From positions 135,284,001 to 135,348,000 of the forward strand of contig OZ024742.1 in NCBI GenBank assembly GCA_964016885.1: a DNA stretch of 64,000 bases, read 5' to 3'. Under the pieces are notes generated by a model that had not been told where the DNA came from, did not search any database, and was given only the letters and a program-made list of their open reading frames with translations. Made by a program: the position numbers and the translations under genes. Source of the stretch: Eledone cirrhosa. Lineage: Eukaryota. This document shows, one piece after another, positions 1 to 64,000 of the stretch (position 1 is the first letter of the stretch; the number at the start of each line of letters is the position of its first letter).

Positions 1-3000
1 GGTAGTGATGGTGGTGTAGTGTTGTTACTGGTAGTAAGTGTGGTGAGGTAGAGGTAGTGATGGTGGTGTAGTGTTGTTACTGTTAGTAGGTGTGGTGAGG
101 TAGAGGTAGCGATGGTGGTGTAGTGTTGTTACTGGTAGTAAGTGTGGTGAGGTAGAGGTAGTGATGGTGGTGTAGTGTTGTTACTGGTAGTAAGTGTGGT
201 GAGGTAGAGGTAGTGATGGTGGTGTAGTGTTGTTACTGGTAGTAAGTGTGGTTAGGTAGAGGTAGTGATGGTGGTGTAGTGTTGTTACTGGTAGTAAGAG
301 TGGTTAGGTAGAGGTAGTGATGGTGGTGTAGTGTTGTTACTGGTAGTAAGAGTGGTTAGGTAGAGGTAGTGATGGTGGTGTAGTGTTGTTACTGGTAGTA
401 AGAGTGGTTAGGTAGAGGTAGTGATGGTGGTGTAGTGTTGTTACTGGTAGTAAGTGTGGTGAGGTAGAGGTAGTGATGGTGGTGTAGTGTTGTTACAGGT
501 AGTAGGTGTGGTGAGGTAGTGGTGGTGGTGTAGTGTTGTTACTGGTAGTAAGAGTGGTTAGGTAGAGGTAGTGATTGTGGTGTAGTGTTGTTACTGGTAG
601 TAAGAGTGGTTAGGTAGAGGTAGTGATGGTGGTGTAGTGTTGTTACTGGTAGTAAGTGTGGTGAGGTAGTGATGGTGGTGTAGTGTTGTTACAGGTAGTA
701 GGTGTGGTGAGGTAGAGGTAGTGGTGGTGGTGTAGTGTTGTTACTGGTAGTCAGTGTGGTAAGGTAGAGGTAGTGATGGTGGTGTAGTGTTGTTACTGGT
801 AGTAAGTGTGGTGAGGTAGAGGTAGTGATGGTGGTGTAGTGTTGTTACAGGTAGTAGGTGTGGTGAGGTAGAGGTAGTGGTGGTGGTGTAGTGTTGTTAC
901 TGGTAGTAAGAGTGGTTAGGTAGAGGTAGTGATTGTGGTGTAGTGTTGTTACTGGTAGTAAGAGTGGTTAGGTAGAGGTAGTGATGGTGGTGTAGTGTTG
1001 TTACTGGTAGTAAGTGTGGTGAGGTAGTGATGGTGGTGTAGTGTTGTTACAGGTAGTAGGTGTGGTGAGGTAGAGGTAGTGGTGGTGGTGTAGTGTTGTT
1101 ACTGGTAGTAAGTGTGGTAAGGTAGAGGTAGTGATGGTGGTGTAGTGTTGTTACTGGTAGTAATTTTGTTGAGGTAGAGGTAGTGATGGTGGTGTAGTGC
1201 TGTTACTGGTAGTAAGAGTGGTGAGGTAGAGGTAGTGATGGTGGTGTAGTGCTGGTGTTGTAGTGTTGTTACTGGTAGTAAGAGTGGTGAGGTAGAGGTA
1301 GTGATGGTGGTGTAGTGTTGTTACTGGTAGTAAGTGTGGTGAGGTAGAGGTAGTGATGATGGTGTAGTGTTGTTACTGGTAGTACGAGTGGTGAGGAAGA
1401 GGTAGAGATGGTGGTGTAGTGTTGTTACTGGTAGTAGGAGTGGTGAGGTAGAGATGGTGGTGTAGTGTTGTTACTGGTAGTAGGAGTGATGAGGTAGAGG
1501 TATTGATGGTGGTGTAGTGTTGTTACTGGTAGTAAGTGTGGTGAGGTAGAGGTAGTGATGTTGTTACTGGTAGTAGGTGTGGTGAGGTATAGGTAGTGAT
1601 GGTGGTGTAGTGTTGTTACTGGTAGTAAGTGTGGTGAGGTAGAGGTAGCGATGGTGGTGTAGTGTTGTTACTGGTAGTAAGTGTGGTGAGGTAGAGGTAG
1701 CGATGGTGGTGTTGTGTTGTTACTGGTAGTAAGTGTGGTGAGGTAGAGGTAGTCATGGTGATGTAGTGTTGTTACTGGTAGTAAGTGTGGTGAAGTAGAG
1801 GTACTGATGGTGGTGTAGTGTTGTTACTGGGAGTAGGAGTGGTGAGGTAGAAGTAGTGATGGTGGTGTAGTGTTGTTACTGGTAGTAAGAGTGGTGAGGT
1901 AGAGGTAGTGATGGTGGTGTAGTGTTGTTACTGGTAGTAAGAGTGGTGAGGTAGTGGTAGTGATGGTGGTGTAGTGTTGTTACTGGTAGTAAGTGTGGTG
2001 AGGTAGAGGTAGTGATGGTGGTGTAGTGTTGTTACTGGTAGTAAGTGTGGTGAGGTAGAGGTAGTGATGGTGGTGTAGTGTTGTTACTGTTAGTAGGTGT
2101 GGTGAGGTAGAGGTAGCGATGGTGGTGTAGTGTTGTTACTGGTAGTAAGAGTGGTGAGATAGTGGTAGTGATGGTGGTGTAGTGTTGTTACTGGTAGTAA
2201 GTGTGGTGAGGTAGAGGTAGTGATGGTGGTGTAGTGTTGTTACTGGTAGTAAGTGTGGTGAGGTAGAGGTAGTGATGGTGGTGTAGTGTTGTTACTGGTA
2301 GTAAGTGTGGTTAGGTAGAGGTAGTGATGGTGGTGTAGTGTTGTTACTGGTAGTAAGAGTGGTTAGGTAGAGGTAGTGATGGTGGTGTAGTGTTGTTACT
2401 GGTAGTAAGAGTGGTTAGGTAGAGGTAGTGATGGTGGTGTAGTGTTGTTACTGGTAGTAAGAGTGGTTAGGTAGAGGTAGTGATGGTGGTGTAGTGTTGT
2501 TACTGGTAGTAAGTGTGGTGAGGTAGAGGTAGTGATGGTGGTGTAGTGTTGTTACAGGTAGTAGGTGTGGTGAGGTAGAGGTAGTGGTGGTGGTGTAGTG
2601 TTGTTACTGGTAGTAAGAGTGGTTAGGTAGAGGTAGTGATTGTGGTGTAGTGTTGTTACTGGTAGTAAGAGTGGTTAGGTAGAGGTAGTGATGGTGGTGT
2701 AGTGTTGTTACTGGTAGTAAGTGTGGTGAGGTAGTGATGGTGGTGTAGTGTTGTTACAGGTAGTAGGTGTGGTGAGGTAGAGGTAGTGGTGGTGGTGTAG
2801 TGTTGTTACTGGTAGTCAGTGTGGTAAGGTAGAGGTAGTGATGGTGGTGTAGTGTTGTTACTGGTAGTAAGTGTGGTGAGGTAGTGGTAGTGATGGTGGT
2901 GTAGTGTTGTTACAGGTAGTAGGTGTGGTGAGGTAGAGGTAGTGGTGGTGGTGTAGTGTTGTTACTGGTAGTAAGAGTGGTTAGGTAGAGGTAGTGATTG

Positions 3001-6000
3001 TGGTGTAGTGTTGTTACTGGTAGTAAGAGTGGTTAGGTAGAGGTAGTGATGGTGGTGTAGTGTTGTTACTGGTAGTAAGTGTGGTGAGGTAGTGATGGTG
3101 GTGTAGTGTTGTTACAGGTAGTAGGTGTGGTGAGGTAGAGGTAGTGGTGGTGGTGTAGTGTTGTTACTGGTAGTAAGTGTGGTAAGGTAGAGGTAGTGAT
3201 GGTGGTGTAGTGTTGTTACTGGTAGTAATTTTGTTGAGGTAGAGGTAGTGATGGTGGTGTAGTGCTGTTACTGGTAGTAAGAGTGGTGAGGTAGAGGTAG
3301 TGATGGTGGTGTAGTGCTGGTGTTGTAGTGTTGTTACTGGTAGTAAGAGTGGTGAGGTAGAGGTAGTGATGGTGGTGTAGTGTTGTTACTGGTAGTAAGT
3401 GTGGTGAGGTAGAGGTAGTGATGATGGTGTAGTGTTGTTACTGGTAGTAAGAGTGGTGAGGTAGAGGTAGTGATGCTGGTGTAGTGTTGTTACTGGTAGT
3501 AGGAGTGGTGAGGTAGAGATGGTGGTGTAGTGTTGTTACTGGTAGTAGGAGTGGTGAGGAAGAGGTAGAGATGGTGGTGTAGTGTTGTTACTGGTAGTAG
3601 GAGTGGTGAGGTAGAGATGGTGGTGTAGTGTTGTTACTGGTAGTAGGAGTGATGAGGTAGAGGTATTGATGGTGGTGTAGTGTTGTTACTGGTAGTAAGT
3701 GTGGTGAGGTAGAGGTAGTGATGTTGTTACTGGTAGTAGGTGTGGTGAGGTATAGGTAGTGATGGTGGTGTAGTGTTGTTACTGGTAGTAAGTGTGGTGA
3801 GGTAGAGGTAGCGATGGTGGTGTAGTGTTGTTACTGGTAGTAAGTGTGGTGAGGTAGAGGTAGCGATGGTGGTGTTGTGTTGTTACTGGTAGTAAGTGTG
3901 GTGAGGTAGAGGTAGTCATGGTGATGTAGTGTTGTTACTGGTAGTAAGTGTGGTGAAGTAGAGGTACTGATGGTGGTGTAGTGTTGTTACTGGGAGTAGG
4001 AGTGGTGAGGTAGAAGTAGTGATGGTGGTGTAGTGTTGTTACTGGTAGTAAGAGTGGTGAGGTAGAGGTAGTGATGGTGGTGTAGTGTTGTTACTGGTAG
4101 TAAGAGTGGTGAGGTAGTGGTAGTGATGGTGGTGTAGTGTTGTTACTGGTAGTAAGTGTGGTGAGGTAGAGGTAGTGATGGTGGTGTAGTGTTGTTACTG
4201 GTAGTAAGTGTGGTGAGGTAGAGGTAGTGATGGTGGTGTAGTGTTGTTACTGTTAGTAGGTGTGGTGAGGTAGAGGTAGCGATGGTGGTGTAGTGTTGTT
4301 ACTGGTAGTAAGAGTGGTGAGGTAGTGGTAGTGATGGTGGTGTAGTGTTGTTACTGGTAGTAAGTGTGGTGAGGTAGAGGTAGTGATGGTGGTGTAGTGT
4401 TGTTACTGGTAGTAAGTGTGGTGAGGTAGAGGTAGTGATGGTGGTGTAGTGTTGTTACTGGTAGTAAGTGTGGTTAGGTAGAGGTAGTGATGGTGGTGTA
4501 GTGTTGTTACTGGTAGTAAGAGTGGTTAGGTAGAGGTAGTGATGGTGGTGTAGTGTTGTTACTGGTAGTAAGAGTGGTTAGGTAGAGGTAGTGATGGTGG
4601 TGTAGTGTTGTTACTGGTAGTAAGAGTGGTTAGGTAGAGGTAGTGATGGTGGTGTAGTGTTGTTACTGGTAGTAAGTGTGGTGAGGTAGAGGTAGTGATG
4701 GTGGTGTAGTGTTGTTACAGGTAGTAGGTGTGGTGAGGTAGAGGTAGTGGTGGTGGTGTAGTGTTGTTACTGGTAGTAAGAGTGGTTAGGTAGAGGTAGT
4801 GATTGTGGTGTAGTGTTGTTACTGGTAGTAAGAGTGGTGAGGTAGAGGTAGTGATGGTGGTGTAGTGTTGTTACTGGTAGTAAGAGTGGTGAGGTAGTGG
4901 TAGTGATGGTGGTGTAGTGTTGTTACTGGTAGTAAGTGTGGTGAGGTAGAGGTAGTGATGGTGGTGTAGTGTTGTTACTGGTAGTAAGTGTGGTGAGGTA
5001 GAGGTAGTGATGGTGGTGTAGTGTTGTTACTGTTAGTAGGTGTGGTGAGGTAGAGGTAGCGATGGTGGTGTAGTGTTGTTACTGGTAGTAGGAGTGGTGA
5101 GGTAGAGATGGTGGTGTAGTGTTGTTACTGGTAGTAGGAGTGATGAGGTAGAGGTATTGATGGTGGTGTAGTGTTGTTACTGGTAGTAAGTGTGGTGAGG
5201 TAGAGGTAGTGATGTTGTTACTGGTAGTAGGTGTGGTGAGGTATAGGTAGTGATGGTGGTGTAGTGTTGTTACTGGTAGTAAGTGTGGTGAGGTAGAGGT
5301 AGCGATGGTGGTGTAGTGTTGTTACTGGTAGTAAGTGTGGTGAGGTAGAGGTAGCGATGGTGGTGTTGTGTTGTTACTGGTAGTAAGTGTGGTGAGGTAG
5401 AGGTAGTCATGGTGATGTAGTGTTGTTACTGGTAGTAAGTGTGGTGAAGTAGAGGTACTGATGGTGGTGTAGTGTTGTTACTGGGAGTAGGAGTGGTGAG
5501 GTAGAAGTAGTGATGGTGGTGTAGTGTTGTTACTGGTAGTAAGAGTGGTGAGGTAGAGGTAGTGATGGTGGTGTAGTGTTGTTACTGGTAGTAAGAGTGG
5601 TGAGGTAGTGGTAGTGATGGTGGTGTAGTGTTGTTACTGGTAGTAAGTGTGGTGAGGTAGAGGTAGTGATGGTGGTGTAGTGTTGTTACTGGTAGTAAGT
5701 GTGGTGAGGTAGAGGTAGTGATGGTGGTGTAGTGTTGTTACTGTTAGTAGGTGTGGTGAGGTAGAGGTAGCGATGGTGGTGTAGTGTTGTTACTGGTAGT
5801 AAGAGTGGTGAGGTAGTGGTAGTGATGGTGGTGTAGTGTTGTTACTGGTAGTAAGTGTGGTGAGGTAGAGGTAGTGATGGTGGTGTAGTGTTGTTACTGG
5901 TAGTAAGTGTGGTGAGGTAGAGGTAGTGATGGTGGTGTAGTGTTGTTACTGGTAGTAAGTGTGGTTAGGTAGAGGTAGTGATGGTGGTGTAGTGTTGTTA

Positions 6001-9000
6001 CTGGTAGTAAGAGTGGTTAGGTAGAGGTAGTGATGGTGGTGTAGTGTTGTTACTGGTAGTAAGAGTGGTTAGGTAGAGGTAGTGATGGTGGTGTAGTGTT
6101 GTTACTGGTAGTAAGAGTGGTTAGGTAGAGGTAGTGATGGTGGTGTAGTGTTGTTACTGGTAGTAAGTGTGGTGAGGTAGAGGTAGTGATGGTGGTGTAG
6201 TGTTGTTACAGGTAGTAGGTGTGGTGAGGTAGAGGTAGTGGTGGTGGTGTAGTGTTGTTACTGGTAGTAAGAGTGGTTAGGTAGAGGTAGTGATTGTGGT
6301 GTAGTGTTGTTACTGGTAGTAAGAGTGGTTAGCTAGAGGTAGTGATGGTGGTGTAGTGTTGTTACTGGTAGTAAGTGTGATGAGGTAGTGATGGTGGTGT
6401 AGTGTTGTTACAGGTAGTAGGTGTGGTGAGGTAGAGGTAGTGGTGGTGGTGTAGTGTTGTTACTGGTAGTAAGTGTGGTAAGGTAGAGGTAGTGATGGTG
6501 GTGTAGTGTTGTTACTGGTAGTAATTTTGTTGAGGTAGAGGTAGTGATGATGGTGTATTGCTGTTACTGGTAGTAAGAGTGGTGAGGTAGAGGTAGTGAT
6601 GGTGGTGTAGTGCTGGTGTTGTAGTGTTGTTACTGGTAGTAAGAGTGGTGAGGTAGAGGTAGTGATGGTGGTGTAGTGTCGTTACTGGTAGTAAGAGTGG
6701 TGAGGTAGAGGTAGTGATGGTGGTGTAGTGTTGTTACTGGTAGTAGGAGTGGTGAGGTAGAGATGGTGGTGTAGTGTTGTTACTGGTAGTAGGAGTGGTG
6801 AGGAAGAGGTAGAGATGGTGGTGTAGTGTTGTTACTGGTAGTAGGAGTGGTGAGGTAGAGATGGTGGTGTAGTGTTGTTACTGGTAGTAGGAGTGGTGAG
6901 GTAGAGGTAGTGATGGTGGTGTAGTGTTGTTACTGGTAGTAAGTGTGGTGAGGTAGAGGTAGTGATGTTGTTACTGGTAGTAGGTGTGGTGAGGTATAGG
7001 TAGTGATGGTGGTGTAGTGTTGTTACTGGTAGTAAGTGTGGTGAGGTAGAGGTAGCGATGGTGGTGTAGTGTTGTTACTGGTAGTAAGTGTGGTGAGGTA
7101 GAGGTAGCGATGGTGGTGTAGTGTTGTTACTGGTAGTAAGTGTGGTGAGGTAGAGGTAGTGATGGTGGTGTAGTGTTGTTACTGGTAGTAAGTGTGGTGA
7201 GGTAGAGGTAGTGATGGTGGTGTAGTGTTGTTACTGTTAGTAGGTGTGGTGAGGTAGAGGTAGCGATGGTGGTGTAGTGTTGTTACTGGTAGTAAGAGTG
7301 GTGAGGTAGTGGTAGTGATGGTGGTGTAGTGTTGTTACTGGTAGTAAGTGTGGTGAGGTAGAGGTAGTGATGGTGGTGTAGTGTTGTTACTGGTAGTAAG
7401 TGTGGTGAGGTAGAGGTAGTGATGGTGGTGTAGTGTTGTTACTGGTAGTAAGTGTGGTTAGGTAGAGGTAGTGATGGTGGTGTAGTGTTGTTACTGGTAG
7501 TAAGAGTGGTTAGGTAGAGGTAGTGATGGTGGTGTAGTGTTGTTACTGGTAGTAAGAGTGGTTAGGTAGAGGTAGTGATGGTGGTGTAGTGTTGTTACTG
7601 GTAGTAAGAGTGGTTAGGTAGAGGTAGTGATGGTGGTGTAGTGTTGTTACTGGTAGTAAGTGTGGTGAGGTAGAGGTAGTGATGGTGGTGTAGTGTTGTT
7701 ACAGGTAGTAGGTGTGGTGAGGTAGAGGTAGTGGTGGTGGTGTAGTGTTGTTACTGGTAGTAAGAGTGGTTAGGTAGAGGTAGTGATTGTGGTGTAGTGT
7801 TGTTACTGGTAGTAAGAGTGGTTAGGTAGAGGTAGTGATGGTGGTGTAGTGTTGTTACTGGTAGTAAGTGTGGTGAGGTAGTGATGGTGGTGTAGTGTTG
7901 TTACAGGTAGTAGGTGTGGTGAGGTAGAGGTAGTGGTGGTGGTGTAGTGTTGTTACTGGTAGTAAGTGTGGTAAGGTAGAGGTAGTGATGGTGGTGTAGT
8001 GTTGTTACTGGTAGTAATTTTGTTGAGGTAGAGGTAGTGATGATGGTGTAGTGCTGTTACTGGTAGTAAGAGTGGTGAGGTAGAGGTAGTGATGGTGGTG
8101 TAGTGCTGGTGTTGTAGTGTTGTTACTGGTAGTAAGAGTGGTGAGGTAGAGGTAGTGATGGTGGTGTAGTGTTGTTACTGGTAGTAAGTGTGGTGAGGTA
8201 GAGGTAGTGATGATGGTGTAGTGTTGTTACTGGTAGTAAGAGTGGTGAGGTAGAGGTAGTGATGGTGGTGTAGTGTTGTTACTGGTAGTAGGAGTGGTGA
8301 GGTAGAGATGGTGGTGTAGTGTTGTTACTGGTAGTAGGAGTGGTGAGGAAGAGGTAGAGATGGTGGTGTAGTGTTGTTACTGGTAGTAGGAGTGGTGAGG
8401 TAGAGATGGTGGTGTAGTGTTGTTACTGGTAGTAGGAGTGGTGAGGTAGAGGTAGTGATGGTGGTGTAGTGTTGTTACTGGTAGTAAGTGTGGTGAGGTA
8501 GAGGTAGTGATGTTGTTACTGGTAGTAGGTGTGGTGAGGTATAGGTAGTGATGGTGGTGTAGTGTTGTTACTGGTAGTAAGTGTGGTGAGGTAGAGGTAG
8601 CGATGGTGGTGTAGTGTTGTTACTGGTAGTAAGTGTGGTGAGGTAGAGGTAGCGATGGTGGTGTAGTGTTGTTACTGGTAGTAAGTGTGGTGAGGTAGAG
8701 GTAGTCATGGTGATGTAGTGTTGTTACTGGTAGTAAGTGTGGTGAGGTAGAGGTAGTGATGGTGGTATAGTGTTGTTACTGGTAGTAAGTGTGGTGAGGT
8801 AGAGGTAGTGATGGTGGTGTAGTGTTGTTACTGGTAGTAAGTGTGGTTAGGTAGAGGTAGTGATAGTGGTGTAGTGATGGTGGTGTAGTGTTGTTACTGG
8901 TAGTAAGAATGATGAGGTAGAGGTAGTGATGGTGGTGTAGTGATGGTGGTGTAGTGTTGTTACTGGTAGTAAGAATGGTGAGGTAGAGGTAGTGATGGTG

Positions 9001-12000
9001 GTGTAGTGATGGTGGTGTAGTGTTGTTACTGGTAGTAAGTGTGGTGAGGTAGAGGTAGTGATGGTGGTGTAGTGTTGTTACTGGTAGTAAGAATGGTGAG
9101 GTAGAGGTAGTGATGGTGGTGTAGTGATGGTGGTGTAGTGTTGTTACTGGTAGTAAGTGTGGTGAGGTAGTGGTAGTGATGGTGGTGTAGTGTTGTTACT
9201 GGTAGTAAGTGTGGTGAGGTAGAGGTAGTGATGGTGGTGTAGTGTTGTTACTGGTAGTAAGAGTGGTAAGGTAGAGGTAGTGATGGTGGTATAGTGTTGT
9301 TACTGGTAGTAAGTGTGGTGAAGTAGAGGTAGTGATGGTGGTGTAGTGTTGTTACTGGTAGTAAGTGTGGTGAGGTAGAGGTAGTGATGGTGGTGTAGTG
9401 TTGTTACTGGGAGTAGGAGTCGTGAGGTAGAAGTAGTGATGGTGGTGTAGTGTTGTTACTGGTAGTAAGTGTGGTGAGGTAGAGGTAGTGATGGTGGTGT
9501 AGTCTTGTTACTGGTAGTAAGAGTGGTGAGGTAGAGGTAGTGATAGTGGTGTAGTGTTGTTACTGGTAGTAAGAGTGGTGAGGTAGAGGTAGTGATGGTG
9601 GTGTAGTGTTGTTACTGGTAGTAAGAGTGGTGAGGTAGAGGTAGTGATGGTGGTGTAGTGTTGTTACTGGTAGTAAGTGTGGTGAGGTAGAGGTAGTGAT
9701 GGTGGTGTAGTGTTGTTACTGGTAGTAAGTGTGGTGAGGTAGAGGTAGTGATGGTGGTGTAGTGTTGTTACTGGTAGTAAGTGTGGTGAGGTAGAGGTTG
9801 TGATGGTGGTGTAGTGTTGTTACTGGTAGTAAGTGTGGTGAGGTAGAGGTAGTGATGGTGGTGTAGTGTTGTTACTGGTAGTAGGTGTGGTGAGGTAGAG
9901 GTAGTGATGGTGGTGTAGTGTTGTTACTGGTAGTAAGTGTGGTGAGGTAGAGGTAGTGATGGTGGTGTAGTGTTGTTACTGGTAGTAGGAGTGGTGAGGT
10001 AGAGGTAGTGATGGTGGTGTAGTGTTGTTACTGGTAGTAAGTGTGGTGAGGTAGTGATGGTGGTGTAGTGTTGTTACAGGTAGTAGGTGTGGTGAGGTAG
10101 AGGTAGTGGTGGTGGTGTAGTGTTGTTACTGGTAGTAAGTGTGGTAAGGTAGAGGTAGTGATGGTGGTGTAGTGTTGTTACTGGTAGTAATTTTGTTGAG
10201 GTAGAGGTAGTGATGGTGGTGTAGTGCTGTTACTGGTAGTAAGAGTGGTGAGGTAGAGGTAGTGATGGTGGTGTAGTGCTGGTGTTGTAGTGTTGTTACT
10301 GGTAGTAAGAGTGGTGAGGTAGAGGTAGTGATGGTGGTGTAGTGTTGTTACTGGTAGTAAGTGTGGTGAGGTAGAGGTAGTGATGATGGTGTAGTGTTGT
10401 TACTGGTAGTAAGAGTGGTGAGGTAGAGGTAGTGATGGTGGTGTAGTGTTGTTACTGGTAGTAGGAGTGGTGAGGTAGAGATGGTGGTGTAGTGTTGTTA
10501 CTGGTAGTAGGAGTGGTGAGGAAGAGGTAGAGATGGTGGTGTAGTGTTGTTACTGGTAGTAGGAGTGGTGAGGTAGAGATGGTGGTGTAGTGTTGTTACT
10601 GGTAGTAGGAGTGGTGAGGTAGAGGTAGTGATGGTGGTGTAGTGTTGTTACTGGTAGTAAGTGTGGTGAGGTAGAGGTAGTGATGTTGTTACTGGTAGTA
10701 GGTGTGGTGAGGTATAGGTAGTGATGGTGGTGTAGTGTTGTTACTGGTAGTAAGTGTGGTGAGGTAGAGGTAGCGATGGTGGTGTAGTGTTGTTACTGGT
10801 AGTAAGTGTGGTGAGGTAGAGGTAGCGATGGTGGTGTAGTGTTGTTACTGGTAGTAAGTGTGGTGAGGTAGAGGTAGTCATGGTGATGTAGTGTTGTTAC
10901 TGGTAGTAAGTGTGGTGAAGTAGAGGTACTGATGGTGGTGTAGTGTTGTTACTGGGAGTAGGAGTGGTGAGGTAGAAGTAGTGATGGTGGTGTAGTGTTG
11001 TTACTGGTAGTAAGAGTGGTGAGGTAGAGGTAGTGATGGTGGTGTAGTGTTGTTACTGGTAGTAAGAGTGGTGAGGTAGTGGTAGTGATGGTGGTGTAGT
11101 GTTGTTACTGGTAGTAAGTGTGGTGAGGTAGAGGTAGTGATGGTGGTGTAGTGTTGTTACTGGTAGTAAGTGTGGTGAGGTAGAGGTAGTGATGGTGGTG
11201 TAGTGTTGTTACTGTTAGTAGGTGTGGTGAGGTAGAGGTAGCGATGGTGGTGTAGTGTTGTTACTGGTAGTAAGAGTGGTCAGGTAGTGGTAGTGATGGT
11301 GGTGTAGTGTTGTTACTGGTAGTAAGTGTGGTGAGGTAGAGGTAGTGATGGTGGTGTAGTGTTGTTACTGGTAGTAAGTGTGGTGAGGTAGAGGTAGTGA
11401 TGGTGGTGTAGTGTTGTTACTGGTAGTAAGAGTGGTTAGGTAGAGGTAGTGATGGTGGTGTAGTGTTGTTACTGGTAGTAAGAGTGGTTAGGTAGAGGTA
11501 GTGATGGTGGTGTAGTGTTGTTACTGGTAGTAAGAGTGGTTAGGTAGAGGTAGTGATGGTGGTGTAGTGTTGTTACTGGTAGTAAGAGTGGTTAGGTAGA
11601 GGTAGTGATGGTGGTGTAGTGTTGTTACTGGTAGTAAGTGTGGTGAGGTAGAGGTAGTGATGGTGGTGTAGTGTTGTTACAGGTAGTAGGTGTGGTGAGG
11701 TAGAGGTAGTGGTGGTGGTGTAGTGTTGTTACTGGTAGTAAGAGTGGTTAGGTAGAGGTAGTGATTGTGGTGTAGTGTTGTTACTGGTAGTAAGAGTGGT
11801 TAGGTAGAGGTAGTGATGGTGGTGTAGTGTTGTTACTGGTAGTAAGTGTGGTGAGGTAGTGATGGTGGTGTAGTGTTGTTACAGGTAGTAGGTGTGGTGA
11901 GGTAGAGGTAGTGGTGGTGGTGTAGTGTTGTTACTGGTAGTAAGTGTGGTAAGGTAGAGGTAGTGATGGTGGTGTAGTGTTGTTACTGGTAGTAATTTTG

Positions 12001-15000
12001 TTGAGGTAGAGGTAGTGATGGTGGTGTAGTGCTGTTACTGGTAGTAAGAGTGGTGAGGTAGAGGTAGTGATGGTGGTGTAGTGCTGGTGTTGTAGTGTTG
12101 TTACTGGTAGTAAGAGTGGTGAGGTAGAGGTAGTGATGGTGGTGTAGTGTTGTTACTGGTAGTAAGTGTGGTGAGGTAGAGGTAGTGATGATGGTGTAGT
12201 GTTGTTACTGGTAGTAAGAGTGGTGAGGTAGAGGTAGTGATGGTGGTGTAGTGTTGTTACTGGTAGTAGGAGTGGTGAGGTAGAGATGGTGGTGTAGTGT
12301 TGTTACTGGTAGTAGGAGTGGTGAGGAAGAGGTAGAGATGGTGGTGTAGTGTTGTTACTGGTAGTAGGAGTGGTGAGGTAGAGATGGTGGTGTAGTGTTG
12401 TTACTGGTAGTAGGAGTGGTGAGGTAGAGGTAGTGATGGTGGTGTAGTGTTGTTACTGGTAGTAAGTGTGGTGAGGTAGAGGTAGTGATGTTGTTACTGG
12501 TAGTAGGTGTGGTGAGGTATAGGTAGTGATGGTGGTGTAGTGTTGTTACTGGTAGTAAGTGTGGTGAGGTAGAGGTAGCGATGGTGGTGTAGAGTTGTTA
12601 CTGGTAGTAAGTGTGGTGAGGTAGAGGTAGCGATGGTGGTGTAGTGTTGTTACTGGTAGTAAGTGTGGTGAGGTAGAGGTAGTCATGGTGATGTAGTGTT
12701 GTTACTGGTAGTAAGTGTGGTGAGGTAGAGGTAGTGATGGTGGTGTAGTGTTGTTACTGGTAGTAAGTGTGGTTAGGTAGAGGTAGTGATGGTGGTGTAG
12801 TGATGGTGGTGTAGTGTTGTTACTGGTAGTAAGAATGGTGAGGTAGAGCTAGTGATGGTGGTGTAGTGATGGTGGTGTAGTGTTGTTACTGGTAGTAAGT
12901 GTGGTGAGGTAGAGGTAGTGATGGTGGTGTAGTGTTGTTACTGGTAGTAAGAATGGTGAGGTAGAGGTAGTGATGGTGGTGTAGTGATGGTGGTGTAGTG
13001 TTGTTACTGGTAGTAAGTGTGGTGAGGTAGTGGTAGTGATGGTGGTGTAGTGTTGTTACTGGTAGTAAGTGTGGTGAGGTAGAGGTAGTGATGGTGGTGT
13101 AGTGTTGTTACTGGTAGTAAGAGTGGTGAGGTAGAGGTAGTGATGGTGGTGTAGTGTTGTTACTGGTAGTAAGTGTGGTGAGGTAGAGGTAGTGATGGTG
13201 GTGTAGTGTTGTTACTAGTAGTAAGTGTGGTGAGGTAGAGGTAGTGATGGTGGTATAGTGTTGTTACTGGTAGTAAGTGTGGTGAAGTAGAGGTAGTGAT
13301 GGTGGTGTAGTGTTGTTACTGGTAGTAAGTGTGGTGAGGTAGAGGTAGTGATGGTGGTGTAGTGTTGTTACTGGGAGTAGGAGTCGTGAGGTAGAAGTAG
13401 TGATGGTGGTGTAGTGTTGTTACTGGTAGTAAGTGTGGTGAGGTAGAGGTAGTGATGGTGGTGTAGTGTTGTTACTGGTAGTAAGAGTGGTGAGGTAGAG
13501 GTAGTGATGGTGGTGTAGTGTTGTTACTGGTAGTAAGTGTGGTGAGGTAGAGGTAGTGATGGTGGTGTAGTGTTGTTACTGGTAGTAAGTGTGGTGAGGT
13601 AGAGGTAGTGATGGTGGTATAGTGTTGTTACTGGTAGTAAGTGTGGTGAAGTAGAGGTAGTGATGGTGGTGTAGTGTTGTTACTGGTAGTAAGTGTGGTG
13701 AGGTAGAGGTAGTGATGGTGGTGTAGTGTTGTTACTGGGAGTAGGAGTCGTGAGGTAGAAGTAGTGATGGTGGTGTAGTGTTGTTACTGGTAGTAAGTGT
13801 GGTGAGGTAGAGGTAGTGATGGTGGTGTAGTCTTGTTACTGGTAGTAAGAGTGGTGAGGTAGAGGTAGTGATAGTGGTGTAGTGTTGTTACTGGTAGTAA
13901 GAGTGGTGAGGTAGAGGTAGTGATGGTGGTGTAGTGTTGTTACTGGTAGTAAGAGTGGTGAGGTAGAGGTAGTGATGGTGGTGTAGTGTTGTTACTGGTA
14001 GTAAGTGTGGTGAGGTAGAGGTAGTGATGGTGGTGTAGTGTTGTTACTGGTAGTAAGTGTGGTGAGGTAGAGGTAGTGATGGTGGTGTAGTGTTGTTACT
14101 GGTAGTAAGTGTGGTGAGGTAGAGGTTGTGATGGTGGTGTAGTGTTGTTACTGGTAGTAAGTGTGGTGAGGTAGAGGTAGTGATGGTGGTGTAGTGTTGT
14201 TACTGGTAGTAGGTGTGGTGAGGTAGAGGTAGTGATGGTGGTGTAGTGTTGTTACTGGTAGTAAGTATGGTGAGGTAGAGGTAGTGATGGTGGTGTAGTG
14301 TTGTTACTGGCAGTAGGAGTGGTGAGGTAGAGGTAGTGATGGTGGTGTAGTGTTGTTACTGGTAGTAAGTGTGGTGAGGTAGAGGTAGTGATGGTGGTGT
14401 AGTGTTGTTACTGGTAGTAAGTGAGGTGAGGTCGAGGTAGTGATGGTGGTGTAGTGTTGTTACTGGTAGTAAGAGTGGTGAGGTAGAGGTAGTGATGATG
14501 GTGTAGTGTTGTTACTAGTAGTAAGTGTGGTGAAGTAGAGGTAGTGATGGTGTTGTAGTTTTGTTACTGGTAGTAAGAGTGGTGAGGTAGAGGTAGTGAT
14601 GGTGGTGTAGTGTTGTTACTGGTAGTATGTGTGGTGAGGTAGAGGTAGCGATGGTGGTGTAGTGTTGTTACTGGTAGTATGTGTGGTGAGGTAGAGGTAG
14701 CGATGGTGGTGTAGTGTTGTTACTGGTAGTAAGTGTGGTGAGGTAGGGGTAGTGATGGTGGTGTAGTGTTGTTACTGGTAGTAAGTGTGGTGAGGTAGAG
14801 GTAGAGATGGTGGTGTAGTGTTGTTACTGGTAGTAAGTGTGGTGAGGTAGTGGAAGTGATGGTGGTGTAGTGTTGTTACTGGTAGTAAGTGTGGTGAGGT
14901 AGAGGTAGTGATGGTGGTGTAGTCTTGTTACTGGTAGTAAGAGTGGTGAGGTAGAGGTAGTGATAGTGGTGTAGTGTTGTTACTGGTAGTAAGAGTGGTG

Positions 15001-18000
15001 AGGTAGAGGTAGTGATGGTGGTGTAGTGTTGTTACTGGTAGTAAGAGTGGTGAGGTAGAGGTAGTGATGGTGGTGTAGTGTTGTTACTGGTAGTAAGTGT
15101 GGTGAGGTAGAGGTAGTGATGGTGGTGTAGTGTTGTTACTGGTAGTAAGTGTGGTGAGGTAGAGATAGTGATGGTGGTGTAGTGTTGTTACTGGTAGTAA
15201 GTGTGGTGAGGTAGAGGTTGTGATGGTGGTGTAGTGTTGTTACTGGTAGTAAGTGTGGTGAGGTAGAGGTAGTGATGGTGGTGTAGTGTTGTTACTGGTA
15301 GTAGGTGTGGTGAGGTAGAGGTAGTGATGGTGGTGTAGTGTTGTTACTGGTAGTAAGTGTGGTGAGGTAGAGGTAGTGATGGTGGTGTAGTGTTGTTACT
15401 GGTAGTAGGAGTGGTGAGGTAGAGGTAGTGATGGTGGTGTAGTGTTGTTACTGGTAGTAAGTGTGGTGAGGTAGAGGTAGTGATGGTGGTGTAGTGTTGT
15501 TACTGGTAGTAAGTGAGGTGAGGTCGAGGTAGTGATGGTGGTGTAGTGTTGTTACTGGTAGTAAGAGTGGTGAGGTAGAGGTAGTGATGATGGTGTAGTG
15601 TTGTTACTAGTAGTAAGTGTGGTGAAGTAGAGGTAGTGATGGTGTTGTAGTTTTGTTACTGGTAGTAAGAGTGGTGAGGTAGAGGTAGTGATGGTGGTGT
15701 AGTGTTGTTACTGGTAGTAAGAGTGGTGAGGTAGTGGTAGTGATGGTGGTGTAGTGTTGTTACTGGTAGTAAGTGTGGTGAGGTAGAGGTAGTGATGGTG
15801 GTGTAGTGTTGTTACTGGTAGTAAGTGTGGTGAGGTAGAGGTAGTGATGGTGGTGTAGTGTTGTTACTGGTAGTAAGAGTGGTGAGGTAGAGGTAGAGAT
15901 GGTGGTGTAGTGTTGTTACTGGTAGTAAGAGTGGTTAGGTAGAGGTAGTGATGGTAGTGTAGTGTTGTTACTGGTAGTAAGAGTGGTTAGGTAGAGGTGG
16001 TGATGGTGGTGTAGTGTTGTTACTGGTAGTAAGAGTGGTTAGGTAGAGGTAGTGATGGTGGTGTAGTGTTGTTACTGGTAGTAAGAGTGGTTAGGTAGAG
16101 GTAGTGATGGTGGTGTAGTGTTGTTACTGGTAGTAAGAGTGGTTAGGTAGAGGTAGTGATGGTGGTGTAGTGTTGTTACTGGTAGTAAGTGTGGTGAGGT
16201 AGAGGTAGTGATGGTGGTGTAGTGTTGTTACAGGTAGTAGGTGTGGTGAGGTAGAGGTAGTGGTGGTGGTGTAGTGTTGTTACTGGTAGTAAGTGTGGTA
16301 AGGTAGAGGTAGTGATGGTGGTGTAGTGTTGTTACTGGTAGTAATTTTGTTGAGGTAGAGGTAGTGATGGTGGTGTAGTGCTGTTACTGGTAGTAAGAGT
16401 GGTGAGGTAGAGGTAGTGATGGTGGTGTAGTGCTGGTGTTGTAGTGTTGTTACTGGTAGTAAGAGTGGTGAGGTAGAGGTAGTGATGGTGGTGTAGTGTT
16501 GTTACTGGTAGTAAGTGTGGTGAGGTAGAGGTAGCGATGGTGGTGTAGTGTTGTTACTGGTAGTAAGTGTGGTGAGGTAGAGGTAGTCATGGTGATGTAG
16601 TGTTGTTACTGGTAGTAAGTGTGGTGAGGTAGAGGTAGTGATGGTGGTATAGTGTTGTTACTGGTAGTAAGTGTGGTGAGGTAGAGGTAGTGATGGTGGT
16701 GTAGTGTTGTTACTGGTAGTAAGTGTGGTTAGGTAGAGGTAGTGATGGTGGTGTAGTGATGGTGGTGTAGTGTTGTTACTGGTAGTAAGAATGGTGAGGT
16801 AGAGCTAGTGATGGTGGTGTAGTGATGGTGGTGTAGTGTTGTTACTGGTAGTAAGTGTGGTGAGGTAGAGGTAGTGATGGTGGTGTAGTGTTGTTACTGG
16901 TAGTAAGAATAGTGAGGTAGAGGTAGTGATGGTGGTGTAGTGATGGTGGTGTAGTGTTGTTACTGGTAGTAAGTGTGGTGAGGTAGTGGTAGTGATGGTG
17001 GTGTAGTGTTGTTACTGGTAGTAAGTGTGGTGAGGTAGAGGTAGTGATGGTGGTGTAGTGTTGTTACTGGTAGTAAGAGTGGTGAGGTAGAGGTAGTGAT
17101 GGTGGTATAGTGTTGTTACTGGTAGTAAGTGTGGTGAAGTAGAGGTAGTGATGGTGGTGTAGTGTTGTTACTGGTAGTAAGTGTGGTGAGGTAGAGGTAG
17201 TGATGGTGGTGTAGTGTTGTTACTGGTAGTAGGTGTGGTGAGGCAGAGGTAGTGATGGTGGTGTAGTGTTGTTACTGGTAGTAAGTGTGGTGAGGTAGAG
17301 GTAGTGATGGTGGTGTAGTGTTGTTACTGGTAGTAGGAGTGGTGAGGTAGAGGTAGTGATGGTGGTGTAGTGTTGTTACTGGTAGTAAGTGTGGTGAGGT
17401 AGAGGTTGTGATGGTGGTGTAGTGTTGTTACTGGTAGTAAGTGAGGTGAGGTCGAGGTAGTGATGGTGGTGTAGTGTTGTTACTGGTAGTAAGAGTGGTG
17501 AGGTAGAGGTAGTGATGATGGTGTAGTGTTGTTACTAGTAGTAAGTGTGGTGAAGTAGAGGTAGTGATGGTGTTGTAGTTTTGTTACTGGTAGTAAGAGT
17601 GGTGAGGTAGAGGTAGTGATGGTGGTGTAGTGTTGTTACTGGTAGTATGTGTGGTGAGGTAGAGGTAGCGATGGTGGTGTAGTGTTGTTACTGGTAGTAT
17701 GTGTGGTGAGGTAGTGGTAGTGATGGTGGTGTAGTGTTGTTACTGGTAGTATGTGTGGTGAGGTAGAGGTAGCGATGGTGGTGTAGTGTTGTTACTGGTA
17801 GTAAGTGTGGTGAGGTAGTGGTAGTGATGGTGGTGTAGTGTTGTTACTGGTAGTATGTGTGGTGAGGTAGAGGTAGCGATGGTGGTGTAGTGTTGTTACT
17901 GGTAGTATGTGTGGTGAGGTAGAGGTAGCGATGGTGGTGTAGTGTTGTTACTGGTAGTAAGTGTGGTGAGGTAGGGGTAGTGATGGTGGTGTAGTGTTGT

Positions 18001-21000
18001 TACTGGTAGTAAGTGTGGTGAGGTAGAGGTAGAGATGGTGGTGTAGTGTTGTTACTGGTAGTAAGTGTGGTGAGGTAGTGGAAGTGATGGTGGTGTAGTG
18101 TTGTTACTGGTAGTAAGTGTGGTGAGGTAGAGGTAGTGATGGTGGTGTAGTCTTGTTACTGGTAGTAAGAGTGGTGAGGTAGAGGTAGTGATAGTGGTGT
18201 AGTGTTGTTACTGGTAGTAAGAGTGGTGAGGTAGAGGTAGTGATGGTGGTGTAGTGTTGTTACTGGTAGTAAGAGTGGTGAGGTAGAGGTAGTGATGGTG
18301 GTGTAGTGTTGTTACTGGTAGTAAGTGTGGTGAGGTAGAGGTAGTGATGGTGGTGTAGTGTTGTTACTGGTAGTAAGTGTGGTGAGGTAGAGGTAGTGAT
18401 GGTGGTGTAGTGTTGTTACTGGTAGTAAGTGTGGTGAGGTAGAGGTTGTGATGGTGGTGTAGTGTTGTTACTGGTAGTAAGTGTGGTGAGGTAGAGGTAG
18501 TGATGGTGGTGTAGTGTTGTTACTGGTAGTAGGTGTGGTGAGGTAGAGGTAGTGATGGTGGTGTAGTGTTGTTACTGGTAGTAAGTGTGGTGAGGTAGAG
18601 GTAGTGATGGTGGTGTAGTGTTGTTACTGGTAGTAGGAGTGGTGAGGTAGAGGTAGTGATGGTGGTGTAGTGTTGTTACTGGTAGTAAGTGTGGTGAGGT
18701 AGAGGTAGTGATGGTGGTGTAGTGTTGTTACTGGTAGTAAGTGAGGTGAGGTCGAGGTAGTGATGGTGGTGTAGTGTTGTTACTGGTAGTAAGAGTGGTG
18801 AGGTAGAGGTAGTGATGATGGTGTAGTGTTGTTACTAGTAGTAAGTGTGGTGAAGTAGAGGTAGTGATGGTGTTGTAGTTTTGTTACTGGTAGTAAGAGT
18901 GGTGAGGTAGAGGTAGTGATGGTGGTGTAGTGTTGTTACTGGTAGTAAGAGTGGTGAGGTAGTGGTATTGATGGTGGTGTAGTGTTGTTACTGGTAGTAA
19001 GTGTGGTGAGGTAGAGGTAGTGATGGTGGTGTAGTGTTGTTACTGGTAGTAAGTGTGGTGAGGTAGAGGTAGTGATGGTGGTGTAGTGTTGTTACTGGTA
19101 GTAAGAGTGGTGAGGTAGAGGTAGAGATGGTGGTGTAGTGTTGTTACTGGTAGTAAGAGTGGTTAGGTAGAGGTAGTGATGGTAGTGTAGTGTTGTTACT
19201 GGTAGTAAGAGTGGTTAGGTAGAGGTGGTGATGGTGGTGTAGTGTTGTTACTGGTAGTAAGAGTGGTTAGGTAGAGGTAGTGATGGTGGTGTAGTGTTGT
19301 TACTGGTAGTAAGAGTGGTTAGGTAGAGGTAGTGATGGTGGTGTAGTGTTGTTACTGGTAGTAAGAGTGGTTAGGTAGAGGTAGTGATGGTGGTGTAGTG
19401 TTGTTACTGGTAGTAAGTGTGGTGAGGTAGAGGTAGTGATGGTGGTGTAGTGTTGTTACAGGTAGTAGGTGTGGTGAGGTAGAGGTAGTGGTGGTGGTGT
19501 AGTGTTGTTACTGGTAGTAAGTGTGGTAAGGTAGAGGTAGTGATGGTGGTGTAGTGTTGTTACTGGTAGTAATTTTGTTGAGGTAGAGGTAGTGATGGTG
19601 GTGTAGTGCTGTTACTGGTAGTAAGAGTGGTGAGGTAGAGGTAGTGATGGTGGTGTAGTGCTGGTGTTGTAGTGTTGTTACTGGTAGTAAGAGTGGTGAG
19701 GTAGAGGTAGTGATGGTGGTGTAGTGTTGTTACTGGTAGTAAGTGTGGTGAGGTAGAGGTAGTGATGATGGTGTAGTGTTGTTACTGGTAGTAAGAGTGG
19801 TGAGGTAGAGGTAGTGATGGTGGTGTAGTGTTGTTACTGGTAGTAGGAGTGGTGAGGTAGAGATGGTGGTGTAGTGTTGTTACTGGTAGTAGGAGTGGTG
19901 AGGTAGAGGTAGTGATGGTGGTGTAGTGTTGTTACTGGTAGTAGGAGTGGTGAGGTAGAGATGGTGGTGTAGTGTTGTTACTGGTAGTAGGAGTGGTGAG
20001 GTAGAGGTAGTGATGGTGGTGTAGTGTTGTTACTGGTAGTAAGTGTGGTGAGGTAGAGGTAGTGATGTTGTTACTGGTAGTAGGTGTGGTGAGGTATAGG
20101 TAGTGATGGTGGTGTAGTGTTGTTACTGGTAGTAAGTGTGGTGAGGTAGAGGTAGCGATGGTGGTGTAGTGTTGTTACTGGTAGTAAGTGTGGTGAGGTA
20201 GAGGTAGCGATGGTGGTGTAGTGTTGTTACTGGTAGTAAGTGTTGTGAGGTAGAGGTAGTCATGGTGGTGTAGTGTTGTTACTGGTAGTAAGTGTGGTGA
20301 GGTAGAGGTAGTGATGGTGGTATAGTGTTGTTACTGGTAGTAAGTGTGGTGAGGTAGAGGTAGTGATGGTGGTGTAGTGTTGTTACTGGTAGTAAGTGTG
20401 GTTAGGTAGAGGTAGTGATGGTGGTGTAGTGATGGTGGTGTAGTGTTGTTACTGGTAGTAAGAATGGTGAGGTAGAGGTAGTGATGGTGGTGTAGTGTTG
20501 TTACTGGTAGTAAGAGTGGTTAGGTAGAGGTAGTGATGGTGGTGTAGTGTTGTTACTGGTAGTAAGAGTGGTTAGGTAGAGGTAGTGATGGTGGTGTAGT
20601 GTTGTTACTGGTAGTAAGAGTGGTTAGGTAGAGGTAGTGATGGTGGTGTTATGTTGTTACTGGTAGTAAGTGTGGTGAGGTAGAGGTAGTGATGGTGGTG
20701 TAGTGTTGTTACAGGTAGTAGGTGTGGTGAGGTAGAGGTAGTGGTGGTGGTGTAGTGTTGTTACTGGTAGTAAGAGTGGTTAGGTAGAGGTAGTGATTGT
20801 GGTGTAGTGTTGTTACTGGTAGTAAGAGTGGTTAGCTAGAGGTAGTGATGGTGGTGTAGTGTTGTTACTGGTAGTAAGTGTGGTGAGGTAGAGGTAGTGA
20901 TGGTGGTGTAGTGTTGTTACAGGTAGTAGGTGTGGTGAGGTAGAGGTAGTGGTGGTGGCGTAGTGTTGTTACTGGTAGTAAGTGTGGTAAGGTAGAGGTA

Positions 21001-24000
21001 GTGATGGTGGTGTAGTGTTGTTACTGGTAGTAATTTTGTTGAGGTAGAGGTAGTGATGGTGGTGTAGTGCTGTTACTGGTAGTAAGAGTGGTGAGGTAGA
21101 GGTAGTGATGGTGGTGTAGTGCTGGTGTTGTAGCGTTGTTACTTGTAGTAAGAGTGGTGAGGTAGAGGTAGTGATGGTGGTGTAGTGTTGTTACTGGTAG
21201 TAAGTGTGGTGAGGTAGAGGTAGTGATGATGGTGTAGTGTTGTTACTGGTAGTAAGAGTGGTGAGGTAGAGGTAGTGATGGTGGTGTAGTGTTGTTACTG
21301 GTAGTAGGAGTGGTGAGGTAGAGATGGTGGTGTAGTGTTGTTACTGGTAGTAGGAGTGGTGAGGAAGAGGTAGAGATGGTGGTGTAGTGTTGTTACTGGT
21401 AGTAGGAGTGGTGAGGTAGAGATGGTGGTGTAGTGTTGTTACTGGTAGTAGGAGTGGTGAGGTAGAGGTAGTGATGGTGGTGTAGTGTTGTTACTGGTAG
21501 TAAGTGTGGTGAGGTAGAGGTAGTGATGTTGTTACTGGTAGTAGGTGTGGTGAGGTATAGGTAGTGATGGTGGTGTAGTGTTGTTACTGGTAGTAAGTGT
21601 GGTGAGGTAGAGGTAGCGATGGTGGTGTAGTGTTGTTACTGGTAGTAAGTGTGGTGAGGTAGAGGTAGCGATGGTGGTGTAGTGTTGTTACTGGTAGTAA
21701 GTGTGGTGAGGTAGAGGTAGTCATGGTGGTGTAGTGTTGTTACTGGTAGTAAGTGTGGTGAGGTAGAGGTAGTGATGGTGGTATAGTGTTGTTACTGGTA
21801 GTAAGTGTGGTGAGGTAGAGGTAGTGATGGTGGTGTAGTGTTGTTACTGGTAGTAAGTGTGGTTAGGTAGAGGTAGTGATGGTGGTGTAGTGATGGTGGT
21901 GTAGTGTTGTTACTGGTAGTAAGAATGGTGAGGTAGAGGTAGTGATGGTGGTGTAGTGATGGTGGTGTAGTGATGGTGGTGTAGTGTTGTTACTGGTAGT
22001 AAGAATGGTGAGGTAGAGGTAGTGATGGTGGTGTAGTGATGGTGGTGTAGTGTTGTTACTGGTAGTAAGTGTGGTGAGGTAGAGGTAGTGATGGTGGTGT
22101 AGTGTTGTTACTGGTAGTAAGAATGGTGAGGTAGAGGTAGTGATGGTGGTGTAATGATGGTGGTGTAGTGTTGTTACTGTTAGTAAGTGTGGTGAGGTAG
22201 TGGTAGTGATGGTGGTGTAGTGTTGTTACTGGTAGTAAGTGTGGTGAGGTAGAGGTAGTGATGGTGGTGTAGTGTTGTTACTGTTAGTAAGAGTGGTGAG
22301 GTAGAGGTAGTGATGGTGGTATAGTGTTGTTACTGGTAGTAAGTGTGGTGAAGTAGAGGTAGTGATGGTGGTGTAGTGTTGTTACTGGTAGTAAGTGTGG
22401 TGAGGTAGAGGTAGTGATGGTGGTGTAGTGTTGTTACTGGGAGTAGGAGTGGTGAGGTAGAAGTAGTGATGGTGGTGTAGTGTTGTTACTGGTAGTAAGT
22501 GTGGTGAGGTAGAGGTAGTGATGGTGGTGTAGTCTTGTTACTGGTAGTAAGAGTGGTGAGGTAGAGGTAGTGATAGTGGTGTAGTGTTGTTACTGGTAGT
22601 AAGAGTGGTGAGGTAGAGGTAGTGATGGTGGTGTAGTGTTGTTACTGGTAGTAAGAGTGGTGAGGTAGAGGTAGTGATGGTGGTGTAGTGTTGTTACTGG
22701 TAGTAAGTGTGGTGAGGTAGAGGTAGTGATGGTGGTGTAGTGTTGTTACTGGTAGTAAGTGTGGTGAGGTAGAGGTAGTGATGGTGGTGTAGTGTTGTTA
22801 CTGGTAGTAAGTGTGGTGAGGTAGAGGTAGAGATGGTGGTGTAGTGTTGTTACTGGTAGTAAGTGTGGTGAGGTAGAGGTAGTGATGGTGGTGTAGTGTT
22901 GTTACTGGTAGTAGGTGTGGTGAGGTAGAGGTATTGATGGTGGTGTAGTGTTGTTACTGGTAGTAAGTGTGGTGAGGTAGAGGTAGTGATGGTGGTGTAG
23001 TGTTGTTACTGGTAGTAGGAGTGGTGAGGTAGAGGTAGTGATGGTGGTGTAGTGTTGTTACTGGTAGTAAGTGTGGTGAGGTAGAGGTAGTGATGGTGGT
23101 GTAGTGTTGTTACTGGTAGTAAGTGAGGTGAGGTAGTGGTAGTGATGGTGGTGTAGTGTTGTTACTGGTAGTAAGTGTGGTGAGGTAGAGGTAGTGATGG
23201 TGGTGTAGTGTTGTTACTGGTAGTAAGAGTGGTGAGGTAGAGGTAGTGATGATGGTGTAGTGTTGTTACTAGTAGTAAGTGTGGTGAAGTAGAGGTATTG
23301 ATGGTGTTGTAGTTTTGTTACTGGTAGTATGTGTGGTGAGGTAGAGGTAGCGATGGTGGTGTAGTGTTGTTACTGGTAGTAAGTGTGGTGAGGTAGGGGT
23401 AGTGATGGTGGTGTAGTGTTGTTACTGGTAGTAAGTGTGGTGAGGTAGAAGTAGTGATGGTGGTGTAGTGTTGTTACTGGTAGTAAGTGTGGTGAGGTAG
23501 AAGTAGTGATGGTGGTGTAGTGTTGTTACTGGTAGTAAGAGTGGTGAGGTAGAGGTAGTGATGGTGGTGTAGTGTTGTTACTGGTAGTAAGTGTGGTGAG
23601 GTAGGGGTAGTGATGGTGGTGTAGTGTTGTTACTCGTAGTAAGTGTGGTGAGGTAGAAGTAGTGATGGTGGTGTAGTGTTGTTACTGGTAGTAAGAGTGG
23701 TGAGGTAGAGGTAGTGATGGTGGTGTAGTGATGGTGTTGTAGTGTTGTTACTCGTAGTAAGAATGGTGAGGTAGAGGTAGTGATGGTGGTGTAGTGTTGT
23801 TACTGGTAGTAAGTGTGGTGAGGTAGTGGTAGTGATGGTGGTGTAGTGTTGTTACTGGTAGTAAGTGTGGTGAGGTATAGGTAGTGATGGTGGTGTAGTG
23901 TTGTTACTGGTAGTAAGAGTGGTGAGGTAGAGGTAGTGATGGTGGTGTAGTGTTGTTACTGATAGTAGGTGTGGTGAGGTAGATGTAGTGATGGTGGTGT

Positions 24001-25547
24001 AGTGTTGTTACTGGTAGTAAGTGTGGTGAGGTAGTGGTAGTGATGGTGGTGTAGTGTTGTTACTGGTAGTAAGAGTGGTGAGGTAGAGGTAGTGATGGTG
24101 GTGTAGTGTTGTTACTGATAGTAGGTGTGGTGAGGTAGATGTAGTGATGGTGGTGTAGTGTTGTTACTGGTAGTAGGTGTGGTGGGGTAGATGTAGTGAT
24201 GGTGGTGTAGTGTTGTTACTGGTAGTAGGAGTGGTGAGGTAGAGGTAGTGATGGTGGTATAGTGTTGTTACTGGTAGTAAGTGTGGTGAAGTAGAGGTAC
24301 TGATGGTGGTGTAGTGTTGTTACTGGGAGTAGGAGTGGTGAGGTAGAAGTAGTGATTGTGGTGTAGTGTTGTTACTGGTAGTAAGAGTGGTGAGGTAGAG
24401 GTAGTGATGGTGGTGTAGTGTTGTTACTGGTAGTAAGAGAGGTGAGGTAGTGTTAGTGATGGTGGTGTAGTGTTGTTACTGGTAGTAAGTGTGGTGAGGT
24501 AGAGGTAGTGATGGTGGTGTAGTGTTGTTACTGGTAGTAAGTGTGGTGAGGTAGAGGTAGTGATGGTGGTGTAGTGTTGTTACTGTTAGTAGGTGTGGTG
24601 AGGTAGAGGTAGCGATGGTGGTGTAGTGTTGTTACTGGTAGTAAGAGTGGTGAGGTAGTGGTAGTGATGGTGGTGTAGTGTTGTTACTGGTAGTAAGTGT
24701 GGTGAGGTAGAGGTAGTGATGGTGGTGTAGTGTTGTTACTGGTAGTAAGTGTGGTTAGGTAGAGGTAGTGATGGAGGTGTAGTGTTGTTACTGGTAGTAA
24801 GAGTGGTTAGGTAGAGGTAGTGATGGTGGTGTAGTGTTGTTACTGGTAGTAAGAGTGGTTAGGTAGAGGTAGTGATGGTGGTGTAGTGTTGTTACTGGTA
24901 GTAAGTGTGGTGAGGTAGAGGTAGTGATGGTGGTGTAGTGTTGTTACAGGTAGTAGGTGTGGTGAGGTAGAGGTAGTGGTGGTGGTGTAGTGTTTTTACT
25001 GGTAGTAAGAGTGGTTAGGTAGAGGTAGTGATGGTGGTGTAGTGTTGTTACTGGTAGTAAGAGTGGTTAGGTAGAGGTAGTGATGGTGGTGTAGTGTTGT
25101 TACTGGTAGTAAGTGTGGTGAGGTAGAGGTAGTGATGGTGGTGTAGTGTTGTTACAGGTAGTAGGTGTGGTGAGGTAGAGGTAGTGGTGGTGGTGTAGTG
25201 TTGTTACTGGTAGTAAGTGTGGTAAGGTAGAGGTAGTGATGGTGGTGTAGTGTTGTTACTGGTAGTAATTTTGTTGAGGTAGAGGTAGTGATGGTGGTGT
25301 AGTGCTGTTACTGGTAGTAAGAGTGGTGAGGTAGAGGTAGTGATGGTGGTGTAGTGCTGGTGTTGTAGTGTTGTTACTGGTAGTAAGTGTGGTGAGGTAG
25401 AGGTAGTGATGGTGGTGTAGTGTTGTTACTGGTAGTAAGAGTGGTGAGGTAGAGGTAGTGATTGTGGTGTAGTGTTGTTACTGGTAGTAAGAGTGGTGAG
25501 GTAGAGGTGGTGATGGTAGTGTAGTGTTGTTACTGGTAGTAAGTGGT
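1..25547. repeat. 52-bp tandem satellite array (~490 units), runs off the left window edge
   Basis: Consensus GGTAGTGATGGTGGTGTAGTGTTGTTACTGGTAGTAAGTGTGGTGAGGTAGA recurs at 1, 53, 105 and onward. Variants carry 6-bp or 11-bp deletions and 14-bp internal duplications. Ends abruptly at ...gtagtaagtggt|gattgaccgg. Confidence 0.99.
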
Positions 25548-25738
25548 GATTGACCGGCGAGAAATAGCCGCACATGTCACATGTAAATACACAACAATGT
25601 CTTGAAGAATGCAATGCCTGATAAAAAGGTGTAACAGTATTAGATGAAATTCCTTCGATCATACAGCTGACATGTTTACCCACTGCGGACTAAGGTAAGC
25701 CTAAATCGTTAAAATAACAACAAAATACTAATAAAAAA

Positions 25739-25800
25739 GCATGTGGCTACATGGTTAGAGCACCGGATTCAGAATTGTGGGCTTGTGAGTTCGGCACTCA
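25739..25800 (+). mobile_element. Degenerate tRNA-derived SINE head fragment
   Basis: gcatgtggctacatggttagagcaccggattc...gtgagttcgg has A-box and B-box-like motifs and resembles the SINE head at 54563-54779 (minus strand). Confidence 0.45.
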
Positions 25801-26789
25801 TGAACAACTGCTGATGTTTCAGGAAATCTCGATATAATAAATAGGATTTAGCCTCTGGTCTAATGATACTGCCACTTTATTGCAAAGATAATATAAATTG
25901 ATACGAATTTCGATCCCTTGGAACTAAACAAGAGAGTATTAAAATCAACAAATGCGTTATGTATTGATCCGTTATATATACGCTTTAACGCTTAGGAATA
26001 CCAACTTCTTCCAATCACATTAGAAAAATACATACAAATAGATTATAATGTAATCACGTATATTAATAAGCATTTTAATCATAGGTCCGCTTGGTTTTGC
26101 GTGTAGTGGAGTTTTATCAACTACATTTGTCTCCTAAGCCTATGGGTGTGCATTATGTAGATTCCATAATAAGGTTCAGTGTGGGCAAGGATATTGTTGT
26201 GGAAGATCAATAGTCACCCTTCAAGTTTCTCGCCTATACACCGCCGATGTTGTTCAAGATAAAGGCGAGGCCTGTACAGTCAACATTAGAATGACAAGAT
26301 ACGAAAGAAATCGAGCAAAATATCACGTCCGAATGAAAGGCAATGTTTGGTTTGGCATTTTATGCAACTCACTAAAGATGTATCGCATTCTCTGCCATTG
26401 TGGGACTAGTTAACCATGAGCCAAAAATAGCAACATCGACGATGATGATGGTGGCGGCTGCGCCGATGGCAAGCGATCTCTAAAGTAAAGACATGCTAGG
26501 AGTTACGGTAAATTATTTAGTCCGGATTTCCATGTTCAAGTGTGGCAGCTAGAACCTGCCCCTCTATATTACTGTTGATTCGTTGTTTGTCCGTGTTCAA
26601 GACATTCATTGGATTCCTCGTCCAGACCCTAAATTAAAAGTAAAAAATAAAAATTACAAAACTAAAAATAAAATGAAAAAAAGGACAACAAAAGACTGGA
26701 AATGCCAAAAGTTTCCTTTAATTGGAACTGACAGTTGGTTGGAGACACTTGTCAGGTGTTGGGGATGAGGATCGAGAATTGTAGAATTA

Positions 26790-26900
26790 GTGTTGGTGGT
26801 AGTTCTTGTAGAAGGATGGGTGATGGTGTTGGTGGTGCTTCTTGTAGAAGGATGGGTGATGGTGTTGGTGGTGCTTCTTGTAGAAGGATGGGTGATGGGG
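26790..26900. repeat. 36-bp minisatellite, 3 copies
   Basis: Unit gtgttggtggtgcttcttgtagaaggatgggtgatg x3. It explains the repetitive ORFs (THPSTRSTTNTI and similar). Confidence 0.95.
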
Positions 26901-27108
26901 TTGCTGGTAATGGTGATGCTATTGATGTTCACGGTATTGGTGCTAATATGGGTGAGATATCTTGGAGATGGTAAATGGGAAGGGTGTGGGGTAGTGTAGG
27001 AGAGTGGTTGGTGATTATATTAATATTTTATTATTATTATTGTTGAAGTTGTTATTGTTGTTCTTGTTGTTGGGGTGGTGTTGGTGGTGGTGGTAATGGT
27101 ATATGATG

Positions 27109-27270
27109 GTGGATTAGCAGAATAATTAGAGTACCCAACAAAGAGAGCTGCTCTCTTTTTCTTCCGACTCATGTCCTGGGTTCAAATCCCATCGAAGTAA
27201 AGACTCCCTTTGATCCTTCCGGGTTATCTAATATAATGTACTAATCAATTACTGGGATCGATGTAATCGC
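27109..27270 (+). mobile_element. Old, diverged tRNA-derived SINE (same superfamily as the 38709/58718 copies)
   Basis: B-box gggttcaaatccc followed by ccctttgatccttccggg...aatgtactaatcaattactgggatcgatgtaatcg. Confidence 0.7.
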
Positions 27271-27478
27271 CTTTTCTCGCCCCATAAGCCACGTCTTTTC
27301 TTTACTGATAACAGAAGCGTTGTTGTTGTCATTGATCGTGTGTGTGTGGATTGCTGGTTAATGGTGGAAATACTGGCTGTGACATATTTCCTGTCGTTTT
27401 GAGGTTTGACCTAAGTTAGACATTGATCGAGGTGAACTTTTAACAAAGTGGTTGCGGCGACAGTGGTTTCAGAGACAA

Positions 27479-27479
27479 C

Positions 27480-27542
<63 letters not shown>

Positions 27543-27595
27543 GGTGGTGGTGGTGGTGGTGGTGGTGGTGGTGGTGATGGTAGTAGTAGTAGTAA

Positions 27596-27629
<34 letters not shown>

Positions 27630-27730
27630 GGTGGTGGTGGTGGTGGTGGTGGGGTTGATGGTAGTAGTAGTAGTAGTAGTAATAGTGGTGGTGGTGGTGG
27701 TTGTGGTGGTGGTGGTGGTAGTGGTAGTAA

Positions 27731-27773
<43 letters not shown>

Positions 27774-27787
27774 TGTTGTTGTTGTTT
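27479..27787. repeat. Compound trinucleotide microsatellite (GTA)n/(GTG)n/(GTT)n
   Basis: Read directly from the sequence; source of the poly-V/L/Y/H ORFs. Confidence 0.98.
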
Positions 27788-28171
27788 GATGGTAGAGATA
27801 GAAAATGCGAAAAAAGGATGATGCAGCAAATGAGAAGATTGGAAGTGGTGGTGGGGGAGAAAATAATTAGGGTTTCAGAAGAAGAAGAAGAGGAATATAC
27901 CAATCAACAGAACTACAATCATGATTACAATGAGAATTAAAAAAATATAATATTTATATATAAGTATGTATACGTACATACATATATGTATACATATGTA
28001 CAGTAGTATGTATATATATATACATACATGCACACATATATATATATATGTACGTATGGATTCACCGAACATTTATTATAGTGCTCGGTGTGTTTGTAAA
28101 CAAACATCCCGAATTAAGCCGTACAGTGTCTAGCAACCATCGTTGCTCATTTGTTCAACACTGACAAAATA

Positions 28172-28214
28172 ACGCTGTACTAGTTTCAAGCTTATTAGCT
28201 ATCCTCAGCAACGT
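28172..28214 (-). ncRNA. Type I minimal hammerhead ribozyme (element A, copy 1)
   Basis: Minus strand: acgttg-CUGAGGA-u-agcu-aaua-agcu-u-GAAA-cuag-UA^cagcgu. Stem I is 6 bp (one GU), stem II is 4 bp, stem III is the palindrome ACUAGU, and the cleavage triplet is GUA. Confidence 0.88.
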
Positions 28215-28588
28215 ATACCTTCCTGCCAGATTGTTGAACGTATATACTTTCCTTATGCATATTAAAGGCTGAGCAGCCTAATTTGCATATCGAGTGAGTT
28301 AATCGGCCGGAGTACCGAAAACGATAAACGGAAAAAAAGAAACGAAATTTCATTTCTCACACTTAGTACGGCTGTTACTTAAATATAAGTAGGTATACAT
28401 ACATATATGTATACAGACGTACAGTAGTATGTATATATATATACGTACATGCACACATATATATATGTACGTATGGATTTACCGAACATTTATTATAATG
28501 CTCGATGTGTTTGTAAACAAACATCCCGAATTAAGCCGTACAGTGTCTAGCAACCATCGTTGCTCATATGTTCCACACTGACAAAGAA

Positions 28589-28631
28589 ACGATGTACTAG
28601 TTTCAAGCTTATTAGCTATCGTCAGCAACGT
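28589..28631 (-). ncRNA. Type I minimal hammerhead ribozyme (element A, copy 2)
   Basis: acgttg-CUGACGA-uagcuaauaagcuu-GAAA-cuag-UA^caucgu. The only core change versus copy 1 is at the free N7 position; one stem I mismatch. Confidence 0.85.
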
Positions 28632-28777
28632 ATACCTTCCTGCCAGATTATTGAATTCTGTATATACTTTCCTTATGCATATTAACAGTATATACTTTCC
28701 TTATGCATATCAACAGCCGTTAATATGCATAAGGAAAGTATATACTTTCAGAGTTCAATCATCTGGCAGGAAGGTAT

Positions 28778-28819
28778 ACGTGATAACGATAGCTAATAAG
28801 CTTGAAACTAGTACAGCGT
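28778..28819 (+). ncRNA. Degenerate hammerhead (element A, inverted copy)
   Basis: acgtg-ATAACGA-tagctaataagctt-GAAA-ctag-TA-cagcgt. The CUGA box is mutated, so it is predicted inactive. Confidence 0.6.
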
Positions 28820-29585
28820 TCCTTTGTCAGTGTTGAACAAATGAGCAACGATGGTTGCTAGACACTGTACGGCTTAATTCGGGATGTTTGTTTAGAAACA
28901 CACCGAGCATTATAATAAATGTTCGGTGAATCCATACATACATATATATATATATATATGTGCATGTATGTATATATATATACATACTACTGTACGTCTG
29001 TATACATATATGTATGTATACCTACTTATATTTAAGTAACAGCCGTACTAAGTGTGAGAAATGATGTTTCGTTTCATTTTTTCCGTTTATAATATTTATA
29101 GTAAAATGATAAAAAAAATAAACATATCTAAAACAAAAAGGGAGCCACAAAGAATTTTATATGGAATCGATAATGCTATGTTTTGGGGGGTTTTTTCTCT
29201 CTAAGGAGGAAAAAATGCATTCAATAATCTCTCTACTAAAATCTCATTCTTATTCCTCTCAGAAAATCAAATTATCATTTTTCTAAAGAGTATGCTTGTG
29301 TATGTCCAAAGTTTATCTCACGGCCAGATCCAAACCGCAATTGGCCTGAGTGTGATTTCTACAAAATGTATGAATTGCATCGAATTTAGACAATATTTTT
29401 AATTTTATAGAGTTAAACTCCTTCTCTTTCTCTCTCTCTCTCTCTCTCCCTATATATATATATATAAATGAAGTAATTCCGTCGGAAAGGTCCAGGAAAA
29501 AAGAGTGCTCTATGTGGGTTACAGAGCTTATTAGTTATGTAATAAACAACATAAGATAATTGAATACCCCTTCCACTTTTTTGTC

Positions 29586-30087
<502 letters not shown>

Positions 30088-30354
30088 AATATTATTCAAA
30101 ATATAAAAAAATGAAAAATATACTCATAATCAAAATATATATTTTATTATACATATTTCAAAGGTACTTAAGTACGTTTGTTTTTAATTACGTTTTCATG
30201 AGACAAAATATATGATTTGATATGTGACATACCGCTACGGTTTTGATTATTCAATTCCAGTATTGCCAATACTGTACCTTTGAAATATATATAATAAAAA
30301 TATATATTTTGATTATGAGAATATTCTTCATTTGTTTACATTTTGAGTAATATT
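30088..30354. repeat. Fold-back element: ~80-bp inverted arms, ~105-bp spacer
   Basis: aatattattcaaaat...atttcaaaggtac (30088-30168) pairs with gtacctttgaaat...ttttgagtaatatt (30273-30354). Confidence 0.9.
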
Positions 30355-30445
30355 AAAAACTCCAGGAAAAATCTCTTGTTGCGTGCTTCTAATATATTGT
30401 AATATTGTTTTCGTTGAGTAATTAACGAACCATACTAATCATTGG

Positions 30446-30663
<218 letters not shown>

Positions 30664-30927
30664 ATATCAAGATAAATTAACGGAGCCATAGACTCTTGTT
30701 CTTCCCTGTAAATTATGTGCTCAACGGAAAAGGAATCCTGAGCTCTTTAAATACAATATGTAGAAAGGTTATCACACTAGAGAGAGATAGAGAGAGAGAG
30801 AGTCTGTCATCAATAAAACAAGGAAACCACCAGTGTATGGAATCTATAACCTATGGAAAGCAGGGTAGACACTCAATAATTAAAATATATATTAAAATGC
30901 GCATATCCACCTCTATATCAATATAAC

Positions 30928-31010
30928 ACAAACGTACAAATCCAAAGAGATCTGTTTCGCCAAGACATTATTGACTGAAATAGAAGCGCCTATGGTTCAT
31001 CAGCGTGTGT
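30928..31010 (-). ncRNA. Type I hammerhead ribozyme with extended stems II and III (element B, copy 1)
   Basis: acacacg-CUGAUGA-acca(u)aggcg...ugucuuggc-GAAA-cagaucu-cuuu-ggauuug-UA^cguuugu. Stem III is fully paired (with GU pairs), stem I is 6/7, and the triplet is GUA. Confidence 0.88.
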
Positions 31011-31472
31011 AAGACAAATAGATTCCAGACACATCTAAGTAAATATAAGATAACCGTCCCTGCAACACGGGCAGAGAGATGTGACAGCGTGCATAGGACA
31101 GTGAACCAGTGGTATCTGAGGGACGAGCTGCTATAAATGGCTGCCCAAAAACCACTCAGAGAGATGTGCTCAACCAAACAGAGCGAGAGGAAAGACTGTT
31201 ATCAGGAGCGAAATATCAAGATAAATTAACGGAGCCATAGAATCTCGTTATTCCCTGTAAATTATGTGCTCAAAGGAAAAGGAATCCTGCGCTCTTTAAA
31301 ATACAAAATGTAGAAAGGGAAACGCACTAGAGAGAGAGAGAGATAGCGTGCCATCAATAAAACAAGGAAACCACCAGTGTATGGAATCTATAACCTATCG
31401 ATGGCAGGATAGACACTCAATAATTAAAAATATATATTAAAATGCGCATACGCACCTCTATAACTATATAAC

Positions 31473-31555
31473 ACACACGTACACATCCAAAGAGATCTGT
31501 TTCGCCAAGAAATTATTGACTGAAATGGAAGCGCCTATGGTTCATCAGCGTGTGT
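31473..31555 (-). ncRNA. Type I hammerhead ribozyme (element B, copy 2)
   Basis: acacacg-CUGAUGA-accauagg...uucuuggc-GAAA-cagaucucuuuggaugug-UA^cgugugu. Perfect 7-bp stem I and one stem III mismatch. Confidence 0.88.
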
Positions 31556-31820
31556 AAGACAAATGCATTCCAGACAACTCTAATAACATATAAGATAACC
31601 ATCCTGCAACACGACGCGGCAGAGAAAGGCAGCCCAAACCACTCAGGCTTTCCTCTCTCTCTGTTTGGTTGAGCACCTCTCTCTGAGTGGTTTTGGGCTG
31701 CCATTTCTAGCAGCTCGTCCCTCAGATACCACTGGTTCACTGTCCTATGCACACTGTCACATCTCTCTGTCGCGTGTTGCAGGACGGTTATCTTATATTT
31801 TATTGGAATGCATTTGTCTT

Positions 31821-31903
31821 ACACACGCTGCTGAAACATAGGCGCTTCCATTTCAGTCAATAATTTCTTGGGGAAACAGATCTCTTTGGATTTGTACGTG
31901 TGA
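31821..31903 (+). ncRNA. Degenerate hammerhead (element B, inverted copy)
   Basis: acacacg-CTGCTGA-aacatagg...ttggg-GAAA-cagatctctttggatttg-TA-cgtgtg. Core A6 is mutated to C and the base of stem II is disrupted. Confidence 0.65.
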
Positions 31904-32104
31904 GTTATATAGTTATAGGTGCGTATGCGCATTTTAATTTATATTTTTAATTATTGAGTGTCTACCCTGCCATCGATAGGTTATAGATTCCATACATTGG
32001 TGGTTTCCTTGTTTTATTGATGGCACACGATCTCTGTCTATAGTGTGTTACCCTTTCTACATATTGTATTTTATATATATATATATTTTTTTTTTTCAGG
32101 TCTA

Positions 32105-32138
<34 letters not shown>

Positions 32139-32142
<4 letters not shown>

Positions 32143-32582
32143 CCTGAACAAATGCGCAAGCTCAAAAGAGCTACAGAATGTTATAATAAACCTTCAAAAG
32201 TGTGGGACTAGAGTTGTTGGTAAAAAATATTCTAATCATTATCTATCGTACACTCTCTGGCATCCTTTTATAAAAAAGAAACTCCATAACGAACTCAAGA
32301 CGACACGATAATTATTTAAGCTAATGTTCAATATCTCATATTAGATGTTTAGTAATGATTAATACGAAATGCACTGAAACCGAATTCTATATTATAAATT
32401 CACTTAAATATTTATCGTGTCGTCTTGAGTTCGTTATGTGTCTCTTTTTTATAAAAGGGTGCCACAGAGTGTACGATAGATAATGATTACACTATTTTTG
32501 AGCAACAACTCTAGTCCCACACTTTTGAAGGTTTATTATAACATTCTGTGGCTCTTTTGAGTGTGCACCTTTTTCAGGTCTA
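32139..32582. repeat. Fold-back element: ~180-bp inverted arms, ~80-bp spacer
   Basis: tagacctgaa...cgacacgataattatttaag (32139-32320) pairs with cttaaatatttatcgtgtcg...ttcaggtcta (32403-32582). It adjoins a (TA)n tract. Confidence 0.93.
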
Positions 32583-33021
32583 GTTTAATATTTTTTTAAG
32601 GCAACGCTTGTAATAACTCTATTTAAACATGATATATTTTAATAATAAATTATCGTTATAATGTAATTATTTTATATAATTGTTATTTTATAAATGATCT
32701 TATAAATATTATTGTAAGATGGATAAAAAATATTTTCAGACATTTAATATAAACGACTACAAAAAACAATCAATAATAAATAAATATATTTTACATAATA
32801 ATTGTTATAGTTGAATTAATACAAATTAAATATTACATACAAATAGTCTAACATATAATAATAAATAAATAATCTAACATAATAATAATAAAATAATCTA
32901 ACATAAAACGAACAATAATATGCACAAATATGATACAACCAATATTCTAAGCATGTTATAACGAACTGAAAAAAAAATAGTTAATATAAGTTTAAAAAAT
33001 CATATGTAAATTAACAATATA

Positions 33022-33194
33022 ACTTACCAAAACGGGGAAAAATATTTTGATGATAAAACGACGAAATACAAGAGGAAGATTCGAAAGCGAAACGATAAAT
33101 AAACGTGCAAACAAAATGGCGGATGCTTTTGAGCAACAATTACTCTCGTTGGTTGATTAGCCAATAAGACGATGAAATTAGCCAATAAGACGAT
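33022..33194 (-). promoter_or_regulatory. Candidate Pol II promoter plus short non-coding first exon and splice donor
   Basis: Tandem attagCCAATaagacgat at 33156 and 33177 (21-bp period), YY1-type AAAATGGCGG at 33113-33122, local CpG enrichment, and a minus-strand donor TTG|GTAAGT at 33028/33027. Confidence 0.55.
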
Positions 33195-33619
33195 ACATTA
33201 CAAAACATGTTTGGAAGGAATCGCCACGGGCAGCGACACCCCCTTGAATCTTTTATTCACAAGCTACGCATATATGTCAGACACGCAGACATAAAACATT
33301 CTGTTGTTAGTCACTGTGTGTCTAACAGATATATCACCCTGATGATGAGTTGGGGGCAGCACAGATTGCTTAACATTTATGCATTCCTCTGCATATAACA
33401 CATTTAATAAGTATTGTAGGCGGAAGATTAAAATGAAACGAAATTCTGTCCAAGAGATCGATCAGTGTCACCAATACCTGAACACTGCCATAAAACTTAC
33501 TAACTAACTAATTGTGTCCGCTTTGTGATGTAACCTGCAACCAATCAATTGAACACTTGTTATCTCATTAATCGTGTGACTATGGCCGGTGGTCACTAAT
33601 ATAAACTCGGTGACTTTCG

Positions 33620-33705
<86 letters not shown>

Positions 33706-34332
33706 ATATTAGCGTTGTGACTGAAACTGTGTGGTTCATTAAATTACTGAACTGGCTGTGGATTGATTACAGCTTAAAATACCTGCAGCGAGACGTGTGT
33801 TTAATATACATAAACATTGTATATGCTTCCATATATACATATATAAATGTGCGTATGAGGCTGAGTGGCTGTGTGTGTATGTCTGTATATTATTTATTAC
33901 ATTTGAACTAGACCACCAGTTAAAAGCTATTCAGCAGAACGTTTAATTTTGTAGTGATGATCTTAGCTCATTTACTTAGTTAATTATGTTAATAACAGTA
34001 AAAAAAATACGGTTATACAGTTGATTACTCCGAGTTTCAAATCCAAGTTTATCAAATATTTGGCTGTATATATGAGACTTAGAAAAACAATTATTAAATA
34101 ATATTATGTATAAATATGTCCCATTTATGAAGGGTTTATTCGTAAGCAAATTATAGAGGGAAATTATTGAATGGACAGAGGGAAAATCTGAGACAAATGA
34201 GGTAGCGAAGTAAATATAAATTTAGGGACAGACACACATAGAGAGGGAGTGGATAATAGAAGAGGGGGGTGAGAGTGTGGTGTATATTGAAAAGAAATCT
34301 ATAGCCAACGAAATTTGAAAGAGTGAAATATA

Positions 34333-35234
34333 CAGAGATGTGCCAGAAAATTTCCAGGACTGATGTCACAAAAGATTTATTTCAAACCCAAACTTCGCAC
34401 TAAGAGTTATCCCTTCAAAGTAATCCACCTGGAGTCTAATGCACTTTTCCATCCTTTTCTGCCACGCTTGCATGCACTTCTGGAAGGATTCTTCTGGGAT
34501 CCTCCGCAGTTCCGTCGTCACGGCCTTTTTGATGTCGTCCACGTCTTCAAAACGGGTCCCCCTCCGAGTCGTACTCGAAGATCTATGACTCATCACCGAA
34601 CATGACTCTCCCTAGCAAGTCTGGTTCGGTTTCAAGACGCTCGAGGATGTCCTGGAACACTTGCATGCGTTGACCCCTTCTGGTCATCGTTCAGCAGTTT
34701 TGGCACCATCTTCGCGCAAACTTTCCGCATGTCCAAATCTTCAGAGAGAATCTTCCAGACGCTGTCCCGATTCATGCCCAGCTCATTTGCCATCAGTCGA
34801 ACAGTCATCCGACGATCGATACGCACCATCTGCCTGACGCGCTCAGCGTTGACCTCAGTCCTGGTTGTTAAGGGCCTTCCGCTCCTGGCGTCATCTTCCA
34901 CGACCTCGCGTCCTTCTTTAAATCTCTTGCACACCGCTCAAAAACACGTGGGCGTGAAATCGTTTCATCTCCATACACTTGCTGCAGCACAATCCCAGTG
35001 CATCTAACGGAGTTTTCAAGTTTGTTCTTTGCTCTGTGCTCATTGCTTGACGACCTGAAACAGAGGAAATGTATATAAAATTATGAAGAAAGAAGTTTGA
35101 TCGCTGCAGAGGGCTATGATTACAGCTGCATACTCCAGGGGGATTACTTTGAAGGAGAAAACTCTTAGTGTGAAGTTTGGGTTTGAAATAAATCTTTTGT
35201 GACATCAGTGCTGGAATTTTTCTGACACACCTCG
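34333..35234 (-). mobile_element. Tc1/mariner DNA transposon, internally deleted, ~103-bp TIRs, TA target-site duplication
   Basis: TIRs at 34333-34435 and 35132-35234, TA at 34331-32 and 35235-36, with transposase remnants inside. Confidence 0.95.
34366..35043 (-). pseudogene. Mariner transposase pseudogene (HTH region and C-terminus; catalytic DD34D core deleted)
   Basis: MSTEQRTNLK...KRFKEGREVVEDDARSGRP...DRRMTVRLMANELG...KVCAKMVPKLL (WVPHEL-equivalent) jumps to RGTRFEDVDDIKKAV...KRMEKCIRLQVDYFEG. Frameshifted. Confidence 0.92.
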
Positions 35235-35448
35235 TATATTAAAACAGACAGAAAAATAAGAAAAGAGGAATAGAAAAATTAAATAATGAAACAACGGTAA
35301 GTATGATATTTTACTTCACTATCTGTAAAATAATTCATAAATACATTTTTTTATAATCATAAGGGAATTTATATTTATAAAGGAAATGGAAAAGGAGTAA
35401 AGGTATAAAGTGTTGAATTGAAACAAAAAGAGGTATAGGGATAGATAA

Positions 35449-35482
<34 letters not shown>

Positions 35483-35887
35483 TGTGTGTGTGTGTGTGTG
35501 TATGTGTGTGTGCGCGCATGTGTGTCCGTGTGTGTGTATCGGTGTCTATCGGGGGTAACCACATTAAGTAAGGTACTCAATATAGCGTCTCCCTTGCCTT
35601 CTCTATTCTGTCCACCGGGGCTGTGGGAAGACAAGCCGATTATATTATAAATTCTTTTGAATAGTCTTAAATACTTCAATACATTGAGGAGGAGTGTTTC
35701 CTATGTAACGGTTTTTGAGACTAGTAGTTAGTTAGATACTAGAATGGTTTCTTTTACAAAAGGGATTTTCTCATTTCCAAGAAAATACGTACATACACCC
35801 ACTCACACATAGTAGAATATATACAATGTTTAATATTGAAATGAATTCTATAGGAGTAGATCTGTTTCACATCATAAAAGCCTTTCC

Positions 35888-36034
<147 letters not shown>

Positions 36035-36599
36035 TTGTAACCCGGGAAATTAATAAATTGTCATATGGGATTGGTTTCGGAGACAAGGTGTATTCTGATA
36101 GAGTATAGGTTTTCTGCTTGTCAACAGAAAGCATCACTCGAAATACCATTCAAATGAATGGTCACTCGAACAATAGACGGTACATCAGATCTACTATATT
36201 TAAACACTGTCTAGCTAAGTGTATATTCTTTACCATTTTACTTAGAGATATATTTAACCCTATTTCTATAAAGACGGGGAAATCTAATTTATGCAGATGA
36301 ACTTAGAATAATACCGAAACCTATCCAGAATTGACTCACATCCTTTCCGAATATATGAAATTAATGATAAACCATTTTTTTAGATTGCTTTCTAATGCTC
36401 ACTACATTAAACTTGTTCCAAAATTGTTTGCCTGCAATGGATATCACATTTGCAGTGAAATTTTATGGTCGTTAAAAATCCTCAATAATTGACTGACACA
36501 TAATTAATCAGCCATAATATAATGAAACAATCTCATCCTGAGCAGAATAAAAACTCATCAATTTAAGTGAGAAATGTCTATGCTACAAGGTATTTAATT

Positions 36600-38260
36600 T
36601 CGTGTGTTTTCAGTTACTGCACCCTATACAAACAACAAATTCGACAAAGGTCGCGAGACTCCAGGAGTCACACATGAAGAAAACCCACAAAATCCAACGG
36701 TCACCATGTCCGCTACGGCAAAGTTCCCTCTACCAGTTGTTCTCCAATCTTCAGGTGTATACCCAAGGCAGGCCCATTCAATCAGACCACGCTCGCATCC
36801 TACACCCACCTCACAACAAACTGGCTGGAAGGCAGAACGTCCCTCTCCCCCATGGTTTTCCTTTTCAAATTAAACCTGAAAATCTTAATCAGGGCTTCGC
36901 CGAAGAGGAAAGTGTTGGTCCTCAACAGTTTTAAATGTGTCCACTATATAATCTTTTTTTTTGCTATGGTCACCAGACAGTTAAGATAGATTTCCCTTCC
37001 TGACTAAAGAAAGGTCGAAGGGGCATTCTTCTCAATGGTCTCAGCTGATAGGCATATTCGTCCTACATGTGACGGCAGGTGTTCGACCTAAATCCACAGA
37101 TCAGTGATGCTCGTACACTGAAGGAGTGCGTGCAGGGCCGATTTCTTACTCTTCGCGCATCTCGGCAATTCGTTGCCTGTAGAGTTTATACCGAACTTGC
37201 AAAGTTCCACGGTAGCACTGCCAAGTCAGGGATTTCTGAAAAGTATCTATAGACCCGGGACCAACGGTCCACGCGAAAAGAGTGGGTAGAAGATTTTCGT
37301 CGCTGCTTATAGTTTCTCCAAGAATATCATTGCTTTTATCCGCCACTATATCTCTATAGAATGCTAAGGTGTTGTTTCCACTGACAGTACTGCCCAATTG
37401 GAAGAGGGCTGTGAACGCTTAAAATATTTCAGTTTCCAAATGCTCCCTCCCGATCTACTCTTGATTCGGCACTGGAAGTTCTTTAAAAAGAAGAGCTTGG
37501 AAAACCATGTATCTAGTGATCGGTGGCCACACATGTTAACGGTTTAGTAAAAGACACAGATGTTGTAGCCTCAGCGCATGTTTGAGCATTGTCAGCTAAG
37601 ATCTTCCCAATCTTCTTCGCGGCTGGTATTGACAGCTGATGGGCGGCTTGAACATCGGAACGCGTTCCTACCACATGAGGTGAAAGAGCAGACGTTCCTA
37701 TGCAGTCTGACTGAGCTTAGGAAAATGCACGTCGGTCAGGTAGAAGTAGATAACGGACGGGTATGTGCTTGTCACCTCTGCCTGACCTCTCAATGATAGC
37801 CTCCCCTCGGCGCATTTCTGAGTGAGATTGGATACTCTGTTCGCCACCTTATACCATTTTTGTCTATTTTGAGGTCCTGTCAGAACCAGACCCCGAGAAA
37901 TTTAACCGGGCAATCCGTCCATCACTCGACTCCACTGTCGGGCGGCATAAACCTGCCTTTCCAGGAGCCGATTTGCAAGCTTACCGATAAATTCTTGTTA
38001 ATTTTTCTCCTGTCAGTGCATCGTGTTCCCTCAGAGCAGTGTCGATCACATTAATGTGTTTGATGCTCGATACTTCTACGGTGACGTCGTCGGTATAAGC
38101 AGACACGGACCTCACATGTCCTAGTTCACACCGGATGACACTGAAAGTTTCTAATGTGTGCAGTAGTGGCTCCAGATTCAATACATTCAGCTGGAACGAG
38201 AGGAAACAACATTGGCGGACCGGATGCAAGAGGATAGTTTCTTTCTTAGTCACATAGGTC
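36600..38260 (-). mobile_element. 5'-truncated, decayed L1/Tx1-like LINE (RT and C-terminal region, 3' UTR)
   Basis: Minus-strand ORFs contain VRQCCFLS...LEPLL...SAYTDDVTV (QGCPLS and YADD motifs) and FQKSLTWQCYRGTLQVRYKLY. Related to the 46730-48135 copy. Ends are approximate. Confidence 0.85.
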
Positions 38261-38708
38261 TGATATTAAGCACAATAATTGAGACCATACAGTGTGGGTT
38301 TTGTGTGTCGAAATGTTTACAACCAAAACTAAGAAAAAATAAACATTTAAAATATCATACAAAGAGAGACTATGCCATAGAGAGAGATCTTCTAAGAGAC
38401 CTGTGAGGAGATATCACACAACATCTATGGTTACTCTGACTGCTAGGATAAGAGCCCCTCCAAATTGCCCGGCTCCAGTTGACAGAATAATGATAATATT
38501 GGTTGATTCAAGATTGTGATTATACAGTTTCATTTCCTTTCTCTACAGAAGGCATGTTTGCTTGGCACAAGAAACATACAAAACACAGAAGATACAAAAG
38601 TCTGCATGCGACAACTTGATATATATCAAACCGAATACAGAGGAAAGAGAAACAAATAATAAAATTAATAATCAACACACGCCTCTCTCCTCTTGAATTA
38701 TTTACGTC

Positions 38709-38896
38709 TTGGCAGTATCGGTAATGGGTCGGACACCATGCTTTGACGCATAGAGTTACGGTCCTTGCAATTCTGAGTTCAAATCCCGCCGACCGAGGTT
38801 AAGTTTGCGTTTCATCCATACGGGGTCGATAAAATAAAGTACCAGTAATGCACTGGGTATTTGCTGGCCTTGTGCCGAAAGTAGAAACAATTATTT
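38709..38896 (+). mobile_element. tRNA-derived SINE with Nin/Deu-like central domain
   Basis: ggcagtatcggta...gagttcaaatcccgccg...tttcatccatacggggtcgataaaataaagtaccagtaatgcactggg; several copies occur in the window. Confidence 0.88.
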
Positions 38897-40001
38897 ACTT
38901 CTCATTCTCAGGTGTATGTCGCTGTTTCATGCCTGAGTCAATATATTTCAACTTTACAATAATGACTGCATTGGTGACTCCATTCATGGTGCTGTACTTA
39001 TAGCAGAACATAATAAGAGGTGGTTGTCGGTGGTGGCTAAGGTAATGGAAAACAATATTCTGCGAATATTTATTCCGTTAATAGCAAGGTGTAACTACAT
39101 TCTTTTCACGAATCTTTCCAAACATGTATACTATAATGCACGATTTCATCCACCCACAAAGAAACACGTATACACATACATAGACACTCTCACATGCACA
39201 CACACGAACAGACATGTGACATAGAAGGAATGGTTACATTTGTCAAACATATAGCATTTGCTTTCAAATTATAGAGTAGAGTATGTGGATGTAAAGCAAT
39301 ACATGTGTGTGTGTGTGTGTATGTGTGTGTGCGTATGTGTGTGTGCGTGTGCGTGTGTGATGACAGAGGGTGTGAGATGCAGTGAGGTGGGAATAGGTTG
39401 ACATAAATGTATGGGAGAAGCGAAACTAAGTTAAAAATAAGTACGATTAAAAAAGGAAGAATCGCTCCCACTACTGGACTTGTATTTTATCTATCGACCA
39501 AGAAAAGATTAAAAGCGAAGGTATCCTTGAGTGGATGTGATATACAGTGCTGAGAGTGAGAATTTATTTCGTGAAAAATATACCTTGTTCTAATGGTTCT
39601 GTGAATTCGCTGCCTCATAAAGAAAAAGGTAACGAATGTGTATCCTTGAGAGAGATAGTGAAAAAGAGTGAATGAAAGACACGAGGAACTAGAGGTAGAA
39701 GGATAAAGAGAAAATAAAGAGCGTCGTAGAACAAGTACAATAAAGAAGAGACGGAGAAATAGACCAAAACCTCTAAACAATGTAAATGTGAAATTGCGTT
39801 TAAAAGAGGTCACATAGTTACAGAAAGTGAAACAGAGTGAGAGACAAAGTTTGTGTGTGTGAGAGAGAGAGGGGGGGAACGAGAGAGAGAGATACTGATA
39901 TACAGTGACAGAGAAGATATGCAACTGAATGTAAAACGAGAAAGAAAAATACACGCATGTACGTATATGTATGTATATTTATGTATGTATGTATATTTGT
40001 G

Positions 40002-40050
<49 letters not shown>

Positions 40051-40213
40051 ACATATATACATATGTGTGTGTGTGGGGGAGGTGATTTTATATTATATGA
40101 CAATGAAAATATAGAAACAACATGAAAGTACATTGGAGGAGGGAAGCTTAAATATAGAAGTAGGGACGAAAGGAGCAGTAAATTATATAAAATACACACA
40201 CACACACACACAC

Positions 40214-40282
<69 letters not shown>

Positions 40283-40904
40283 TACATATATGTGTGTGCG
40301 TGAGTGTGTAGGTGTAAGTGTATGTGTGTGTGCGTGTGTAGGAGACTGGGGGAGAGAGATCGTGCGAGACGGAGAGTAAAATGTGAAAGAAAAGAAGACA
40401 GTATAGGTGTGTGGCTGTAGTGGTGCTGCTGGAGGTGTTAGACGTATTCCTGGTTTTGTTTGTGGTTGTGGTGAATTCTCTCTTTGCAGTTAGTTGTTTG
40501 TGGTGGTGGGGAGATAAGAAATTTGCAATGAATATTCATGAGGTTGCTAAGTGACTATTAGTGCTGTTCCTCTTTTCACATGAATATTTATTTGTTTCTT
40601 TAGTTAATCTAGTTAAATATTCATGCCCGGCTGTCTGTAATTCGACAATTGCACGGTGCGATTTCTGCAGACCGAAATAATGAAACACGTAAGAAAAGAA
40701 ATAAAATATTAATAGTGATGGTGAAGATGGTGATGATGGTGATGATGATGAGAATGGTGTCGATGTGTTGATGATGACATGTCAAATACGTTGCTATGCA
40801 GGATGATGATGTTTATAAAAAAAAAAAATATTCAGCTATAGCTATTTCTCTATTGGAGAAACTCATGCGTACAATAAACAGAAAGTTTTATAAACACCCA
40901 TACA

Positions 40905-40954
<50 letters not shown>

Positions 40955-40957
<3 letters not shown>

Positions 40958-41827
40958 AAATACGAAAATTATAAAAATTAACTTACTAAAATTTCACTCC
41001 AACTAATTAGATTCTGAAAGGAAATAAACATGGTTTCCGAGGGAACACATGGAGAAAGTCTTTCGTCATCAGGGAAGTATATTCTCAGCTAAGTTCCCCG
41101 GCAATGCGTGGACACGGGGAACTTATACAAAAATAATTCAGTGGATGGAAAAAAGCAAAGCGTGGACTAAGTTCCAAGACATTGAAAAATTCACTGCCTA
41201 CTTGGTCGGTGGCAAATTCAAAAGAATCAATCACGTGACATCGAGGTTAATCAGTGGGGAGTGGGGTGTTAAGAAGACAGCAGCCGAACCATTACTATGA
41301 ACTATAGTAGCAGTTTTGGCAAATTTTTTCTCAACAAAATAATTTGGCGATAATTATGAAGAATTAGTATATCTACCAACATATATATATACAGATGCAT
41401 ACCTATGCTAGCAAATATATAGGTTTTGTCTTAGTAACATTGTGGTTCAATGCAAGGGGATGCAGAACAATTATATGAAAGACGTAAAATAAGAAAATTA
41501 TAAAAATTAACTTATTACTAGAATTTCACTCCAACTAATTAGTTTCTGAAAGGGAATAAACATGGTTTCCGAGGGAACACATGGAGAAAGTCTTTCGTCA
41601 TCAGGGAAGTATATTCTCAGCTAAGTTCCCCGGCAATGCGTGGACACAGGGAACTTATACAAAAATAATTCAGTGGATGGAAAAAAGCAAAGCGTGGACT
41701 AAGTTCCAAGACATTGAAAAAATCACTGCCTACCTGGTCGGTGGCAAATTCAAAAGAATCAATCACGTGACATCGAGGTTAATCAGTGAGGAGTGGGATG
41801 TTAAGAAGACAGCAGCCGATGTCACGT
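40955..41827 (-). mobile_element. Element C: ~333-bp direct repeats around a ~200-bp spacer, with a stem-II-less hammerhead-like motif, between (TA)n and (CA)n
   Basis: Repeats at 40955-41287 and 41484-41819. Each has minus-strand uucc-CUGAUGA-C-GAAA-g...c-UC^ggaa. An 11-bp terminal inversion at 41817-41827 is the reverse complement of 41765-41775. Confidence 0.7.
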
Positions 41828-41843
41828 CGGATGTTTTCGTACA

Positions 41844-41923
<80 letters not shown>

Positions 41924-41926
41924 ACG

Positions 41927-41973
<47 letters not shown>

Positions 41974-42049
41974 AATGGGGGGAGTGAAACGTAAAGCTGC
42001 GTTTTTACAATATGGTTTCCATTATGGTGACCTGTATCTGTTCAATGTT

Positions 42050-43050
42050 ATTGACAATTAACTCCTGCGGATGTTGAGGATTTTTCAGAGATGATGTGTG
42101 TGGTGGCTTTAATTAAACCAGTCGTGGTAGCCATACACGATGGGTTTCGTACAACGGTTATTTACACAATGTTTCAAACTCTTTTGTACAGCCTAGCATA
42201 GGCAGAGTTTGTCTTTGCCAGTCTTCTATCAAGTTCGTTGTCAATCTTAACCTAAGAAGAGACGGTGCTCTCTAATCAGCTGAATTGTCAGAATGGTGAT
42301 GCGACCAGAGTGGTAATCCTACCGATGTACATGCTAGTAGAGAAACTTCTTCAAGCTGATCCGCCTTCCGCAAAGATCAGCAGTCGCTATCACAGCTGGA
42401 TGTTATACGCTGCAGGATTGATTTTCTGTGGGGAAAGAGTAATTCTCTGATTTGTCGCTCTAATGTCTTAGTGTGGGACAGCAGTTGCCTCAACAGACAG
42501 GCTTCCATCATCGAATTAAAAAAAATTGAGACCTAATTCCGTCAAGCAAGGCCCTCTGTGACCATCAATACCACTGTGCTGGCAATGTTGAAATTTGTCG
42601 TGGCAAGGACGCCGCACTGCTTTATCCATTTTCTATAGGGAAGTTGAAGAATGCACATGATATGCCTAGCTGGTTATCATGCAAGTCCATGGTCATATTG
42701 AAAAATTGAGATGTGACATCTGAAGAACTACCAAAATCACATATAGTTCTTTGTACTCTTCCCTGCATTCCCTTGGAGCTGTCTGATGAAAACTCAATTA
42801 TCCAGTGCCTGTATCGTCTTTGAATTAGCTTTTGGTCTATGTTAGTTTTTTTTTGTTTTCTCCAATGCTCGGCATGAGAGAATTCAAGAGTACTTTTGTT
42901 TGGACTTCCCCTACAATGGAGAGCAGAATTATTCACCGCATTTTGTGGCTGTCAGATTCCGCTCGTTAAATATTTTACGCGGTGATGATAACTTCATTGT
43001 GGAGGTCCTTTCGTAAGTTGTTTTGTTCTGAGTAGAAATATCAACTCCTT
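42050..43050 (-). mobile_element. Decayed RTE-clade LINE fragment
   Basis: Minus-strand translations KIDNELDRRLAKTNSAYARL and FPIENG*...GVLATT resemble RTE motifs (RLAKASSAFGRL, GVKQGCVLAPTLF). Ends are approximate. Confidence 0.75.
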
Positions 43051-43095
43051 GCATTTTGTGGGCAATAAAACATGTACCCGGCTATTACTGTTATC

Positions 43096-43097
<2 letters not shown>

Positions 43098-43168
<71 letters not shown>
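43098..43168. repeat. (CT)n microsatellite
   Basis: Read directly from the sequence. Confidence 0.97.
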
Positions 43169-43173
<5 letters not shown>

Positions 43174-46100
43174 CTTTCCTGGAATTAATAAGTTGTTTAA
43201 TTTTAATTCTAGACAGAAGGTGGGTTTCGCCTGGTTTAGAAATGCAGGAGTTACGGGTACAGAAAGAAGAAATCGAATTCCGGAAAAAGTATCTTAAGAA
43301 CGGAACTCTGTGAAAACGTGATCGCCCACAACGCAAAGCACAAACAACAACAACAACAGCGGCGATGATGAGAAGAATGAGGATGATGATGATAACGATG
43401 ATAAAGAGGATAATGATGACTATGATGATAGACATGACAATGACCTGTAGTTTCTAACATTAGCTATTCTCTACTACGATCTTTACAACCAAGAAGAATA
43501 TCATTCACTACTGATACAACTACAATTTTCCGCAATTAACAACCTGCTTGCGTCAACGCAAATATCCCTGGTCGTATTCAAATAATCACAATCAACAGTA
43601 TAAATGATAATCAGTAACATAGTATTTACCACCACAACCATAACACCAACAACTAGTTCAAATACTTTCATCGAGTTTAGTTAATAAAAAAATGCAGCAC
43701 AAGATAACCGCGAAAGACTCTCTGCGCGATTGATTATTAGCTAGAAATCGAAGCTGTACCAACATCAATCTGATATTGCTGTCTGAAAGGAGGAAAGGAA
43801 ATTTGGCAAAAAAGACGTAATAATAAAACATTTTATCAAATGTTGTTGGAGTTTAGCTAAATAAACAATAACTTGCATGAAATCCCCATCACAAATGGAA
43901 ACCACGCAACTATTTCACTATACGTAGTAAAACCTTTACAAACATAAGTACTATAAAAATAACGAGTACCAATTTAGATGACTAAGGCTCTCTGCGAGCC
44001 AACTAGAAAGATTTTGCGTAGTCATTCGAGCTGAAAGATAAATGGACAAAATCTTCCACATCCTATAACGAAGAGGCATTTCATAAAGTGTCATTTTAAT
44101 ATTGATATCTTATTTATGCCCAAGACCAACAGTTGGGGAAGGGAATACGATTATATCGATTCATCACTAAACTTTAAGTTGTTTTTCTTTTTTTTTTACG
44201 ATCCGACTAGGCAACATTTGCGTGATCATTCGATCCGCTAAAGACAAAGGAACATATTCCTGAAAAGGAAAGATACATTTCTTAGTGTGTTTATAAATAC
44301 ATTACTAATGGAAGAAGAAATAAAACGTTATACTCAAGAGAGCGCTTTCTTTGATCAGTAGTAAGTTCTGTTAGACTGAGATATACTATCATAAAGTGTG
44401 CACAGACCATAGGATGTTAACAACTAATGAACACTCACGGACATGATGTGCAACTATAAACTGAATGTCATCTGTATTGCTGTTCTCAGTTTGCTCTCTC
44501 TAGATTGGTTTATACATTGAAAGAATGTTGTTGGTTTTGTTATTGTTTTTTCTTTGTCATTATCTTCATTATTTTCTGCAATCCCTCAAGTAGGGAATCT
44601 CTCTTCCTCTGTTTGGTCCTCTTTCTCCTTTTTTTTTAGGTAATTCATCATTCCTCTCCAGTTTCTTTTGACTACCCATTATCAGAATATGATGGAAGAT
44701 ACTATCGTTTGTGGATGGCTGGGCTCTCATTTGATAGTTTCAGAGTTCGGGAATATGATATATTTTAGAGTCCACCGACGCCTCCGAAACACCTCTCTTC
44801 TCCATATACTTATGACTATCGCCATTTACGACAGTAGGAGCAAAGTGTCTGTCTGATATGAGTCCAGCTCCTGGCATTGAATATCTATTCCTCCAAGTAT
44901 TGGGATTCAAACAGTTGAGCACCTAGAATACTAATATTTGTGAGATGGTGATGCTGTTCAAGCTGCTCTTTTATTTATCTTTATCTGTGTTGCTCTTGTG
45001 GCCAGAAACCATTTATATAGGTTTGGTACCACATATATAGAAGCTCGGCTGTCTACACTCTTCAGGCCTTTCAGCCATTTATATCATCACTTTTCCTTCA
45101 ACAGATAGAGCTGGGAAATGATCTGTAATATGTATGTGTGTGTGTGTATTTTTCGTGTCTAATAAAAACGTTTTTACATCTAGAGCGCAGCCGAACACAT
45201 TTCATTCTTGTTATCAAGCCTGGCTAATTGTCCACGGTCTTCAAAAATTTGAACTATGGACCAAGGGTTAACTACGTTACCAAATCCTTTGAACCCGACA
45301 CTTGTATTCAATCGGCTCAATACATATGGCACAGAGCAATGGTTAGTTTGATATTGCAATTACTCATCCTGTTTTCTTGCTCTATTCGCATCCCTGAAAA
45401 CTGTATTTACAGATCCGTTTGTTATTCAATAGGATGTATACTTCATTTTTTTTTCGTTTTTGCGTACATCTTTTTCATACCTCATTTGTACAAAACGAAC
45501 TATATGTAATATTTGTACGTTAATAATAACATCCGAAAAAATAGTAAAGATTTTAATATCTACACGTTCATGGTGCCATGATGCTTAATATAGTGACTTT
45601 TATTTCATCATGTCAATTTTTTTCTCCATTCTTTGGCTTCAACTGTCTCATTATCAGTATCTTTTCGTATTCTTTGTTCTCATTTTATCCTGCGAATATC
45701 ATTATTCACGACATCCCCGGGATAGAAGCAAAATATGTTTTTTTTTTCATAAAATTACACTCCAATTTGTACTCCATGAGATGTTGCAGAATACATAAGA
45801 TGATAGGTAAAGGTGCGTTAATTATTGTATGATTTATTACGCTATTAATTACTTTAGATAATTATTATATGGTTTACCCAGATTTTGAAACTCTTCTCCA
45901 AAGTTATGGTGAAATGTCTTTTACCCCTGTCCTGTTTTATGGATACAATACTGCCATTCTTTTGTTATTTTACAAACACAATTATTGTCAAATGTTCTCT
46001 TATTTAAAAGTACACTTGCGAACGATAGCGTCTGACCTGCATTTAAAATATTTCAGTTTGACAAATTACATCTGTGCGAATGTTACTGCTGCTGTTGCTG

Positions 46101-46729
46101 TTGCTAAGGCTACTATTGATGTCGTTGCTGTTGTAATTATTTTTGTCTTTTGGTGATGTTCCATTTTGGTTGTTTTTCTGTAATGTTATTTTCCTACAAC
46201 GAAACGAAATTTTTCAAATTTCCAAAAGTTAGGACGTCTGTAAATACACGTTTTTTTTTAAATGTTATTTTATTATGCATTTGTTTGTGTTGTTATTTCT
46301 GTTTACACCTGCTCTCATTCTCTTCAACGTATAATATCATATTTTAAGAAATACTGGTTCATGTGTCGATATTGACGAGGTTGTATGGGTCACCTTCAAA
46401 GCAGGATGAAAGAAACCGGGAGAGGGCGCATTCAATGCCCATGAGGTGACAGTGTATTCCATGATATTATGTGGGGTTTTCCCTGGAGTTACCCAAAAGC
46501 GAACTCTCTCTATATACGCGAACCCTATTTAGTTGATATTTATTACAGTTTTGGCTCGTCATCATTGCTATTTATTATAATTTCTGTTAATGTTAAAGCT
46601 ACTGTTTTCATATTGATGATGTTATATATCCTTTACTCAATGTAAACCTCATTATTGGTTGTTTATGACAATGTATTGTCTCTAATATATGGTGACTTTA
46701 TAGTCAATTAAATAAAATATGATTTTTAA

Positions 46730-48135
46730 ATGAAAAAGCATCGTTGTCTCTGATCCAGACGAAAAGAGAGTGTGTTTGAATACATATAAAATAAAAAACT
46801 TCATCGTTAGAAAAGCCGTTAAAAGAGCCAAATGATGTCAAATACAGCGATTGGCAAAATTGTCTCAGAGGACAGAGACCAGCGGCCAGTGCTCGACAGA
46901 AACACCACACGGAGCGGGTAACGAGGCGTGTTGTCTACGGTTTGGTGGGGAAGGTGCAAACATGCGCAATCCCGACCAGATCCATTCACGACAAACTCTA
47001 CCTCATGCGATAGATCATAGATAGTTCAGAGTGCAAGCCTGGATTCGGGGGGCAAGGTCAATTTAGATCAATCGAAAGCTTACGGGAGGCTCGATCATCT
47101 AAACATGGAGGTTGTCCTCAAAGCGGCTGGCTTCAGTCCCGTCTTTAAAGGCTGGGTCACTGCAATGCACAACGGCATCTGTACAGTGGTCAAAGTAATT
47201 GGATATCTTACGGAACCGCTTCAGATCTCCCGATCGTTCCGTCATGGGTTCCCTCTTTCCTCCCTTCTCTGCGTGACATGATTGTCGAAGTTGGAGTTAT
47301 TGCAGGGCATCCCGTTCGAACGGGGATGTGGGAGGGCTGCGTCTGCATATGCGGACGACATTACCGTCAAGTTGTCGAACGGCTCAGTAATCAAGGTGGT
47401 CGGCATCTTCCTAGAGGAATACGAAAGATTGACGGGAGAAAAACTGAACACGGAAAAGTCGATGGGTTTGCAGCACTGCACCTAGAGAGGCAAACCCATG
47501 TCATTCAGCATAGTCGTCGGACGCAGGACGGATGGACCCGGGAAGTTTCTCGAGTTCTGGTTCGGACAAGAACTCCAGGTGGATGAGGACTGGGACAAGG
47601 TAACGAGAAGGGTGGCCACTCTCACTCAGAAATGGTCCGAGACGAAACTATCCCTGAGAGGTTGGGCGGTGGTGGGTAGCGAATGCGTACATCACGTCCA
47701 TCATCAACGTGATTTGGTCCCGTTTGCACCTCACCAAATTGAAACGTCTGCTCACCCGCTTTTTGTGGAAGGGACAGTTTCCATTTGGTGAAGCAGACCA
47801 TCTACTACCAGCAGGACTAGTCATGTCGTGCCTGATGCGCAAGCTTCGGCTTCTTCAGACATTAAACGGTGAACAGGCGTGGTGGTAGTGGCGGTGGTGT
47901 GTGTGTGGGGGGGGGGGCACTGCCAGTTCGCAATAAACTCTACAAACAGGGAAGAATGGTCAAACGGACGTGCCCGAGATGCGTGCAGGACGACAAAACC
48001 ATTCTACACGCAAAAATGCTTATTATTATTTTCTTATTGTTATTTTCACTTTTTCCTCGATTTTATTGTAAACACCCACTGTCCCTGTCTTTGTATTGTC
48101 CCCTATATGTCGGTCCTAGTTGACAATAAAGACAT
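46730..48135 (+). mobile_element. Decayed L1/Tx1-like LINE (RT, cysteine motif, 3' end)
   Basis: NLDQSKAYGRLDH, SAYADDITV, YERLTGEKLN and ALPVRNKLY...CPRCVQDDKTILHA. AATAAA near 48126 is followed by an (ATT)n-like tail. Confidence 0.88.
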
Positions 48136-48149
48136 TATTATTGTTATTA

Positions 48150-48303
48150 AAGGCACTGGATTGGCAGTATCGGTAGAGCGAAGGCCAACATGCTTTGCGG
48201 CATAGAGTTACGATTTTTTACGATCTGACTTCAAATCCCACCTAGATTAGCTTTGCCTTTCATCGTTACGGGCTCGATAAAATAAAGTGCCACTAATGCA
48301 GTG
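48150..48303 (+). mobile_element. tRNA-derived SINE (same family as 38709)
   Basis: ttggcagtatcggtagagcg...ttcaaatccc...tttgcctttcatcgttacgggctcgataaaataaagtgcc. Confidence 0.88.
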
Positions 48304-48329
48304 ATGGTTGCAACATATTCCCTCCATTT

Positions 48330-49730
48330 TGCAGACCTCAAACCTTCACATTACCCACTATATTATGCCTCATTTTATATTCCTGTGGCGATAATACTTT
48401 GCAGCCTGAAACCAGGTGATCAATAGTCTCAACATGCTTATTACAGAATCGACACTTTTGGCAAATTCCATTTCTGACCACCCTGCCTTGAAAGTTGTGC
48501 GTTGAAAGAAACTTGTTTTATGCAGCCAAATTGAAGCCCTCACTCTCTGCTTTTAGCCCAGAAATCAATAGCCACTGATGGATGCGAGTTTTATCTACAC
48601 CATATTCTTTACTGTGGAGAATATACATGCAGTTGTTTTTACTCCCACTCAGTGCACAGTCTATGTTGACATTCATGTTTTTCAAATATGTTCATGATAT
48701 TTTTGCGGCTTTAATTTTAGAATCCCCATCATTTTCAAAATGGTATTCCCAATTCTTCCACAAACATCCTACTTTCCTTTGTGACTGAATGGAATCTCTT
48801 CTTCTTTTCGTGATCTGAAATCATTTTCATCGCCTGGGATTTGAATATATTGATCGTGATCAATGGCTAATATTCTGTATGACAGCTCTAGCTGGATCAT
48901 TCCACTACCTCCATTTTGTGTAGGGAGACAGAGACGATCCACAACTGCTTTTAGATGCTGCATTTTATTACAGCTGAAAAGTTTCCTGATTTTGTTGTCC
49001 ATTCTCTTAATTTCATTAACGTTCCAATTTTTGATATTGAAATTGTAGGTGACAACTGGGATATTCTTGTGTATTGAATACCTTGACCTTCATTGATCCC
49101 TTGATATCTGTACGTTTGTTCCTGTTCTATTCACATCTATTTCCAGTGTATTTGTGCTTATAATTCTGCGTTTCTTGAATCTTGCTTTGGTGCTTTCTGC
49201 AATCAAAATTACATCCGTACACCAATCTCTGATCACCTTAACTGTTCTCAAATGTCCTTCCAACCAGCTGCCAATTTTGGCACAGCGTTATTAAAATCAT
49301 CTATATAAAACACGTCGTTTATGGTTTTGCTGTCTATTTTGTGGCCACATTTTGTTTTGTTGAGCGCTAAAGACAGCGGTGTGAGTGCAGAGGAGAAAAC
49401 TAATCACCTTGAAAAACACCACAGTTAATGTTAATGCTGCTGGGACTTATAGTTCCATCACAGTGCGACGGTGATAAATTTGTATTCCGTACAGGTATTT
49501 TGTATTTTAGGAAGTTTGATATTACTGGGAAAATCCAAAGGTTCAAGATCCGTATGTGGGGAACACCATCAAATGCTTTTTTAATCAATCCAACCATTAC
49601 ACAAAATTTGGGGCTCGTATGACAACTTTCCACAATCATACGCTTAACGAAAAGTTGGATTTTGCAATCGTAAGACCCACAGAGACAACCGTTCTTCTCA
49701 ATAATGTATAGATTATTTTCATCCATACAT
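48330..49730 (-). mobile_element. Decayed R4/Dong-like (RLE-type) non-LTR retrotransposon fragment
   Basis: KKAFDGVPH, CGVFQGD, VDRLCLPTQNGGSGM and LKAESEG, plus the zinc knuckle/RHN motif ETIDHLVSGCKVLSPQEYKMRHNIV at ~48355-48430. Confidence 0.82.
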
Positions 49731-50213
49731 CAGAAATAACAACGCCACTACTACTACCACCATAAGAATAATTTCAATCACCATGACTGACACCACCATC
49801 ATTAACCGCATTACCAGCATGACCTCCAGCACTATCCCCATTTCCAGCATAACCGCCACCATCGTCTTCTTACCATCATGTACTACTGCAGTGCCAGTGG
49901 ATGTCAGCTAAGATGAACCAGTCACTTCATCTCTCGGAAGGATCGTCTTTTCTTTTGCAATTTGTGTCAAATTTAAATAGCAGTGCATTGGGCATAACTG
50001 TTTTCTTGATGGTGTTGTACAGTAATAGCTGTTGTTGGTGGTGCTGCTCTCGTTATTGTTGTACGGATCGTGGTTATTGTTACTGTAATGTTGTTGTTTT
50101 TCTTCAGAAACGTAGGGAGTGGCGGTCATGTTCTTAATGTTTTTGTATTTGATGATGTTGAGAAGAGGGAAGTGGAGGGGGTGGAGGATGGAGGGGAGGA
50201 GTTGATTGATAAA

Positions 50214-50239
50214 TGATGATGATGATGATGATGATAAAA

Positions 50240-50288
<49 letters not shown>

Positions 50289-50545
50289 AGAAGAAGAAGA
50301 AGAAGAAGAAGAAGAAGAAGAAGAAGAAGAAGAAGAAGAAGAAGAAGAAGAAGAAGAAGAAGAAGAAGAAGACGATTATGATGATGATGATGATGATGAT
50401 GATAAGGATCATGATGTTAATGAATATGATGATGATGATGATGACGACGACGATGACAACGATGATAACTTGTCGGACGATGATGGCAGTGAGAAGAATG
50501 TCCAAAATTATGATCATAATGCTGATGATGATGATGATGACGAGT
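50214..50545. repeat. Compound (GAT)n/(GTA)n/(GAA)n microsatellite
   Basis: Read directly from the sequence. Confidence 0.97.
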
Positions 50546-50929
50546 ATTGTAAAGGTGGGGGCTGTTGCGATAGTGATGGCAGTCATAGTGATGCCGGGAT
50601 GATAAAAATATTGACGACAACGATGCTGGTGATTTTGTTAGTGATACTGACAATGAAACTGATTATGAAGACTATGTCGGTGACAGTGATGGCGATAATG
50701 ATGTTGATGTTTATATAAATTCAGAAGGTGTTAATGTTATATTTGTTCTTTGTTTTATTTTAGAAATAAATAGCTCCATGATAATATCGTATATTTGTTG
50801 TTTGATGTTTTTTCGTTTACTTCTGTTTGCGTCTTTCGATGATGTGCTTACGTTTTAAGCGTTAGGTGACCTAATTGGCGAAGGATATGATGGAAGGTTG
50901 AAGAATGTCTCTCCCGCAGCTGATCAAAT

Positions 50930-50968
50930 ATATATCAATATATATACTTACATACATGTTTACATACT

Positions 50969-51032
<64 letters not shown>

Positions 51033-51047
51033 TATATATATATATAC

Positions 51048-51078
<31 letters not shown>

Positions 51079-51079
51079 C

Positions 51080-51114
<35 letters not shown>

Positions 51115-51154
51115 CATATATATATACATATATATATATATAAATATATATATG

Positions 51155-51242
<88 letters not shown>

Positions 51243-51341
51243 CATACATATATATATTTATACATATATATACATATATATATATATACATATATATGTA
51301 TATACATATATATACATATATATATATACATATATATGTAA

Positions 51342-51372
<31 letters not shown>

Positions 51373-51402
51373 TATATACATATATATACATATATATACA
51401 TA

Positions 51403-51492
<90 letters not shown>

Positions 51493-51577
51493 TTATTTCT
51501 ATATATATATATACATATATATATATACATTTATATATATACACACATATTTATATATATTTATATGCATATATTAA

Positions 51578-51631
<54 letters not shown>

Positions 51632-51745
51632 GTGTGTGTATGTGTGTGTATGTGTGTGTGTGTATGTGTGTATGTGTATGTGTGTGTGCGTGTATGTATG
51701 TATATGTGTGTGTGCGTGTGTGTATGTATTCATGTGTGAATGTGT
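50930..51745. repeat. Long degenerate (TA)n/(CATA)n/(TG)n tract
   Basis: Read directly from the sequence. Confidence 0.97.
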
Positions 51746-52140
51746 GAGTGCGTGTGATCGTCTGTATTATTTGATTAGTGTAGGTTTTTCATCAATAGAC
51801 AACCATACAATCTCTACCCTAGACACAATGTCACTTTCCCTCATACAAAAATGCTAAGGAAAATACAAAGAATTTACACAAATGCTTATGTATTAAATGT
51901 AATAATATGTGTGGCTTTTTCTTCCTTTCTTTGTAATGATTTATACTTTCAAATATTCTACATTTTGTTGAACGTGTTGTTTAAGATTTCCCTTCGTTAT
52001 TTTCGCCCGGTTTTAGGTTCGATGGGAAGAGGTAGGGGCCGATACTATACCTAAGGCCTCGGTGATATATCCAAGATGTCGTTGATATATTATTTTTGTC
52101 TCATACAAACACACATACACTTGCGCATACTAACTTATTC

Positions 52141-52811
<671 letters not shown>

Positions 52812-54562
52812 TCTATCGAATTTTTTGATATTTTTCCTGCTCTCCAGCTACTTAGCCATTTTGATTTTTTTCAGTGAAACTCTCACTTTCATTTATTGTT
52901 TTTGGCTTTGTTGTTGAGCTGATTTTTATTGTTGTTTTCTTTCATTTCATATCATCGTTTCTTTCTTAAAAAGACAAGAAAAACTAAGAAATAAACGACT
53001 AACACAACCACGAAGATGACACTGAAACTGCTATTTGCCCTCTGGATAGAATCAATTAATTCACAAACGCACACATAAATACATAGAAGATATACACACA
53101 CACTCATATATAATTATATACGCACACACACATATGTGTGCGTGTGTGCGTGTGTATGTATGTCTGTGTGTGTGTGTGTTTAACTATACATTCATCTAGA
53201 CATATATAGAAGGAGAGAAATGAATACAATGATAGATAGTTATATATATATATGTATACGCACACATATATATTATTTTGTTTGACCTGTTTAGCCTGAT
53301 TTGTTTTTTGGCTTAGGTGGTTAATGCCTTCTTAACCACTTTTTCAGTTTGTGTGGCGTTTTAACATATTGTTTAGCTCTGTTTTTTTAACTATTGAGCG
53401 CTTGGCAGCATTTCTACGATTTTGCGTTTCGTTTCGCTTTTTCTACCTGCCGAAATACGATTCTCGTTGAATTATATATATATATATATATATGTATGTA
53501 TATATGTATATATAGAGAGAGAGAGAAAGAGGGGGCAGGAGAGAGAGAAAGAGAGAGAAGGGGGAGAGAAATAGAGAGAGAGAGAGAGACGAAGAAGATA
53601 TGCCTTTCCGAGCACTTTTGATTTTTAAAACCAAATGAAATAACGTTCTCTATATTTCAATATTTAATACAAAGTCCATATATGCATGGTATTTTTTTTG
53701 TTCCGAATTCATGATTGAACATCTACCTAAGTAAAGCATTCTATTAGATTGAGGTAAATAAGTTTCGAAGAAACTCAGATATATTATTCAATTGTAGACT
53801 CAGTAAAAAGTATTTACATTACAATTATCTCTCCTTAGAGACCAAACCAAAACAAAACTAAACTTGCCAATTTTATATTATCCCCAGTGGTGTATGCTGT
53901 TTCCCTCCTATTATTTTGGTAAGTTGCCTATTTTTTACCATGGTACAACTTCTTCCCTAACATGTGACTATTGTCGCGTTCTTTCGTCGTGGTGCCTCCC
54001 ACACAATATCCCCGTGTTTCGTTTTGTTTGACACCGTCTCAGGGTCTACCCTGATATATTCGTCATGTATTGTACATTTAATTCTATTGGATTTGTTTTC
54101 ATCGTATTACTCCAAGGACAGCGATTGATTATTTTGTAAGACAGGGTGATCTCTATTAGACCAGCAGTAACGATAAATGTGGCCAGGACAAAGGGTGTAT
54201 CAGATCTCATATGAGTGCCCCGTTGTTGTTTTGTCGGACGTTAAAATAAACCAGCCAATGAACGATCAGTTTCCTCATTAGACATCAAGTTACATATCCG
54301 GTTTTAATGTAGAATAATATACCAGCAAACTTATTCAGTAAACATCACCTTCGCCGATCTTTGGAATGGCTTGGAAATACGAGGTAGGCTTGAAATGTCA
54401 TAACTGAGATAAATGTCCAAGCTAAATCAACTGATTGGGTTGTTCGGATCCTCATACGTCGAAATCAAAGTGCGAGGCCATCACAACACATACATATGCA
54501 TGCGCGCACATACATACATGTGTGTATACATGTGTGTGTATATATATATATCAATTAAATTT

Positions 54563-54779
54563 GTCGATCGACTTTCGTCAAATCAGACCGAGGAAACGAT
54601 GTTTCCGTTGGTCTTTCCAATTGCTAATGCTATCTATCGTTCGCAACTCCAGGTAGAAGGAGCAACGTGAAATAAAGTGTCTTGCAAAAGGACATAACAC
54701 ATCGCCCGGAGCAGGAATCTAATCGATAACCTCACGATTGCGAATCCAGTTCTCTAACCAATCAGCCACACGTCTTCAC
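54563..54779 (-). mobile_element. tRNA-derived SINE, second family
   Basis: Minus-strand head gtgtggctgattggttagagaactggattcgcaatcgtgagg..., then a gtcc...gcaagacactttatttcacgttgctcc domain. A second copy is at 60570-60752. Confidence 0.82.
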
Positions 54780-55102
54780 TCCAATATATATATATATAAA
54801 TATATATATGTGTGTGTGTGTGTGTGTGTATCTATGTGTGCGTGTATGTGTGCGTCTGTGTGTGTAAAAGGTAGACAAATATAACAAAAATAAGAAAACA
54901 AACGGCACATTACATGGAAGAAATGTATTAGTTTCACGCTTGAAATAATACGAAGAGAGTCTTAACGTTTCGGACACTAATCGTGCAATAGAAGATGCGA
55001 TGGGGTTAGAAATATATATTTATATATATGAATGTATGTGTATTAATGTGATGGATTGGCAGAGTCCTGGCTCAAGAGCTCGTGGCTGGGCGCCTGGCAT
55101 CT

Positions 55103-55135
55103 GGAATGATGAGGAAACCTTACGCGTTGGTCACC
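55103..55135 (+). ncRNA. Relic minimal (stem-II-less) hammerhead motif
   Basis: gga-ATGATGA-G-GAAA-cc-ttacgcgtt-gg-TC-acc. C3 is mutated, stem III is near-palindromic, and it lies in a short unique insert next to (TA)n. Confidence 0.45.
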
Positions 55136-55221
55136 TAATCATGCTGAAACCATCTTTCCAAGGACACAGAGTTCTAACAATTTCATCGGCCCCACCACAA
55201 GAAGGTGGAAATATATATATA

Positions 55222-55282
<61 letters not shown>

Positions 55283-55286
55283 GGCA

Positions 55287-55359
<73 letters not shown>

Positions 55360-55756
55360 CATATATTCATATAGACTCATATAAACACGCATATATGTGA
55401 GTGTGTGGGTTTACTAGTAAGTATATAGTGTATATAGTGTATATAGTGTATATAGTGTATATATATAGTGTGTGCAACATTATATGTTGGTATGCATAAT
55501 TGTGTATATGCCGGTATGTATGTATATCCGTATATCAGCATGCCATGTATAGAATCTCGAATGTTCCTGTATATTTACATACATTTATATTATTAGGTGT
55601 TGTTAACATCATCATCGTTATCATCATTAAATTTGCCCAACGATGATACCTACATTTAACAGTAGCCATGTGCAATTATCCGCCTGTTAATATATAATAA
55701 CCGGATATTTCTTTATATACACTTCCCATATCCCCTTTACACACAAACACACAAAC

Positions 55757-55810
<54 letters not shown>

Positions 55811-55814
55811 ATGT

Positions 55815-55974
55815 GTGTGTGTGTGTTTAGTTTTATGCATAGGATATATATATATATATATATATTAATATGTATATATATATATATTAATATATATACA
55901 TATATATATAATAATATATACATATGTATATATATATATATATATATCCTATGCATAAAACTAAAAACACACAC
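55815..55974. repeat. Inverted repeat centred on a (TA)n tract
   Basis: gtgtgtttagttttatgcataggatata...(TA)n...tatatcctatgcataaaactaaaaacacac. Confidence 0.9.
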
Positions 55975-55982
55975 AAACGCAC

Positions 55983-56030
<48 letters not shown>

Positions 56031-56466
56031 ATTAACTGAATTTAAGTGCACAAATATTACCGCCCTTCCCTATCAACAACCAACCCTCTCATCGGATTTT
56101 TATCCTACGTTCTTAAAAGACTACCTCACCAACCTACTTCTACCCACCCAATAACTCATTCTGTTTTATTTTTCATTTCGTTGTTTTTATTGGTATTGTT
56201 GCCATTTTTGTTATTCCTTTGTTGTTGTTGATTTTTTTTGTGTTTTTTTTTCTTACCACCAAACAGAGAATTTGAAAACAAAGAACAGCAAGGAGAAGGG
56301 GGAGGACCACGGCGCAATGAACGGAGACAAAAAGAGGACACAATCGTTTGGTATTGTTTATTGTTCTTGTTATTATTATTCCTATTTTCATTGTTACTAT
56401 TCTCAATGTTATGGTTATTATCATTGTCATCGTGGCCATAGTCATCATAATCGTCGCCTTTCCTCC

Positions 56467-56498
<32 letters not shown>

Positions 56499-56861
56499 TT
56501 GCTGCTGTTGTTGTCAACGTCAACGTCGGAGTTATTGGAAGTTTCCATTTTATTGCCATTGACAAACACGTGTCATCTTCTATATCCATCCGTCCAGTCA
56601 GACAGTTAGCCAGCCAAACCCACAATACTAAACACCCTTCCCACCTCACCGTCTCTTGCTCAGTCTTAAATATTTACTCTTTATTGTTTACGTTTTACTT
56701 TTTAACATTTCTGTTTAGTTTATTTTGTTTCTTTCGTCTTTTCTTACTTTTTGCTACTAATTTCAAAATGGCTACAGGGCCAAAGTTTACGAGATTGCAA
56801 TTCTTGTCCGTATCTGAAAGTGAGGAGTGGCTATAAAATGGAAGTAAACAGAACAGAAATA

Positions 56862-57045
56862 ATAATATCGTTTCTACATTTGGCACAAGGCCAGCAATTA
56901 TCCCAGTGCATTACAGGTACTTTATTTTATCGACCCCGTAAGGATGAAAGGCAAACCTAACCTCAGCGGGATTTGAACTCAGAACGGAAAGGGCCGTAAC
57001 TCTCTGCCACTAAACATGTTGTCTGACGCTCCACCGATACTACCA
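56862..57045 (-). mobile_element. tRNA-derived SINE (same family as 38709), minus strand
   Basis: Reverse complement of the family: cccagtgcattac...ttttatcgaccccgtaaggatgaaaggcaaa...gggatttgaactcag...accgatac. Confidence 0.88.
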
Positions 57046-57673
57046 TAATGACAATAACAACAACAACAATAACAACATCAACGACGACAACGATGATGAT
57101 AATGATGATGTTGGTGATGATGAGGGTGAAGTTGAGTGTGAAGATGATAAACACGACGCTACTGATGATTCTATGATGATGATGATGATGGCCATGACGA
57201 GGATGCTTATGATAATGATGATGCTGCTTCTATGGCTGATGATGATGACGATGAAAATAGTTATAATTATGCTGTTGGTGATTACAAAAAAAACTAAAAT
57301 AAAATCATCAACAATAACAAAAGTAATATTGGAAAGCAAGTAAAGTAAACAAATTAGGTGGTGTATACGTGGGGTCTATAACTGCTTCAACACAAATTGG
57401 AATGTATATGAGTTTCAGTTAAAGTGTCACAATGATAGAAGTGAAAAATGTCATACGAAAAAAATACTGGTAAAAGTATGGTGATTATGAGAAACAGACA
57501 ACCTATGTACTGCAGAATAACGAAAAGGCTAAGAGCATAAAAAATGCATATTTTCACACATATACATCTCCACACGTGAGCGCTCAAGCACGTTTATACA
57601 TAACTGTATGCACGCGCATACGTGCACCCTCACACGTGAATATACACACATATATGTAAATACATACACAGAA

Positions 57674-57706
<33 letters not shown>

Positions 57707-57789
57707 ATATATATATAATATATATATGATATATATATATGATATATATATACACAATTAATATATATATATATACATATATATATATC

Positions 57790-57822
<33 letters not shown>

Positions 57823-57830
57823 GTATATTT

Positions 57831-58291
<461 letters not shown>

Positions 58292-58717
58292 GTACCAATA
58301 GGGACAGTTTCCATGACTGTACAAAGTTCATTTTGTACATATTTGGTTCTCTGTTTTATTCCATTATTGTGAGCAAGAGCTTTCTAACGTATTTTCGTCC
58401 CGCGCTAATGCTTGTGAGTGAAATTGCATATAGAGAAATTCTGCAAAGCTGCATCTATTAACTTCATATTCATTCTTTGTTTTAGACTTGGCCGTTAGTA
58501 GAATTTATACTATTGCAAGTGCTTTCAAGCTAACCATGCGAAATGTGTGTAGCCATATATTTTGATATCCTTGCGTGTTACTGTAATAAAAGATGTGATA
58601 TATTTTCTACCACCTTTGTTTACTCGTTTCACCAGACGCCTAGGCGCTGAAAAATGTCATATTAAGACGGCATAATAATAAAGTGCATTGTAGGCAATAT
58701 ATGCTCATTATTTCAAA

Positions 58718-58990
58718 GGGCGGTGAATTGGCAGTATCGGTAGAGGGTTGGACGCCATGCTTTGAGGCATAGAGTTACAGCGCTTGCCATTCTGAGTTCA
58801 AATCGCGCCGAGATTAACTTTGAGTGTTATCCTTACGGGTTCGATAAAATAAAGTACCAGTAATGCACTGGGTAATTGCTGGCCTTGTGCGAAAAGTAGA
58901 ACACAATTATTTCATAGGGCCGATAAAATAAAGCACCAATAATACACTGGGATAATTGCTGGCCTTGTGCCAAATGTAAAAACAATTATA
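58718..58990 (+). mobile_element. tRNA-derived SINE (same family as 38709) with a duplicated 3' segment
   Basis: Full head gggcggtgaattggcagtatcggtagag...; the segment cgataaaataaa...ctggccttgtgc...acaattat occurs twice. Confidence 0.9.
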
Positions 58991-59662
58991 TAATAGGGAC
59001 TGGCACAATATCAGAAATTATCCAAATATGTTCCGAGGTAAATAGATTGAGGAAGAAATAGAAGAGCCATATTAAGAGAAAGACAAACACAGGCTTATAA
59101 ATAGAAAAGAAGTTGCTGGCCGCCAGTGAAGTAGTGTTATAATTTGAAGGTAGGTAGTTACATGCATGCATAGATTAATGAGAAATCATGAAGAGAGTAG
59201 ATGACTATATATGTATGAGTGTTTGTGTGGGAATTTATGAGGAGCACTTAATAGTTTCAAAAGCATCATGAACCGTCTCCCGCTTAAACACCTCCAGCTA
59301 AACGTTGGGCACTTTTAGCGTAGTTCATTTATTGCCAGAATTTGCACTAAGCCTCCAGACTAAGGAGAAAGTGTTCCAGGGCGTGAATGGGTTGATGTCC
59401 TACGCTTTTCCTCCACTGAATACATCAGAAAAACGTAATTATCATCAAAATCCATTGGTTGTTTCGTCACAAATATTCAAACAATGGTGCATGTTTTTCC
59501 CCTTACACTTAATACTGCAGCACTTCTCTTAATAAGGGGCACAATGTAGTTAAGTAAAAAGGCCCAATTATCAGCACACGTCGTGGTATCATTTGTCACA
59601 AACTCAATTGAAATAGATTTAAGATACTTCAATTCTAATATTCCATTATTTCAATCCCGTAA

Positions 59663-59860
59663 GGGCTGTGAATTGGCAAAATCATCAGAAGGGCCAACAA
59701 ATTACTACGTGGCCATTTAGTCTCGGCCATTTACTTTCTCAGTACAAATCCTGCCGAGTTTCACTTTGCCTTTCATCTTTCTGGGATCGAAGCAGTCAGA
59801 ATGCAGTGAATCTGATCGACCTTCTCCTCCCCAAATATTACAGGCATTGTGCCTAACTTC
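59663..59860 (+). mobile_element. Diverged SINE copy
   Basis: gggctgtgaattggcaaaatc...caaatcctgccgag...ctttgcctttcatctttctgggatcga. Confidence 0.7.
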
Positions 59861-59979
59861 GACGCCATTATTTTTGTCATTTAATTGTTTTATACTATAA
59901 TAAATTACTAAAGTTTAAATCTCATTAAGGTTTGAGACCTTTCATTTTTAATCATTCGAAAACAAATATGTATTTTAGC

Positions 59980-60160
59980 TCAGTATCGGTAGAGGGTCGG
60001 ACGCCATGCTCTCCAGCATAGAGTTACGCCCCTTTATGGTCTGAGTTCAAATCCCGCCGAAGTTAACTTTGCCTTTCATCCTTACGGGTCGATAAAATAA
60101 AGTACCAGTAATGCACTGGGATAATTGCTGGCCTTATGCCTATAGTAGAAACAATTATTG
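59980..60160 (+). mobile_element. tRNA-derived SINE (same family as 38709)
   Basis: cagtatcggtagagggtcggacgccatgc...gagttcaaatcccgccga...tttgcctttcatccttacgggtcgataaaataaagtaccag. Confidence 0.9.
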
Positions 60161-60469
60161 CAAAAAGCATTTTCGTAATACTATATAACAAGGATCCTAG
60201 AAACATATATTTGTTTTCCTTTTTATATATTTCCTGACTTTAGACGTTCAAACATGTAGCACCACTGTTTCTTGCAGCAAATATATTATCCGTAGGATTA
60301 CAACCATGCCGGGTATTGCTGCCATAGGTCTTAGTTGATCATGACCCCTGTAACAACATCATTTCTTGTCTCAACATGGAAATTGTTTTATCGGTTTCTA
60401 TTTGTGTTCAACTGGTATATTTTGTTCGGAAACTAACGTAGCTTGATATATTCCTTTACGCCGACATAC

Positions 60470-60568
<99 letters not shown>

Positions 60569-60569
60569 C

Positions 60570-60752
60570 AGTCGATCAACTTTCGTCAAATCGGAGCGAG
60601 GAAACAATGTTTCCATTGGTCTTTCCAATTGCTAATAATTTATATCGGTCGTAACTCCAGGTAGAAGGAGCAAAGTGAAATAAATTGTCTTGCCCAAGGA
60701 CATAACGCATCGACCGGTCCAGCAATGGAACTCACAACGCGATTGAGCGTCA
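60570..60752 (-). mobile_element. SINE, second family (paralog of 54563-54779)
   Basis: gtcgatcaactttcgtcaaatcgg...gaggaaac...caggtagaaggagcaa aligns by eye with the 54563 copy. Confidence 0.82.
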
Positions 60753-63187
60753 ATATCTCTTACCATTATATAAGATATAAATATATATACATATCCTCCC
60801 ATATATATATGTGTATGTGCGCGCGCACGCATGTGTGTGTGTGCGTATGTGGGGGTTTGTATGTGTCTGTGTTTGTGCGTACAAGCATACGGCGGGCTTC
60901 AGCACAAGTGTGATCAACCGTTAGACTGAGAACGAGAGATATAAAGAGGAAGGTGTGAAGGAAAACATGATGTGATGTTGGTTAACAGCAGTCAGCTGAA
61001 ATTGTACCAACTTGTTATAAAGTCTACAAATGCCGTGGCAGTCCCATTATACACTGCGATAATATACATCATATTACTTGACAAAGGTATGGTGTGATGT
61101 TAGCGTGATTCGCTCCCTACTTTCGTCGAGCGACTGCTTAGATGCGATCTTCTTTGCTCTTTATAGTTAATGCAGATATTCTATCTATGAAAAGGGTTAC
61201 AGATTAATTGGGATATGGATAGAGTACAGAAAATACGTGTGGATGGAGTGAGCAAATAATGTGTTAAGGAGAAGAAAAAAAGCTTATGGGGACAGCAACA
61301 TTGAGAAGTTACTTCAAATTAAGTGAAACAGAGGAAAAGGTGGTGAGAGAGTGAATGAGAGAAAATTGATATAAAAAGATTAATGAAGACTGAGAAAGAA
61401 CGTTAAGGGAGAGGTATTGGGAATGTAAGAGAAATGACATTATTGGAGAAAAGGAAACACACGAAGGGAATAAGAGACATTGCGAGAGCAAAATCAAGGA
61501 AAGGCAGGTATGTAAAGAGAGTGTGAGAAAAAATGAAGGCCGGGGGAAGAGAAAGAAATCGAAAGAAAAACAGAAAGAGTGAGGAAAGGAAATATTGTGT
61601 GTTAATAAAAATAGATGCGGAGTGGGTATTAGGAGAAGTACCAAAATTATTAAGCAATTCTAGAAACAAGGAACGCTGGGAACAAATTAGATTTCCCAAG
61701 ACGTAAAACTGATCAGTCAGCAAACTTCATTCTATAAGAATCGTTCTTACATTGTTTTCTTTCTTTTTATCTTAGTACTTTTTTCTTCTGTTTTTCATTT
61801 ACACCATTTTCTTCTCTTTCAATCATATTTCCTTATATATGATTTTCCCCTTTCTATTTATTTATTAATCTCATTTCCTCAATTTTATTCCTACTTTATG
61901 TTTTCCTTTCTGCATTTCATGACTTTTCTCAGTTTCTTTCAATCTTGTTTACTCTTTCTTCATATTTTTCTCCCTCATTCCTATTTCTATCCAGCTTTAT
62001 CATTCTTTCTCATTTTAATTTCATGATATATTTATACCTGCTTTGTCTCCATTTCTTTCGTAATAACTTTTATCCTTATTTTTTATGTTCTCTCCTTAAT
62101 TTCGCTCTTTTCTTTTCCTCATTATTCTCTTACGTAACGTGTTACCTAAATTCTATCATTCCTATTTTTATTTATTTCATCCCTTCTACAAATATTACTT
62201 TCATTGTGCATGAATATTTGGTCTTCATTCACATACGTCATATATTTTTTAAAATCTTTTTTTATTGTTTTCTTTATTTTTGCTCAGTCACCCACTTCTC
62301 ATTATAAGCACTCTCTGAACCATAATTGATATTAAAAATATCGATAAGCTAGGTGACGGCTAATATTGTTTATTGCCATTCCCCATACAGCTAATAACGG
62401 GCTCGCACATAGAGATATACGCACACCCACACGCCTACACACAAACATACACACCCGTACACATATATATTTGTGTGTGCATACAAAAATGCATACAAAA
62501 GTGTATTTATATAAATATATATATATATATATATAAACATATCAGCTTTTTGTATGTCATTATAGAAAGAAATGACTTCGTCGAAGGAAGAACGGCAAAT
62601 GCCCATAAAGTACTGCAGCAGGCATTCCAAGTGGTCGGAACAAAAGAGAAGAAACTATGATGCAAGGATTGTTCTCAGTGTCAAAACCTGTTCTGAATTA
62701 TTGCAACCAAGCGCATTTATATATATAGTATTTTACGCACGCATCTATATATATGTATATATGTGTGTATGTATATGGTTTGGCTACATGTACAGATATG
62801 AGTAGTTTGTCGTTACATATACCTAGTATAACAAACTCGTACATATAAGTAGCCTAAATAGAATAAATGCTGATATCCCTTAGATAATTTTATCCATTAC
62901 CTGCTACCATAGAAATTAACGCCCATAAGGTTTTATACTGAGGTTCAATTTGATTATAATATCAGTAAATACTATTCTATTTGCATTGACGACAGACATA
63001 GATTATATTGATACCAGAATAGGAGTGATCCTAATACCCAACATATTGACCATTAAGATAAGTACCGTAAAATAATTCTGGCAATTCCAACCTTCCATAA
63101 CCCTAGAAAAAACTTTGTTTTGGTACGCAAATGCACTTTTTAATACATTGTATATAATTGATCATGACGATATCTCTATGAGGGTAT

Positions 63188-63387
63188 TATTTATTTGGTT
63201 CCTTTACCGGTTTCGCAGTTCTTGTGCTTTTCAATGCAAGAATTGAGATGGATGGTTTGTGGTTTTTCTCGCATCTTTTTTAAAAAGGCTCCAGTGGCAT
63301 TTTCGATTTCAACTTTTTTCCTTATACTTTCACTCGTGTAGGACAACTCGTTTTTTTTCTCATTTTGTAAAAAAAACATCCTTTTCT

Positions 63388-63388
<1 letters not shown>
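63188..63388. mobile_element. Element D copy 2: same family as 57911-58190, with the hammerhead segment inverted
   Basis: 63188-63270 is the reverse complement of ~57988-58070 (UUGAAAA-gca-caagaac-ugc-GAAA-ccgg-UA on minus, 63201-63238). 63275-63388 is a direct match to ~58080-58190. Ends in (TA)n. Confidence 0.8.
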
Positions 63389-63418
<30 letters not shown>

Positions 63419-64000
63419 TTACATTAATTAAAACGAACTCGACTTAACCCCGCTGTGCGGTTTCACACAATGGCAACATACGGGGCCTTCCAAAGACGAA
63501 GGCAGTAGAATTACATCATTAGAAAAAAAAATCACGCTACTAGCGGTAAATTCAAGTGGTTTGAAAGTGCGTTGAATATCTCAACCAAGGTAGTTATGTA
63601 AATAACAAAAACAGAAGTGCATAATACGTAGAAATCAAACGATTATAAAAGAAATAGTGTTCAACTTCCGATTAAAGGCACATCTGTTACTTATAGATAA
63701 CGTTATTTATAATGAGCTAGCCAATTAGATTTCGTCTAGCTTCGCCGCAATCCTCACACTTAATGCATTTACAAAAAATCGTATACTGTAAATACGAATT
63801 TGCAAATCCCAAATTGTGAAAACAATACGTTACATAGTGAATAAACATGATTAGTGTAGGAACACACAAAACTGACTGTACTAGTTTACATGGTATCGGT
63901 AGCAGGCAGAATCCTGATCTTACTATGTATATAGGAAGAGGCTATGTAGCCGGTCCCGTTAAACTAGACTCCCAGGCTATTTAACTGGTAAAAGTGTTAG

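Follow-up and report, generated by a model that had tools for sequence, protein, structure and literature searches.

Two hammerhead types bear directly on the locus described here. The canonical metazoan motif has a helix I of 6 bp, a helix II of 4 bp and a helix III of 1-2 bp with a palindromic loop, and is active as a dimer; the minimal hammerhead of Penelope-like elements (PLEs), in turn, has a helix I of 4-5 bp, a helix II of 7-8 bp, an additional base after position 9 and a helix III that is absent or 2 nt long (PMC4209133, in excerpt). Retrozyme circles have been reported in coral, mussel and axolotl; in the last of these, motifs bearing a palindromic tetraloop or a helix II base of U-U reached 6-22% cleavage as monomers and far more as dimers (excerpts of PMC7229834). 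Among retrozyme dimers from Xenopus, one of nine cleaved in vitro (bioRxiv 10.64898/2026.07.22.740005, in excerpt). Mobilisation of retrozymes is still presented as a hypothesis in the parts of PMC7229834 and bioRxiv 10.64898/2026.07.22.740005 at hand. Penelope insertions, for their part, are marked by an inverted 5'-truncated copy and a one-sided tail, and endonuclease-positive PLEs target microsatellites (PMC8557442 and PMC3846280, both in excerpt); the origin of the tandem and inverted Penelope structures is termed undefined in the available part of PMC8557442.

The hammerhead pair and its type

We analyzed a window of 64,000 nt from Eledone cirrhosa (contig OZ024742.1, positions 135,284,001 to 135,348,000). 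Two type I hammerhead cores were found on its minus strand, starting at 28625 and 28208, with GUA triplets ending at 28595 and 28178. The resulting predicted cuts, 28595/28594 and 28178/28177, lie 417 nt apart and reproduce the coordinates of the original prediction, which had been made from the letters of the sequence. It had also described two minus-strand cores that differ at N7 alone, and this held as well: from C3 to the cut, the sole difference between the window copies is N7 (C versus G). The pattern CUGANGA-N10..20-GAAACUAGUH matched twice in the window versus 0 times in 100 shuffles. Each motif runs through a 6-bp helix I, CUGANGA, U, a 4-bp helix II capped by a 4-nt loop, U, GAAA, CUAG, UA and the cut, with a helix III made of an A-U pair and the palindromic loop CUAG. 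Past a small internal loop, helix I is prolonged as a long stem. Both direct copies carry helix I lesions immediately outside the core. In hammerhead 1 (28560-28660, minus strand; core 28625-28619), a U-U mismatch in helix I represents a minority type with 210 exact matches in the genome; in hammerhead 2 with its extended helix I (28143-28243, minus strand; core 28208-28202), two changes in the 3' arm disrupt G-C pairs next to loop 1.

Rfam hammerhead models gave no match in the window at the gathering score and none in 27900-32200 at E<=10; the only Rfam hits in the window were sub-threshold microRNA models on AT repeats. Pfam searches of 14 window frames returned nothing but a low-complexity Atrophin-1 match below the cut-off. 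The longest open frame in a trimer of the unit spans 130 aa, and the element is non-coding and has no LTR.

The motifs had initially been labeled minimal PLE hammerheads. Their identity as hammerheads stood, but the minimal PLE label did not, as the helix lengths fit the canonical metazoan type (excerpts of PMC4209133). Like the minimal hammerheads of PLE pseudo-LTRs, the window motif is predicted to act as a dimer via palindromic positions 15.2-16.2; unlike them, it has a 6-bp helix I, a 4-bp helix II, no additional base and a 4-nt palindromic loop, and the helix dimensions of the minimal PLE type were not found in it. Given a 6-bp helix I, a short helix II and a helix III of 1-2 bp closed by a palindromic loop, we assign the motif to the canonical metazoan type and the unit to the non-LTR retrozymes. 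With animal non-LTR retrozymes, as portrayed in excerpts of PMC7229834 and bioRxiv 10.64898/2026.07.22.740005, it shares a non-coding tandem unit of low G+C content with one canonical type I hammerhead per unit, an organization ranging from dimers to long arrays, a self-paired monomer and the presence of PLEs in the same genome. The motif combines the palindromic-tetraloop helix III of HHR_Amex1 with the U-U helix II base of HHR_Amex2, both from axolotl. It differs from these retrozymes in belonging to another sequence family and in having units of 396-469 nt, at the long end of the range. By its sequence features, the element is a new family of animal non-LTR retrozymes, a known class, and the window copy is an ordinary, decayed member. 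A literature search on cephalopods returned no hammerhead report, and the supplements of PMC7229834 and PMC4209133 may list related invertebrate families. The hammerhead pair itself is unremarkable within a class already described, and its value lies in the test system it opens.

Anatomy of the insertion and of two large families

A 13-bp repeat flanks the element as a target-site duplication (left copy 27946-27958, right copy 29088-29100, plus strand), with two matches in the window against 0.02 expected. As it encloses both arms and occurs nowhere else in the window, we regard everything between its copies as one insertion of ~1.13 kb. The direct arm (27959-28685, minus strand) consists of a 5'-truncated unit that contributes 91 nt ahead of cut 1, followed by a single full monomer and ~220 nt reaching the family's short fixed end. 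The cut-to-cut monomer (28178-28594, minus strand; 417 nt) has 35.7% G+C and strong predicted self-pairing, with folding z values of -6.8 when linear, -7.7 when circular and -4.5 when the AT-rich repeat is left out. A head-to-head junction (28686-28713), formed by a short duplicated piece of the monomer in a local fold-back palindrome, leads into the inverted 5'-truncated arm (28714-29087, plus strand), which ends at the family's long fixed end. This arm holds a third hammerhead on the plus strand (core position 28783-28789), absent from the original prediction, in which C3 and G5 are changed and helix I lacks one base. Beyond their own last cuts, the direct arm extends for ~220 nt and the inverted arm for ~277 nt; a one-sided tail (29039-29087, plus strand) is element sequence present on the end of the inverted arm and missing from that of the direct arm. 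The window's three arms have no rare allele in common and differ at 11-12 of ~180 sites.

With its head-to-head 5'-truncated inverted copy, one-sided tail and target duplication, the window insertion bears the signs of PLE-mediated mobilization. Judged against excerpts of PMC8557442 and PMC3846280, it resembles the insertions of endonuclease-positive PLEs in its 5' truncation, partial tandems, head-to-head inverted copy, tail, target duplication and microsatellite targets. It differs from them in that the retrozyme has no reverse transcriptase or endonuclease open reading frame (ORF), and its tail measures ~50-70 nt versus 30-40 nt in PLEs. The retrozyme accounts in PMC7229834 and bioRxiv 10.64898/2026.07.22.740005, in the parts available, contain no inverted arms, tails or two fixed ends; a literature search by title likewise found nothing on inverted or rolling-circle retrozyme footprints, which is weak evidence of absence.

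The 33-nt core pattern had 10,110 exact matches in the 2,995,841,428-base genome, and a control had none. Contigs of unspecified kind from three sequencing runs of a single sample echoed the family. For closer inspection, we assembled 63 non-overlapping loci, namely the 30 nearest to copy 1 (window included), the first 30 on contig C1, picked by a non-core anchor, and 8 of a subfamily, minus 5 overlaps. Tandem hammerheads occurred in 15 of these loci and both orientations in 22. The tandem units are spaced 396-437 nt apart, confirming at the family level the monomer-length repeat that had been proposed for the window. Type I hammerheads with intact cores in consecutive tandem units characterize a dispersed family that ranges from dimers to multimers, including an array of >30 units on contig C1. 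Across the 63 loci, a 5' end can lie at any point of the unit. The 3' ends are concentrated in two places, reference positions ~217-231 and ~276-279, and mostly run into (TA)n.

A sister family, ~65% alike and with units of 466-470 nt, contributed 9,203 exact pattern matches, although a DNA similarity search with the sister hammerhead had given no match. At L128-L151 (C1:5.738-5.752 Mb), 31 sister units form an array with one inverted head unit; they have locus-wide variants in common and show local duplication patterns.

Head-to-head insertions follow a simple rule. In 25 of the 28 loci that could be scored, the arms terminated at different fixed ends (the other 35 of the 63 had no scorable pair); of the three same-end loci, L017 is a miscall at the locus edge, L040 a mis-pairing and L021 real. 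In the same line, 10 of 10 head-to-head insertions of the sister family, picked for opposite-strand neighbors and not by their ends, had different fixed ends. These ends are homologous between the families and flank a predicted hairpin. Since insertions cross the cut site and end within the unit, their template must have been a circle or an uncleaved multimer. One very young sister insertion (L149/L150, C1:30.83-30.84 Mb) comprises 7 and 13 hammerheads head to head with (TA)n on both sides, and all 18 full 468-nt monomers in the two arms are identical. Such identity is as predicted for, and appears to fit, rolling-circle copying of a circle; as other sister loci lie within 1-2 of 225 nt of that monomer, a linear multimer of uniform sequence or smoothing in the assembly could equally give it. 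Rare alleles were held in common by 4 of 22 tandem pairs and 3 of 23 inverted pairs, compared with 36 of 3,871 pairs between loci; most within-locus pairs, including that of the window, have none in common.

Comparison of the copies indicated that helices I and II covary, whereas the core and the CUAG palindrome are constant. Position 3 of helix I is U-G, A-U or G-U among subfamilies, and a 5'-arm A at this position is paired with a 3'-arm U in 2,156 of 2,264 matches. In the sister family, helices I and II are altered on both sides and helix II is closed by G-C, with core and palindrome kept. Among eight picked copies, 7 of 17 pairs showed changes on both sides, versus 0-2 in slid controls; the covarying pairs reflect few independent subfamily events, not thousands. 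The original prediction had made conservation of the core in paralogous copies a point on which it could fail, and the core proved to be conserved genome-wide and in the sister family. Within copies retrieved by the non-core anchor, core positions decayed as positions elsewhere did (9 of 430 versus ~50 of 2,430 cells, counted by hand), as is expected for dead copies. The hammerhead appears to have been selected between subfamilies and not after insertion.

Probable mobilization by Penelope-like elements and competing readings

We consider the window element, with a probability of roughly 80%, a decayed insertion of an abundant non-LTR retrozyme that spreads by self-cleavage as a dimer, ligation to a circle and recopying by a Penelope-like reverse transcriptase and endonuclease. 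In this scheme, retrozyme RNA with a unit of ~430 nt and a type I hammerhead would cleave itself as a dimer of two hammerheads, and a host ligase, by analogy with known retrozymes, would close the monomer into a circle. A Penelope-like reverse transcriptase and endonuclease, to which the footprints point, would then copy the RNA into the genome from two fixed internal start sites, which lie ~220 and ~279 nt beyond the cut and serve one DNA end each; reverse transcription would cross the cut-ligation junction and could circle many times. The case for Penelope-like copying comes from the (TA)n targets, the 5' truncation, the head-to-head inverted arm and the two fixed ends, one per arm. More tentatively, and with slightly less than even odds, the families may record how Penelope integration proceeds: two reverse transcription events would start at two fixed sites on circular RNA, roll around it up to tens of times and be joined head to head, the arms possibly deriving from different RNAs, even from a retrozyme and a Penelope element. 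If true, this would explain the inverted copy and the one-sided tail of Penelope and would supply sequence evidence for retrozymes moving as circles. Two large families are available here, with fixed alternative ends, multi-unit insertions of very recent origin and near-identical hammerheads distinguished by their helix II base (U-U versus G-C), so that retrozyme mobilization and the origin of Penelope structures can both be addressed by counting within a single genome and by tests in vitro.

Potential donors of the enzyme are common. GIY-YIG matches are abundant in the genome (150 scored of 10,597 candidates), and long frames bear reverse transcriptase and GIY-YIG domains. Comparing the monomer with 30 and a further 13 GIY-YIG loci revealed no common sequence except inserted copies. 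Likewise, searches with 13 ORF queries over up to ~1 kb found a same-sense PLE ORF at 0 of 44 sampled 5' junctions, and the three junctions with ORF matches all had them in opposite sense. Zero of 44 same-sense junctions and 0 of 43 GIY-YIG loci with unit sequence together argue against the units being mere stumps of PLE terminal repeats. That the unit is the pseudo-LTR of an autonomous PLE, and its copies truncated remnants, is suggested by the inverted-plus-tail anatomy, which matches PLE insertions, and by the resemblance of Xenopus retrozymes to pLTRs (bioRxiv 10.64898/2026.07.22.740005, in excerpt). Besides the junctions, however, arrays of 20 to >30 units without an ORF and the different hammerheads borne by the PLEs we saw make this explanation improbable.

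A weightier challenge to the circular intermediate is that uncleaved or partly cleaved multimers transcribed from genomic arrays move, with a minor role for the hammerhead and no circle. Insertions crossing the cut site, the mosaic arms in the window, and the slow cleavage predicted from the U-U helix II base and weak helix III (compare PMC7229834, in excerpt) would all suit it; yet core, palindrome and helices have been retained between families ~65% alike, and insertions end at fixed internal sites, not at transcript ends, so that we hold it to be unlikely. That a hammerhead arose by chance in a DNA-level satellite or a MITE-like repeat might be imagined from the long arrays and from inverted arms that resemble terminal inverted repeats, but random 5' truncation with fixed 3' ends, covariation of the hammerhead helices and the motif's absence from all 100 shuffles effectively refute it.

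At L012:539-2287, a retrozyme arm is fused head to head with a GIY-YIG Penelope-like element at the latter's 3' end, and (TA)n lies at both outer ends; this GIY-YIG element has its own hammerhead and shows two ends separated by 73 nt. Each arm terminates at its long end or close to it, contrary to the one-short-one-long rule. The fusion hints at co-insertion, with later deletion as the alternative. Other head-to-head partners were inspected at L010, L027 (another hammerhead repeat), L036 and L123 (the end of a PLE ORF), and these adjacencies may be due to chance in a repeat-rich genome. Separately, at L164:7952-8900 a PLE 3' end is directly followed by sister-family sequence starting from about its long fixed end. 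We also noted a near-intact Penelope-like family with a 938-aa frame (L092, L093, L096, L100 and L102), which has a hammerhead-like motif with a U3-A8 core variant and a CCGG palindrome.

Dimer folding and the fate of the window copy

In constrained folding of 11 tandem pairs, the dimer fold beat two monomer folds every time, by 7.5-14.2 kcal/mol; as the folding model omits tertiary contacts and Mg2+, only the comparison counts. The predicted dimer fold is nested, with 5' arm 1 pairing with 3' arm 2, the palindromes with each other (6 bp) and 3' arm 1 with 5' arm 2. In isolated hammerheads, energy alone does not yield the active fold. Cleavage as a dimer, which had been thought probable from the outset, accordingly looks probable for the family from the modeled folds and from the likeness to axolotl motifs (excerpts of PMC7229834).

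The window locus itself is another matter. A 417-nt monomer or circle had been expected from it, which would require that the locus is transcribed and that its two hammerheads free the monomer. Both cores are intact, the dimer fold leads two monomer folds by 7.5 kcal/mol and the monomer is predicted to be well folded. On the other hand, the dimer fold costs 11.8 kcal/mol relative to the free ensemble, the second worst of the 11 pairs, helix I is damaged in both copies, just 91 nt of element lie upstream of cut 1, and core positions have decayed no more slowly than others in the copies retrieved by the non-core anchor. Read-through RNA of the insertion is moreover predicted to form one long hairpin, in which the inverted arm pairs with hammerhead 1 and with ~270 nt at the start of the monomer. 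With a decayed copy and hammerhead 1 within this predicted hairpin, a circle from this locus is doubtful, and we judge it improbable; the window copy most likely represents a dead product and does not give rise to circles.

Further repeats were observed in the same window. Type I hammerhead-like motifs form another tandem pair, unrelated to the first (30950-31560, minus strand; cores 545 nt apart, at 31548 and 31003). Its helices II and III are long, and it has an inverted arm reaching ~32040; it is probably another retrozyme family and could cleave as a monomer. At 41604 and 41072 (minus strand), each unit of a 532-nt direct repeat carries CUGAUGA followed downstream by GAAA, with no convincing helix I or III. 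Finally, a satellite array adjoins the element at positions 1-25545; its repeat is 52 bp long and G/T-rich, and the array covers at least 25 kb and is strongly strand-skewed.

Follow-up and report, generated by a model that had tools for sequence, protein, structure and literature searches.

Organisation of the locus

The window, i.e., the whole stretch of 64,000 nucleotides of Eledone cirrhosa DNA that was analyzed (contig OZ024742.1, positions 135,284,001 to 135,348,000 of the forward strand), contains at 30664-32073 an element of three units, of which one is 5'-truncated, one full and one inverted, flanked on both sides by (TA)n (Table 1). The earlier note had confined the element to 30928-31555 and overlooked an inverted third hammerhead copy at 31828. 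The truncated and the full unit are 89% identical over 420 columns. Within 30664-32073 all ORFs stay below 120 aa, and the RT plus GIY-YIG ORF of an autonomous Penelope element (PLE) is absent. No tRNA gene was found within the window, hence no tRNA-like head such as a tRNA-derived SINE would have.

Table 1. Features of the element, in window coordinates. Units are numbered so that the commonest end of the family is position 545; the cleavage site is then 278/279.
Feature	Position	Strand	Remarks
(TA)n run	30447..30663		abuts the long 3' end; likely target site
3'-most full 545-nt unit	30664..31212	-	ends at the long 3' end of the family, unit position 545
Tail of ~84 nt	30664..30747	-	unit positions 462-545; absent at the inverted end of the insertion
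Hammerhead 2	30928..31010	-	core at 31003; predicted cut 30935/30934
Hammerhead 2, 5' flank strand	31012..31033	-	distal part of the flank/loop II helix decayed here
5'-truncated upstream unit	31213..31625	-	pseudo-LTR-like partial tandem; unit positions 136-545
Hammerhead 1	31473..31555	-	core 31548-31542; predicted cut 31480/31479
Hammerhead 1, stem I	31555-31549/31479-31473	-	
Hammerhead 1, stem II	31540-31538/31507-31505	-	A10.1 31541, C11.1 31504, GAAA 31503-31500
Hammerhead 1, 5' flank strand	31557..31578	-	predicted to pair with loop II (31536-31515)
Inverted copy	31644..32073	+	unit positions 15-461; ends at the short 3' end of the family
Hammerhead 3, in the inverted copy	31821..31903	+	C3 at 31828; CUGCUGA, core A6 changed to C; G at 11.1; 10-nt flank deletion
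Short (TA)n run	32074..32086		abuts the short 3' end

Other repeats are present in the window. A MITE-like inverted-repeat element (32129-32591, arms of ~200 nt, 83% self-complementary) adjoins the right end of the element across the TA run. The region 27951-29090, probably the element called A in the earlier note, combines a tandem and an inverted repeat, and its minimal hammerheads are located at 28208 and 28625 (minus strand); a small hammerhead of the same type lies 3' of the GIY-YIG match of another locus of the genome (L085). A direct repeat (40955-41819, 96%) has hammerhead-like cores at 41072 and 41604 (minus strand), 532 nt apart, with stems that are not convincing. A 52-nt satellite array with extreme G skew occupies 1-25545. 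The regions 34327-35240, 36752-38220 and 47308-47674 are decayed coding remnants, i.e., a transposase-like piece, which we take to be mariner-like, and LINE-like RT pieces.

Hammerhead motifs

The presence of two full-size type I hammerheads on the minus strand is borne out: CUGAUGA is found at 31548 and 31003, the motifs CUGANGA, GAAA and NUH follow the type I order, and GUA with A17 is located at 31480 and 30935, i.e., 545 nt apart. The claim that these hammerheads delimit a 545-nt monomer is right as to the period, but the insertions themselves end farther 3', ~183 or ~267 nt from the cleavage site. In the same manner, the 7-bp stem I holds for the copy at 31548 and has a C-U mismatch in that at 31003, while the 8-bp stem III has a G-G mismatch in the copy at 31548 and two G-U pairs in that at 31003. 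A10.1 does face C11.1 in both minus-strand copies. On the contrary, the long stem II which had been described finds no support and was rejected: conservation is limited to CCA/UGG, 20 of 46 family copies have the first extension pair broken, and the loop bases are predicted to pair with the 5' flank. A non-circular hammerhead permutation (PMC10085705, accessible part) was also rejected, the order of the motifs being that of an ordinary type I. The Rfam hammerhead models give no match to the locus at the gathering score, nor at E up to 10. From its sequence, hammerhead 3 is likely dead, and the hammerhead copies of the window are probably decayed; given the long stem III, self-cleavage as a monomer is plausible.

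The A-C opposition is not peculiar to the two window copies. Among 46 copies, 10.1/11.1 is found as A-C 28, C-C 10, U-C 3, C-U 2, G-C 1, A-U 1 and A-A 1, i.e., unpaired in 44, and stem II is 3 bp, CCA/UGG, above a mismatch. The core is intact in 34 of these copies and broken in 12; L143 and L115 are among the better preserved ones. Stems I, II and III have 94.7%, 95.7% and 96.5% of cells paired, respectively. The covariation across genomic copies which had been proposed as a check is found in stem I, where two pairs show changes on both sides (e.g., pair 40-114: A-U 26, G-C 9, G-U 5; n=44). The pattern of core plus stem II has 855 exact matches in the genome, several families included, vs. 72 for the reversed control, i.e., far beyond chance; it exposed related and unrelated families with a mismatched 10.1-11.1. 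Between families that are ~70-75% identical, core, GUA site and stems are invariant (part of this invariance being fixed by the collecting pattern).

Family copies and insertion ends

The genome measures 3.0 Gb, and its dense microsatellites are reminiscent of those of octopuses. A search of it with the monomer gave 2763 candidates, of which 40 were scored; the top non-self match among those is ~90% identical. A second search gave 1444 candidates (40 scored). The family occurs genome-wide. Among the first 60 loci the closest long pairs are ~94% identical, thus the sampled family looks old.

Insertions of at least 250 nt were then pooled (n=78), leaving out duplicate loci and loci selected by GIY-YIG; 43 are inverted and 35 are direct, proportions that are not genome-wide estimates since the 78 were picked by similarity. 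Their 121 outer 3' ends are distributed as follows: (i) 53 at unit positions 538-545; (ii) 41 at 447-461; (iii) 27 elsewhere, thus 94/121 are classed. In other words the 3' ends of the mapped copies are fixed, at distances of ~183 and ~267 nt beyond the site of cleavage, while their 5' ends are scattered. TA-rich DNA comes after 81 of the 94 classed ends, a raw count into which the TA background of the genome does not enter. Ends at unit position 429 were discarded, since they arise where an expanded (CT)n tract interrupts the alignment. A long and a short end are combined in 23 of the 43 inverted insertions, the window locus among them, and long/long and short/short occur once each; the tail is thus one-sided in 23 of the 25 inverted insertions with two classed ends. 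Double hammerheads on the same strand are found in 5 of the first 30 loci, window locus included. The copies reach at most ~1.75 units on one strand, and runs of two or more full units are absent among the 78 insertions.

Predicted pairing between loop II and the 5' flank

Between the 30-nt loop II and the flank that lies 5' of stem I, ~18 bp are predicted to form, in two or three segments, as a crossing helix that RNAalifold recovers unprompted. In the 46 copies, 94.6% and 86.6% of its cells are paired, and pair 30-59 is found as U-G (19), A-U (16) and U-A (3). When stems I-III and the crossing helix are imposed together on these copies, 93.8% of cells are paired and two-sided changes occur in 32 cells vs. 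15.7 in shuffles. In 21 copies outside the derivation set, two-sided changes are seen at 7 of 19 helix pairs, and the covariation score of the whole structure is reached by 0/500 shuffles, though column 10-61 is unpaired in 11/21; it must be noticed that all these counts are inflated by shared descent, which the shuffle controls leave in. The flank/loop II duplex of each representative was also compared with its own shuffles: in 11 of 17 family representatives no more than 5/300 match it, and 6 fail, the flank window having assumed a 7-bp stem I in 3 of those 6. The proximal 5 pairs alone discriminate poorly, since 57 of 262 non-cognate pairs also score 5 of 5. The pairing of loop II with the flank is supported, at the level of sequence, by compensatory changes in two separate copy sets.

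Two alternative roles are predicted for such a helix, that of bracing the ribozyme and that of shutting it down. Pseudoknots bracing stems I and II are known and are required for fast cleavage (PMC3088659). As in these, including that of human C10orf118, the stem I side and loop II of the hammerheads described here are predicted to form Watson-Crick pairs instead of loop-loop contacts, and stem II is short; however, the bracing pseudoknots reported in the accessible part of that paper have 4-6 bp, vs. ~18 bp here, which is possibly too long for full coexistence with stem II. The return linker, which leads from where the full helix stops to the 3' strand of stem II, has 7 nt here and 2-3 nt in a sister family. 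With an ~18-bp helix and so short a linker, stem II may be incompatible with full flank pairing.

On balance we lean towards a stem I/stem II tertiary brace formed by the proximal 11-14 bp. The opposite reading, that of an off-switch within the same mobile element, is less likely: the helix would form first in transcription and exclude stem II or stem I, and the RNA (or circle) would stay uncut until a protein refolds it. A link of 2-3 nt, as in the related family, is too short for a straight 18-bp helix, and all genomic copies read through the cleavage site, so that the template must be uncut RNA. Moreover, pseudoknot-free folding of the 46 copies prefers the two flank helices (probability >0.5 in 25 and 27 copies) to stem I (5) and stem II (0); in the two window copies it gives no preference to either structure, with stem II at p 0 and the flank helix at p <0.05. 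Nevertheless this folding model cannot score pseudoknots, hence must choose between crossing helices. Stem I covaries too, and the proximal helix begins at the usual place of known bracing pseudoknots, with 1-2 nt separating it from stems I and II; both observations speak against the off-switch.

Penelope elements and search for a helper

GIY-YIG matches in the genome amount to at least 10,597 candidates, of which 150 were scored. Seven long ORFs all match RVT_1 (one above the curated cut-off) and 5 of the 7 also match GIY-YIG. Two stop-free PLE frames with RT similarity, L091:2809-5622 (minus strand, 938 aa) and L093:1775-5062 (plus strand, 1096 aa), are by their sequence candidates for recently active helpers. 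The translation of L091 contains a Cx4CxxC linker, a trait of Neptune/Nematis that is tied to (TA)n targeting (PMC8557442). The PLE 3' ends that were inspected bear a small hammerhead, followed by (TA)n.

Neither blastn nor a hammerhead-region profile found a helper carrying the DNA of the unit, or any linked ORF, in 90 GIY-YIG loci, out of the at least 10,597 candidates; the sole piece shared has 70 nt and lies between TA runs. The PLE neighbours at L043, L117 and L139 were rejected as helpers, being separate families with their own small hammerhead and their own (TA)n end. A helper PLE likely moves the 545-nt repeat.

Further hammerheads were noticed at these loci. The PLE 3' regions of L091, L092, L100 and L102 carry minimal hammerheads ~1.0-1.4 kb past the ORF, with a U3-A8 core variant that is on record (PMC4209133). 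L092:6200-6659, L121 and L160 belong to a distinct tandem family, non-coding and with a 459-466 nt period, whose hammerheads are large; its stem II is long, with U-U at the base. Short hammerheads with a 4-nt loop II and an extended stem III (L096, L100, L107) form another family near PLE loci.

Comparison with known elements

The comparisons refer to the accessible parts of the papers cited. Animal tandem repeats of type I hammerheads are established as non-LTR retrozymes (PMC7229834), which have been argued to be non-autonomous PLE derivatives (bioRxiv 10.64898/2026.07.22.740005). The 545-nt repeat resembles the metazoan ones in several respects: (i) a non-coding tandem unit with a type I hammerhead and low GC (PMC7229834); (ii) co-occurrence with PLEs carrying minimal hammerheads; (iii) a length falling in the 51-972 bp range of retrozymes (bioRxiv 10.64898/2026.07.22.740005). 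It differs from them by partial tandems of less than 2 units, inverted copies and a one-sided tail instead of long arrays, by a stem III of 7-8 bp vs. 1-2 bp, and by a 30-nt loop II with a long flank helix. The retrozyme circles described are strongly self-paired, whereas the monomer here, known from DNA alone, pairs with itself only slightly more than shuffles do (z −1.4, for the aged copy of the window alone). The hammerhead HHR_Amex2 of the axolotl retrozyme also has a mismatch at the base of helix II, U-U instead of A-C or C-C here, with a helix III of 2 bp; it cleaves despite this mismatch, 22% in 1 h as a monomer (PMC7229834). Of the genomic retrozyme dimers tested, 1/9 cleaved (bioRxiv 10.64898/2026.07.22.740005). 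Since non-LTR retrozymes are established and the helix II mismatch has a precedent in axolotl, the tandem-hammerhead repeat belongs to a known kind.

PLE insertions are characterized by a partial tandem, an inverted 5' copy, a one-sided tail and a (TA)n bias (PMC8557442). The element shares with Neptune-type PLEs and their non-autonomous derivatives the partial tandem (pLTR), the 5' truncation, the inverted 5' copy, the tail at one end, the (TA)n targets and a hammerhead near the 3' end (PMC8557442, PMC4209133). Its tail is longer, ~84 nt vs. the 30-40 bp described. Unlike PLEs it has no ORF, and its hammerhead is full-size and not minimal; the G10.1-C11.1 pair, highly conserved in PLE hammerheads, is absent here.

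Probable origin and proposed mechanism

As the anatomy of the insertions is that of PLEs, the repeat is best read as a non-autonomous PLE derivative, i.e., a non-LTR retrozyme. We hold it rather probable that the locus represents the old insertion of a repeat of 545 nt which exists in many copies, is non-coding and carries a type I hammerhead motif, likely a non-autonomous PLE. The same anatomy, identical to that of PLE ends, would also be expected if the copies were 5'-truncated 3' ends (pLTRs) of an autonomous PLE family and not a self-propagating non-coding element, and the GIY-YIG loci examined are 90 of at least 10,597 candidates. This is improbable, however: what precedes a full unit is the end of another unit and not coding DNA. 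Of the 30 best loci, which were selected because they cover the monomer, 29 have a piece ending at 545 directly before position 1, and the junction of the other one is interrupted; moreover the PLE ORFs beside copies (L043, L117, L139) have 3' ends of their own. Satellite-type DNA arising by unequal crossing-over, with the hammerheads as passengers, would account for the tandem 545-nt period; it is largely refuted by copies that are dispersed over many contigs, have less than 2 units, are 5'-truncated and inverted, and show fixed ends before (TA)n, and we give it hardly any weight.

For the non-autonomous PLE derivative, the following steps may be proposed. A tandem source copy would be transcribed, its two hammerheads would release a 545-nt monomer and ligation would give a circle. 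The GIY-YIG endonuclease of a PLE would nick a (TA)n site, and priming by RT would take place within the RNA, at either of two fixed points that end in AT. At the DNA level, the copy is seen to run back across one or two cleavage sites, 5'-truncated, and often to have gained an inverted second copy that ends ~84 nt short. In the RNA, the covariation shows a pairing of ~18 bp between loop II and the flank 5' of stem I, and the proximal 11-14 bp would hold as a brace the weak 3-bp stem II, devoid of the G10.1-C11.1 pair.

The copy of the window starts past the cleavage site (ends in the family are 183 or 267 nt past it) and runs back over 955 nt. A linear monomer, from cut to cut, is thus excluded as the template, because copies start past the cleavage sites and run back across them; their extents point to a circle or to an uncut tandem transcript. 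A circular route has been proposed for PLEs (PMC4209133). A circular template might be expected to give multi-unit runs, and their absence in the 78 insertions counts against it. The template may instead be an uncut linear read-through of a tandem copy, the ribozyme being slow or vestigial and no circle being made; copies that never exceed ~1.75 units per strand, the weak self-pairing and the non-canonical 10.1-11.1 go in that direction. We regard it nevertheless as unlikely, since the core, GUA site and stems kept between ~70-75% identical families imply selection in source elements, with the caveat that the collecting pattern fixed part of this invariance.

Significance

The link between retrozymes and Penelope in animals has so far been drawn from co-occurrence and pLTR similarity (bioRxiv 10.64898/2026.07.22.740005, accessible part). 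The retrozyme described here bears the full PLE insertion signature, i.e., inversion, one-sided tail and (TA)n target. That a retrozyme bears this signature is one addition, and the other is the long flank/loop II helix with its covariation; no description of them was found in the literature searched (outside of supplements and closed journals). No description of the flank/loop II architecture was found there (subscription papers, supplements and some hammerhead drawings lying outside the search), nor any of hammerheads in a cephalopod-like genome (subscription papers and supplements likewise outside). As the Rfam models miss the motif of the family, such hammerheads are probably undercounted.

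A wider and more doubtful proposal is a genome-wide radiation of retrozyme families having a 3-bp stem II without the 10.1-11.1 pair and, between the 5' flank and loop II, an ~18-bp two-segment clamp acting as a two-state switch. If this were true, the proximal half would brace the active fold while the full length would shut the ribozyme, so that the circle survives as template for the Penelope reverse transcriptase; in that case the fixed insertion ends, which lie away from the cut, would directly record in DNA that circular RNA had been primed. As it stands, it follows from the insertion ends that the template extends across the cleavage site, and the family provides naturally covarying variants in which to follow how a long flank/loop II helix replaces the G10.1-C11.1 pair and the loop-loop contact.
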